A DNA stretch of 63,259 bases, counting the filler, from Rhabdomonas costata (Eukaryota): assembly GCA_019059605.1 (NCBI GenBank). It is 33 parts of 33 records of this genome, joined end to end, with 100 filler letters (N's around TTAATTAATTAA, not from the genome) between each part and the next. Parts side by side here need not be neighbours in the genome. Positions count along the whole stretch, not along the records: positions 13,445 to 15,265 come from JAHMHO010008590.1; 32 more parts are not named here. One strand, 5' to 3'. Below the pieces are notes generated by a model, which did no database searches, had not been told where the DNA came from, and saw only the letters and a list, made by a program, of their open reading frames with translations. A program made the translations under genes and the position numbers. How positions within the stretch are numbered: position 1 is the first letter of the stretch; each line of letters starts with the position of its first letter. Below, in pieces: positions 1 to 63,259 of this stretch.

Positions 1-459
1 GTGTGTTGTGTGCCCAACATGACGTGTTCCCAGATGACGGGCAGGGTCAGTGGGTGCGGGTCTGCTGATGCGTTTCACTCTTTACCTATCTCCTGGATGT
101 TGGAGGTGGGCAATGGCGGAAGTCACCTTCAGTGTTTCGTTGTTGTTTTTTGTCATCCATGGATAATCCTCGATGAAAGTGTGCGAAATATCCAGGAAGT
201 TTGGATGAGAGAGAAGGAGAGCATCAGTTTCCGGGAATGGTGGGTTTCCGAAACAGGAGTAATGCTGGGTGCGAATTGTGCGCCAAGCCGGTGTTGCCGG
301 CGTGGTTTTCTGTGAAAAACAGAGGATTTCTGCCTCTCTTTATGCTCATTGGGTGCTCTTATGGTGTCAGATACATCGGGGATGTGATTCGGCAGCTGCT
401 GTGCTCGCCGTCTTTCATCACCGTTGATACCTGTAACCTCTTCCTGACGTCGATCCCAG

Positions 460-1045
460 ACGAATTCTTTGGGATCACTAGCGAGCAGATCTCCGTGGTA
501 GACACCAGCCTGGCCAACGGGTCGTGGGGCCCTGCGCACTGGAAGCTTGCCGGGGCGGCCGCCGGGGCAGAGGGCGGGGCGGAGGCGAGCCCAAACCACC
601 CCTCCAGCAACCCCCCTCCAACCTTTGGGCTGCTGTTTGAGTACCTCCTGGGAAATTTAGGGTACCTCGCCCTGGGCCTGCTGCGAGCGTCGCCGGTATG
701 CTCTCACTCACTCACTCACTCACTCGTTCGCTAACTAACCAACACGATTGGCCGGAGAGGAAGGAAAAGCCGCAGTTGGTACAGCTTCTACGGTTTGTAC
801 GGTTGGTACAGCTTCTATGGTATGCAACGGCCCACCACCACTACGACTGGCCTGCGCTTCATTCGGCCATTCGTCCGTCACCATCAAAGAAATCAGGGAA
901 GTGGCACTCGCAGTTCTGAGAGTGAGAGTCGAGAACGCGGCCAAGGCAACGGAGTCCATTTTCTAACACCCGAGATCACTCTCCGCAGAAGCAGTGGCGC
1001 TCACACCAGCAACTCGTCATCGGCAAGGAAGGGCGCCTGCCATAG
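460..1045 (+). CDS. Hypothetical protein, last two exons (460-695, 989-1045)
   Basis: cccag|AC...CCG|gtatgc and ccgcag|AAG...TAG join in phase; exon 1 has GC3-rich codons. No family recognised. Confidence 0.45.
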
Positions 1046-1821
1046 GACGACGGCGACGACGATGACGACTCCCTGGGCCTGAACCCGGCTTCCCGAGGCC
1101 ACGTGCCCACCTTTCCTCCATACATCTACGTCGCTCCAGTGTCCCACGCGCCCGTGGAGCCTCGGGACCGCGTCTACGTGCTCGCCATTGAGCAGCCGTG
1201 AGTTGTCGAGCAGGTGGCTTCGCTTCCCGCATTGTAATGGAGTTGCAGGGTTCAGAGTCCTTTGGCACACCGTTTCGGGGTGCTTTTCCGCGCTGCCGCT
1301 GGAGGAATCTATGTGTCGCGCGAGCGTTTCTTCTCTTTGCTGTGTTTCGCTTGTGCTGTAAGTGTACCTTGCACCTATACTGCTGTCTCGCTGCTGAGCT
1401 GCAGTGGCGTGGCTTCCTCCCAATTGCCATTGTCGCAGCTGCCCTGGCAGATGCACACAGTGCTGATTCTTCCGTCGAGCGTGATCCGATCCTGTGGAAT
1501 GGGGGGTTGTGACGGGGTGCGTTCTCCTCTTGACAGTTCAACGAGCCACTCAGAATCTGCTGCATTGTAGGCTGTCGGAACATCGGCGAATCTAGCGTCT
1601 TCGTTGCAATGCTACTGTGCCCTGCTGTATTTCCCACCCATCCACCCCCCTTTTTCTGCGTTTTGCAGGGTACGCTTTTGTTGTTTATTCTCCCCTGTAC
1701 AGTGAAAATGAGCCACGTTGGCTACCCGGGTGCGGGCCCTTCCTCTTTTGCTAATGCTTGCTTTCTAGGCTCTGCTTGATTCAGATGATTGGGGAACAGT
1801 GAAATGATCACGGCGAGTCCT

Positions 1822-1921
1822 NNNNNNNNNNNNNNNNNNNNNNNNNNNNNNNNNNNNNNNNNNNNTTAATTAATTAANNNNNNNNNNNNNNNNNNNNNNN
1901 NNNNNNNNNNNNNNNNNNNNN
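1822..1921. other. Artificial contig spacer, first of 32 identical copies
   Basis: N44 + TTAATTAATTAA (stops in all six frames) + N44 recurs about every 1.92 kb and separates similar-sized contigs. Confidence 0.99.
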
Positions 1922-2113
1922 GTCATAAAAAAGAAGGGTAGGGTAGAGATAGCGCCGGTTGTAGAACGTAAACATTCGGTTCAGGCTCTGGATCAAGTTT
2001 TCCACTTCACCTGGGTGGACGGTGTAGATGATGGCGCAACAGTGGGATGCCCGGGCCGAAGTGGTGGGGAGAAAGAGAAGGAGAAGCAGCGTGATCACGT
2101 GAACAAAGGGCAT
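1922..2113 (-). CDS. GT15 (KRE2/KTR-like) mannosyltransferase, N-terminal fragment
   Basis: Signal/anchor peptide followed by AIIYTVHPGEVENLIQSLNRMFTFYNRRYLYPTLLFYD, resembling the GT15 N-terminal motif (L..S+..+...FN..Y.YP.+F+.D). Truncated by the contig end. Confidence 0.7.
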
Positions 2114-3369
2114 TCTTTGCGCTCAAACGAAGGGATCGGAAGTCATGTAGGAAAGAGCCCTCCTGCGCGACGCGGCAGGGAAACTGTGCACCTGTACTGC
2201 AGGGACTTTTTCAAGTCACACATGACGCACAATTTCGAATCCCATCTGGCATAGCTTTGAATTTTGGTTCAGGACGGAAAATGATGCCCGCGGCGAGTGT
2301 GACGATGAGTAACTCTTGCAATGGCAGATCCGAAACTGATTCCTTGGGAACACCTGCGAATATATAGGAAGCAAACCTACATGCCCCCCCAACAGACTGC
2401 ACGTATCCCAGCAAGCTTTGTATTGCGATGGCCTCAGAGGTTGGAACATTTGCCTCCTTCGCGGGCAGCGCACGTTGCTCGCTGCTTGCGTTTTGTTTTT
2501 TCCCTTTTCTCTCTCCCTCTCTTAACGTGTAGCGCTGAGCGTATTGAGCAGAATCCACACAGCCTTTACGCAGCGCTACACCTGCGTTACGTTTCCAGCT
2601 TCACCACCAAAACCTTCTTGCCCTGCATCGTGCCTCCTTTGCCACACCCCAGACGCAGTCTCATTTATGTACAGCGATGGAGCGCAGGGTAATATGGCTC
2701 ATCTGCAGTTGCCGATTTGTGTGCTCCCACTATGAAATGTAAACAAAAGTTGCAGCTTCGGGGTGATAGCGCGCTTTATTGTGGTCAAGCTTGGAAATGT
2801 AAACATGAAGGTCTGATTTCTCAAAAGAGAAAAGGGTGAAAAATACAAAAATGAAGCTGCGAAGGAGGGAGAAAAGAGCCTCCGAAACGAGGCGGATTTT
2901 TCTTACTGTTTCTTCGGCGCTGTAAAGCAGTTCCTTCCATGCTCTTCCACTCTGCAACCCCTCCCATCCCTTCGCATTTGTGCTGCTGCAGTGACCCTTT
3001 AATACTCTTCAATAATCAAGTGAACAGGAAAAAGCGGCACATGCGGTGTTCAATTCCGTTTCCGTTAGGCAGCAAGACCTTGCTTTGTAATCGGAAAAAT
3101 CCGTTCCCCACCAAGAACTCTGGTTGCAAAAGCAAAAGCAATCCATATCAAGCACTGACTCCGCTCCGAGGAGAGGTTCGCTTAGTCACGCTGCAGGGAA
3201 TTGCGCGTCCAATGAGTGTGACCAGTAAAACTATTCTCATACCACGGTCATATCATAGAGTGTTTCATCGTCTAAATACAATTATAGCAAGATTAGTGGA
3301 TGAGCAGCAACGTAAAAACAGCAGGTTGTCCGCCAACTTCGATCCTATCAAATCACTCTGGAGTCCGCG

Positions 3370-3742
3370 TTAATGTCCACAAGACTGACGGAAAAAGTTG
3401 TGATGGAGGTGAGCGTAGCTGAAGTTGCAGAAGTGCAGCACCTCCTTGTTCCAGTCCAGTCCGGTCATTACTTGATAATACCGCAGGGGAGAGTCCCCCC
3501 AGCGGTTTGTATGGATCCTTTTGCTCTCCAGCACACGACGCTCAAACTCCTTCAGAAGAGGATCGCGACGGAATCGTCGCATGTTCAAGAGCTCAAAGTT
3601 GGTGTACATCATGGGTGGTCCATAATCTTTGCGAGCTTCTGGGGGAGGCAGCTGGAGCTTGTTGAGAGCCGCCTTCGAGCGCCCGCTGAAGTCTTTGACG
3701 AACGACTCCACAAAGTCGATTAGCCCGACGGTCACAAAAACA
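3370..3742 (-). CDS. GT15 mannosyltransferase, C-terminal fragment of an upstream paralog
   Basis: YTNFELL...RWGDSP...HFCNFSYAH matches the GT15 C-terminal motifs SNFEI, RWGDAP and GY.H. Confidence 0.8.
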
Positions 3743-3974
3743 NNNNNNNNNNNNNNNNNNNNNNNNNNNNNNNNNNNNNNNNNNNNTTAATTAATTAANN
3801 NNNNNNNNNNNNNNNNNNNNNNNNNNNNNNNNNNNNNNNNNNGGGTTGGTTGACTTCGCTGAGATTTTCGCTATCATCAGAGGCTTCGCCCCTTCGTTCC
3901 ATCGTTTTGTTTTTGTGAGGGCACCTTGCTGCACTGCCATGACATTCTGCGCCATTGTCCTTCCATGGGGACAG

Positions 3975-4145
3975 GGTTTGCGAGAGTTCCAAGCCGGGGA
4001 TCTTCCCAGTGCCAGCCAGTGCTTCAGAAAGGCGGCCGAGATGGCTCCCGAAGACGGCCCTTCGAGACTCCTTCTCGAGCTCTGCCAAAAGGGCAAGAAG
4101 CCTGACGTGCCCTGGGATGGCGTGATCCGTTTTGAGCACAAGTAG
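3975..4145 (+). CDS. Terminal exon with the TPR-like tail typical of class III adenylate/guanylate cyclases
   Basis: ggacag|GLREFQAGDLPSASQCFRKAAEMAPEDGPSRLLLELCQKGKKPDVPWDGVIRFEHK*; the DGPS....RC...WDGV....K* ending is typical of bacterial-type cyclases. Confidence 0.7.
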   Translation, partial: GLREFQAGDLPSASQCFRKAAEMAPEDGPSRLLLELCQKGKKPDVPWDGVIRFEHK

Positions 4146-5779
4146 CGAGCGTGTTTCTGACGATTGCACCGGTTGGTTGCTTTGGTGAGCACTTCTCCTC
4201 CGCCAGTAGCGTCCCACCCGTTGCACTTTTTTCGTTCCTCCTTTTGCGGTTGTTTTCTTGATTTCCAGAGGACAAGCGCGAGGGGAGTGATTAATGTTGT
4301 TATTGGGGCAAAGGAACTTCTTTGTTCCGTGTTCCAATGCAAGTCTTCTTTCTGGTGTTGTAGCATGACTCCAGTCCATACCCCCCCCCGCCAACACAAA
4401 CAACGCCTTGCTCCTCGTCCCTGGTAATTCCACCTCTTTATTTTTCCTCCGCTTTCCTGCAGGCTCGAACCTTCCTAGGGACCGCCTGGGCATGCTTCAA
4501 GCATCCTTTCAGTCACAACCACCCTCACCTCCGACCCCGCTCCCACCCTGTCAACACCCTCTCGCGTATTGCCTCTCTTCTTCCCCGTCCCTCTCCTTTT
4601 TCTTGACTTTGTTGCATCGTGCTGAACAGCGCTTCCTCGTCCCCCTCACACCACCGTGCAGTCACAGTCCAAAGCTGCCCTGGACCTTTTAAATCCGGCA
4701 CGCGGGAATTCTCATTCGGAGATTTTGGAGATTCTGAATGCTCAGCCACAGGCACGCCTGCCGCTCACTGCGACCCGAGTGCGTTTAGTTCTCACCTCCC
4801 TCTCTGTCCTCCTTAGAGGAGGCTTGCCATAGTTTGAGTTTCAATCGTTTTCACCCAGATATGCAGCTTTTGGAAGTGTCACGGTAATACACCATACAGT
4901 GCTGATTTGCTGTGTGCGTGACAGAGGATTGGTTATTTCCCCTCTTGCGGAATCTCTGCCACCTTTTTCTTGTCCAGCCGATTTCGGCCCCCAAAACCCA
5001 AATTTTCCGCTGTGCATCCCTTGCCTTTCAGTGTGCTGTTTGCTGTGCTACATGCCGTGCTCGTTGCCAAGACCGATAAGATGTTCATGTGATGCGATGG
5101 GGTGTGCTGTTGATCGGGGAGGTTGCCGCTGTTGGGAAGATACGCATTCATGGGCCATCTCGCTCCCACACAGTCCCTGGATATATCCGCATATGGCATA
5201 TTGCATACATTGATACAGACTCAATGAGCGTGCGGATCGAAGTGGCACATGCCTACGGTGCCTACGCCCTTTACTTACCCATTCTGTTCAATATTGTTGC
5301 CATGGATGGGCTCCGCCAATGCGTACCCACTCTTGGGGCTTTTTCCTGTCAGTGTTTTTGTTGCGCCACTGTCGAAGATGCCCAGAGAGGTGCAGACCGC
5401 GAAAAGGTGCTATTTTCTCCGTCGCCCTCATTTTGCGCGTTAGTGTTGCGAGTTGACCAAACTTGTTCCGAAGTCTTCTGCACTCATTCTGCTGCACAAC
5501 GACGTGTGCTCTTTTGCAGTCCGTCGATTCCGCCATGAAGAAAAGAAATTTAACTATGAACACGAGAAAGCCGAAACTGACAGGATGCTCAGAAAAATGC
5601 AAGTTTACAAGAAAGGAAAAGAAAAGAAGTGCAAGTAGAGAAAAGGAAGAGGCCCACCACACCNNNNNNNNNNNNNNNNNNNNNNNNNNNNNNNNNNNNN
5701 NNNNNNNTTAATTAATTAANNNNNNNNNNNNNNNNNNNNNNNNNNNNNNNNNNNNNNNNNNNNGGGGGTGTGTGTGAAC

Positions 5780-7410
5780 CTCGTACAGAGTGACGATGCA
5801 GCTGTGACGGATCTTCTTCATGATGGCGACCTCTTGGTAGACGCTTTGGAGGGCGTTGGAGTTGCCTTTGCGGACCCGCCCCAGCATGGACTTGTTCAGG
5901 ATTTTCAACGCGAAGAGCTTGTCCGTGCCGTTCTGAACAACCATTTTGACTTTCCCGTAGGATCCTGGACAAAATTCAGCAAAGCCACTAGGTCCTCCAA
6001 GTGCACAATGCACAGATGATCTAATTTAGGCTTTCAGGATAAACTTCCGGAGGTTGCCCGCACCCCTCCCCCTCCCCACCTCTCTTTTGGTGAGGTGAGG
6101 AGTGCAGCGGCCCGGACGGGATAGGAGACACACTTCGCTTCAATAGAAACATCGGCAATCGTTGACAAGTGACACAAACATCGCCTTACCAGCTCGACAG
6201 ACACAATTCTGTTGATGTGTGTGTGTCTGTGCATGCGTGTGCGCGCGCGACTCGCGCATACGGTATGTGGCACTGACACCTTTTGCGATGTCTCTGAGGA
6301 TGGAGTAGTCGTTGATGGTTTTGTTGCCCTCCTCGTCCTCCCCGCGGGCGAGCCTGGCGCATTCCTTCACCGGGGGCAGCTCCATAGCGTCCGCTGACCC
6401 GCCCTCCTCAACCGCCAGAGAGCCCCCCAAGGGCGTAGTAGTGGCCGAGGCGATCGAGGACATGCCGCACACGGAGTCCGGACCGGTCTCGAACTCAGCA
6501 GGCGGCCTTGCGTGGCTGGGAGTTCCCTGCACAGGGCCCTTGAACTGCGTCAGCGTGGCCACCAGGGCGAAGGCCGAGATCAGCTGCGAGGCTGCGCCCT
6601 GTCCAGGAATCGTTCATCATCCCTCATCCCTCATATCATGTCCACCACCACCACCATCACCATCAACCAATCATATCCAACCATCACCGCTGCTACCGTC
6701 CAGCAGCTGCAAAAGTGCTTCAATACCATGTTTGAACGTTTGAGTCTGTCTGTCTGACCTCTTGCTATCGAAAGACCGGGACCTGGGCCCGGCATACCCC
6801 GGTTCACCAATTCTTCCAGTTGGCAGCGCCGATATACGCGGTTCGGCGTCGCTCCAGATCACCGCCGGTGAACCCATTCACGGTAATTTACCGGTTATCG
6901 GTTAAACATACTACAGGATGCCAGCGAAATGAAGGGGAATAAGAAGACTGGAAAAGAAAATGCACAGAAGGAGAGCCATTTTCGGAGGGCCTGCAGGACC
7001 CCAAACCAAGGAGCTCGACGACGAGAACAGCAACCGCAACCACCATATCAACAAGCGTCACATATATGATGAGGATATTACAACGATAAGTACAAAGAAG
7101 ACAAAGGATGCACCCGGCAGTGCAGCCGCCATGCGGGATTGGTCACCCCTGGGGCCGCCATCAAGGCCAGGCTATCCGTGTACAGGGCCTGGAAGTCCCC
7201 GATGCACCCCCGCACGGCTTCGGTGCAGGGCAGTTTGGGGAAGGCGGGCTCCCCACCGGGGGGCACGAGGCTTCCCACGGTGAGCTTCAGCAGGCTGAGC
7301 ACCAGCGACGCCGCGGACTCCAGCGCGGCGCACTGCGCCGTGAGCTGGGTCAGTGCCGTGGTCTCGTCGAGGAGGGAGCCCATGCTGGCAGATGCGGGAC
7401 CCACTTCCAT
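5780..7410 (-). CDS. CaMKK-like Ser/Thr kinase, 5' part (exons 7410-7114, 6598-6280, 5964-5780)
   Basis: GT-AG introns join in frame to give EDEEGNKTINDYSILRDIAKGSYGKVK...FALKILNKS...QEVAIMKKIRHSCIVTLYE (kinase subdomains I-IV, CaMKK-like). Confidence 0.88.
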
Positions 7411-9757
7411 TTCCGGCGGAAGGGGAATATCACAAAGTACCCTTGGACTGAGCCCCCGCCCTCTGATAGGCAGCCTGAGGTTGGCGGAAGCTTGGGATTC
7501 GGGGAGGAAGGATGAGATGAACGGGATGTGCAAAAGGGGCACGGGGGCAAAACTTGCGAATCAAACTTTAGAATACCACAAAACNNNNNNNNNNNNNNNN
7601 NNNNNNNNNNNNNNNNNNNNNNNNNNNNTTAATTAATTAANNNNNNNNNNNNNNNNNNNNNNNNNNNNNNNNNNNNNNNNNNNNGTTTTGGGGTGTTGGG
7701 CGTAGGATTTACACGGGTATTGGGGTGGGGATGCTTTACGGCGTGGGTTGGGTGCCTCTTGCGTTCGGTGATCTGGTGTCGGGTTCGGCCTTCTGTCTCG
7801 GGTTCGGGGTTCGGTGTGCTGACTTCAGGTAGCGGTGCCTGTCGTCGTGGGTTTCGGCATTCGGGTTCGGGCGTCCGAGGTCGAGTTACGGGTTCGCTTT
7901 TCTGGACATGACGGTAGGACCGGGGCTCGGGCGAAAATTCAGCCCTCAGTGATACGAAACACAGAACCCACCATACCAACAACACACGACACGGGAGGCA
8001 AAAAACGCAACACATAAACCCACGCGAAAATTCCGCGCGATTGTCATGATCTACCCACCCATCATCGCCATGGTAAGAGTCAAGTATACCGCTACCAAGA
8101 CCGCTGCTGTGGTGATTCTTGCTGGTGATGACGACGGTGAGGGTGACTCTACTATCATGGTGTATGAAGTGTAGGGATTCTGATGCCCTCTACTACCAAC
8201 ATCATGACCTCCGCTACTAACCCCAATGTACCCCCCACCACTACCGGCCGAGGGTGAAAGGACAGAAAACTCTGAACTCCTTTGCGAGCGAACCCCCTCC
8301 GCATGTTGCGGGGGAAACCCGCAGTTCCCACGTAAATGGGAAGCCGAGCACTTTCTGTCTTGAACAGTGGTGCGCCGGCGGCGCTTCGCAGGGTGAGGTG
8401 CAGGGCGTACGAACTGGACAACCTGCAGCCGACGCCAGCTTTGGCAACCTTTCTGTTGACTAACTTGTGCATTAATAATAATACCTTCACTTCTGATATA
8501 AGTAGTGACTTTTTAACTGGTCCTGGCTCGCTGCATCACTTCACCATTCTCCCAAACCGCAAACACCAAACCGTGAGTCATGTTATTCATGTTTGCGAGT
8601 TCACCACGCAGGTGCAGTATGGCTGCGTCATATACCTTTGTACTCTTTTCAAAGTTCACCGAGGTTTCAATTTTCAGTTTCAGCGCTTTTGCCGTGTGAA
8701 CGAGGGCCTCGGTCTTTTGTACAGTATTTACTGCAGTCCTCCTCTTGCCAGTAATTGGGACAGGTGATTTTCACCACTGACATTGACCGTTTGTATATTC
8801 TCCCCATGGCTAAATTATAACTATAAAACAACAGATACCATACCACGAGCCATTTGAGTAAGACAGCGAAAAAGACATCAGCTTTGCTGTTGCTGTTGCC
8901 GTCAATGGGGAAAAAGGACAAAAAGCCCGCGAATGGTGGGAAGTCAAAGGCTGAAAAACCTGGTTGGATTTTTTTTAAAAAAAATCTCATTGTATTTCCT
9001 CCAACTCAATCTCATGGAAACCTTCAGAAATTATGTAGAACTGAATGATAAATGGAGTGTGAATGAAGTTTTGCAGAAAGCGGAGGTACCCAACTTGTTC
9101 CGGAGGTTCCCTAGCACAATACCGCACAGTTGACGGGCTGCCGAGGCAATTTAGAACATGTGGGAATGAGTACCATCTGACCAAAGGGGGAAGCGAAAGA
9201 ATCCTGCGTGCTTATGAAAGTGCTGCGAAGGAAGACTCTAACATACAAAAAACATGTCAGTATCTATAGAAAGGTGGATCCCAGGTCGTCCACCCTGTGG
9301 CCGCCTTGCCACCAGCGAGAACGTTCTCTAATTCCCCACGCAATAATCAACCAAATGGACGTGTCGGCCGACAGGAACGGGGACCACAGATCACCCAGAG
9401 CCTCGCAGGAATGGCAAACGAGACAGAGAAGCGACAGGACGCGCACTTAGAAAAGGGGGGGGGGGACGAAGTCTGAGCCACACACAACCAACCACACCCA
9501 CCACANNNNNNNNNNNNNNNNNNNNNNNNNNNNNNNNNNNNNNNNNNNNTTAATTAATTAANNNNNNNNNNNNNNNNNNNNNNNNNNNNNNNNNNNNNNN
9601 NNNNNGGTTGTTGGGTTTGGACTTTATGTGGGTGCTTCTGTTAGGGGTGTTTGGTATGGGATTCTGTGTTTCTGCCTTTGATTTGTTTACGCGTGAGTGT
9701 TCTTGTATTTGAGTGTTCGGAGTTATGGTCATGTATCTGAGTCTTATGGTAGGGTCT

Positions 9758-9846
9758 GGAGTTGGAGTTGGAGTTGTAGCTGGAGTTGGAGTTGGAGTTG
9801 GAGTTGGAGTTGGAGTTGAGTTGGAGTTGGAGTTGGAGTTGGAGTT
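9758..9846 (+). repeat. (GGAGTT)n hexamer microsatellite inside a G/T-skewed tract (9606-10215)
   Basis: Near-perfect hexamer array visible in the sequence. Confidence 0.95.
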
Positions 9847-11149
9847 GGCATGGTGTGTGGAGGTGTTTGTGTCAGAGGTTGGGTGTGGGATTTGCTTCGG
9901 AAGGTGGACATGGGTTGGAGGGTCTGATGTTTTGTTCATGAGTGGGATTTGGAGTTTGAGGTGTAGATAATGAGTTGTGTTCGTGAGTGCGTGGGGTGTT
10001 TGATGCGTTGGTTGGAAGGTGAGAGTTGAATGGTGTGCGCATTGATGGTGGATGGTCCGTTCCGTGAGGATAGTGGAGTGTGGATGGTTTGGGTGTAGGG
10101 GTTTGGATTCTGCGGGTCTGCGTGTTGAGGATTGTGATTGATGGTGTCGAGTCTGTGGTTTGGATGGTGGATGGGAGGGTGAGCTGGAGGGTGTGGGTCG
10201 TGAGTGTGTGTGATATCACAGATACACAAAACAATGGGAGTAGGTTAATCAAAACAAACCCGTACTGCACAGGCTGTAATGGATATGACACCAGACCATA
10301 CGGTAATTAACACACGTAGAGACTGAATGGCAACAATGATCACTTGATAAGGATGCGGTCAGAAGCTTTTCACACAAACAACACGGATCTTGTATGGGTT
10401 TAGCTGGCTATGAAAGCGCGGGTGGGGTGTTCAGGGGTGCCGAGCCACACCAGAACAACATACACTGTACTTGCTCATATCTTCATACTTTATATTGATG
10501 ACATCACACACACCTTGCCATCTATTGCACCGAGGAATTGGTAACACATTATTTCGTTTTTCTGAATGATTAGCTCCTATGCACTTCTCACACGACTTCG
10601 GTTCCTTCAGTATTCCTACTGTATGCGAGTATTTGATTAGAGTTTCTTCTTCCATTGACGCGATGTCAACCAGATAACAGTCTTTTGCGGTTATTTTCTC
10701 CTTCCTTTTGATTTGAAAGATGGTGTACTGGTACAACTTCACTTTCTTTTGCCTTTCCACAGGAAATATCACTCCTATCCGCTTTACAGAAAGAAACAGT
10801 ATGTCAAAAAAAGCTTGCGTCCGTAAAATACACCGACATTTCTACCAAATAACCGAATAAGAAACAAATGATGAACAGCCAAACTCGAGAATAAAGGCCA
10901 TTTTTTAGTGTGTGTTTAAAATGGTGAATAATAAAAATGACAAGATGGATTTATTTTTTATCAATTGTATCCTATTTTCAGGCACAAGAGTGCACGAAAA
11001 AATAGTGCAACACAAAAACAAACACTTTACAAAACATTCATGGAAAATAGGCTCGCGGCACTGCGGCACAGAAAAAATAGTTTGTGAAGTTCGGAAAAAC
11101 AAACAAGTTACAGGAAGTAAAGCGGGAGATATAGCAGGTGTGAACTAAG

Positions 11150-11425
11150 CATTGCTTTTGCGACACCCACCTACACTAGGCACCAAAAGTCCGAGTACGC
11201 CAGAAACAGCTTCCGCATGAATCCCGAGGAGGACGGGGTCCACACCATCATGTGGTTTCACCGGCCACCAAGGCGAAGCGCACGCCGGCCCTGTGGCAGC
11301 GGACGAGATACTGCTCGTCCTTCTGTTGATCTCGGCTAGCGGTCACTGCACCAAAGTACTTACCAAAGTTTTCCTGCAGCTGCAGTGGATGCACCACGGA
11401 TGCGTCACGGCCATGTCCACCCAAC
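11150..11425 (-). mobile_element. Decayed restriction-like endonuclease (RLE) domain of a non-LTR retrotransposon (CRE/SLACS/R2-type)
   Basis: One frame reads DASVVHPLQ...RDQQKDEQYLVRCHRAGVRFALVAGETT*WCGP, matching D.TV.HP...K...Y...F.P+..ET.G.WG. A TGA replaces the conserved Gly. Confidence 0.65.
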
Positions 11426-12191
11426 NNNNNNNNNNNNNNNNNNNNNNNNNNNNNNNNNNNNNNNNNNNNTTAATTAATTAANNNNNNNNNNNNNNNNNNN
11501 NNNNNNNNNNNNNNNNNNNNNNNNNGTGTTGGGTGTGTGTGGGGTGGGTTTGTGCGGGCGACCAGCTCCCGAAACTGTCTGACAAGGGGTGTTTCGGGTT
11601 CGATACAGGCGTCAGTTTTCGGTTCCCGAGGAAGCCCCTTGCTCTCTATTGCCCATTTTCCAATCTTGTGTTTCTATCTAGGATTTGAGATATCCTCCCT
11701 TTCCTCCCCCCGGCCCTGTCTGAACTGCATTCTCCGACTGATCTGGGTTGGCGCACAGTCTTCCCTCCTGCTTTGACCCGGTCAGGGATCAACGCTTTCG
11801 GTATGAAAGCGGAGTTCCCGCAGCTGGTACCCTTTGTCTTCGCAGCTTGTAATGGCACATTGGTCTGCTGTCCTTTTCCTTTTGTCTCCTACCTTGCAAA
11901 ACAAAACAAAGGTGGCGCACTGGAATGCCGCCCGCCGGAGCGGCACCGCCCGCATTCAGGTGTGGCAATGAGAGGGGGAACGGAGTCGGTATCCCAAAGC
12001 ATCAGTTGAAAAATTAGGGGGGGGGATCTGCGGAAAACCAATTCGTCTGCAGGCTGTTGTGGCAGGGGGGTAGAGTGACTACTGTGCCGGCTTTGCTTCA
12101 GTGGAATTGGTATTTGAAAGGTTTTGGGTTACCATAACCAGTGGTTGCCGCTCCTCATTTTTGCCTGCACCTCATCCTCCTCACGTTGCAG

Positions 12192-12899
12192 GCATGCCAG
12201 ACAGCTGCGAAGCTGGTCACGGCGATCGAGAAGTCCCCCTTCATGGTGGAGGTCGGGATTGCTCACGGCATGGCCTGGTACCTCTGCATCTGTGTGTGTG
12301 TTCCCTGTTTTGATCAGTTAGGGCTACCAGACCGATCTTGGGTTGGGTTTTCCCATCCCCACCACCTAAGAGAAGGCCTGCTCCCACCTCAGCCCGTCCT
12401 ACCCGTGGGCTTTCCGTGTTCCCTGTGCTGTTCCCTCTAAGGCTGTGCAGCGGACCTCAATCCTCTCCTTCCCCTTCCTCAAACGCGCTGAATTCTGGAA
12501 TGGTGCGAGATCTATTTCTTTTGCGGCTTTCCCTTCTACCGTGTGCTCGGTGTGTTCGCTGGTTTGTCTGTGAAGCACAGTTCAAGGCTAAAGTACCGCG
12601 CGCGCACACATGCGCTCCCTCGTCTCATCTCTGCCCACGCCCAGGTACACCTCGGTCGGCTGTGATGCTTTCTCGTCCATCTTGGTATGGATGTGCGTGT
12701 GCTGGTCAACTTTCTTACCTTACTCCGACAAGTGGTGTTATGATTAGTACATACAGAGCTCTGCGCTGCCTTCCCCCTTCGTAATGCGCGACGTACCATG
12801 AGCTGTGATTTGGTGGTGTACAGGTGCTGGGGCCTCTGTTGGCCCGAGGGCAGCTCCTGCAGCGCCTGTGCCCCTTCTACGGCGCATCCATCCTCGCCG
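12192..12899 (+). CDS. Exons of a divergent class III nucleotide cyclase domain
   Basis: ttgcag|ACQTAAKLVTAIEKSPFMVEVGIAHG and gtacag|VLGPLLARGQLLQRLCPFYGASILA|gtatgc resemble the +GIH.G and V+G..VN.ASRL..L...YG..IL motifs. The middle exon is unresolved. Confidence 0.5.
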
Positions 12900-13003
12900 G
12901 TATGCGTGCCTGCGTGTGTGTGTTTGTGTCTGAAGAGAAACGCGAGAAGGGGGTGAGGCCCGATGGGCCCATGCCCCATCGAGGGTGGGGAGCCCGGGAG
13001 GGA

Positions 13004-13140
13004 AGAGAAACGCGAGTCTTCCCCAGAAAAAAGTCGTCCCGGCCAAGTGCACAAAGTGTGTGTGTCTGTGTCTCACCACGAGTCCTCCCCAGAAAAAATT
13101 TATCCTTACCAAGTGCACCAAGTGTGTGTCTGTGTCTGTG
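13004..13140 (+). repeat. Imperfect tandem duplication of about 66 bp (intronic)
   Basis: Two copies of cgagtc(t/c)tccccagaaaaaa...ccaagtgcac(a/c)aagtgtgtgt..ctgtgtct. Confidence 0.8.
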
Positions 13141-13444
13141 AAATCTTGCGAAGGCGACTTGGTCGCAGAGAGCGGCTGAGGTCTGTGCGTAGAAGGCAAC
13201 AGTGTCTCCGGCAGCCCTCCCAGTAGTTGGTGTTACTGCGAGAATGTCTGAAAAGGGTTCCTCGCCGCCCCTTCTTCCACCTATTCCAACCAAACATGGA
13301 CCTTCCGAAATATGGCAAAAGAAGTGCCCCCCCCCCCAACCAACNNNNNNNNNNNNNNNNNNNNNNNNNNNNNNNNNNNNNNNNNNNNTTAATTAATTAA
13401 NNNNNNNNNNNNNNNNNNNNNNNNNNNNNNNNNNNNNNNNNNNN

Positions 13445-14208
13445 ATTTTTATTAATACATATTGAATATGTAAGAACTTAATTTGTTTATTTACCATATC
13501 GATATCTGTTTGTAATAAAATAGTAGTTTGTTTTGTTGTTAATAAAGAGAATAATTCAGGAATATCAATAATTAAATTAATATATAAATTCATATTTAAT
13601 AAGATTTTAGACAACTCGGACATTGTTCTATTTATTTTCAAGATTACATATGTGTAATCTGGAAATTGTTGTATTACTGAAATAATATGTCGCGAATATG
13701 TTACAATAAAATCATAACAATAAACATATTGTGAACTATCTGAATCAGATTCTAATAATTTTTTGATACCACATGTTGTAATAAATTCACGTTCCATATC
13801 ACTATTAGGTTCAATTTGACGAACCATACGAATAATTTTTTTGGGATGTGTATCATGTTTAAATACAAGACTGTAACTTCCTTTATTAAGATAATCAAAT
13901 TCTTGTTTCTGTACATCTAAAGTTATACCATAAATACCACTAAAAACAGCAGGCATTACATTTTTTAATATATCATCCATAAATTGTTTTTCACCTGATG
14001 TAAATTTACATATTGGTTTGTCACATATTGGCATACCTTTTGATGGGTTATCTATGTATGGTGTCTTTGCTGGATTATATTTCAAAATTGTAAACGTATC
14101 ACCAGATTGTGAATACTGATAATATCCGCCCAATAATGTTTTTTGTAAGTTATCATACTTTAATTTATATTTTTTATATTTTTCATAGTAAAAATTATAC
14201 ATATACAT
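13445..14208 (-). CDS. Giant-virus protein with an N-terminal YYEKYKKYKLKY..L motif and a kinase-like N-lobe (3' truncated)
   Basis: Intronless and very AT-rich. MYMYNFYYEKYKKYKLKYDNLQKTLLGG is the KYxKYKxKY leader common in Mimiviridae/Klosneuvirinae proteins. LNKGSYSLVF...KIIR...EREF resembles kinase subdomains I-III. Confidence 0.8.
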
Positions 14209-14241
14209 TATCTTTATAAATTATAAATTTATAAAAATAAT
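14207..14241. terminator. AT-rich hairpin, putative Mimivirus-type polyadenylation signal
   Basis: Perfect 10-bp stem tttataaatt/aatttataaa (14213-14222 / 14226-14235) extends to 15 pairs with one mismatch. It lies right at the stop codon of ORF 14241-14453. Confidence 0.65.
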
Positions 14242-14453
14242 TATGTATTTTTATTAGCTTGTGTCTGACTTGAACTATCAATTGTTGTTATATAATAAGT
14301 TGTTGATGTCTTACATATTGGTACAATATAATTTTCTATTGAACTTGTATCAATCATCGAATTAAAATCATTTAATTTTGTAATGTTTTCAAGTACTTGA
14401 TTTAATGCTTTATTATAATCATTATTAATGTATTTGTTTAAAACATCCGCCAT
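14241..14453 (-). CDS. Small viral hypothetical protein (70 aa)
   Basis: ATG-TAA ORF filling the space between two viral-type genes, preceded by taataATG as its neighbours are (taATG), and followed by a hairpin. Confidence 0.6.
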   Translation of the reverse strand: MADVLNKYINNDYNKALNQVLENITKLNDFNSMIDTSSIENYIVPICKTSTTYYITTIDSSSQTQANKNT

Positions 14454-14494
14454 TATTACATTATATATACATATAATTAAACATTAGGAGTATA

Positions 14495-14502
14495 AAAATT
14501 GA
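14495..14502 (+). promoter_or_regulatory. Mimiviridae early promoter AAAATTGA
   Basis: Exact octamer 56 nt upstream of the ATG at 14559, in an AT-rich divergent intergenic region. Confidence 0.8.
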
Positions 14503-14558
14503 AATATAAATATGTTCATAGTAGAACAGAAAAGATCTAAATATATTATAAATATATA

Positions 14559-15265
14559 ATGTTTAGATTACCTAAAGAGACTATAATAAAATGTTTTTTT
14601 TATTTAAATCAACAAGAAAGAATAAATATAAGAAAAGTAAATCGTCGACTACGAGATTTAAAATATTTTGTTGAAATAAAAAAAGATGTTCACGTTAATA
14701 CAAATATTTTTGAAGTATACAGACAATGTTTAACACGTTCTAAATTTTCAATTTATGTTACCATTACAGAATTAGATTGTGGAAGAAATATAATAATAAC
14801 AGATGAAGATATTAAATATTTAAAAAAATTAAAAATATTAAAATGTGGTCAAAATAATAAATTAACAAATAATGGATTACAACATTTAAAAAATGTAACA
14901 AATCTTCATCTGGGATATAATAATAAAATTACAGATGATGGAATACAACATCTTAAATTAAAAGAATTAAATATAGGTTTTAACATGCATATAAAGAATG
15001 TTGGAAAATTTAATAAATTAGAAATATTAAATTGTGGTGCAAATGTTAATGTAACAGATGAAGATACTAAATCTTTAAAATTAAAAATATTAAAATGTGA
15101 AATGAATAATAATATAACTGATCATGCTTTAAAATTACAACCATTTATAGAAGAATTAGAATGTAATGATGTAATGACAGATGATGGAGTAATACATCTG
15201 AAAAGATTAGTATATATTAAATGTAACATAAAATTAACAAAAAGATGTATTCCAAAAACAAAAAA
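14559..15265 (+). CDS. Viral F-box + leucine-rich repeat protein (3' truncated)
   Basis: N-terminal F-box-like LPKETIIKCFFYLNQQERINIRKVNRRL followed by LRRs of the form L..L.CG.N..ITD.GI.HL; intronless and AT-rich. Confidence 0.85.
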
Positions 15266-15601
15266 NNNNNNNNNNNNNNNNNNNNNNNNNNNNNNNNNNN
15301 NNNNNNNNNTTAATTAATTAANNNNNNNNNNNNNNNNNNNNNNNNNNNNNNNNNNNNNNNNNNNNGTTTTGTGCCTCTAGTCATGTTAAACATCAGAGAG
15401 AGTCCACACAATCCGACTCAGCCACATGATCAGATGAAGTCGAGTCGAGATCGGGATTCCGCCTAAGAGCAGGACGGACGCATTCAAAAAGAGCAGCAGC
15501 AATTACAGCTCCAACGCTGCGAACGAAAAGGGACAGATGGAAGGAGCCTCTCCTAGTTCAGGGGGCCCAGACAAGCTCTGCTGTTGTGCATGGCGTCGCA
15601 G

Positions 15602-16685
15602 GGGTATCGAAATGACGTGAAGCGCAAGCTGCTGCAGCTGGCGGACCGTCTTCAGGCCCTGAAGCAGCAAAACATGTGTGAACACTTGTGCTTTTGCGAG
15701 TGTTCGGGGTGCACTTTCTGTTCTTAACGTGGGGGCTCCGCACCAGTGCCCTCGGCGACCGCGTCTCAAAACAGTGATGTGAGGATAGCTGTCCCTGCTG
15801 CAGTGGTGAATCCCTCCCCCTCCCCCGCAACACAGCACGTGCTATCTGAAGCGGGTCTTTGACCACGACTGGATTGTCATGAAGACGTGAAACGGTCTCT
15901 TTCTTTAATGTGTTGCAGCTCCCCGAGTTTCTTGGGAATGTTGTCCGGCGCAATTAAGTCTGTTATTTTTTTTTCAGAAGTTGTAAATCGCAGCCTTCCT
16001 GCATCGCATGTCTCGGCCTCTGTCTTCAGTGATGCTGCCGACATGGAGAAGTTGCAGCCCGAGGACTTCATCCTGGAGTCGCAGAAGCAGGAGATGAAGG
16101 TCCTCGGTGACAAGATGGTCGAGGAGCTGCGGGAGGACCTCAAGTGTGTGAGAGTGTGTCCGTGAGAGTGTGTCCCAGTGGTGGTGGTGGACAGAGGGAC
16201 CATCAGTGTTCAAGCAATATGTGCAACTGAAGTGGAAGGGTCAGCATGGCACGGTGGCACAATGAAAGAGACACCCAACCATAAACTCATGGAAATCTGT
16301 AAGCGGGCCAGGGCTTCCGAGGTCCCGCATACATCATGTGTTGTGAGGTGGCAACCCTGAGTGAAAGAACAAAAGCCATGACACGGCTAGATGCGAAGTG
16401 GACAACGTTCATCCCTTTGCTCTCATTTCCCATATATTGCTCTGCTCACTTAGAATATGTGTGGTTTACCATGATATTTTCGAATCTTGAATCTGAGGGT
16501 CTTGCCCATATGTGTGTGTGGGTGCCTGAGGGAGCGTGTTATGGGCGTTCGACTTTATAAGGTTGGGCTTTTGCGTCATAAGCTGGGAATGCTTTTTTTT
16601 CATTGTGCCCCCTCTCACCTGCCCACTCACTCCGTCGAACAGATGGAAGAACATTGCCCGGGACTATCTCGCGGACAAGCTCAAG
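15602..16685 (+). CDS. CFAP43: CFAP43/WDR96-like flagellar protein, internal exons 15602-15675, 16030-16143, 16643-16685
   Basis: Phase-consistent GT-AG joins give ...LQALKQQNIDAADMEKLQPEDFILESQKQEMKVLGDKMVEELREDLKWKNIARDYLADKLK, which resembles the CFAP43 coiled-coil region (recalled, not searched). Confidence 0.75.
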
Positions 16686-16784
16686 GTTGCCGCTTGAGTT
16701 GCACTTTTGCACGGCAGTGTACCTTCATTCGTTTGTTAGGTGGCTGGTTCTGCTCGTTGGAACATTGTGGCATTTAGCAAAAAC

Positions 16785-16955
16785 CTTCCGCCGCTTCCAC
16801 TCCGCCAGCTCCACCCGGCGCAGGAACTTCACGCGGCGGGCCAGCCGGGCGTCCTTCTTCTCCTTCTGCCGCAGGCCGTAGTTGGGCACTTCCGCGTCGC
16901 TCTGCAGCCCGTGCAGGGTGACCATCTTGACTTGCATCACGTCGTAGCACTCCTT
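16785..16955 (-). CDS. CFAP43: Next CFAP43 exon, present in inverted orientation
   Basis: ttgcag|KECYDVMQVKMVTLHGLQSDAEVPNYGLRQ...VELAEWKRRK|gttttt is phase 0 and continues the + strand exons (cf. ECW.SM.VK...V.N+P+). Confidence 0.75.
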
Positions 16956-17290
16956 CTGCAAAACAGGAAGGGCAGGTGTTAAAACAACCGGGGCACATCT
17001 TCTGGACCTCCCTGATAGCTGATTCCCGGATGAGCCCGATAAAATGTGCAGAAACCTGGGCCAAACTACTGGGGCGCATTATCATGCGGGTGCGTGAACC
17101 CATCACCCACTAAAAAACGTTCATTTTGCACAATGCCACAATGTTCCAACGAGCAGAACCAGCCACCTAACAAACGAATGAAGGTACNNNNNNNNNNNNN
17201 NNNNNNNNNNNNNNNNNNNNNNNNNNNNNNNTTAATTAATTAANNNNNNNNNNNNNNNNNNNNNNNNNNNNNNNNNNNNNNNNNNNNTTT

Positions 17291-19107
17291 TTGAGGGGTC
17301 CAATGGGGTCGGGTCTGCTCGCGAGCTTCCACGGGTTTGTTCTCAGGAGTCAGCGTGCGCCCCGCTCGCTATGTGTCGCTCTTTTGCGGCATTATCACGA
17401 TTCCAAAATGCTGAATCACGCGCTGCAGACCTTTAATCGAATGAGGCAGCTCTGCTATTCGGTTCCTGAAGATATCTGTGGTCTTCTGGCATGGGAGTGT
17501 GTGCGGTACCGCCAAGTTGACGGAGCCACGCTTTGCCTTCAAGAGCTGGAAAATCCTGATTCAGCTGAGAATGCAAAGCTCTGCAATGCTGTTTTTGCCC
17601 TTTTGGGCTCCACAAAGCAATGGGAGCATGCTTTAGCTCTCTGCAGCTTACTACGGGATCGGGGGTTGGTGCTCTCCGTTCAGTTCTACACCAGCGTTAT
17701 CACCGTCTTAGGCAAGGCTGGCCAGCCCCAACTCATCGAAACGGTGCTGCAGGAAATGACCGAAGTTGGAGTGAATCCCACCTCGGTGACCTTGTCCGCG
17801 GTAATGGACGCCTTCTGCAGGAATGGGCGGATCAACCATGCTCTCCAAGTTCTTCGCACGATGCGCGAAGCTTCTCTGGACCTGAACATCAAAGTCTACT
17901 CTTCGCTTTTGGAAGCGCTTGCAAAGGCCCAAGAGTTTACTAAGCTCGCTCAGGTCTACCACCAAATGCTCGAATCTGACATTCTCCCTGACTCGGCGAT
18001 TCTGCAAACTCTCGTCCTTCTTGTTTCAAAGGCTTCTGACCAAGAAGAGCTGATGGTTAATCTTCTTCGTTCTGCTCAGCGTCACGGAATAACTCTTGAT
18101 CCCTTGGCACTGAAAACAATTACGGAACGAGTTAAAGCGACCCATCCTAACTTTGCTGAAGTCCTTAAGAAACAGATCCCGCCCGCTTTGCCTGGTCCAG
18201 GCAGCAGGCCGATAACCGATGAGTGTACAGCCCGGGATATGATCAGAGCAGCTTCTTCAGGAAATGCGGACCTCGCACTGCAGATTTATCGGAGTCTTAG
18301 GGCCCATGGGCACCCAATTACTTCTTTCAACTTTAATTCCTTGGCCATGATCCTGGCGCCAAGGCTGTCGACCGCGTGGGGGTTGGCGGCGATGGACGAG
18401 CTGCTGCGTGACGTGAGGGATGGCATCGCTCCCGTGGACAGCGCCACCGTCCCGATTTTAGTGAACGGGTTGGCCAAAGCAAACCAGACATCCCGAGCCT
18501 GGGCAGCTTTTTGCGCAATACGTGCTCGCGTTCCCCGTTTGGACCGACAGGCCTTTCATTGTGCGCTGAGCTGCTTTGCTCTTGCACGGAACTCCGAGCG
18601 CGTGGAGCAAGTCTTGGCAATGATGGCGGAATCCCCGGGACCGGATTTATCGACATACGCTCTGCTGATCGCCCAGTACTCAACAATAGGGCTTTGGCAA
18701 GAAGCAATGCTGAGTTTTTTCAGGCTTAAAGAACATGCCGTGGCCAGCGAAGGTTGGCACTTATTTCTTCTCTCTCGGGGGTCTGAGGTGTATGCTTCGT
18801 TAATTGGAGCTTTGCGAAATAGCCATCAGATGGAATGGGCAAGCCGGCTCTTGGACGAGATGATCAGGTCGGGGCTAACACCGGAGCCGTGGGTGTACCA
18901 GAACCTCATTCGCTCGGCCTGTGATGATGGGCAATTAAATATTGCGCTTGCTGTGCTTCGACAGCTGGAGGTAATTGGTCTTCCCGTCAAGGACCAGGTT
19001 TACGTACATCTTCTTTTGGCTCTGAATTCCGCGAAAAGCAAAGAGGGCATTCAGAGCCAAAAGAAGATGTACGTAAACCTGGTCCTTGACGGGAAGACCA
19101 ACCACCG
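17291..19107 (+). CDS. Pentatricopeptide repeat (PPR) protein, intronless over 1.8 kb, 3' truncated
   Basis: About 600 open codons with repeated 35-aa motifs, e.g. FYTSVITVLGKAGQPQLIETVLQEMTEVGVNPTSV and VYASLIGALRNSHQMEWASRLLDEMIRSGLTPEPW. Confidence 0.93.
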
Positions 19108-19277
19108 NNNNNNNNNNNNNNNNNNNNNNNNNNNNNNNNNNNNNNNNNNNNTTAATTAATTAANNNNNNNNNNNNNNNNNNNNNNNNNNNNNNNNNNNNN
19201 NNNNNNNGGGGGTGGGGTAAGGGTAAGGTGTTGTGGCTGTGTCGGTGTCCGTGTCAGTGGTTGGTGGCGTTGCTGGT

Positions 19278-19620
19278 GTCGTAGTCGTAGTCGTAGTCGT
19301 AGTCGTAGTCGTAGTCGTAGTCGTAGTCGTAGGGTATTCGCGTATCAGTTTCAACAACCATGCTCTCAACAACCATGCTCTCAACAACCATGCTCTCATG
19401 CTTCGTAACCATGCTCTCTGTAACCATGCTCCATCTGTTCCTGTCTCCGTAGTGTTGGTTTAGCGCGCTGTGTGTTCCTGGCTGTTTGGTTGATGCCTCT
19501 CAGTCTCATGGTGTCACGGTCTCATGGTCTCAAGGTCTCATGGTGTCAGGGTTTCAGTCTCCGTCTCAGTCTCTCCAACCATGCCGTATCCGTCAACCAT
19601 GCTCTCAGCCTCCGTCTCAT
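19278..19620 (+). repeat. Compound satellite: (GTCGTA)n, 15-mer CAACAACCATGCTCT x3 plus degenerate copies, GTCTCATGGT copies
   Basis: Arrays visible at 19278-19331, 19352-19396 and about 19500-19545. Confidence 0.9.
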
Positions 19621-21206
19621 TGTCTTTCTGTTCATGTCTGTTGTGTCATGTCCTCTGTTAGCGTATGGTGTATGGTGTATGGTGGTGTCATGGTAGTCGT
19701 AGGGTTAGTGCTGCTGTTGTTGTGTCGTAGGGTCGTGTTGGTAGGGTCTTAGGGTTAGCGCTTGTTGTTTTCTTGCTGTCATGGTGTTACGGTCTGTGTT
19801 AGTGCTTGGGGTGTGTCGATGCTGTTGGGTTGAGGGGCTGATGTTGGGATGTTGGGTTCGTGTGCTGTTGATGGGTTTGTGGGGTTCGTGGTGTTAGCGG
19901 TGTTGACATGGCTTGGTGGAGTGCATTCTGTGTGTGTTCTTGGCGCTTCTGTTGTGGTAGGTTGGATGTTGTTGGTGAGTTGGGCGTAGTGGTAAGGGTA
20001 TCAGCATGACTATGAGTGAAGAATGCAGTAACTCAGCATGACTGTATGGGAGAAAGATGCCTTTAGAGAGAAAGTAACCCCCCTACTCCGCTACGCTCCG
20101 TTCCTTCCTCCTACTCTACTACGCATGGCTCGCTGACTCAAGGGGTGTAAGATGACTAAGGGTGTTTCTGTCTTCTACCTGCGGTGCCGATGCCTTCTAC
20201 GCATGGCTCCCTCGCTACGCTCAGACCCATGCTTCGATGCCTAAACCCAACCCTAAGCGTAGTCTCTCTTGGTGGTTCCCTGTGGCTTCGCCAGGACGGA
20301 TCTCCGGATCTCCACGTACGCACCTTATGGTGGAAGAGTGGAGAGGAGTTACAGGTGGGGTTAACGTAAGGATGACCGAACGTAGCGCCTTATGGCGTGG
20401 AGTGAGGGATGGAGTTGGAGGAGTGACTCGAGAGGACGTGAGAGTCACGACGACTGGATGCTGGTCGTCGATGCTGCGCATCTCCTCCTTCTATGCTGGT
20501 CTCATCTCCCTCTGGTCGATGGTCCCTAAGAATGGTGGTTCCTTCGCTCCACCGCTTCACGGCTACGCTCAGTCACGAACCCCAAGGGTATTCTGCATGG
20601 CTACGCCCGGACGGAGCACACTGTAAGCGTCTTATGACGGTGGAAGGGTGCGTAGTGACAAGTGTGGTTGAGAGAGGAGGCACGAATTGATGTGAGGACC
20701 ATCACCTCGGATGAAAAAAATCAAAAAATAAACATTAAATTGAATTATAATGGTCCAACTAAAAACACGCAGACACAGGGTACATTGTACATGGTACAAG
20801 GTACAAGGTAATACTAAACAAAAGACAAAATATGTACAAAACAAGAGACAAGATATGGACGGCATACCACAATCACTGCTTCTCCAAAGACTTGCTTCAA
20901 TAAGAAACAGTCCTCAAAAAAGAGATCAAAACTTACGTGCCACCATTTCACAGTGCTTATTGGATCAAACGTGTCGATCAGGAGCATGGGGATTCCAAAA
21001 AAGACGAAGATGGTTCACCCAACAAACCNNNNNNNNNNNNNNNNNNNNNNNNNNNNNNNNNNNNNNNNNNNNTTAATTAATTAANNNNNNNNNNNNNNNN
21101 NNNNNNNNNNNNNNNNNNNNNNNNNNNNCCTGGTCCGTTAGCACGCGGTAGCCCTGTTCACATATCTGCACGCTGTCTGTGTGTGTGTGCGTGTATGTGT
21201 GCGAAG

Positions 21207-22949
21207 GTTCTGACCGTTGTGGAGTCCGTGCTGCAGCAGAAGCTGCGGCCAGAAGGCGAACTGCATAGCCCTTTGCACTACCTGGACCCGGAGTACGGGC
21301 GTCAGCTGCAGTCCCTGATCGACCGCGAGCGCGAGATGCTCGCCGCGCTGGGGTTCATCCTGCACGTCGAGCACCCGCAGAGGTGTGCGATAGTGCGGGA
21401 TAACCCATAGGGCTGCATACGAGGAAACGAACATGTTTACTTTTTGTCCTTGTGACTTATTTGATTGATTATGTGGGTGGCTGGAATCGAAAGACCTGGG
21501 TTCGGTTTTGGCCTCAAGGAGGATAAGTGCAAGGCAACTGTCCATCGTCCAATGGTCCGCGACACAGAAAAGCACGAAACAGCCACGAAACCCTCTCTGC
21601 AAGGCCTGTGACGTGTTATTTTCGAGGAGGCCGCACGATAATGGGCATTAATGCAAATAAACCACAAAAAGGTTTCTGCTGACCTTTGCGAAGCTGCTTC
21701 AGCTGGAGCCTGAGGTGACTCAGTGCGCGTGGAACTTCCTGCTGGACAGCCTTAGGCTGCCCGTGCACATGTTCTACACCGGCAATGTCGTGGCCACGGC
21801 CTGCCTGTACCTGGCCTTCCGCAAGCTAGGGCAGGTCTGCAATAGCGGTGGGGGTGGGGTGACGGAGTTTTCCAGCAGGTCACTCTGAAACGCAGTTGTT
21901 GACTGCAGCGAAGGTATACGTTCTTTTTCCTTCATATGGATAAATGAATAGGATTTTCGAAGCGAAGTCTTTTTGGCCTGTAATTATGCCGCTGGGATTG
22001 GTAGCATATGCTGTCATTCGCGAATACGCAAGGTTTGTAAACTCTCTCGATTTACGGTGTTGCCTACTATGCGGTAGTTCATAACGAGTTTGCAGTATGC
22101 GACCCCTCACATGATTTGAACATGGACCCGTGAAATTTGAACAGAAAGCAAAGAACAGGGAGGTTGATACGCCTCTGCTGGGCTTTGAACCGTTTTTTGC
22201 TGCACTGCGAACCATCGTGGAAAAACAAAGCTGTGTGTATAGTTGTGCCTATTTATGCAAAAGTGCCGCTGGGTCCGAAATGCAAGCCTAGTTACACCCC
22301 TAAATCGAGAACTGAGTCTGTGAAGTTTCGAACCGAAGTCTCTTTGGCCTGTATGTCGCTGGGCTTGGGTAGCACATGCGGTCTAGCCTGCCATATAATA
22401 ATGTTATTCGGGAAAACTTTTGGTTGCCCCAGATATCTCGATTATCTTGCTGTTGCATGTGGATTCCTTTGTTTGCGTTGTCGTCTCCCTTTGTCTGTCG
22501 TTTCCCCAAGGCCCTGTTGTTCGTGATAATCACATCCTGGAGATTTGCTGTTGCGGTGTTAGTTTCTCCATTGGCAGCCTGCTGTCTGTTGGTATTCCTA
22601 AGATGCATTATTTAGCCGCCGCAGAACGGCACGAGACACTTTCCCGGTAGCCGAGGTATGGTCCTTCCCTTGCCTTTCAGGAGATGCCCAAGTGCAGCCC
22701 GCCGTGGTACACCCTCTTCGACACCACCCCGGAGGCCCTGGTTGCAGTGTCGCGGCAGATCCTGCAGCTCTACCATGGGGAAGTCCGCTCGGAGTACTCT
22801 CCCATCACCCCCGGTCCCGGGCACAAGAAGCGCGCCAAGGGCGCGGCACCCCCGGAGGCCGCCGCCAGCGCTGCGGACCCACAGCCCACGGTAGCTCCAC
22901 CCGAAGAAGCCCCGAAAGTGGGCGGCCAGCCTGCCCCCACAGAGAGTGG
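21207..22949 (+). CDS. Cyclin L-like protein (exons 21207-21382, 21672-21834, 22681->22949)
   Basis: In-phase joins give EREMLAALGFILHVEHPQRFLLTF...AWNFLLDSLR...ATACLYLAFRKLGQEMPKCSPPWYTLFD, the cyclin L/K cyclin-box motifs. Confidence 0.88.
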
Positions 22950-23942
22950 NNNNNNNNNNNNNNNNNNNNNNNNNNNNNNNNNNNNNNNNNNNNTTAATTA
23001 ATTAANNNNNNNNNNNNNNNNNNNNNNNNNNNNNNNNNNNNNNNNNNNNGTTGGGGTGGAGACGGGATTGGGCTTACGATTCCCGAAACCTGATCATTCT
23101 CGTCAGTTTTGCAAGCAAGAAAACGCGGCGATTCGTGCGCAACCCTCCCCCTCCTCCCACCCGACCCCAAGCAAACGCCAAAAAGTTGGAGACGGACGAT
23201 CCAGGCGTTGCTCGGTGGAAATCAGCGATAACAGAGGAGGTTCCGTGCCCATCGGGAGGTGGGCGGAAAACGTTTCTCTACAAGGAGCGGGCAACCCGCT
23301 GCACAACAATACAGAAGGAAAAACTGTGCTGGATGCTTTTCTTCTTTACACCGTGGGAAAGATGAGAGGAGGGCTGGTTGAGTACGAAGGTATTTACAAT
23401 GAGGGAGTACAGGGAATCTACGGAGAACCCGCGACCCAGTCCAGAGTCAGGATGTTGGGATTGGTCAGGGGTGTTGATAATGATTCGGAAAGTAGTTGAG
23501 TTAGGTACAAAAAAAGGGTCCAGTCCTCGGCATATTCCCATTGTCATGGAGACCTAACTGACGGCCGTCAATGCTGGTAATAAGCCGTTGGTTCACACTG
23601 AATTGCATTGTTTTAGTGCGCCTTTTTCTTTTTTATCCGATTGAGGTTTTTATATATTCCATTCGGAAAGTATGGGGTAGAACTAACAATTTGGGACAAA
23701 TAATATGCATTGTATATGTTACAGAAGACACACTTACACTGAGTGTGTGAAAGCACAACAACACAACTGGCGAAAAAGTGGAGGCCAAAATTATATACTT
23801 TGACCAATTGAACCAGTAGGGTCACACCCACAAGAACGGACGCCGGCGATCCATTCTACAATCATATATCATACTTTCGAACTTTTTACGCTGTTATCAC
23901 ATTTGCCATTTTTATGACCGTGAAATTTAGACTGAACTTCCA

Positions 23943-24027
23943 ACCCGCGAGCCCAACTACTCCGTGGCGCCAGAAAGGGTCCAGCCCCTGTAAACCCTGG
24001 TGCCACGGAGTAGTTGGGCTCGCGGGT
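23943..24027. repeat. 31-bp inverted repeat with a 23-nt loop
   Basis: Arms 23943-23973 and 23997-24027 are reverse complements except for one G-T pair. Confidence 0.92.
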
Positions 24028-24740
24028 GTTGAAGGAAAAAGTGAATTTGAAAGGACGATCGAACCTCCCTTAGGTTGGCATTTGGGGTGTCGCGGTATTT
24101 TGCCACTGCTCTCGTTTCAGACATTTCAGACAACCACCGCCTAGAACCGCTGCAGCGGGCGGGCCGCTGGGAGGGCAGTGGGGTACGCCCCAAAGGAGGT
24201 TGGCCTGAGGCAGATGGAACCCACAGAAGAAGTGAAGAAGCGTGAGGTCGGGAAACTCTCGTCAAGAGTGGTTACATTGCGAGTTTTGGGATTCGGGTGG
24301 TGGTTCTTGTCTCAGCGTGGTTCACGGCGCCATTCAACTCGAGTCGTGGTGGGAAGTGGGTGGTGGGTTTTTGTTTCTGCGGGCGTGGTGGGCTTTGGCT
24401 TCAACATGCATCTTGGGAGTCTCTCTGGTTGGTTGTTCAGTGTTCAGCATTCGGCATTAGTGAGGTGGTGGCTGCGGTCTCCTTGTCGAACAAGTACGGC
24501 ATGTGGCTTTGACTCCCCTGAGATACGGGGTCACGAACACCCAGGTATCCCAAGATTGGCGGAGGGGGTGATAACAGAAAAACAACCAAAATTATTGCAA
24601 TAACTTGTAAACACGCGAGATCAAGAAACCCAGGTCTGGGGTCCCCTGTATTGCATTCATATCTCCAAAAACTTGTACCTTTCTCACTGTCGCAGCAGAA
24701 AAGATCACTCTTACGAATGTAGTGTGGGGGGTGGGGTTTG

Positions 24741-24779
<39 letters not shown>
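24741..24779 (+). repeat. (TGC)13 microsatellite
   Basis: Visible in the sequence. Confidence 0.95.
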
Positions 24780-25746
24780 ACCCTTCCCGATGGAAGCGCA
24801 AGATGAGGGCGTGGGTGGGAACGCGCACAACCTGAGAATGAAGAATAGGCAGCGGCAGCGTCGGCGTGCGGTCGTGNNNNNNNNNNNNNNNNNNNNNNNN
24901 NNNNNNNNNNNNNNNNNNNNTTAATTAATTAANNNNNNNNNNNNNNNNNNNNNNNNNNNNNNNNNNNNNNNNNNNNGTGGTGGGTGTGGGTGGTTTTTGT
25001 TTTGTATCGTCTTTCCCGTTTCTGTTTGCCCTCGTGCAGGATTTGTTATTCTGCTGCCCTGCGCCGCGGGCATTGCTTGCGGGTTTTCATCTTTGAATGG
25101 TGTTCCCTCCCCGTTCTTTTCCCCCGCAACGTGGTGCCGATTTGCCCATTACCCCGTGCAACTCTATCTTACGATCTTTTGTGTCCGGATTCTGTTTGAA
25201 GCATTTTTGTCCTTCCTTGTCGTGTTGTGTGTTTTTCTCGGTCCCGCGCCTTGGCGAGTGCGTCTGCCTCCGTTCGCCTCTCGTCCTAGAACTTTTGGGT
25301 CATAGTGCCTTCATTGTACATTGTCCCCGGCGGTTGAACGACACACCGGTTTATCGGGTTTTGGTGGTAGGTTGCGCAGCCCTTAAGAATATAACCTATG
25401 ACTGACTACCGGTGTCGAGTTTGCCATCTGCCTTGAAAGAAGAGTGTGCTCCTGTTTATTGACTGCTGGCAGGGAATCCGTGTTGAAAACGGTGGAAAAC
25501 CAAGCAGCGCTACTCCTGATGGCACACTTTGCACAACCCCCAGAAAAGGGGAGGTCAAATCAGCACATCAAGTACTACCCATTATTCTGTAAGTGCTGTG
25601 TAAGTGCTGTTACGGAGCAGCCATGGGAGAAGTCTCACTTCGCTGAACGAAAGTCTCCCGGGCAAAGCCCACACTCACATTCATAAATCGGTCCTTCCAC
25701 CATCGTGGAGCCCTAACTCTCCATCGCGTCGAAGTTCACATGGAGA

Positions 25747-26790
25747 TCAGCCATGACCGCCAAGCACCACGGCCAAGAGATGGTTCACCAGCTCTGCCCC
25801 ACAGTCGTGCAGCAACACAATGTCAAAGGCCTGAGAGTACCGTGAAAGGCTCTCTTCGACGCGGTCGTTCAGAAAACCCACAGAGAGCACCGTGTTGTGG
25901 GCTCCAGGCACCGCCATCCGGATGTCGGAGAGGCTGTCCCCTAGCAGCAGCACATTTGTCAGAGAGCGAGAGGACAACTCGGCCGCTGCATCGGTAACGG
26001 CACGTAGACCACCACCTTCTGGTGCACAGAGACCATCTTCACAGACTTCTTCAGAGGCCTGCGGTGTGCAAAAATGATCGCCTTAAAATTCCCAGCCTGG
26101 TAACGCCAAAAGCTGCAGAAACCGCTTTCAGTCAGTGGGTGTGCCCGTGCCCCTGTCCCGCATCAGGCTCAGAATAGAACATCATCCAAAATTCCAAAGT
26201 ATTTCTGGGTGACCTTATCCTAACACCGCTGTCAACCAATGCCGTGCAATCGACCCAAAGCAACGAATGACCAAAACTATGCCTTTTCAGTAGGCAAGCT
26301 GCAGGGACCATGGGAGACGTGTCCGATGGCGTTTCCTTTCCAGTTAACAGGTCGACCAATAGCCCACCCGAAGCACCTTATTTTGTTATGAGATTCAACA
26401 CAGAAGTTGTTTTGTAAGCGCCAGGTTTGTGAAAGCACCTCTAAATCAATTGCGGAAGACCACGTAACACGCTAGGGGTTGAGAAGTGTTTTTGCAGACG
26501 TTGTTAACCCGGAATCCAGAGAGAACCCACGCACCACCTGCACGCAAACCCGGACATAACAATCCCAGAAGGCCGAGAAAGGGTGAGATACGCAAAGCAG
26601 CTCTGTCTTGCTGAACGTCGTGACGGGGACACCGACGAACCTCCGCGCCACGCCGTCCGATTCGAACTCCATGAAGTTGGACCGCACCGTCGTGTTCTCG
26701 GGATACTCCGCCCCGTTGTGCTGCAGGAAGGCCACAATCATATCCCCCAGGCCGGCGGACAGGATTCTTACGGGAACCCCGTGCTGACCC
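25747..26790 (-). CDS. NT5C3: Pyrimidine 5'-nucleotidase / cN-III (HAD family), last two exons (~26790-26592, 26058-25747)
   Basis: VPVRILSAGLGD...VRSNFMEF...FSK and NVLLLGDSLSDIRM...VGFLND...FDIVL..D; TGC|gtatct...ccgcag|GCC is in phase. Confidence 0.9.
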
Positions 26791-27841
26791 AAAAACNNNN
26801 NNNNNNNNNNNNNNNNNNNNNNNNNNNNNNNNNNNNNNNNTTAATTAATTAANNNNNNNNNNNNNNNNNNNNNNNNNNNNNNNNNNNNNNNNNNNNGGTT
26901 GGGAGCAGTTTATCAACGCTGCTCTCAACTTAACGTAACCACACTCGAAAGGGATTCGAAAGGGAAGACCAACCCAAGGGCGGGCTGAATGAGCTGCTGC
27001 GCAACCAAGACTTTTTATGCCGAGAGAGGTTTCCACTAGCTTCACGAGCTTGACTCGAGAGCGTCTTTCAGGTGTCCATGTCCACCAATGGCGGGGTTAA
27101 AAGTCAGAAGAATTCAAAGAGGTTGGGGTAGTATGGGAGACTGGAGCATAAAGCTGACGCAGACCTATCCAACCAAGCTGCCGTTGGTGCGTAGCATCTA
27201 GCAAACACGACAAGTGTCCGTGAGAACACTGCTTTCGAGAGCTTTCGAGAGCGACCCCGCAGACCAGTCAGTTGGCGAACCCAACACCGCCCAGAGGGCG
27301 TAATAACACGGAATCAAGTCCACCAATACAAAGCATAGAACCAACTACAGAATTGTAACCCAGCCCAAGTCCGTATGCAGCGTCACTTCTCTGATTTGAA
27401 GCTTTCAACCTTAATTTGAAGCTGCCGTTATTCATCGATAATTGCGCGAAACGATGGTTACGGGTGTACAGTGTCCCTCCTTCTGGAATGGGGGGGGGGT
27501 GCAGAATCGTGGCATGAATACTCTTCTATAGAAAGACTTCTGGGGAGTTGAGAGGCAGCACATTGGACAACGATATGCTCATCTAACACAGGGCATGGTT
27601 ATTTTTGTTACTCCACCGTCTTCCTGTGTCATCAAAGTTGCCCAAAACTAGCGGATTCCCACGCACACCTACTCCTTCCCCAACCCCATATCAAGCCAGC
27701 AGTGGATAACACCATCCGAATGACACAAAGCGCGCAACCTTGCCACCAAGTCAAAATTCACCATATAGAAGAAGCCGGGCGAAGTCACATTTCGGGACTC
27801 TTTCGGATTCTTTCGATGAGGTTGAACAGGGAGGCTAGCAC

Positions 27842-28710
27842 CTTGTCGGTGTCCTGCGATTCCGGGTGTGTGTCACCGTAGTACTGAGTGAAGTCCATCG
27901 GAGGGACGGTGCTCTGCAGCCACACACACGCACACACACACACGCCCGGTGGAAATTATTGCTTTCTCCAAAAACTTATCCAACTTATCATCCCTCAGCT
28001 ACAAAAGGCAGCTTCAAAAAAGCATTGCATGCACCTTTATAAAAACAAGGTATCGTTGACCTGAAGCAGACTGAATGTGTCTCGGAAGTTTGTAATTTCA
28101 AGGTCTGCGGCTACCCGGCCGCAAAATCCTTCTTTTTTTCAGAGGAAAGGAAGAGGCGCTGGGGCATTACGGGGACCCCCCCTCCCAAAGGTGCATTTTG
28201 CGGGCCAAACCGGGTGCACGTCTCGTCCACCTATTAGGACATTACGGAAGTGAGAGAGAGACGGAAGAGAGAGAAGGGTGGCGATGCCCCCCTCCCCGCG
28301 CACCACACCCTCAATGCGTTCCGTAAATTGCACCTCAAATGGGAGAGGAAGGGGTCCTCAAAATGCACTTTTTTGCCCGCACGCCAAGAAGATAAAACGT
28401 GCAGTTGTCCACCGCAAAGCAAAAGCAGCTAGAAGTATCCAAGCTTGGCAACTGTGCCATCCTCGAGGGGAGCGAAAACACTCAACCACTCAACCACTCT
28501 CTTTGTGCAGGTAGAAGCAGACACACAATATATACACACAGAGAGAGAGAGAACTGACCTCGAAGACCTCCTCGTCGAAGTACTCCGCGAGGTAGGGATG
28601 CCGCAAGGCCTCCTCCACAGAGATCCTCTCCTGCGGCACAAACTGCAGCAGCCGAGTCAGCAAGTCCATCGCACCCTCGGGGGCGCTGACTTCAGCGGGC
28701 AAACCCACCC
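27842..28710 (-). CDS. MAPK/CMGC-like kinase C-terminal exons (~28710-28559, 27913-27842)
   Basis: [31 protein letters not shown] is MAPK-like subdomain XI; GAG|gtcagt...ctgcag|AGC is in phase. Confidence 0.8.
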
Positions 28711-28816
28711 CACCCCNNNNNNNNNNNNNNNNNNNNNNNNNNNNNNNNNNNNNNNNNNNNTTAATTAATTAANNNNNNNNNNNNNNNNNNNNNNNNNNNN
28801 NNNNNNNNNNNNNNNN

Positions 28817-30545
28817 CCCGCCGCAAGGGGTGGGATAAATGGGGGGGGGGTACCAGAACGAGTGCTGCACTCCGGGCTCGCCCAGTTGGATGGCCTTCAT
28901 CGCGCCCTTCACGGCGGAGTTGTGGGCGTACAGCCGGTGGGTGGCCGAGCCGTTGCGGAAGGAGAGCGTGGTGGTGTTGGTCTGTGCGCAAAGATAGGAG
29001 GAAAACGACTCAAAAGCCTCTCCGAAGACAATCCATCTCCATCTCCTTTCCAGAAGTTCACCTTTCTTGAATCGATACATTGTACAGATGTTATGTGATA
29101 CTTTGCACAGCAGGGGGGGGACTACCTCAACAATTGAGGGCAACGAGGTGAGCAGCAACCGGAAAACCGACAGGAACAGGCACAGGGGCGACAGGGCAGG
29201 TATATGAGCATGCGCAAAATCGAAGCTGCAGACTGATGCAGAAAGGCCCTGCTCAGCATTAACCAACCACTTTTACCCCAGGAGGGGTCTGCACACAAAG
29301 CACAGCAGTTGCTTCAACATCACAAAAAGAACACAAGGCTCCATCAAAGGGCTACCCCCACCCTCTTTACTGGGCAGTGTGCGATGGTTTTTTGGGAGTG
29401 GGCGGACCAGCCATCGGTGGAGCATCTTGTGCGCCACGTTGTAGTCCGCCCAGGTGCCGGCAGGGACGACCTTCCAGTTCGGGGCAAGCCAGGTGAAGCC
29501 CGTCGCCTCAAAGGAAGTCCCAAAAGGGATCCGAAGCAGGTCGGGAAGTCCTATGTTTGAGTTCCCTTGAGTTGCCCAGGCCCCCAAAGTATCTTTTGTC
29601 ATCAAAAGCAACCCATTCAATTCATTTTCGCTTGAAGACCCTCTTCATGCCATAACAATTGAACTTATTATTGCGAAAGAGAATTCACTCTCGAGTTTTT
29701 GATAAACAAGCTTGCATTGAGATCTGTGAAGAGGTTAAGAGGAAAGCGGCAAACACCACTATTTACTTTTTCGATTTTCAACTTTTTGTTTTTCGTCCCT
29801 CACCCAAAAAAGAATTCTTCCTTTTGAATGTGCTTTTTTCCCAATTTTAACAATGTAAAAATGAGACAAATAAAAGATGGGGGGGGGGGGCGACATTAGA
29901 AACCGTTCAACCGCATTCGAACAGTCCCAGGATACTCTGCCCACGCAGTGTTTTCCGACACCGTGCATCAATTCACAATCGCAAAAAAAAAAGCCACTAG
30001 AGGCTAAACATTGAACCACCGCAGGTTAAAGGACACCGGACACACCGGACACACCGGAAATTGTCGACATGAACACTAGGCAACATTTTGACTGCAAAAT
30101 GTGGTGAGAAACCAAAAGAAAGAAAATAGTTTCCTGACCACCACAACCACCTGGGTCTCATTAACCTCCAAGAATACTTTATGTATATTTTAGGCTTTTG
30201 CACATTTACCGGGTTCCCTTTTACATTCCTTTTTCCAAGACAACAGAGGACGAATGGAAGCCGACGCGGGGTCCCACTCGTGGTGCTATGAACAAGTGCC
30301 ACGTTTTCAATGGTTCTATGGTTCTTCTGAGCACTCTTTCTGCTGACTTCCCAAAAGTATTTGACCTGCTGCGGCAGCCACATTGTTAATGGGTCCACGT
30401 GGCCATGGCTACGGGAATGGGGGAGACAGGTAGGCACCTGTGGTGTAGCGCTTGAGCAGGGAGGTCCCGTTGAAGCCCAGGACAATCCCATAGGCCTGGA
30501 GGATGCTGTTCACGGGTGTTGAAGAGGGGTTGCTAATCCACACAG
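28817..30545 (-). CDS. Hypothetical protein, probably extracellular (exons 30545-30438, 29550-29408, 28981->28817)
   Basis: Three GC3-rich GT-AG exons join in phase and contain several N-X-S/T sequons (NGT, NTT, NGS). Family not recognised. Confidence 0.65.
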
Positions 30546-31695
30546 CTGTGGGTGAAGTGGAAAAAACCGGTGTGAGGGAAGGCTAACGTCGCGAAAGCCA
30601 ATTCAATTCGAAGCAGGCGGTGGCTACAAAACAAANNNNNNNNNNNNNNNNNNNNNNNNNNNNNNNNNNNNNNNNNNNNTTAATTAATTAANNNNNNNNN
30701 NNNNNNNNNNNNNNNNNNNNNNNNNNNNNNNNNNNTTGTTGGTGTGTTTGGGGGTGGTGGTCATGGTGGGTGTGGTGCTGATCCTAATGCGCTTTGGTGC
30801 CACTGCTGTATGTACCAAAGTGGAGGTCGAGACTACCAGTGTAGAATGAACCAAGGTGTCAAGAACCTGGGTGGAACGACCATTGAGTAGCCCAACAAAC
30901 CAACCCTGGTCGTCGCGAAGCCTCGGGTACTCGAGATCCCTGCTACGTCCATAGTTCAGTAAGCTTTTGCAGGGGGGTTCGGAGGCGATGCACCCTTCCC
31001 AGGGATTCCAATAGAAGCTTTTGCAGGGGGTTCGGAGGGGCTTGCTGATGCTGTTTTCCAAGATGTCTCCGCGGTACAAGATCCTAGATGCTTCCGCCAG
31101 CCTCTCGGAAGGGGGGAATCCAGGATGCTTCTGTTCAAGGGGGGGATCTAGAATGCACCGTGGCCGTCAGAGATTTTGAAAAGGCGAAAAGCCCTTTCTG
31201 GAGATGGGTGCTGTTCAGATGTGTTCAACATTTTTGGTCCGATTTTCTTGCTGTGCGCGTTGCTTGTCTGGGGGTAAATACCTCCCTTTCCCTTCCCAAG
31301 AGACGAGAAGGTCCTGAAGGACTTCGTGCTGAGGGCCCTGGTGGACTCCAAGATGGTTAGGGCTATGGCCTTCTATGCGTTTTCGTTGTGGTGACTTCTA
31401 TTTGCCTTTCGTTTTCGTGTGGATCATTTGCGTTTTCGTTGTAGTTCTTGCTGATGCTCCCCTTATGTTGGTAATGGTGATGCTTTTGGACCTACATTCA
31501 CCACCATTCACTACAACCGTGTCATGTGTCATGGCAAATGGAGGGCGAGAAGAGCAGATCCAAATTATGGCATAACAGCGCGAGCGCATGGGGTTTGAGG
31601 CCCGGCAGGGAAGCGCGAGCACACTTCGTGGCCGCTGACCTTTTCTTGAATGAAATTTAAAGTCTCCTCCCCTCCATCATTTTCTTCCACCGCAG

Positions 31696-31922
31696 AACCC
31701 CCACCAGGGCTCGATGAGCAGCGACCACGTGGAGAATCTGACGAAGAGCAACTGCGCCCGGGAGTTCACCGACGTCATTGGGGACACCAGCAACAAGCGA
31801 CAGGGCCTGTGGCTGTCCTTCCTGAAGAAGATCCGTGGCAACGACATCATCATCTTCTGCAAGCAGAACCGCTCCACCTCGCAGAAGCTGTGGTACCTCC
31901 GCAGCGCAAAGTTGGACAACTG
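31696..31922 (+). CDS. Internal exon of a hypothetical protein
   Basis: ccgcag|NPHQGSMSSDHVENL...LRSAKLDN(W)|gtgcgg with strong GC3 bias. Confidence 0.6.
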
Positions 31923-32671
31923 GTGCGGGGAACTGTTCCTCCCAACCCCACTTTTCCAACCCACGTACTCTGTCTTTTTCTCCTTTCTATGGAATATCGT
32001 TGAATGTCGAAAGCGGTACCCGCCATAGCGCCGAGTAAAATAAATCAGGTGCTAAATGGTTCATGGAAGACACTGAAGGCTGGAGCTTTTTAATTTCCAA
32101 TGCTTGTGTCGTTGGTGAAGCACAACAATTGTGCAGATACCCGTGCAATGCATGACGGCAACTCCTGATCATTGTAATGTCAGTGCCCTTCCACGTCACT
32201 TGCTTGAGAGGTGGGGCCACAAACTTTTCTCTTTCTGTTTTGCTTTTTTTCGGTAGCCTTTCTTCTTAATTTAATTTTTTTCTCATAACGTTGCCGTAAC
32301 AGAACCCCGGCTAAACCGCAGGACAGAGTCGCGAAGTCCAAGGCACCAGCAGATGAGAAGATGGTGGTAGTGGGTGTGCATGGTTTTCGTCTTACGAAGG
32401 GGATTGCGTTAATCCACAGCTTTATGCATTCGCCAAACAATCAGTCCAGATTGTCCGCCACTGGCTTGTTTGCAACTCTTGTTGCACAAAGGCCTGGTCA
32501 GACTATACAGACAAAAGGGCACCTACACACAGGGTGCTTGAGCCCATTCCCCCACNNNNNNNNNNNNNNNNNNNNNNNNNNNNNNNNNNNNNNNNNNNNT
32601 TAATTAATTAANNNNNNNNNNNNNNNNNNNNNNNNNNNNNNNNNNNNNNNNNNNNGTTGTGTTTGTGGCAG

Positions 32672-34277
32672 AGTCGGGTTGGTAAGCTCGGCAAGTCCGC
32701 TGCGGAGAGCGAGGCCCGGAAGACCCGAGTGCGGAAGCTCGCTCTGGAGAACGAGCAGCTGCGGCAGCAGCTCACAGGGCAGCCGCCCACTGGAAAGGGG
32801 GCATTCTCCATCCCTCGTGGAGCTACTCCCTCACAGACCTCCAGCTCGGGAAGCTCCTCCCGAAGCCGAAGGTGTGGGTGCATGGATATCGCAGGAAAGG
32901 GTTATGGCGTGGCGCTTTTCGTCGAATGGCACAGAAGAAATCCCAGGGGCAAACATCGAACCTTAGCACGATTTGGCCGATTGGTGTCCGTTTGCGCAGC
33001 CCAATTTCGGCTCTTCCCTCACCTCTGACTAGTATAAAAAAGGGTCAGGTCGTTATACCCAGGTACCCAGATAGATTTCTCACCATGCCTGAAAGCTGTT
33101 TATGGGACTTTTGGTACGGGCATCGCGGGAACTGAGAATGCGAACCTCCTGGCCAAGCTGGTGTGAAGCCGTTATTTATCCAACACTCACAGTCCTAATG
33201 TGTGGATACTTTGAGGCACAGCAATCCCCAGTTGCGCCCACGAGAGTTCTTTCGATCGTAGGTCGGTGAACGCGAGCTCTCAAACGGACGGCGACCCTGC
33301 GGATGAGCTCACCGAGCTTCGCGACCAGAACGCGCAGCTGAGGAACCGTCTGGGTGGGCTGCTCGCCAGTGGAGGGCGAGAGGCGGAGTCGGGGGCAGAC
33401 TGGCGGAAGCTGGGCTTTGAGTGGGGGACCGGTAATGCCACCGTCACGCCCGCACGAAGGCCCCGCCCAATTCCCCCTGGGGAGGCCATGGAGGTGGAGT
33501 TACCCTGCTCTCTTCCTCCTGTGCTTCTGTCTTCGGCAGTTTTGCTCTGTTGTTTTTCCTTGGTAATCGAATCCGTGTTGGGGGTAGCTGAGTACATGAG
33601 CTTGTTGTGAACCCATCCTCCTTGTGTGGTTTTTCCGCCAGTCGACGTGTTGGGTCCGTTTGGGTACTGCGGCACTGGTCACGCTGTCCTCGATGCTCCA
33701 GTTTTCGCTGCAAGTTCGCCTTCATTGTCTGATCCTATTGGGAGTTTCTTTTGCAGATGTTGTTGACAATGGGATCAAAACCGCCCAAAGGCACAACACT
33801 GCATTTCACCCCCTGGCCCTGGCCGAAGCATGCCCTCTCTTCCACTTTTCGCGATCTTTACCACTATGGGGAAATGCAGGTGGAGATCACTGTGGTTGCG
33901 GCGCGGGACTTGCGTAGCCCCAGTGGGGCGAGCGCGAAACAGGCCTGCCCCATTGTGATGGTTCGGCTAGGCGGGGAGGTGCGGCAGACGGAGCCCGTGC
34001 GGGGTACGCTCAGCCCCGAGTACCGCGCGGTGTTCCGGATCCGGGTGCCCTCACCACACGTCCTCCCGGACAGCCTGCAGGTCGCGTATTTTTTTCTCGA
34101 GAGGGAGTGGAAGGTGGGTGGTAGTGGTTCTTCTTCAGCGGCGGCCTGTGGGAGCTTTATCTTCCATTTTGAGCTTATGTGATTGCATGTGGAGGGGTGG
34201 GGGATGTGCAGATCTCAGTATTCGACGTCAGCGCCTCACCTCAGGGCGAGGAGATGGGCCGCGGTGAGCTAGTGCTG
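32672..34277 (+). CDS. Coiled-coil + C2 domain protein, multi-exon fragment
   Basis: Exons 33880-34080 and 34212-34277 give VEITVVAARDL...PIVMVRLGGEVRQTEPVRGTLSPEY...F...LQISVFD...MGRGEL (C2 domain). Upstream exons encode coiled coils (LENEQLRQQL, ELRDQNAQLRNRL). Confidence 0.8.
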
Positions 34278-34577
34278 GTGCGCTGCGCCAGCATTGCCCT
34301 TTTGCCCTTTTTTTCTGGGAAATTGTGGAGCGATCAGTGCCTTGATCCCCATAAAAGAAGTACAGTACATTCATCAGGTGCAGGCCGGAACACCTTATAA
34401 CCAACACCCCATTCCTCTAAAAAGAATACGTCCGATCGCTGGCCCGGTCCTGTCGGACCCTCAGAACCACACCCNNNNNNNNNNNNNNNNNNNNNNNNNN
34501 NNNNNNNNNNNNNNNNNNTTAATTAATTAANNNNNNNNNNNNNNNNNNNNNNNNNNNNNNNNNNNNNNNNNNNNGTG

Positions 34578-34665
34578 GGTGTGTCGAGCTGATTATCTGC
34601 TTCAAAAAAAAGCGCTTCACAGGAAACAAAATTTTTTTTGAAGCAGATAATCAGCTCGATACACC
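34578..34665. repeat. Inverted repeat (28 bp perfect, about 34 bp extended) at a contig end
   Basis: 34584-34611 is the exact reverse complement of 34632-34659; loop of 20 nt. Confidence 0.92.
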
Positions 34666-36536
34666 GGGACCAACGCAATTTTATCACTTCCAAGTCTACC
34701 ATCAAAACGAAGATCCTCGTTCTGTGAACTTCTACAAATCATTACTTGTTGTGCCGCCGAAGCTCGTCAGCCTTTGAACTTTGAAACAAAACACCGCGTG
34801 CACGCACAGCCAAGAAAACAGCCAGGTACCCGACCGAAAAATATGGAGAAGGCATTTAAAAGAGACAAACGCCAGCGCAAAAAGTGCCCGAAAAATAGGG
34901 GGAGGGGGCAAACCCGGGCAGTTGCTCTGAATAAGGCCATAAAATTCTTCCTCTTCTCAGAGCTCATGGAAGCGTCCGTGAACCCAACCACCAGAATGAC
35001 CCGGAAGGAGACTATGTCGCGCACACCCAGCGCAAGCGAAATAGTGCAGATATGTGCACAAAAGAAAAACGTTGAGCTTTCGGTTAATCGGTGTAATTGT
35101 TTTTCTTTTGAAGAGTTTTACCATTTTTCTCTCACTCTGAAGCACAGAAATGTCTGAGCGTCAGGAACTGAACACTAGTGAAGCGCCAAGAGACGGATGA
35201 AGTTGACTTCGGGTTGACCAACAGCCATGGACAAGATGCACAGAGGGAAACCACAGGTGATCATCAACCGCACTCAGAGAACTTTTGGAGTCAAGACGTC
35301 TCATTACAATGACCAGAGAAATCGGGACGGGGGGGATCAGGTGGAGAACTGGGCGAAGGTTTTCACAAAGAAGGCTGGGTACGAACTGCGGCGAGCGTTG
35401 GTGATGTCCAGGTTGGTCACAACGGGCTCGGGAATGCCACTCAGCCACTGCACCAGAGCACTAGCTCTCCACCCCCCGGGAGGAGGCGTGGAGCCCAGAC
35501 GCACAGGTTTCTTCTCCCCTGAATGAGGTGGAAGTGAGCACGCAGGGTTCAGGACCCACATGGAATATGAGGGTCATGTCACAAACAATCTGAACAGCAG
35601 ACCAAAAGGCGGAATGACACTTCATAAATAGAATGCTGTCTCAATACCACGTTCAGTGTCATTGGCTACATCGAGTTACAGAGCATCCAGCAGGTAGACA
35701 AAAAGTTTCGAAGGCCCGGGATTGGAGCGAATGAAAGCAAGTCGCTGATGTGCTGAGCAAGGTGGGGATGATGAATAAGGTCAGAGCAGCTAACAAACCA
35801 ACCCGTAGAGAGGGGATGTCAATTCCATGGAGCTTCTTGCTCTTTCTCTCTCTTTCCTCTCTGATGTCTCCCCCCTTCTCATGCCCCCTTCCAGCTATCC
35901 CCCCTGTAAGTTGTCTCTCGTTTTTGTAAATGGTCTTATTGCAAAACCCAAATTGCTGCATTGGCAGTGCCTGTTGGGAAGGAGTACGGGTTCTGCGTAA
36001 ATGCATGCGGGCGTGGCGTAGCATGAGGACCTGGGTACATCACCACCAGCCCATGGGAGACCTTCTCCAACTTGTACCGCCGCGCCACCGCAGAATCCGT
36101 CGTCACGGCAAAGCGCATCTCATCCTGGAGAACTCGGGCAGCCTAATGGCAAACGGCACAAAAGGGATACACGCGTAGGAATAAAAGATGGCGCTGGAGG
36201 GGTATTGAACGGATTAAGAATGCTAAACGCCTTGGTGACAAAAAATCAATCGAACCCGTGACAAAAAGCGATACGTGCTACACACGAACACAAACGCAAA
36301 CGCAAACACACATACACACCTTGACAAATTCTTTGTATTCGTTGCTCTGCTCGCCAGCAGAGAAGAAGCCCAGCACCAGCAACGCATACCACCNNNNNNN
36401 NNNNNNNNNNNNNNNNNNNNNNNNNNNNNNNNNNNNNTTAATTAATTAANNNNNNNNNNNNNNNNNNNNNNNNNNNNNNNNNNNNNNNNNNNNTTGTGGG
36501 TGTGTTTGGGGGTGTGGGTCGTCCTCTGCTTGCAAG

Positions 36537-38305
36537 ACTGGAACCTCTTCGGGCCCGTCTTCGGGAACGTGCACTTCGGGCTGGGCGTGGTACAGCTCGT
36601 CCTGCCCCTCAGGTGCGATGGTTTTTGCGAACGTTATTTTTGCGTTTTTGGCGGTGTGCTACTGTGTATCCGAGTTGCGATGGTTGCGCGGATGCTTTGT
36701 AATTCCATAGAGCGAAAGACATATTCCGAGGACGGCGTTGTCTGTCCCGACATGCACACGCAGCTAACCAGCCCATTCCTCAGCGCATTCCTCAGGGTGT
36801 TCTTTCTTGACTATGTGTTCTTTTTTATCGATCACTACAATGTCGCTTTTCCTGCTCGTGTTAGCAGTTAGAAACTCTGCTTTCTTGTGCTTGACATTTT
36901 TTTAAGCGAAGGGGGCTTCGAAGGTTTTTCTGGTCGACATATCCATCTCAACCTGTCGATGTACACCTAACATATACACACAGGAAACCCAACGTGCGGC
37001 AGCAGCAGCTACGCCTGCCCCAGCGGGTACTCCAGCAAGGCCTCCTCCACCGTCTGCGCCTCTACGACGTGCGTGCAGTCGGACTGCTGCACGGGTGTGC
37101 GGCATTCGCCTCGCTTTTTTGTTTGTGTCTGTGGGTTGCAATTCCCTCACCGTCACGCCCCGTGCAAGGCATTTGTTTGACGACTGTTTTTATGTTTGGG
37201 GGAGGGGATACCCTTGTCGTCTGGGGCGAAGACGGCAAGGGTATTGATTGCGTGATTGATTGTCGCCGATTGCGCGAAGACGCTGTTTGCTTGGCCATGA
37301 TGCAGGACAATGAGTCAACGCCCTGACAACAACTGATCCATAAGGGTTTCCCCTTGTCTATACACATCCAATGCCGAGGCAGCGCAGAGAAGGACCGCTC
37401 GTTGTGGACTTTTTTAAGTGTGGAGATGCTGACGGAAGATCTTCCCGCTCCCTGGCACTTCTTGAGTTTTTGCAGCATCAGGCCTGGACGACCTAAAATC
37501 CTGTTGTTCTCCGGCTGTTCTTGAACCCAAGATTTTCCCGATGAGCAACAACCTTACTGTGAAGGATGATGTTGCGGTGCACTCATGAGCAACAACATCC
37601 CTCGCTTGCGACACGTACGGTTTGCACGGTTGATAATTGGTGGGGTAACTTCGAGGACATCACAGCTTTCCTCAGGCAGCGGATCATCAAATGCGAAGTA
37701 CAGCGACAAGGTCGTCAAGGGAAACAGCTGTGGCGACATTTGGGCTCCCCTCGTCTCCCTGCGTGGTGGGTGAACCTGGGAATCCTGCCTCACTGACGAC
37801 TCCAGGCCTGGGCACAACCGGTTTCACGCACAGCCCCGGTACCCGCCATCGGTTCAGCCCTTTGCTCAACTGGCCATGTCGGTAGAATGGACAAGATCTT
37901 TTACCAGACTGGTGCCGTGAACCTGTCAAAGGAATCCCACTGCTGCACCGCTGGACCGAAACGCCTGTACTTCGTGAGTTGTCAGTGTACCCATCGACAG
38001 CAGCTCTCCCTGCACGAAAGCTGATGCCGGAGGTCTGGAAGTGCGCTTGACAGCGGAAGGGGTGCATTTTCCCTTCTCCAACAACGCGGTCCAGAGATTC
38101 AGAGGGCGTCTGTGAAGTCAACCCGACTTTCCTCCTTGCCTCCTTAGCACACTGTTTTCATTTTCCCTTCCCTTTAGCTGCCTTTTCTTCCATCAAAGCT
38201 AACCCGACCTGCGGAGCCTACTCCTGCCCCTCGGGCTACACCTCCAAGGGCTCCAGCGTGGTGTGCGCCTCGGCGACCTGCAGCCAGTCGGACTGCTGCA
38301 CTTCC
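36537..38305 (+). CDS. Ser/Thr/Cys-rich repeat surface or secreted protein (exons ~36537-36613, 36984-37094, 38199->38305)
   Basis: Phase-1 exons encode GNPTCGSSSYACPSGYSSKASSTVCASTTCVQSDCCT and ANPTCGAYSCPSGYTSKGSSVVCASATCSQSDCCT. Confidence 0.8.
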
Positions 38306-39156
38306 ACCACACNNNNNNNNNNNNNNNNNNNNNNNNNNNNNNNNNNNNNNNNNNNNTTAATTAATTAANNNNNNNNNNNNNNNNNNNNNNNNNNNNNNNN
38401 NNNNNNNNNNNNTGTTTTGTTTCGATCTTCGTGTTGCCTTTGGGTTGGAGCCTTCATTTGCTGCTATCAAAAGCGGCAAGTGCGGGAATGTGGTATTGTG
38501 CAAGTGTTTCGAAGTTTCCACTTTTGCCGTATACTTCTGTGTTGTTTTTGGTGAGCTCGTCCCCCTGACGATCAAAACGGCCTGTGTGACCGGCAGAAAC
38601 TGCTATGCAAGAGCTGTCGGACTAAAACGTAGTTATCTTTTTGGGGGGAGAATTTTCCATTTCCCTCCCGTTCTCTTTGGTTTCTTCAGTTTGTCCTACC
38701 TTTGTTCTCTGGGCTGACTGGAGAGCGCAGAGGAAGGGGTGAGGCTGATGCCTTTTGAGGGTTGTTGGGAACCACTACTGTACGTACTTTCAAGATGCAG
38801 TGGCAGTGTGCGCCGGTGATGGCGATGAATCACATCCGCAGAGTTTGCTGTGGTTTCTTCGCGGCTTATTTATGTGCATGTGTGGGCTTGGGCACTTTAT
38901 CCGCCAAATAGGTGTCGAGGTGGGTATGTCTCGAGATATAAGGGGAGGAGAGAGAGTAGGGAGGAGCGGATTTCTTGGAAGTCTCGCGGGGGGTCACGTG
39001 TCCCCTATGTGAGGTTCCTGGTCTCGCAGGTGGCGTTGCATTCTACCTTGGGAGATTTCCAGGATGTCTTGAGAAGCGCATCTAAACGGCCCAAGATCCT
39101 AGCATTTTCTGAGATACAGCGGGAGGGGGGTCACTTTTGGGCATGGGAGAGTTTTT

Positions 39157-39217
39157 GTTCTGTTCTGTTCGTTCTGTTCTGTTCTGTTCTGTTCTGTCCT
39201 GTTCTGTTCTGTTCTGT
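39157..39217 (+). repeat. (GTTCT)n pentamer microsatellite
   Basis: Visible, slightly imperfect. Confidence 0.93.
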
Positions 39218-40948
39218 TTTGTTTGTTGGTGTCGTCATTGAGAAGAAAAGAGGAGTGGTTTCCTCCAATTCGTTGAGCAAGGACGCGTTGTGTCTCCTGG
39301 TCCTCGATGTCAGTGTCAGGCGTGCTTGCGGTTGCTGTGTACTGTCCCTTGGCCACTCACCTCCGAGACCACCCGAGCGCCCAGATCCCGTACAACTCCG
39401 CGGCTTCCTCCACTATAAGGGCATCACCCCGCAGCCGGGCACCGCCACCCGCATGTCGTGTGATGCTGACGCTTCTTGTGCGAGGACTGTGAAGTATCGT
39501 TTGGTCAGGGGCCAGGGGTTTCAAAGACCCCCTCGGACACGGTCGGCGAGCTCGCTCACAACCTATCCAACCAACCAGCAACCCCCTTGCAAGGGTGGCC
39601 CACAAGGGCGGCACATTATCTGGAAGAACAACGACGCCTGGAGCCAGAATTCCGAGAAGATTCTACCTCCCATCCGTCATCCCCCACACGACACACTCCC
39701 GATCGTCAGCGTCCGCGGTGACTCGGACGCGCAGTGCACCCCACAGCTCAAGCCCGCAGAGACCCAGCAATCGTCCTGACCCACCCTGCTTTTGTCCGGG
39801 ATGTTTCCTTTTCCCACCTTGGTGAAGAAAAGAGCAACAAAGCATGGCTTGCGTTTTTTGCGGCTTTTGTGCTATATAAGGGAGTGACAATCTCGTTGTC
39901 ATGGGCACACCTTTCCATTCAGAAAAACCTGTTGGTGGCGTTCGAAGAGTTTGGGTTCGTCGCAAATAAGAGGCTTCGTTTGGGTGTCTTTCACCTAATG
40001 GGGTTGCGCACAGTAGTAAGTAAGTAAGTAATTGTTCCCTTCAGTTCGTTTCGAGTTGCAGCCTCTGTCGTTTCTCTTCCGCTCTCTCGTGCTTCATTCT
40101 CGGGCTTGTGATCATGGCTTGCAATTTATGCTGTGGGAAAGCCTGTAAGGTGGGGCTTCGCCAACTGCTCTCGCTGAGGGTGCTTCTGGCCCTCTCTTTC
40201 ATCGTGCTGATGGTCATCTCGGGGTTCATCGGNNNNNNNNNNNNNNNNNNNNNNNNNNNNNNNNNNNNNNNNNNNNTTAATTAATTAANNNNNNNNNNNN
40301 NNNNNNNNNNNNNNNNNNNNNNNNNNNNNNNNTGAAGCCTCGGGCGCCCCGTGAAGGAGGTGGTGGGGTTAGCAGTTATGTATGCATCTCGGGGGAGACT
40401 AGTGCATCGCTTTCTAACCCTTTGGGACACAGATAGCGATACACGAGCCACGGAGCCACGTCCGTCTGGGCACGTCCGTATACGTATATTATACGTATAT
40501 ATTAGCGTTGATGTGGACTCCCCAGGACTCACCCACCTTACCACACTAGCAAAACCGATGAAAGAACTTGAACTCCTTTTGGCCCCCTTTACTCCCTCCT
40601 TTCACCTTCTGCCACATGATTCGCGTGCAACCGTCCTGTATGTATGCTGCACTTTTCCTTTCCGTTCACCCTTCAACTCCAATGCAATGCCTCCGACCCC
40701 CAACCAGTTCACGCACGACTCGTTGCGCACCAACCTTCTCCTTTCTTTTCTGTTTCCGCCACCGCAACAGTGCTGCCCAGTATTGCAGCGCTGTGATTCT
40801 GCTCTGAAACATTCACAGTTAATCAGAAGGGCCCACGCTCTGCCGAATTTTGGAGGCTGAGCCCATTCGGTAGCTTCCAAAACGTTAAAAAAACGCAATC
40901 GAACCGCAAGAAAATACCTCCAACTCATAAAACAAAAAAGCAGCTCAC

Positions 40949-42151
40949 CTCAGCCTGCGGTGGGTTCCCCAGTAGTTGATGTACACGACGGTGCCAAATC
41001 GGAACGAGTTTGGAGAGCAAGGCTCGATGGGAGACACTGTTCCAGAGGCAGCTTTCGAAAGAGGGCGGCCAGAAACAGATGCCACAGAGCTGGTCTCTGT
41101 GGTGCACTCCTCGAGGGCATATGCTACAGCCGAGGAAGACGGTGGCACAGGCAACCGGGGCCGGTGGCGACGGGTGGGAGACAAAACAGGGAAGCGTCCG
41201 AATCCAGGCTCCAGATTCCGCTGGAGCGAAAGGCAATGGGGCAGGAAGGGTTTGTACCGAGCGAGGCAGCCCACCATCACCGCGAACGAGTGCTGCACGG
41301 AGCTGATCTCGAGGAACGCCGAGGAACTACGAACGGCATGAATTCCTTCGACATCCATGAAGGCCACCAAGCTCATCTCGTGGGAAACCCGGGTCACCAC
41401 ATGGACAACCTTTACGGCCATCCCCGTGCTTACCACTAAAGAGCCACACATCACCACAACAAGCACAGCGATGATGACACTCCTGGACGTGTTCACCGAT
41501 TCTGCTGCTTCGTGTGTCTGCTGAGCAAGGGCATCGGTCTCCAAAGCGAGCTTCCCCAACACACCACCAGACACCGCCATTTGCGAGAGAGCCTGGTCAC
41601 CCTGCGTCATCGCTTCGGCAACATCATCTGCGGAGGAGCTGACCTGCTCCACAAAATCTCGAAGGGCGCTTAGCTGCCACGTAAGAAGCTGCAACCCTTC
41701 CCGAATGAAGACGTAGGTGCTGAGCAGAAAAACCGTCCCATTGACCGAGAACTTTGAGTAGGCCGTGGGGACATCGCGAAGGCTTCCATATGTAACCTCC
41801 AGAAAGGCCACGCTGGCTTGAACCACGGGGTGCGGAAATAAACCAACGGGATATCCCGGAATCAGGCCCCCAGCTGAGGAGTCGTTGTAGAACAATGGTA
41901 CCCCAGCACACGTGTGGGCGATCACCGCCGCATCACCATTCCCGGAAAGGTCCACAAGAACCGCGACCGATTTCTGGGAGACAAGGCTGCGGTGCAGCAG
42001 CTCGCTCAGGAAGCCCATCTCCAAATCCGCACCGGGGATGAAAACAATCTCACTAGCCCGCAATCCAGCTCTTATCCGCGAAAACAGGAGTCGAGGGGGC
42101 CGAGCAAGCCCGTCCACATCATCGGCGTAAATATACCGAACCCCCAAAACA
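40949..42151 (-). CDS. Receptor-type adenylate-cyclase-like protein: extracellular region, TM helix, HAMP-like linker (1.2-kb exon)
   Basis: 400 open codons with TM IIAVLVVVMCGSLVV and then VSHEMSLVAFMDVE...SAFLEISSVQHSFAVMVGCLARYKPFLP, the linker seen before protist class III cyclase domains. Ends at donor gag|gtgagc. Confidence 0.7.
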
Positions 42152-42259
42152 NNNNNNNNNNNNNNNNNNNNNNNNNNNNNNNNNNNNNNNNNNNNTTAAT
42201 TAATTAANNNNNNNNNNNNNNNNNNNNNNNNNNNNNNNNNNNNNNNNNNNNGGTGTGGG

Positions 42260-42566
42260 GGAAAGGGATACACAGCCCCCAGGCAGTCCGCAGGACCGTA
42301 GGACACAAATTAGTAACAGCAAAAACAGAAATGAAAAAGAGACGGTTTGGGCCACAAGAACATTTTTCTCTCATGCAGTTGTCGTCCAGCTGTGACAGTC
42401 TCTTTTTTGGTTTGACTTAACGATAGTTGTATTTTTAAGATGCTTGCAGAAGAAGTAGGTGTAGGAAAGGGATACACAGCCCCCAGGCAGTCCGCAGGAC
42501 CGTAGGACACAAATTAGTAACAGCAAAAACAGAAATGAAAAAGAGACGGTTTGGGCCACAAGAACA
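42260..42566 (+). repeat. Exact 103-bp direct repeat, period 204 bp
   Basis: 42260-42362 equals 42464-42566; the first copy is at the contig end. Confidence 0.93.
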
Positions 42567-43579
42567 AGCAATTGCAAGAATGCTGGGACATCGACAGACA
42601 ATGTTCTGGGACCTCTAAACAGGCCTGGGTATCGGGCGGGCGGTCAAAGACTTCCTCCTCCCCCCCTCCCGCTCAAAAACCGAACAGAATGAAGGAGCCT
42701 ACGCTGCACGCTACGCTCTGGATGGGCAAGCTACGGACCCGCAGAGGAGCTCTGGGATTGCTGAATCACCACCGGCACAGAGGTATTGTGGTTGAGCCAC
42801 GGGCACCCCGAGGTGAGGTCCATCGACGAGAAAGAGACCGGGGTTACTGTGGTGGTAGTGATGCTATCGGTCATGTTGTTGATGATCAGCTGCAGCAGGG
42901 CCACAAACAGGACCTGTGGTTGTGAGAAGATTGGAGTTGGGTGTACAATCATGGTCAACGTCAAATGAAGATGCACGATCTGCCATGTAAAACAGCGGCA
43001 CAAGAGCGAAGTGAACGGCTAGTCAAAGGAGAGCATTGTCGATCTCTTAGCGAAAAAATCTATCTATATTTTCTTTGACATCCAAGCGTCCTCAATATAA
43101 TCAATACTCTGACTTGCCCATGGACGACGGGAGGGGAGCACGGGAAACAGAGAATGACAGCCCTCCAGAAAGCACAATCGACACGTATGGACCCCCCCCA
43201 ACCGCACGTGCATGTCCAACAAATGAAAGCGCCTGGGATCTTGGGCCACCGAGCGCCGCGGAGCGCCCAAGACATCCTGGAAAGAGTCCCAGGGGACACG
43301 CGCATCGCCTCCTTACCCGCACACTCTGGAAGGGGCGCATAAAAGCACCAGTTCACAGGCCAAACAGGGTGGACCCGGAGGGGGGGTGGGTGGCATAAAT
43401 GCACTAGTGCAGCACACTCTATCATTGTCTACCACAACTAGAAATTACATCATTCACATTAATGTGAGCGCTACGACAACGGTCCGGGGAAAACAAAAAC
43501 TCACCACATCCCAGGTAGCAGCAATTCAACCATGAAAAATTTCTTTCCGTCCTTTTCCGTTTTCGTGTAACCGGATACA

Positions 43580-43860
43580 ATGACATCCCCTGGGGATGAT
43601 GTACCCTCGTTCTCCGAGCTTTGTGACCGGATGCGTGACCCGAACCTCAACGACTACGAAAGGCTGGGCGTTGCCATGGGTGCGGATTCGCAGGCGGTGA
43701 GGCAGGCTTTTCTCAGGCTTGCCCTGGTACTGCACCCTGACAAGCACTGCGATGATGGCCTGCTGGAGGCGGCAACCGAGGCCTTTCCGAAGCTCCAGAA
43801 AGCCTACGAGGTGCTGGGAAATGAGCGCAGCCGGCAGTGCTACGACAGCAGGCTGTGTCG
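43580..43860 (+). CDS. DnaJ (J-domain) protein, N-terminal part
   Basis: DYERLGV...VRQAFLRLALVLHPDKH...AFPKLQKAYEVLGNERSRQCYD with the HPD motif. The 3' boundary is uncertain (ORF open to 43945). Confidence 0.92.
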
Positions 43861-46540
43861 CTCACGCACGACTCGGTTTGGACCTTGTCCCCTCCCGTGG
43901 CTTTCTCAAGCTAGAAACTTCAGGAAACAGGAAACACAGGAGTAACTGGGGAAGGAAAAGCCCTCAAGCCCATAACGCTGTTGGAGACACATGGACTTGT
44001 TGCTGCGAATCCCAACAAGAGCAGGAATGTCGATTCCCGTTCTTGCATCCATTCTCTGTTCCCAAACCCCNNNNNNNNNNNNNNNNNNNNNNNNNNNNNN
44101 NNNNNNNNNNNNNNTTAATTAATTAANNNNNNNNNNNNNNNNNNNNNNNNNNNNNNNNNNNNNNNNNNNNTTAAACCGATTTTTTCAGGGTGCACGCAGT
44201 GTTTCCAACACATTCAACAGGAGGGACTATACTATACGCTAGAAATGTGCACAACTGTTTTGCATGAAACAAAACATCACTCACAATTACCAACAAGGTG
44301 AGCGGAGAGGCCAAAAACCTGGAAAAACAATTTCCTTTCCATGTCCACCCCCGAGGTCACGCCTGCTAGAAAGGAGACAAAAGGTCGCTTTCCACTGCAA
44401 CATCTTTTGCGTCCAATTTTTATTTGGTTTTCGGGAGCCCCGGATTTCAGGTTTCGTTTTTTTTTTTGCGAACGCGAAGAATTAGCCAACCCTGCGCAGT
44501 GGCGTCGTTGTCGCACTGGAGTGCGGGTTTCATTTTCGGAACACTCAATTCGGATCAACCATCTCCTCCCACCAGCCCAGAGAACGAAAGACCCTCACAC
44601 CCTTCCACTGCTGAAATTCCTGCGCACAAAGAACTTGTGCATCTAATACACCCAAAAACCCAAAAGCACCAAACAATTTTGAAGGCAGGTGCGGGATCCT
44701 TTTCAAATGGAAAATCCGGCAGGCGGAACGCCTCCAGTTGCATCCCATTGACGACTGGAAACTAGTTTCGTTCGAAAATGCGTTTGATTAAACTTCAGTG
44801 GGTTTCACTTTCGGAAAAATTAAAACGCAAGGTGGACGCCACTGATGTCCAAAACGTGATGTGCAAAAGCGGTGGATGGGTGTTGCCGTGCAAGGCTGAG
44901 CGCTTTTAACCGGAGGATTTGGGGTAGTAATTGGTCTTCGGTGTTTTCTTAGATAACCGTTTGTGTGGGGAGGTGAGGGACCGGTGTTGCTTAAATTCCT
45001 AACTTCCATGAATTTCACACCTTTCATGAAATGTTTGAAAGCAGATCCATCAATCCGAAATTAACCCTGAAGCCAAACTTTTACGTATACAGTGAAAAAA
45101 TTCCGCAATCCACCCCGTGGTCCGAAGTTAATCCTAATCCAAAATTTATACAGCACGATTAAACCCTCAGTTGCTCATTTGAACAAAAGTTCAGCACCAC
45201 TGTAGTTCAAAAACGGATCAGGTATAAGCTTCTCCATACCTCAGCATGGACAAGTGGTCGTCAGGCACAACTTACCTGTTTTCGCTGAAAAAGTTGGACG
45301 CTTTCGGAGATCCCGATGTCTTCGATCTATGTAAGCGGCGTTTTCCCCTTTTTCTTTCAAACATTTTAGAATTTTTTTTGGCCATTTCGTGCCTTTTCGC
45401 AGAGGGACATTTGGGGATTCCTGTTGGAAGAACAGCGTCACTACAGATATTGCTTTCCTCGTTCACCGGAGCATGAGTTTGCAGCGGCCACTGTACCCTT
45501 AGTCTAGGGCGGGGCACGGTGAAGATACGAACCTCGTTAAAGGTAGACACGAGTTTACGATGTTGCTCGTATACACACTACACATTCGAAACTGTAGATT
45601 CTTGCGAAAAACGTCCTGTTTTGCGCTACCTTCCAGGACAAACACAGCCGTGCTGAACATCGGGTTGTTGTCGTGTTTGAAAAAGTATAATTTTGTGCCT
45701 TTTTCGGTGTGCCCCTAAGTTGGCCTTTGTTTCCCTGCTGTGGGACGGCGTACAACTGACACGAACACCCACAGTAGGTAGAAACGAAAGTGTGGTGTCG
45801 GTGATCAGGTCAGGTCCGTGTTGGTGCCATTTTGCGTTGCCCGAAGAGCTTTACCTGCGTTGGTCTTACGCCAATCGCGGAACAGAGAGGAGAGGGTTTA
45901 ATATTTTCGCACTCTGATGGGGTTTGACCCCCTTCTTAAGGGCAGGGGGAAAATTTGAACCTTCTCCGATTTCTCCTATTTGAGTCCTTNNNNNNNNNNN
46001 NNNNNNNNNNNNNNNNNNNNNNNNNNNNNNNNNTTAATTAATTAANNNNNNNNNNNNNNNNNNNNNNNNNNNNNNNNNNNNNNNNNNNNGTGGGTTTGGT
46101 GATAAATAGCTTCCAGAAGGTGATGAGGTTGTAGCGGTAGAACAGAACAAGTATCATCGTTGTTCAGAGCCAGATTTGGAGGAAGTAAGTGCGGAAGGGC
46201 CAGAAGCAGGATGGCGTGACGATGCCAAAGAAAAATTGTGGAAAGGAGAGTACGGACAGAGACCGTACGTGGAGCCGCAAGCGGTGGAAGTTTTCTCCAA
46301 AGCCAGAGCTTGGGGAAAACGCATGGCGGAGCGTTTTAGAGAGCTGCAAGATAGGATGTTCGTACAGTTGGTGAACAAGGGCCCCCCAGGGGTCGCTTGA
46401 CACGCTGCGAGTCCATTTTGAGGATTCTCCACAAAATGAGACGGATGAGGAGAACTACCAAGAGGATATGTACGGAGAGGTAATGTTGCGTCCCAATGCT
46501 GCAAAATGCTATACGTCCAGATTTTGGGCCGGAAGAGGAA

Positions 46541-47437
46541 GTGAAGTTAGAACATACGATTTTCATAGCAATGTGCTACAATTTGTTAGTGACTCCTTGT
46601 ATCGATTTGTTTGCGTCGGCAGAGCACCATCAGCTGCCGCGATATTTTACAGTTGAAGAGAGGGATGGAGAGGCTATGAGATGCAATGCGTTTGCCTACA
46701 GATGAAACCCAGATGTGTGTCTGTACTCCAACCATCCATGGAGCCTCATTCCACATGTTTTGGCAAAGGTCTGGTGACACCAGAGTGGGTTGAAGACCCC
46801 TGGTTATTTTTGCTGAAAGAGCTGACGATCAGATGCCAGAGGTGGAGTGGGAGATTGTATTTAGGATCCACAGGAAATCTTCGACCAAGGCCTCGGTGGG
46901 CCGCGATGTTTTCCTGCGTGGTTGGAAAAGAGATTGACGGAGTGTAGAGTGTAGTCATTGGGTTATCCACATAGGAGGTTAGATTGGGTTATCCACAAGT
47001 GGGTAAGTGGAGTGGAGTGTGTTATCAGAATGGCAGGAGACGAGTTTGTGTGTTTGTACATTTGTTTTCCATTTCAGGAGCAAGGAACAACTCGCTTAAG
47101 AAAGAAGAGGAGGGTAAGAAGTTCCTCCACTCGAGCTACTTCCACATCGAGACGCCGGTACTGCGCACGTGGTGTGCCAAATCCACAGCTGATAGAGAGC
47201 CAACCCTCCTGAGGAGCGGTGAGAGAGAGAGTGCGCGGGTGTGTGGGTGATTTGTGAGGCTCCACAGCGCTGGTGGTTTGAGAGGTGAGAATCCACAGCG
47301 TGCGTGGGTTGTGTGGAGAGCTCTGACTAAGCTTTCGAGTTTCGCTTTGAGAGGATTGAATGAGTGCTGAAGTACTTCCCAGTGTTTTACAGTCCAGAGT
47401 TGAGAATGTTGCAACCATCTGCTAGAAAGAGTTACAG
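46541..47437 (+). mobile_element. Decayed repeat element, copy 1, with a DIRS-type N6-adenine methyltransferase remnant
   Basis: PCIDLFASAEHHQLPRYFT...CNAFAYR*NPDVCLYSNHPWSLIPHVLAKV...VTPEWVEDPW; homologous to the reverse complement of 60402-61333. Confidence 0.8.
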
Positions 47438-48008
47438 TGGTTATGGTATGCCAGCTGTAGAGTTCTAGAGTTGTATGTTTTAATCCCCGATTAGAGCCAT
47501 AATGGTGTGTGATGTGTGAGCGTGAGTTGTGTTTCCAGAGCGTATGTGGTGTTATACCACAGAGTTGCGTTCAATCCAGATGTGTGAGGTTTGTGGTGTG
47601 TGGGGAGCCTTTCCACAGACTGTTGTGCTGATGCGCCAGCTTGTGAGTCCTTCTCATCCACAATTGGTGCAGATTCATGTCATTCTTCACGAAGACGAGT
47701 GTTATGCATACACATGCCATATACACGGGTGTATAGAGGAATCCAAATCTACAGAAAAAAAGGTGCTTCTACAGTTCTACAGGTGGACCGTTCGTGTTAT
47801 CGACCGTCGTACGTCTGCTGGATACGTCCTCCGTCCTAGCAGGAGAGTGTAACGGTCCAGATCACCCAGGTGTTCCACATCCATAGGCAGAGGAGAAAAC
47901 CCACAACCNNNNNNNNNNNNNNNNNNNNNNNNNNNNNNNNNNNNNNNNNNNNTTAATTAATTAANNNNNNNNNNNNNNNNNNNNNNNNNNNNNNNNNNNN
48001 NNNNNNNN

Positions 48009-49828
48009 TTGTTGGCACTCGGATCAACTTTCAGAAACTGACTATGTCCTCCCAGTGCCAAGCAGCAGTAGAAGGACCCACCGATGATTGCATAATTGCG
48101 ATTTAAGACATCCAGCAAAGAATCGTACAGGGCCCTCATTCCAAACAAGAAGAGCGTCTTTCCAGTCTCCATGCAAATCCGAACCTGGTTGAGATGTTCA
48201 ACCAGCATGTCTTGCGGTGAATCGAAAGGGGGGCCAACCAGGAGAACACTCTTGGGAACCAAAGTGCCCAGGTATCCGTCAAAAAACTGCCACCAGTGGT
48301 CCATAGTGTGGAAGATGAGAAGCAAGTGACGAGAGCTCAGGCTGTCCTTTGAAAGATTCTCTTCAATCAATTTCACTTCCAGTTTGTTTAAGTCTTCCTG
48401 TCTCTGCCGAGGTAAGCCCGCAAAAGGTTTCAGGAAAGTGTCGACAACAAAGGACATCTGCGAACAGCCTCCAAAGTTGCGCCTGACTGCACGCAAGAGC
48501 GCATCCACACTCCAGGCATCCAGCTGAGAGGAAAGCTCCTGGAAGAGCAAGAAGCAATCTCTCATACCAAAAAAAACATCAAAGCTTCCCTTGGAGGCCT
48601 TCGAAAGAACGTCCGTGCAAGCCTGGGCAAGGGGGAGAAAAGATTCGTGCCTGGTTCCAGCCAATTGCTCCTGCAGCTGAACCAATTCGTCGGCACACCC
48701 GCAGTCTCTGAATATGTGAATTGCCCGATTGAACTTGGCAGGGTCAAGATCAACATTGGAAATCCCAATAAAGCTCAGGGCCTCAGCAGGGTTGTATTGA
48801 TTTTTCTCCAGAAAGGCATGCAACACTTTCAATGCGTCAGGGGAGCCAGAAGCTGCTAGCCCAACTTCCTCAAGAACAACACAGACCAGGATATTAGGTG
48901 CCTGGGCCTGAAAACGGGTGCCTGCAGTGAACAGGTCGACCAAAGCCGAGGGCTGCGTGGTGGCACTGCACTGAAATGTAAAAGGCTGTATCGCACGAAA
49001 TCCTCTGAAGAATTCAGATACACTATTGCTGCCACGAAAGTGACTAAAAAGAGCCGAATATGCCTGACTTTTCGAAGTCCCAGGGGGGCCGATCAGGAAC
49101 ACTGGAAGCTTAAGCTGCACACACAACATCAACCCAGCCAACGTTTCCCGAAAAGCTGGTGTGTAGGCAATGTGCGAATTCTTCGTGAAGGACTCCGTAA
49201 GCACTCCGACAATTCGGGCAACTGCGCTCCAAAAGGTTTCCGCAGATTTCCTGAGGTGAGATAGTGCAGTGGAAACGGACGCCTGAAATTTTTCTCTGTC
49301 TTTCGAAGGTAAGCGAGCTGCGTAAACCAAAAAGATGGCCATGACACATGCATCATCGGACTTGAAACTCGATCCAGGAAACCGAGGGGCCTGTGATGGA
49401 ACAAGAGATGAGCGACAGAAATACTCTACAATTCGTATGGCTCTAACAGCATCCCGAAAGGAAACAACGTGGTCAGAGTATTCTCTCAAAAACTGAGTAC
49501 TTACCAGAACTAGCTCCGCAAAAGCTTCAGAACGAACAACATTTGCATCAATGGCGGATTTCGCAATCAAACCAAGGACAATGTCACGCTCTTCCGAAGA
49601 TCGCACGGGAAAGATGGGCCATTCGAAGAATCGTACCGAGGGAGAAAGCGGATAGACTCTGTAAACCAACTCCGAGGGACTGCATGCGCCCTTCTTAACG
49701 AGAAGGGGATTGCAAGCTACGACAATTCCAACGTTGTGCGGCAAATACAGGTTTCCACATTGCCGATCACACAAGAGCTCCTTGAAAAGATCCACCTCGG
49801 AAGACGTGTTGATTTCATCAAAAAAACA
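48009..49828 (-). CDS. RNF213 (mysterin)-like AAA+ ATPase fragment, intronless
   Basis: Over 600 open codons with motifs in RNF213 order: FFDEINT, ACNP, LVYRVYPL, LPVFLIGPPGTSKS (Walker A), FQCS, VVLEEVGLA (Walker B), GISNVDLDPAKFNR, FFGMRD, SRHLLL, CMETGK, LYDSLLDVLN. Confidence 0.92.
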
Positions 49829-50071
49829 NNNNNNNNNNNNNNNNNNNNNNNNNNNNNNNNNNNNNNNNNNNNTTAATTAATTAANNNNNNNNNNNNNNNN
49901 NNNNNNNNNNNNNNNNNNNNNNNNNNNNTTGTTTGGGGTTGGCTTTGGGTGAGGTTGGTTGTGTTTTTGACCTCCCTTTTCTTCTTCTGTTTAGGAATCA
50001 TAGAGAATGGAGCAAAATCAAATGAATGTGAGATCGAAAACCCTTTTTTGTCTTTTTTTTTTTTGCTGAAG

Positions 50072-51423
50072 GAGGCCGTGCAGGAGTGGATCGGTTTCAT
50101 TCGCCGAACAAAATCGAAGTACGGTATTGACCTGGAGTGCCTGACGGCCAATTACCGCAACGTGTGATTGCGCTCCCGCTAGATCGCTTTTTTCCGTGTC
50201 TCGTTTTCTTTCCTCTTCTTTTCCTATTCTCCGGGTGGACCTTAATTCTAGGTAGCATTTTGGCATTTCGCTGTTCCGCGAACATAGGGCAGGAGTTGGG
50301 AAAATGTATGCAAAACTGGGACCACATCAAACTTGAGAATCGAGAAATCACAGGTTATGTACTTGAACATCTGGAAAACATGGGCATATCTCAGAAAACG
50401 TCAGCTGAATTTTGCAGCCAGGAGTGCATACGAACCAACTGTGCTGACATGGATAACAAAGGGAGACCTTTATCATATCCCCAAAACCCATAAGTCCAGG
50501 TCCAGCTTTTTTTGGTTCCAGTTGGGTTCGCTGGTGTTGGCGAACCCAAGAAAATCAAGAAGAGATTTTTGAAAAGAATCTACCAATTGAATCAAAAAGA
50601 GGCTTTTTGGTCAAGCCCACATGGAACTTGGAACATTTCGGGATTTTTGAGGGTTTTGTTGCTTCTGCTGAATTAAGGTTTGTTTGATACTGTTTGGAAA
50701 TTTGGGAGCAGGATTGAATTGGGAACAGGGTGTGCTTGCACCTGTTTCGTGCCTCTCCCAGGAGCAGATGGACTACTACCTTCAGACTGCTGCGTGGGTC
50801 GATTTCTCCTCACAGGACGTGGTCGGCAAGGTGAGTGATCAGTGTTTTCTTGCCCCTCCAGATCCAGATATAAACCTGTTTTTTCGCCACCCTCAGCTGA
50901 TAATGGCTTGTTTATGGTGCTTTTTTGATTGACTTTTTGAGGTCACATGGACAAAAACATTGTGGTCATCGTTGAAATTTTGTCCTTTGTTTTGGTCAGG
51001 ACTGCTTCCCCATTACAGTTAACAGTGAAGCCTGAGTCAGGAACACTATTCATGAACTCACGATTGTGAATTGGAGGAGGAGGGGAGGGGACAAAAATAT
51101 TCCAAGCCCGAAAATTGGGGTGTGTGGATGGGGGATGAGGAGTGGGTATGGAGTCGCGCCTGGTTACCGGCGGTTCGCGGTTTAAAAAAAAAGGGAGGGA
51201 AAAATTGTGGGGACAAGCGGCTTTGCGCTGGGCCCGGAGGTCTCGTTTATTTTCCTTCTTAGGGGATTTAATCGTTGGCGTCTTTCTTACACTTTCGTTC
51301 TCCCAAAGCCCGCGATGATTTACGAGTTCGACGTGGGCACGGTGCAGATCTCCGACCTTCTGTCCCTGTCCATGGATTTTTCCTGCCCGATGAACTCTGA
51401 CTCTCGGATCTCCGGAATCGCAG
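50072..51423 (+). CDS. Protein arginine methyltransferase, plant PRMT10-like (exons 50072-50161, 50762-50830, 51309-51423)
   Basis: In-phase joins give EWIGFIRRTKSKYGIDLECLTANYRNEQMDYYLQTAAWVDFSSQDVVGKPAMIYEFDVGTV...RISGIAG, like the PRMT10 dimerisation arm and barrel. Confidence 0.8.
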
Positions 51424-52061
51424 GTCCCTCACAGTTCCCCTGTCACGCTTTTTCCCAACAATTCGGTTGCGATAAGGGGACTGAGATGAATATGAATCTG
51501 GGGGGGATCAGGAAAGACGTTTCGTTGTCCGTTTCTCGCTTCTTTGCCTGCTGATTATCAAGCAACCTTTGCCGTGATTAATTATGTGAGCGCCTCCTCG
51601 CAAGAAGGGTGGTGGGAAATGCCACAGTCTCACCGCCCCACTCCACCCAGACTTGCTGCTGTCAGTCAAGGGGTCCGCAGTCCTCGCAATGACTCGCCTC
51701 AAACAAACAAGCGCAGACCAGAACTGCGGAAGACGTCCTTCTTTTCTNNNNNNNNNNNNNNNNNNNNNNNNNNNNNNNNNNNNNNNNNNNNTTAATTAAT
51801 TAANNNNNNNNNNNNNNNNNNNNNNNNNNNNNNNNNNNNNNNNNNNNCACCGGCAACCGCATAAATATGAAGCCGAAGAAAAGTAACTCTTCAAGGAGAG
51901 GTCATGCGGAGGGCTGGATAAGTGATGACTTCACAGTGAACCCAGCGCAAGCGCAAGGTGCTTTGGGTCGCCAAACCTTGGAAATGGGGGTAGGGGAGGG
52001 CAAGGGACTGTCCGTTTACCGTTTGTACTTCAATCCCTTTTGTACTTCTGTGTGCCAAAGT

Positions 52062-52360
52062 TCACGTGCAGATCTTACTCTCAGAGCTGCGCAGGGGGAA
52101 CAGGGGACTTCCGAGACACTGCCGGAGCGCCCCCCGAAGCCCCTCGTGGGCCCACCAGCACACCGCGAGGTACCCCGCGACGTGCACCGCGGTGAGCAGC
52201 CCAGCAAGCGGACGATGGGCTGCCCGCACAGCAGGGTGTCCTGACCCGTGAGGAAGAGCCCGTGCACCGGGGTACGGGGGTGAAGCCTGTGCCACAGCTC
52301 GTCTGAGGTGAAGCGTTCCGGGGGAAAGTCCAGCCCGATCGCACCGCCTAGCGCAGCCCC
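52062..52360 (-). pseudogene. All-trans-retinol 13,14-reductase (RETSAT)-like terminal exon with a 1-nt frameshift
   Basis: GGAIGLDFPPERF...LHPRTPVHGLFLTGQDTLLCGQPIV continues as LAGLLTAVHVAGY in another frame after about 52210. Confidence 0.7.
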
Positions 52361-54185
52361 CCGGCAAGAAACAAGAAGTGTGAAGCAAAGAAAAGAACGT
52401 TTAAAACGCAAGGCCCAGCACAGCCGGAGACCTTCCAGCACTACACGGGCGTGTGGGCATTGTGGGTGCTATGCATCCTGCCGCGGTGAGCGATATAATA
52501 CCTGAGCTCTCCGGATACGACGCTGATTTTCAGCTTCCGTGATTCCCTGGTCCGAACAAATTGCAATAGAATTGCAAATAGGAAAACGCAAATCCCAAAG
52601 CCGACCTTCCGTCGGACGGATGTCACGTCTCCAAATTCCAAAATGGCCCAGTGTGGCTGGACAGAGCGACACTGCCACCGACACGATGGCCAGCTGGCTT
52701 GTGCAAGTTCTGAAGCACCCCGACAAATGCCGCAAGCAGGGCAGCTGTCACACGCTGCGCTGGTCGGTCAAGAATGAAACCGTCCATTTTGCGAAAAAGA
52801 AAACCGAAAACCTTTGTTTTGGGTGACCGGTACTCAATGGTAAACTCAAAGGCAAAAGAAGAACAAGAGCAGGCTCCCCGCGAACACGTTACCTCCACCC
52901 CAAGTTCAACGACTCAGTGATACAGTACTGAGTCCATATTGTGCTGGTTATACAATGAGCAGTTCCGGGACGAAACAAAACAGTGCGTGCCCGATGACAG
53001 TGTCCTGCGAAAAGGCCTTTTCCTGCAGGCCCCGAAACCGCATATAGGATCTTTTGTGAAGGTTTCCAGCTCTGGTTTCCCCACTTTCCTTCCTCAGACA
53101 ATGCTGATTATTTGTTTTGATGCCCCCTCCCCCCACGAACTTGTTCAGTTTCTTCTTTGCAAAGACACTTCCTCACCTTTTTGCAAAGCCGGCCGCCTGA
53201 ACATCGCCGAAAACAGCACCCCTATCCTGCCGCCTTCCCAGCAAACTCCCCCGCCACATCGTCGCCCATCCCTCCAGCCGGAATAGTCGATGACCTTGAT
53301 TCGGCCTCCGCAGCCCTTGGCTGTGGCACTTTGGCTTCTGCTGCTGCAGTCGGGCGTTGTGCTTCAATCAAAGGGGCAGCAGCCGGAGCCAGTGGAGGGC
53401 GGCATATCCGTGCGGGTACCCGCTCGGACGGAGGACAGCACAGGTCTGCCACTGGCTGGAGCTTAGTCCATTAGTTCAAGGGACTCGCCGTTGTTGTTTC
53501 ACTGAGCTGAGGTTGGGGATTCTCATTAGGTGCTGACGACCACTTGCTCACGTTTCGGTGGAAGGAGAAGACAAAAAAGCAAATGAGGGATTTGTCGCAC
53601 CAGGTCACCTCACCGTGCTGAGCAAGAGGGAGGGTACTTTTCTGTATCTGGTGGTCCACAACACCNNNNNNNNNNNNNNNNNNNNNNNNNNNNNNNNNNN
53701 NNNNNNNNNTTAATTAATTAANNNNNNNNNNNNNNNNNNNNNNNNNNNNNNNNNNNNNNNNNNNNGGTGGGCGAGATTACGGTGTATCTGTCTTTTGAGG
53801 GAAGAGAGTTCCAATGTTCATGTCGCCGGTTGCTCAGCACTCCGTCGACCAGCGGAGTCCAGCTCATTCCAGATCATTCCCAGGTTGAGAGACCTCGCAA
53901 TGCCAGCTTTTAGATAAAACCAACCGCCAATCATTCATTTTGGGCTACACAGAAAGTGGTAGGTAGGAAACTGATCGAGGGCTTCGGTGGACTATGCCAT
54001 TCTCCCCGTTCCCTTGCTGTGAAAAGTGGGCTGCTGTCCTTTTGCTTTCCTTCGAAAGCGAAGGCTCTCCGGCTCAAATTGTACCTCTTCCTCCGCGCAT
54101 TACCACTAAAATGCTCATTGCTCTGGCACTTTGGGGCTTCAAAACAAAACCCCATGTATACTCCGCCATTCCAAACTCTGCACAC

Positions 54186-54454
54186 CTCTGCGGGGCCTGC
54201 AGCACAGCTAGCCCCAGCCGCATGCTCACGAACAGCACCACACGCAGACCCGCATTCACCCGGGGCCTGACCAGCGGGGGCCCCGTCAGGGTGGGCTGGT
54301 ATAGCTCCCCTAACCGCGACCCCGCGTGGAGGAGCATCTGCATGGACGTCGAAGGAGCGGGAGTAGGCTCTGCCAGGCCGCCACGGCCGCCCTCCAGCAG
54401 CTGCCGCCGCTTGCGGGTAGGCTCCGCGGGAGACTCCAGGTCCATCACTGCCAT
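54186..54454 (-). CDS. First exon of a probable formyltransferase-like gene
   Basis: MAVMDLESP...GLRVVLFVSMRLGLAVLQA resembles the start of the formyltransferase fold (MRIVF+GS..G...L.AL); donor ag|gtgtgc. Confidence 0.45.
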
Positions 54455-55190
54455 CTCCGGAACAGGAAGAGGGGAGTGCCAAAAACCGAGGCACATCTTC
54501 AGAGCGGGGAGGGAACGGAACGAATCTTGTGTTTCAATAGTAGAGTTTCGATGATGAGCCGTGGTAAGCCTTTTGTCCTTAAATCACCACGGACTCCAGA
54601 GTTGCAGTGACCTCATCGACCGAAGTTCAACCGGGGCCTTCTCATCAGTCAACCCAGCACAATGTCAACACTTAGAAGTTCAATTCATGGTTTGAAAGTG
54701 AGAGACCGACACTGACTAATAGCTCTTTGGGGGAGCGAGCAGTAGGATGCACACAATCTCAAACCCTGGCATGCTCGGAATTGGTGGTGTTGCGTCGCTC
54801 CCAAGGCGCAAAGAAAGTCCATTGAGAAAAGCTCCAGTTGACAGTATGGAGCAACACAAACAGAACGGAATACAAAAAAAGATGAAGTAAGCCCGAAAAA
54901 TACGTACAACGTATTTAATGCAGCGAACCGCGACTACGCGATTCTGGAAGAGTGAAATCGGCGCACGGTTCTCTCATTGAAAGAACCATCGCACCTCCTA
55001 CAAACAAAACCAAGGATCCCAAAACCCGTGGATCTAACACATTTTCAAATGAAAAAAAGACAAGAATGAATTCAATGAAAACAAACAGCAGTGGCTACTG
55101 TGATTGTCATGCGGACGTTCCCAATGGAAACGCTGCACAAACTACAAAACCAACTATCTGTGCCGATTCCATTATCCACGGACGGCAGGC

Positions 55191-55584
55191 TTAGTTCCGG
55201 CCCAGCGAGGGGTGGTCGGGAAGGCGGTACCCCTCCTTGCCCCCATTCGTGGCCGGCAGCAGCAAGATCTTCTTGATGGATTCCGGCATGACCGAGCTGA
55301 AGTCGATCCTCTCCACGCATCCCTGCTGGCCCTGCCCCTTCCTGTCCAGGACCTCCTCGACGAGCTGCACGCTCATCCAGGCTGCAGTGCTGCCCACCTT
55401 TTCCATGAACTTGACCACACTGGTGGGGTAGGAGCCGTCAGGAAGCTGGATGTTCACGGGCGGGGAGGCCCCCACCACCGCCCCCCGGTCAATCTCCTCG
55501 GCCACCCGGTGCAGCACAAGTGGCATCGTCCCCAGGCCTCGTTCCATGGCATCATGGAAGGGCCGCGGACCCACCCACCCCAAC
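55191..55584 (-). CDS. Formyltransferase-domain protein, C-terminal fragment
   Basis: GPRPFHDAMERGLGTMPLVLHRVAEEIDRGAVV resembles G..P+..A+..G....GVT+H.+.E.+D.G.++; strong GC3 bias. Confidence 0.7.
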
Positions 55585-56892
55585 NNNNNNNNNNNNNNNN
55601 NNNNNNNNNNNNNNNNNNNNNNNNNNNNTTAATTAATTAANNNNNNNNNNNNNNNNNNNNNNNNNNNNNNNNNNNNNNNNNNNNGGGGGTGTGGGACTCA
55701 ATTTGCGTGGGTGGAGCCGTTAAAGCAATTTCTTGGAGGAGTAGGCGAACCGTTGCTCGGTTGGAGAAGGAGGGTGAGGTTGTGGTGGAGCTCAAATATT
55801 TAGCTCTGTGTTAGTTTTGCAGTGATCTTGCACTGGTTGAGGGAGCCAGGTATCCCCACTATTCTCAGGGGACTGAAAAATTGCGAAGCGGTGGGGATCT
55901 CCGTGTGGGGAGTGCCCACTGGGTGGTGGTGTTTCACGCCAATCGGAGTTGATGTGCTACTTTTTGTTCAGCGAAAGGGAGCCAACTCTGGGTCCAGTTC
56001 GATGGCACCATCCCGTTCGGAACCGCAGCCACTGGTCACTCCAGTACAGCTTCGGTGTGTCCGGCCCCCCCATATCCGTTTTATCCTCATTGAGCTCTCT
56101 TTTTCTCTCTGTTTTTTGTGAAGGTTGATGGCAGGTGATTTTGGGTCCAAAGCATGATGTTGGGTGCAAAGCTTTGCCCTCCTCGCCCTTTACCTTCTGA
56201 TGTGCTTGCGTCTGCTGACACACACATACACACCGTCGCACTTACCAGTAGACAGTAGATTATATGAAATGTATGCTCACCCCTCCAGTGCCATATTCTA
56301 CAACGACGGAATTATATGAGCTGTTATTTCTGCTTCCCTTTCTTCTCATTCTGATCGCTCTGTCCCATATGGTCGTTTTGATCCTTTTTTCAGCAAACGA
56401 GTGGAGATTCAAGGTTCTCCGGAGGTCGACAGAATTACGATCGCTACTGACCGGTATGCCACCCGATCTCGGGCCTCGGTCGTTCTTGCACATTGCTAAA
56501 TGTTCTCCTTCCACTTTTTGTTTGGCTTGTCATTGGCGTGGGCTCTCCGAATTCGCCGAAAGGTGGTCCCTCCACACACAAAGAAGGCACCGGTGCGAGG
56601 CACGAGGTTGCACGTGCGGTGTGGTTGATATCATGCACGGTGCGTGGTGAATAACCGTGAAAAATGTGGCTGCTCCCTCAAACAATGCCCCACCACACGT
56701 ATTTACAGTCGCACCCACGCCTGCATCATTTGAACGTCGAGGTTTTATTAGCTATGCAATATTTGAAGAAAATAGTTCTTTTGCTGGATTCGGGACATCA
56801 GCCGGACCGGTTGACGAATATGCAGCAGGTATGTGTGTGAATGGGGTGGGGGCACAGCAGCGAGCTGTTGCTGACTCTGTTGTACGCGGCAG

Positions 56893-57478
56893 AGGAGATC
56901 AACCGGGTGATGGCGGATGTACAGCTTCTGGACGATCTGCTGCCTTCCAGGTCTATGTTTGTGAGTTTGTATGCGTGCGCGCGCGCCCTCTCTGAGAAGT
57001 TGCAGAGCTAGCGTCTTTATTGCGAGAGGGGGGATCTGTAATTTTGGAGCAGAACGGATTCTCTGTCCTCAAACTGTGTAGCTTGTCACTAGGATATTGC
57101 ATCTTATTGAGGCGGAACCATCTTGCATTTCGGTCACCACTCGCACAGGGTCCCAGAAGGGTGAATGCTGTGTCGCATACTGTGCTTCTCCGCAGCTCCT
57201 TCGGAGGGATCACAAGCCCAAGTGCCCCGAGAAGTGGCGCAGTGCTGTCCCCGACTTGCTCGCCCATTGCCAGGGCTCGCGCCCCCGCAAGGGCGTCGGC
57301 ATCGTTGTCCTCGTCGGCCTCGCTGTGGCCGCCGTGGGGCAGCGGGGAAGCGAGCAGGAGCAGGCAGGCCAGCCTCTCTCCCAAAAGCCGCAGTGCAGAC
57401 TGCAGCACCGCTGCGGAATCAGCTCGCCAGTTTGCCCTTCTGGTGGCACAGCTGAGGGCCCGTGTGGCATTTCTCACA
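56893..57478 (+). CDS. Hypothetical Ser-rich / coiled-coil protein (exons 56893-56950, 57196-57478)
   Basis: Phase-2 GT-AG join gives EINRVMADVQLLDDLLPSS SFGGITSP...QLRARVAFLT. Confidence 0.5.
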
Positions 57479-57710
57479 GTGTGTGTGTGCATGCCACAAC
57501 ACCNNNNNNNNNNNNNNNNNNNNNNNNNNNNNNNNNNNNNNNNNNNNTTAATTAATTAANNNNNNNNNNNNNNNNNNNNNNNNNNNNNNNNNNNNNNNNN
57601 NNNGGTGGTTTGGGAACCTTCTCATTCCCAGTTCGCACCTGTTTGCACTGCATAACAACGTTAACCTGTTTGAGATCCTTCACTTCCTGCTTGCCTCCAT
57701 TTTCTCGCAG

Positions 57711-58910
57711 GCACAGCCAGTGAACCTGCAACCCTTCCACGGGTCGACATGCTTCCTGTTAGGCAACGAGGGTGAGGGTCTGTCTGAGGCCCAGCAGGCC
57801 GTATGCGATGGGTTTGTGTACATCCCGCAGTATGGCACCTCCACGGCCTCGCTGAACGTCGCTGTGGCTGCCTCCATTGTGATGCATCAGTTTGCTTTTT
57901 GGGCAGGCTACCGTGAGGCTGCGCGGGAGGGTCAAAAGTATATTGTGGGTATGTCCCTCTCCCTCCCTCTCTCTCGCTCTCTCTCTCTGAGGACCACTCC
58001 GCCAGGGTCGAAACGCCAGCCATTCCAGTAAGAAATCAGATCTTTCAGCTGCTCAACTCACAGTTCACCCCCTTCACCTCAGTTACACACACACAGTCTC
58101 TCATTCTCTAAGGACCCAGTCTCCATCCAAATGCGTTACTATCACTTTTTTTTGTACCCTTATTGTCCCCCACCTCTGAGACTTGCATGATGTTTGCATG
58201 ATGCTGTGGTATTCTAAAAATGAGAGCTAAAATGGTTGATAGGAAATGATGTCACAGGTTTGGGTGCTATTTTTATTTATTATTAATTTATTATGAACTT
58301 GATAGGCACAGTTGGTTCTGTAGTTGTAGTTGTAGTGCTTAGTTGAGTGCACAGGCGGCCACGAGCCAGTTTCCTGGAACCCGTGTTTTCCCGGGAGAGG
58401 AGACAGGGGTCTGCTTGGGATGGATATGTACACGTGGGGGAAAGACGCGGCACACAAAGGATAAAGAAGTCTCGAAGGGTCGCACACACTCCGGGCAGAA
58501 AGAACCGGTCCGGCAGTGTTTCGGGAGGCCCATACATAAGGACTAGGTTTTTCAAGAAGTTTAGCCAAGCAGTCTGATTTATGACATTGCTTTGATTATG
58601 GAGCAGTCACACGTGAAGGATTATTGCTTTCCCATTTTGGCAGCTTCTCGAAAACCACCACTGGTTGGATGTGCTGTTTTAACGAACGGGTTTTGCGACC
58701 AGTGAGCGACCACCGAGTGTTTTCGCCCGTGGCTTTTTTCCAGAGAAGTCCTCCCGACTGGAGAAGTACTTGAATCCCACCGACGAACGCGCCGCGGAGA
58801 TTGCGGCTGTGCGCGAGCAGCGTCGTCTGGCGAAACAACAACAACAGAGCCCTGCAGAAGCGGCATCAGATTTATCGGAACTGGACTTGGGCCTCGCTTC
58901 TCAAACGTGA
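57711..58910 (+). CDS. SpoU/TrmH-family RNA 2'-O-methyltransferase, last two exons (57711-57948, 58744-58910)
   Basis: FLLGNEGEGLS...CDGFVYIPQYGTSTASLNVAVAASIV are SPOUT motifs 2 and 3; phase-1 join to a terminal exon ending in TGA. Confidence 0.92.
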
Positions 58911-59522
58911 CTTTTCTCTTCTTATCTCTTAGTGAGATGGAGTGGCATGGGTAAAGCGCGGCAGTTAAGACAAGACTGCCACAGGTTGCGGTGGTGTGAC
59001 TCCATCGACCATTTACGACGGTGTCGCGTGATGCTTATGTGAGAGTAACAATAGCGTGTATTCTTACATGACCACGATGTAAAATATATGGCGCGCGTCA
59101 TGTCAAAAGAGTTAGCCGAAACGACAATTCTGCGAACACTTACCACGCAACCTCAAAGGCGAGATTTGGTGACACTCATAAGGTCGTTTCTTGCTGAAAA
59201 ATCTTGAAACACCCCATAAAGTCGCGGGCCATGAAAGAAAACCATGTCACTATGTCGCCTTTTCAGTGCGCCAGTTGCAAAGATAACTGTTACCAACAAC
59301 CATGCTGCTTCAAATGCAACCTTTGAACAGGCATTTCAGAATGAGGATTTTTTCCTATGAAATATCGCTTGTCGCCGGTGGTCGTCTTTTTTCTTGATTA
59401 AGGGATGTTGACCACACAACCCNNNNNNNNNNNNNNNNNNNNNNNNNNNNNNNNNNNNNNNNNNNNTTAATTAATTAANNNNNNNNNNNNNNNNNNNNNN
59501 NNNNNNNNNNNNNNNNNNNNNN

Positions 59523-61333
59523 GGTGGTTGTGGCTTGGGCTGTACTTGCGGCTTAGCACATGACCATGTGTGACCGTAAACTGCTTCACTGGTACTTCTT
59601 CACTGTCATGCCCTTTATCCTGCACTAAATGCTGCTTCAACGGGGGTTTAGGGGTCTGGGCTCCTCTGTGGAAACTCGCTGTGGATGTGGATGGTGTGTC
59701 CATTGCCATTCCAGTTACTGAAGTTCCCGTCACTTGCTGTGGAACATTCGTCGTTGAGGGAGCTACTAGGCCCCTTTCGCTTCCTTCAGCTGTCGCAAGA
59801 TAGCTTCCATGGCATCAGCTACTTGTGGCTGTGGATGTGGTTTGGGGACTGGGGGCACATACTTCACCCATTTTCTTGTGTCGGGCAACTGTGAAAGCAA
59901 CTCTCTGGCCTTAATCCTCCTCCTCAAAACCTCATTCAACAAAGACTCTATTTGTTCCAGATCATGTCGCAATGGTGAACCCTCCACCTCTAACTCTTCT
60001 ACCACCGCCACTACATACGCCAACAACCCGTGGTCCTCCAAGATCGGCGGAACTGCACTCAGAACAGGTAGCTCTGGATTCCCGAGGGCAACATGTCTCC
60101 ACTCATTTAGCTCTTCGAAAGCTGTAAACATCTCCATCCTCCAATCCTCTAGAATACCAACCAAGTTCTTGACCTCCTTATTCTATTATTCTCTGTCTGA
60201 TCTTTGTACTTGGACGATATCCACTCCACGGCTGCTATCCACCTCTTGTAATTCTCTATCACCTTTGGAAAAGCCGCATTGAACCTTTGCATAACTTCTT
60301 TACGAATTCTTTCCACCTCTGTAGCTGTCCGTACGAAACACTCCATGCATCTGTCATAACGGTTTTGAGTGTGGGGTCGCAAGAAAGACAGGAGGTGTAA
60401 TCTGTAACTCTTACTAGCAGAAGGTTGCGACATTCTCAACTCTGGACTGAGCAACACTGGGAAGTACTTCAGCACTCAGTCAAGCCTCTCAAAGAGAAAT
60501 TCGAAAGCGCTCAGTAGCTTAGTCATGGCTCTCCACAAAACCCACGCACGCTGTGGATTCTCCCCTCTCAAACACCAACGCTGTAGAGCCTCACCCATCA
60601 CCCACACACCCACGCACTATCTCTCACCACTCCTCAGGAGGGTTGGCTCTCTCTACGCTGTGGATTTGGCACACAACGGGCGCAGTACCGATGTCTCTCT
60701 TTGGAATTATCTCGAGGGGAGTAACTTCTCCCATGCTCTTCTTTCTTAATCGAGTTGTTCCTTGCTCCTAAAAGTGAAGTGAAAGGTACAAACTCACAGT
60801 AAAAAGCATCAAAAACTTGTCTACTGCCCATCTGATAACACAATCCACTCACTTACCCACTTGTGGATAACCAACTCTAACATCATATATGGATAACCCA
60901 ATGACTACACTCTACACTTCATCAATCTCTTTTCCAACCACGTGGGAAAACACCGTGGCCCACCGCGGCCTTGGTCGAAGATTTCCTGTGGATCATAAAT
61001 ACAATCTCCATTAAACCTCTGGCATCTGATCTTCAGCTCTTTCAGCAAAGGATACCAGTGGGCTTCAACCCACTCTGGTGTCACCAAAAGCAGACGAGAT
61101 CTTTATAGACAGGTCTTTGCCAAAACATCTGGAATGAGGCTCTTGGAGTAAAGACACACATCTGGGATACATCTGTAGGCAAAAGCATTGCAGCCCATTG
61201 CCTCCACATCCCTCTAGTCAACTGTAAAGTACCGCAGCAGCTGATTGTGCTCTGCCGACGCAAACAAATCGATACAATGATTCACTAACAAAGTGTAGCA
61301 CATTGCTATGAATATCGTAGGTTCTAACTTAAC
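59523..61333 (-). mobile_element. Decayed repeat element, copy 2: methyltransferase remnant followed by a frameshifted downstream ORF (60475-59523)
   Basis: 60402-61333 aligns by eye with 46541-47437 (CIDLFASAEHNQLLRYF, LLVTPEWVEAHWYPLL). Successive ORFs 60149-60475, 59766-60164 and 59523-59733 look like one broken gene. Confidence 0.75.
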
Positions 61334-61441
61334 CCCCCCCCNNNNNNNNNNNNNNNNNNNNNNNNNNNNNNNNNNNNNNNNNNNNTTAATTAATTAANNN
61401 NNNNNNNNNNNNNNNNNNNNNNNNNNNNNNNNNNNNNNNNN

Positions 61442-61719
61442 CACAGCGCGCAGGTCGTCCTCGCGGAGCACTCCGCTGCGAGAAAGGCAAAAGTGCAGAA
61501 GCTCAACTTTTGCGTCCCCCATCTTCCCCTCCTCCTTCACCTTCCGTCAGCCGATGGTATCCCGCACTGTAAGACTCTGTGCCGGGGACCACTCGACCAC
61601 TCGGGAAGGTCACACGCAGACAATTGGAGCACCAGAAAAGGAAGGAAATGGGTGGGTGGGTGGTGGGGAAGGGGACCAGCGCGGCGAAGGCATCGGAGCT
61701 GGCTACAAGGGTGTTCCAT
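61442..61719 (-). CDS. Putative 5' exons of a hypothetical gene (61719-61541, 61475->61442)
   Basis: ATG 61719 is in frame through a 65-nt gtgaag...tcgcag intron into GVLREDDLRAV. The start codon is uncertain. Confidence 0.4.
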
Positions 61720-62519
61720 GAGACCGGCGAGGGCACAGCCAGCCTGGGATGCCGGGGAAGCGATGTGCAGGGTTCCGTTGAGGGCATCGCTCACTTTGGG
61801 TTATTCGTGTGCTTCTGTGTTGAAAGGAAGAAGAGCTATTAACAAAGAGGAAATGGCAGCTGTAACGGTGAGGAAACACACTTAGAAAATCACAGCCGAG
61901 AGTGCGCGATACACGAAGACACCGCCATCCGGTGGTTGGTTCGGAGAACGTAAGCATCTGGGGCTTCTGCTGAAATCGCATTTCGGGCTCCTTGACATCT
62001 CCAATGACCATGCAACCCAATGACTGTGCTCATACTCACTGGCCTCGTTGCTTTAACACTGCACCCGGAAGTGGCGATGGTGCACTAACTACCTTAATAG
62101 GGGAGGGGGGGTCATTGCTCCCTTACGCTGTCAGAGGCACAATAAGCCGTATATACTGTGTAGAGTATGTATAGAGTATATAGAGTTCATCCCAAATTTT
62201 GAGCAGGAGATCATGGATGGAGACCTTTACCTGCGAGGAGCACACATAACCGGTCAACTGACAGACGCCTGACTGCGAAACGACTGGCAAGTGATCGACG
62301 CTTGGTCCAGATGCGCAGTTCTTTCGAGGAGGGAGGACTGCAATGGGCAGGGCGTAGGGTCCAGATTCAAAACACGTAGCTCGACAAGAAGCATCGTTTT
62401 TAATACAGGATTGACGCGCAGTTGACACACAGCCATACATAGTTACAGGGTTCTGAAGCAAACATGCGACTGATTGATGGAACGCCAGAAAAGAATGAGG
62501 ACCGCTCTCCCCCAGTCCC

Positions 62520-62759
62520 CTAACTGCGGTCGGGTTCCACCGACCGATCCTTGACAAACCCCTTGCAGATCAAAATGTACTCCAAGGGCTCTGCCGGGGC
62601 CGCGCCCCCCGCGGCCGCGGAAGAGTCCTTCGTCGAGCCCCCTTTCAGGGTAAGCTTGAGGGTCACGGTGTGGGTGATGGTTAGCCCGGGGATCGGCGCC
62701 AGGCCCAGCACTGCGTTGGTCGGAGTGAAGGCGATTGTCACCCGGCGATTGCCCCCGAC
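62520..62759 (-). CDS. Terminal exon of a beta-rich (Ig-like) protein
   Basis: gagcag|VGGNRRVTIAFTP...LKLTLKGG...YILICKGFV...* with strong GC3 bias. Confidence 0.6.
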   Translation of the reverse strand, partial: VGGNRRVTIAFTPTNAVLGLAPIPGLTITHTVTLKLTLKGGSTKDSSAAAGGAAPAEPLEYILICKGFVKDRSVEPDRS

Positions 62760-63259
62760 CTGCTCCACCCCACCCAAAGATTAGATGAAAAATGCATAGG
62801 GTGAAGAAAGGTTGGCACTAGTTTATCCTCGTTTATCCACTCCCACAAATATGGCGAGGCAGACCGAACTCCTCTAATTGAAGGGCTAACTCAAGAGTGC
62901 GATATGTTTGTGTTTGTGTTTGCGTCTGTGGAGTCGGAATTCGGTGGGAAGACAATTTATTTGCTGTTAGCTGAGATGAACGGTCTCACCACAGGCGAGA
63001 GCACAAAGCCATTCAAAAACCACTCCCGGGGACTCTGGCAAGATATGGACCCCACTTTTTCTTTCGGTGCAATCTTTCCCCTAAAATTCCTGCACACGCA
63101 CATTCGCACACATGCACCACACAATGCGTGCGTGAGGCCTTATTGTTTTTTAGTGTCTTTGTTGCAGACAAGTATGCATATCCACCCCGCCCACCCACAG
63201 AGAAACCTCAATGCTCTCTCGGGAGGAGCTCAGGCTCCAGCCGTACCGCACACACAAAC

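Follow-up and report, generated by a model that had tools for sequence, protein, structure and literature searches.

In the accessible text of published accounts, the octamer AAAATTGA and a 3' hairpin are named as key features of the Mimiviridae (PMC6163669). For moumouvirus, the AAAATTGA promoter is reported at 37.7% of genes and the 3' hairpin at 78% (PMC3542560, available text), while Bodo saltans virus, a klosneuvirus, is described as combining the 9-mer AAAAATTGA with hairpin termination (PMC5871332, available text). The AAAATTGA promoter is nevertheless not exclusive to the Mimiviridae, as the consulted sections of PMC11788076 report that it precedes 44% of the genes of pacmanvirus and that it also occurs in ASFV, some Iridoviridae, and a pacmanvirus transpoviron. 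Likewise, the hairpin rule is stated in the available text of PMC4402537 to be followed by Pithovirus as well. Among the proteins of these viruses, the megavirus F-box proteins with FNIP/FGxxFN LRRs are presented in the accessible part of PMC9525666 as fusions of an N-terminal F-box to an LRR-type solenoid, for which a role in the selection of degradation targets has been proposed.

Giant-virus sequences in eukaryote assemblies are a record of virus-host contact, and fragments of this kind are common passengers in protist data. Here, we describe one such fragment from a window of 63,259 nt, by which we mean the whole stretch of DNA that was analyzed. The window is composed of 33 contigs of 1818-1827 bp each, which are separated by TTAATTAATTAA spacers (n = 32). 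On a contig other than the one described below, we noted a PPR-repeat ORF, which is the only clue within the window to a protist assembly.

Results

Composition and layout of the AT-rich contig

One of the 33 contigs stands apart from the rest, having a GC of 0.214 vs. 0.455-0.577 in the remaining 32 contigs. The initial annotation had described it as far more AT-rich than all others and as holding three tightly packed intronless ORFs. Both descriptions proved accurate, as the coding fraction is 0.92 and the three ORFs run without interruption, with spacers of only 32 nt (GC 0.03) and 105 nt between them (Table 1). The same annotation listed a KYxKYKxKY leader, an F-box+LRR gene, an exact early promoter 56 nt before an ATG, and a 3' hairpin, and each of these was located on the contig as well. 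The two longer ORFs are well beyond what composition would produce, since an ORF of at least 200 aa appeared in 0 of 2000 Markov shuffles of the contig. An ORF of at least 70 aa appeared in 244 of 2000, and ORF2 alone is therefore not beyond chance. It does, however, exactly occupy the gap from ORF1 to ORF3, and with a GC3 of 0.13 and a first-position purine fraction of 0.73 we assign its coding status moderate confidence.

Table 1. Features of the AT-rich contig, with positions counted along the window
Feature	Position	Strand	Description
AT-rich contig	13445..15265	.	1821 bp; N spacers on both sides; ORF cut at either end
ORF1	13447..14208	-	254 codons; 3' end truncated by contig end
KY-GG leader	14125..14208	-	ORF1 residues 1-28; KYKKYKLKY at 10-18, GG at 27-28
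A/T-only hairpin	14207..14241	-	16-bp stem with 1 mismatch, 3-nt loop; fills the 32-nt ORF2-ORF1 spacer
ORF2	14241..14453	-	70 aa plus stop; no known family
Divergent intergenic spacer, ORF2/ORF3	14454..14558	.	105 nt, GC 0.14
Putative early promoter element AAAAATTGA	14494..14502	+	mimivirus-type; 56 nt 5' of the ORF3 ATG at 14559
ORF3	14559..15265	+	235 codons; 3' end truncated by contig end; F-box + LRR protein
F-box	14562..14660	+	ORF3 residues 2-34; begins LPKETIIKCFFYL
LRR solenoid	14754..15215	+	ORF3 residues about 66-219

A compact, AT-rich contig could also be derived from a cellular genome, such as that of a bacterial endosymbiont (e.g. Rickettsiales), a nucleomorph, a microsporidian, or another AT-rich eukaryote. 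Among nucleomorphs and microsporidia there are compact AT-rich genomes in which many genes are without relatives, which would suit such a source. Two observations from the DNA itself speak against it: inspection of the sequence found no Shine-Dalgarno-like purine run before any of the three ORF starts, and a search of the entire window for tRNAs and Rfam families, rRNA included, gave no hit. A Pfam search of the 1.8-kb contig returned no NCLDV core gene of the kind represented by major capsid protein, PolB, A32 ATPase, VLTF3, and viral RNA polymerase, and an exact 27-mer from the contig had 0 matches in IMG/VR viral contigs and JGI metagenome contigs.

The leader of ORF1 and its distribution

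A degenerate DNA pattern for the KYxKYKxKY motif of ORF1 was scanned in IMG/VR, which identified at least 120 loci and at least 146 matches. Among the matches listed, 71 of the 120 leader-pattern loci are on contigs named GVMAG, the abbreviation for giant virus metagenome-assembled genomes in the accessible text of PMC7162819. For 77 of the 146 IMG/VR matches listed, the pattern is N-terminal, falling in residues 1-15 of an ORF with at least 60 aa, and 54 of these 77 N-terminal leaders also carry a GG at +13 to +24. As a control, the same pattern was scanned in genomes of bacteria and archaea. Here, it was N-terminal in only 1 of 121 matches and was accompanied by GG in 0, a comparison that is confounded by composition, as the median GC was 0.23 for the viral loci vs. 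0.31 for the bacterial loci. This near absence of the KY-GG leader from bacterial and archaeal ORF N-termini argues against a cellular source of the contig. The KY leader is a genuine feature with a strong link to contigs of giant viruses.

The consensus of the leader spans ~25 residues (M..Y..KYLKYKxKYLxLKxQxGG), with conservation ending sharply at the GG, and it precedes unrelated cargo that includes thioredoxin, LRR, ankyrin, histidine phosphatase, kinase, E2, hydrolases, and others. ORF1 falls within the class as we define it here, with KYxKYKxKY in the first 15 residues and GG at +17. Among the matches listed, the GG has this same offset in 9 of 76 leaders, the modal position being +16 (17 of 76). 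Among the matches listed, AAAATTGA was found upstream of 0 of 68 leader genes, and TATATA is present within 25 nt of the start in 47 of 68 leader genes vs. 265 of 1165 other ORFs of the loci listed. A candidate identification of the leader as DUF5604, a domain located in human SETDB1 according to the available literature text, was rejected as a chance match (Pfam E 0.16).

The remainder of ORF1 is without recognizable relatives in the collections searched. Neither a word-indexed search nor a full phmmer search of 1.84 billion representative proteins recovered homologues of ORF1, residues 1-40 alone had no match at E <= 10, and residues 1-30 had no usable match in an atlas search. The IMG/VR scan with ORF1 likewise returned no relatives, and among the leader-bearing IMG/VR loci there was none for the ORF1 body, the best tblastn match in the fetched loci being the leader alone (53% identity, residues 1-36). 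The single-sequence AF2 model of ORF1 was unusable, with a pLDDT of 34.8. The ORF1 body is possibly kinase-like, which we treat as a lead only: SteC kinase (0.90) and YrbL (0.87) were returned as atlas leads, and Pfam gave no kinase match at E <= 1. By eye, the kinase motif-like strings KGSYSLVF and DIDMVN were also spotted in ORF1. For ORF2, Pfam and the fetched viral loci were checked and provided no match.

Promoter and hairpin signals

The octamer AAAATTGA is found at 14495-14502, within the 9-mer, and is upstream of one of the three genes. About 0.77 copies of AAAATTGA per contig would be expected by chance when both strands are counted, and the chance of finding it in the 105-nt spacer on the given strand is 0.028. 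In the leader-bearing viral loci listed, 175 of 884 ORFs have a sense AAAATTGA no more than 150 nt upstream vs. 12 of 720 ORFs in the bacterial loci. The distance to the ATG is 30-69 nt for 140 of 184 AAAATTGA occurrences in the viral loci listed, and the ORF3 element is inside this peak. That AAAAATTGA is situated at a distance typical for viral loci is a further point against a cellular contig.

The hairpin was found where the contig has its only complete gene 3' end. Its extended 5' arm takes in the ORF2 stop, and its 3' arm the ORF1 ATG. A stem of equal strength anywhere in the contig was obtained in 1 of 300 shuffles, and the RNA fold of the hairpin (-15.1 kcal/mol, z -4.63) was reached by 0 of 200. 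In the wider comparison, the viral loci listed have 3' hairpins with a stem of at least 12 bp after 177 of their 919 ORFs, and the bacterial control loci have them after 80 of 763. Because 3' hairpins are enriched in the bacterial control loci too, we downgraded the hairpin as a discriminator. The abundance of 3' hairpins in bacteria would even suit a cellular origin, except that the stem is purely A/T in this case, unlike the G+C-rich stems of intrinsic terminators. We infer that the hairpin directs 3'-end processing/polyadenylation of the ORF2 transcript, which would end at this A/T palindrome. In the Mimiviridae, such a hairpin is cleaved and polyadenylated by viral enzymes.

ORF3 encodes an F-box and LRR protein

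Both domains of ORF3 score above their Pfam cut-offs, with the F-box matching PF00646 at E 9.7e-5 and 22.6 bits (cut-off 20.5) and the repeats matching LRR_4 at 32.7 bits (cut-off 27). A PDB search with ORF3 found internalin at E 2.6e-6. The AF2 model has regular strand-helix repeats with a pLDDT of about 78-91 over residues 71-180 and is weak across the F-box (pLDDT 42-50). The sequence search with ORF3 returned five matches, four to metagenome proteins without a name and one to an LRR protein of Rickettsiaceae (E 3.1e-4), with no named giant-virus protein at E <= 0.001. A profile constructed from ORF3 and its matches contained no conserved stretch usable as a query, the IMG/VR scan with ORF3 found no relatives, and neither of its best matches, P0004 and P0006, turned up in IMG/VR, nor did P0004 in metagenome_contigs. 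That one of the five sequence matches is a Rickettsiaceae protein favors a cellular genome, and F-box and LRR proteins are indeed present in amoeba-associated bacteria and in eukaryotes.

In a fold search, the ORF3 model matched 86 BFVD proteins at E <= 0.001, some of which, from Bodo saltans virus (BsV), Klosneuvirus, Barrevirus, and Tupanvirus, bear the name F-box or F-box/LRR. Mimivirus-type organism names account for 45 of the best 50 of these 86 matches, all of which we take to be Mimiviridae, and 40 of the best 50 are presumably klosneuviruses. Since BFVD contains viral proteins only, these fold matches cannot separate a viral from a cellular origin, and the klosneuvirus count is biased because the LRR families of these viruses are very large. 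The Klosneuvirinae-like label comes solely from such fold-level LRR matches of a predicted model, which provide a hint of that affiliation.

Discussion

The composition, ORFs, domains, and motifs of the contig with their statistics, together with the link between the leader and giant-virus contigs, are observed features, and a giant-virus origin is their best reading because independent signatures converge upon it, namely the composition, leader, promoter, hairpin, and ORF3 fold matches. We consider it quite likely that the contig is a genome fragment of an undescribed, very AT-rich, cytoplasmic mimivirus-like giant virus (Imitervirales, Mimiviridae in the broad sense) that was co-sampled with, or is integrated in, the sequenced eukaryote. 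Its intact genes and signals point to a virus lineage without a close relative in the searched collections. The initial annotation had reached the same assignment, and this stands as the best reading. Its further claim of established Mimiviridae traits holds in part: the promoter and hairpin are listed as key features of the family, though neither is exclusive to it, whereas the leader is undocumented as an established trait because no paper describing it was found. This applies to printed texts, including the accessible portions of the mimivirus virion-interaction and viral-factory-client literature.

In a virus of this type, ORF3 would be an early gene under the AAAAATTGA element. Its product would be an adaptor that docks via the F-box on the host Skp1-Cullin ubiquitin ligase, with the LRR solenoid presumably choosing the host proteins for ubiquitination. 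ORF1 would belong to a large class of giant-virus proteins with a modular ~25-residue leader, M-x(3-9)-KY[LI]KYKxKY[LI]xLK..GG, and in related viral contigs the early promoter does not appear to be the driver of the leader genes. The KY-GG leader may be the mark of a late-expressed, sorted, or processed protein class. As a late-class signal, it could deliver proteins into the virion or the viral factory, and it might be cleaved after the GG by a viral cysteine protease. Gly-Gly sites are cleaved by a viral cysteine protease in both ASFV and adenovirus. We offer only tentatively the proposal that AT-rich giant viruses have in the leader an as yet undescribed modular signal for sorting or processing. 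If true, this would make the contig part of a new virus lineage using a divergent form of this signal.

The first alternative concerns the state of the DNA rather than its origin, as giant-virus DNA could also be carried as an endogenous viral element in a eukaryote nuclear genome. The contig is short and of the same size as the other fragmented contigs of the window, which could fit a host-like low coverage. Against this, neither a host flank nor a junction is seen in the contig, its ORFs are intact, and its composition has not been ameliorated, none of which is decisive, and we regard an endogenous element as rather unlikely.

We judge it improbable that the fragment originates from other AT-rich Nucleocytoviricota, whether pithovirus-like or pacmanvirus/asfarvirus-like, or from a virophage, transpoviron, or polinton-like virus that has borrowed such signals. 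The cited occurrences of AAAATTGA in pacmanvirus, ASFV, some iridoviruses, and a pacmanvirus transpoviron, together with the hairpin rule of Pithovirus, do leave room for these sources, and Pithovirus LCPAC proteins are 4 of the best 50 of the 86 BFVD matches. They are set against the 45 mimivirus-type names in the same 50, which we take to be Mimiviridae, and large giant-virus genomes typically carry F-box/LRR genes. The small elements are further disfavored by the IMG/VR loci, as the leader and an upstream AAAATTGA occur together in 75 of the 120 among the matches listed, many on contigs that, at 50-400 kb, greatly exceed virophages or transpovirons in size. Lastly, a cellular genome, despite the Rickettsiaceae match and the bacterial hairpins, is highly improbable in view of the leader, promoter distance, A/T-only stem, and start contexts described above.

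By itself, a 1.8-kb giant-virus fragment is an ordinary find and no proof of infection. In practice, it is useful as a pointer for binning the AT-rich part of the assembly, and the KY-GG leader provides a sequence tag that recognized giant-virus DNA here where homology searches failed.

Comparison with described systems

The mimivirus-type signals are shared, as the exact octamer and 9-mer and as an A/T palindrome directly behind the ORF2 stop, except that the contig has one instance of each and these are known from sequence alone. The architecture of ORF3 also has clear counterparts. Like the megavirus F-box + FNIP proteins, it has an N-terminal F-box fused to an LRR-type solenoid, but the repeats of ORF3 are not the FGxxFN repeats of the megavirus proteins, and its nearest PDB LRRs by sequence are those of internalin, nischarin, and Roco. 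The F-box/LRR proteins of klosneuviruses and other Mimiviridae have the same order of an N-terminal F-box followed by short LRRs. Examples include the BsV protein A0A2H4UU74 ('F-box/LRR domain-containing protein'), Klosneuvirus A0A1V0SKR7, and Tupanvirus A0A6N1P1I2, with many others from Hyperionvirus, Harvfovirus, and Catovirus. Among the best 50 of the 86 matches, these proteins align with the model of ORF3, which is incomplete, at E 1e-10 to 1e-5 and query-normalized TM-scores of 0.35-0.63. Identity is 16-31%, and none of them appeared in the sequence search.

The leader of ORF1 finds its closest counterparts in the leader proteins of the giant-virus metagenome contigs (IMG/VR loci L002-L120). 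Their consensus has L at +2, L at +9, a Q two residues before the GG, and a start-proximal TATATA, whereas ORF1 is without all of these: L is replaced by K at +2 and by D at +9, and there is no Q at that position and no exact TATATA within 25 nt of its start, as is also the case for 21 of the 68 leader genes. Of the consensus hydrophobics (L/I at +2 and +9, L at +11), ORF1 keeps only the last. What it does share with these proteins is the KYxKYKxKY core, the Y at -3, the L at +11, the GG at +17, and an upstream region that is likewise free of AAAATTGA.

Layout and gene content of the AT-rich contig

The 12-mer TTAATTAATTAA occurs 32 times in the window, evenly spaced and always within an N run, and these runs separate 33 contigs of 1818-1827 bp each. 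Such regular spacers and near-equal contigs indicate that the window is a slice of a fragmented assembly, apparently sorted by length, rather than one locus, and any feature spanning an N spacer is an artefact. The giant-virus observation concerns one contig of the 33, which the initial annotation had described as far more AT-rich than all others and as holding three tightly packed ORFs. Both descriptions proved accurate: its GC content is 0.214 vs 0.455-0.577 in the other 32, and its uninterrupted ORFs make up 92% of the sequence, with spacers of 32 nt between ORF2 and ORF1 (GC 0.03) and 105 nt between ORF2 and ORF3 (GC 0.14). Since none of 2000 Markov-shuffled versions of the contig contained an ORF of at least 200 aa, ORF1 and ORF3 are certainly real genes. 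ORFs of at least 70 aa arose in 244/2000 shuffles, and the coding status of ORF2 rests on its GC3 of 0.13, its first-position purine fraction of 0.73, its exact fit to the gap and the hairpin past its stop. Elsewhere in the window, the sole host clue is an ORF with PPR repeats, a type of gene typical of organelle-bearing eukaryotes.

Table. Features of the AT-rich contig and other ORFs of the window
Feature	Position	Strand	Description
AT-rich contig	13445-15265		1821 bp
ORF1	14208 to 13447	minus	254 codons, continues past contig end
ORF2	14453 to 14241	minus	70 aa, occupies space between ORF1 and ORF3
ORF3	14559 to 15265	plus	235 codons, continues past contig end
AAAATTGA	14495-14502	plus (as ORF3)	single copy in contig; part of 9-mer AAAAATTGA; 56 nt to ORF3 ATG
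Hairpin	14207-14241		16-bp stem, one mismatch, 3-nt loop; contig's strongest tight inverted repeat
Folded RNA around hairpin	14255-14195	minus	-15.1 kcal/mol, z -4.63, equalled in 0/200 shuffles
Second, weaker palindrome	14535-14568		over ORF3 start codon; 16-nt arms, 81% complementary, 2-nt gap
PPR-repeat ORF	17288-19107	plus	606 codons, entire contig; PPR_2 E 6.6e-30
Second 606-codon ORF	48009-49828	minus	entire contig; no Pfam match at E <= 0.001
ORF	40948-42150	minus	no Pfam match at E <= 0.001
ORF	38829-39776	plus	no Pfam match at E <= 0.001

Of the encoded proteins, ORF3 is the most readily recognized, and the F-box+LRR gene previously reported here is borne out by two domains above their Pfam cut-offs (F-box at residues 2-34, 22.6 bits vs 20.5; LRR_4, 32.7 bits vs 27). 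Its sequence relatives are sparse and remote, with five proteins at E <= 0.001 and 28-36% identity, namely four unnamed metagenome proteins and one Rickettsiaceae LRR protein, and its repeats are closest to internalin, nischarin and Roco LRRs in the PDB. An AF2 model built from five sequences (mean pLDDT 70.6; solenoid ~78-91, F-box ~42-50) had 86 matches at E <= 0.001 in BFVD, a viral-only structure library. The best 50 of these 86 comprised 20 from Hyperionvirus, 7 Harvfovirus, 6 Catovirus, 4 Pithovirus LCPAC, 3 Mimivirus LCMiAC01, 2 each from Klosneuvirus, Barrevirus, Bodo saltans virus and Tupanvirus, 1 Edafosvirus and 1 unnamed, and several of the 50 bear F-box or F-box/LRR names. The majority of the viruses behind the matches we take to be klosneuviruses. 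As BFVD is viral-only and the LRR families of these genomes are huge, this places the F-box/LRR architecture at home in such viruses and does not imply the descent of ORF3. ORF2 had no match in Pfam or among the fetched viral loci, and homologues of ORF1 were found neither by a word-indexed search nor by phmmer run in full against 1.84 billion representatives. The single-sequence model of ORF1 was unusable (pLDDT 34.8), and a language-model search provided leads only (SteC-kinase-like, 0.90; YrbL, 0.87), with which kinase-like strings read by eye are consistent; there was no Pfam kinase match.

The KY-GG leader in viral contigs

The N-terminus of ORF1, MYMYNFYYEKYKKYKLKYDNLQKTLLGG, does carry the KYxKYKxKY leader attributed to this contig, an arrangement with a chance of ~1e-6 within the first 15 residues of any of the three ORFs (arithmetic from amino-acid composition). 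A degenerate DNA pattern encoding this motif returned at least 120 loci from IMG/VR, and the same pattern returned at least 120 from bacterial and archaeal genomes as a control. Contigs named GVMAG (giant virus metagenome-assembled genome, a term from PMC7162819) accounted for 71/120 of the IMG/VR loci listed. Among the 146 IMG/VR matches listed, 77 had the motif in frame at an N-terminus, among the first 15 residues of ORFs 60 aa or longer, and 54 of these 77 had GG at +13 to +24. The control, which is less AT-rich (median GC of 0.31 for bacterial vs 0.23 for viral loci), gave one N-terminal motif among the 121 matches listed and none with GG.

Setting aside one N-terminal motif containing X, the 76 others listed have the consensus M-x(3-9)-Y-x-x-KY[LI]KYKxKY[LI]xLK, with Y at -3 (55 leaders), L at +2 (58), +9 (59) and +11 (65), and K at +12 (56). 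In 53 of these 76, the first GG lies between +13 and +23 (mode +16); when these listed leaders are aligned by GG, Q stands two residues ahead in 32/53 and conservation ends at GG. ORF1 shares the Y at -3 and the L at +11 and has its GG at +17; it departs from the consensus in carrying K at +2 and D at +9 and in lacking a Q ahead of GG. In the 76 listed proteins, the leader itself falls outside every Pfam family. The cargo past it includes thioredoxin (3), LRR_6 (3), Ank_2 (2), histidine phosphatase (2) and Pkinase (2), with single cases of DUF885, beta-lactamase, RCC1, PBP, acid phosphatase, E2 and alpha/beta hydrolase. In one IMG/VR locus (L002:5205-5549, plus strand), the thioredoxin domain begins at residue 28, directly past GG, and in another (L087:10377-10673, minus strand), GG is followed by a kinase glycine-loop-like string.

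Leader genes and the early promoter

Among the leader-bearing viral loci listed, AAAATTGA was found in sense within 150 nt upstream of 175/884 ORFs of at least 100 aa (antisense, 63), and upstream of 12/720 ORFs in the bacterial loci listed. It lies 30-69 nt from the ATG in 140/184 occurrences in the viral loci listed, and at least one gene has it upstream in 75/120 of those loci. Thus, the leader occurs largely in viruses in which this early promoter stands at the same distance as in the AT-rich contig. The leader genes themselves differ: by our first ORF definition, the 150 nt upstream contained AAAATTGA in 1/75 of those in the loci listed. Our second definition took the first ATG following a stop and required 60 aa or more, the motif among the first 30 residues and no less than 150 nt of upstream sequence. 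By it, AAAATTGA preceded 0/68 leader genes vs 201/1165 other ORFs among the loci listed, and TATATA stood no more than 25 nt from the start in 47/68 vs 265/1165. TATATA is reported as a late motif in ASFV and pacmanvirus in passages of PMC11788076. Because AAAATTGA is almost absent from leader genes and TATATA near the start is common, these results suggest that they form a distinct expression class, which is probably late. Our hypothesis is that the leader acts as a late-class signal, either for sorting or as a propeptide, whose end is a Gly-Gly site.

In the AT-rich contig, AAAATTGA precedes ORF3 exactly and at the distance originally reported. Its chance expectation is ~0.77 copies per contig, and the probability that one falls in the 105-nt ORF2-ORF3 spacer on the ORF3 strand is 0.028. 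The ORF3 ATG is also immediately preceded by ATATA-rich sequence, despite the early motif of the same gene. The 3' hairpin is likewise present, directly after ORF2, and spans the entire ORF2-ORF1 spacer, its extended 5' arm holding the ORF2 stop and its 3' arm the ORF1 ATG; an equal stem arose anywhere in the contig in 1/300 shuffles.

Origin of the contig

Taken together, the extreme AT bias relative to its neighbours, dense uninterrupted genes, lack of Shine-Dalgarno-like sequences ahead of the contig's genes, giant-virus leader, early promoter at the right distance, A/T terminator palindrome and F-box/LRR gene make it likely that the contig is best explained as an AT-rich Imitervirales-like giant virus. 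F-box/LRR genes of the ORF3 type are abundant in klosneuviruses and tupanviruses. Short giant-virus fragments within eukaryote assemblies are already familiar, and that this one is integrated (endogenous) rather than free or co-sampled we regard as somewhat unlikely. What the contig adds is that it has no close relative, together with the KY-GG leader observation.

The initial annotation had called these features established Mimiviridae traits. This stands for AAAATTGA and 3' hairpins, key features by which, according to passages of PMC6163669, Mimiviridae are recognisable even in partial sequence. It does not extend to exclusivity: AAAATTGA is also described in pacmanvirus, where 44% of genes have it, in ASFV, in a transpoviron and in some iridoviruses (passages of PMC11788076), and Pithovirus obeys the hairpin rule too (passages of PMC4402537). 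A different NCLDV family, or an element associated with giant viruses, is improbable as the source. Nor is such a status documented for the KY leader, of which full-text motif or keyword searches, covering the main texts of mostly open-access papers, found no published description, and which goes unmentioned in passages on the virion network of mimivirus and on clients of the viral factory. Stems of at least 12 bp, counted in ~100 nt around stop codons vs mid-ORF windows, were enriched at ORF ends in both viral (177/919 vs 13) and bacterial (80/763 vs 2) loci listed, so the 3' hairpin alone is a weak giant-virus marker. An AT-rich cellular genome is very improbable as the source.

Proposed working and comparison with known systems

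For the Imitervirales-like virus that we favor, AAAAATTGA would drive early transcription of ORF3, while the hairpin would serve as the cleavage and polyadenylation site of the ORF2 mRNA. Because the 32-nt spacer is too small for a promoter, ORF1 would have to be transcribed from a start within ORF2 or by read-through of that gene. Intrinsic terminators are G+C-rich, whereas the stem here is purely A/T. Bodo saltans virus is a klosneuvirus with AAAAATTGA and palindromic terminators (passages of PMC5871332), and moumouvirus genes have AAAATTGA in 37.7% and 3' hairpins in 78% of cases (passages of PMC3542560). The ORF3 F-box may dock on host Skp1, such that LRR-bound host proteins would be presented to the SCF ligase, the same role that passages of PMC9525666 propose for megavirus F-box/FNIP proteins and passages of PMC5753266 propose generally for repeat proteins of amoebal viruses.
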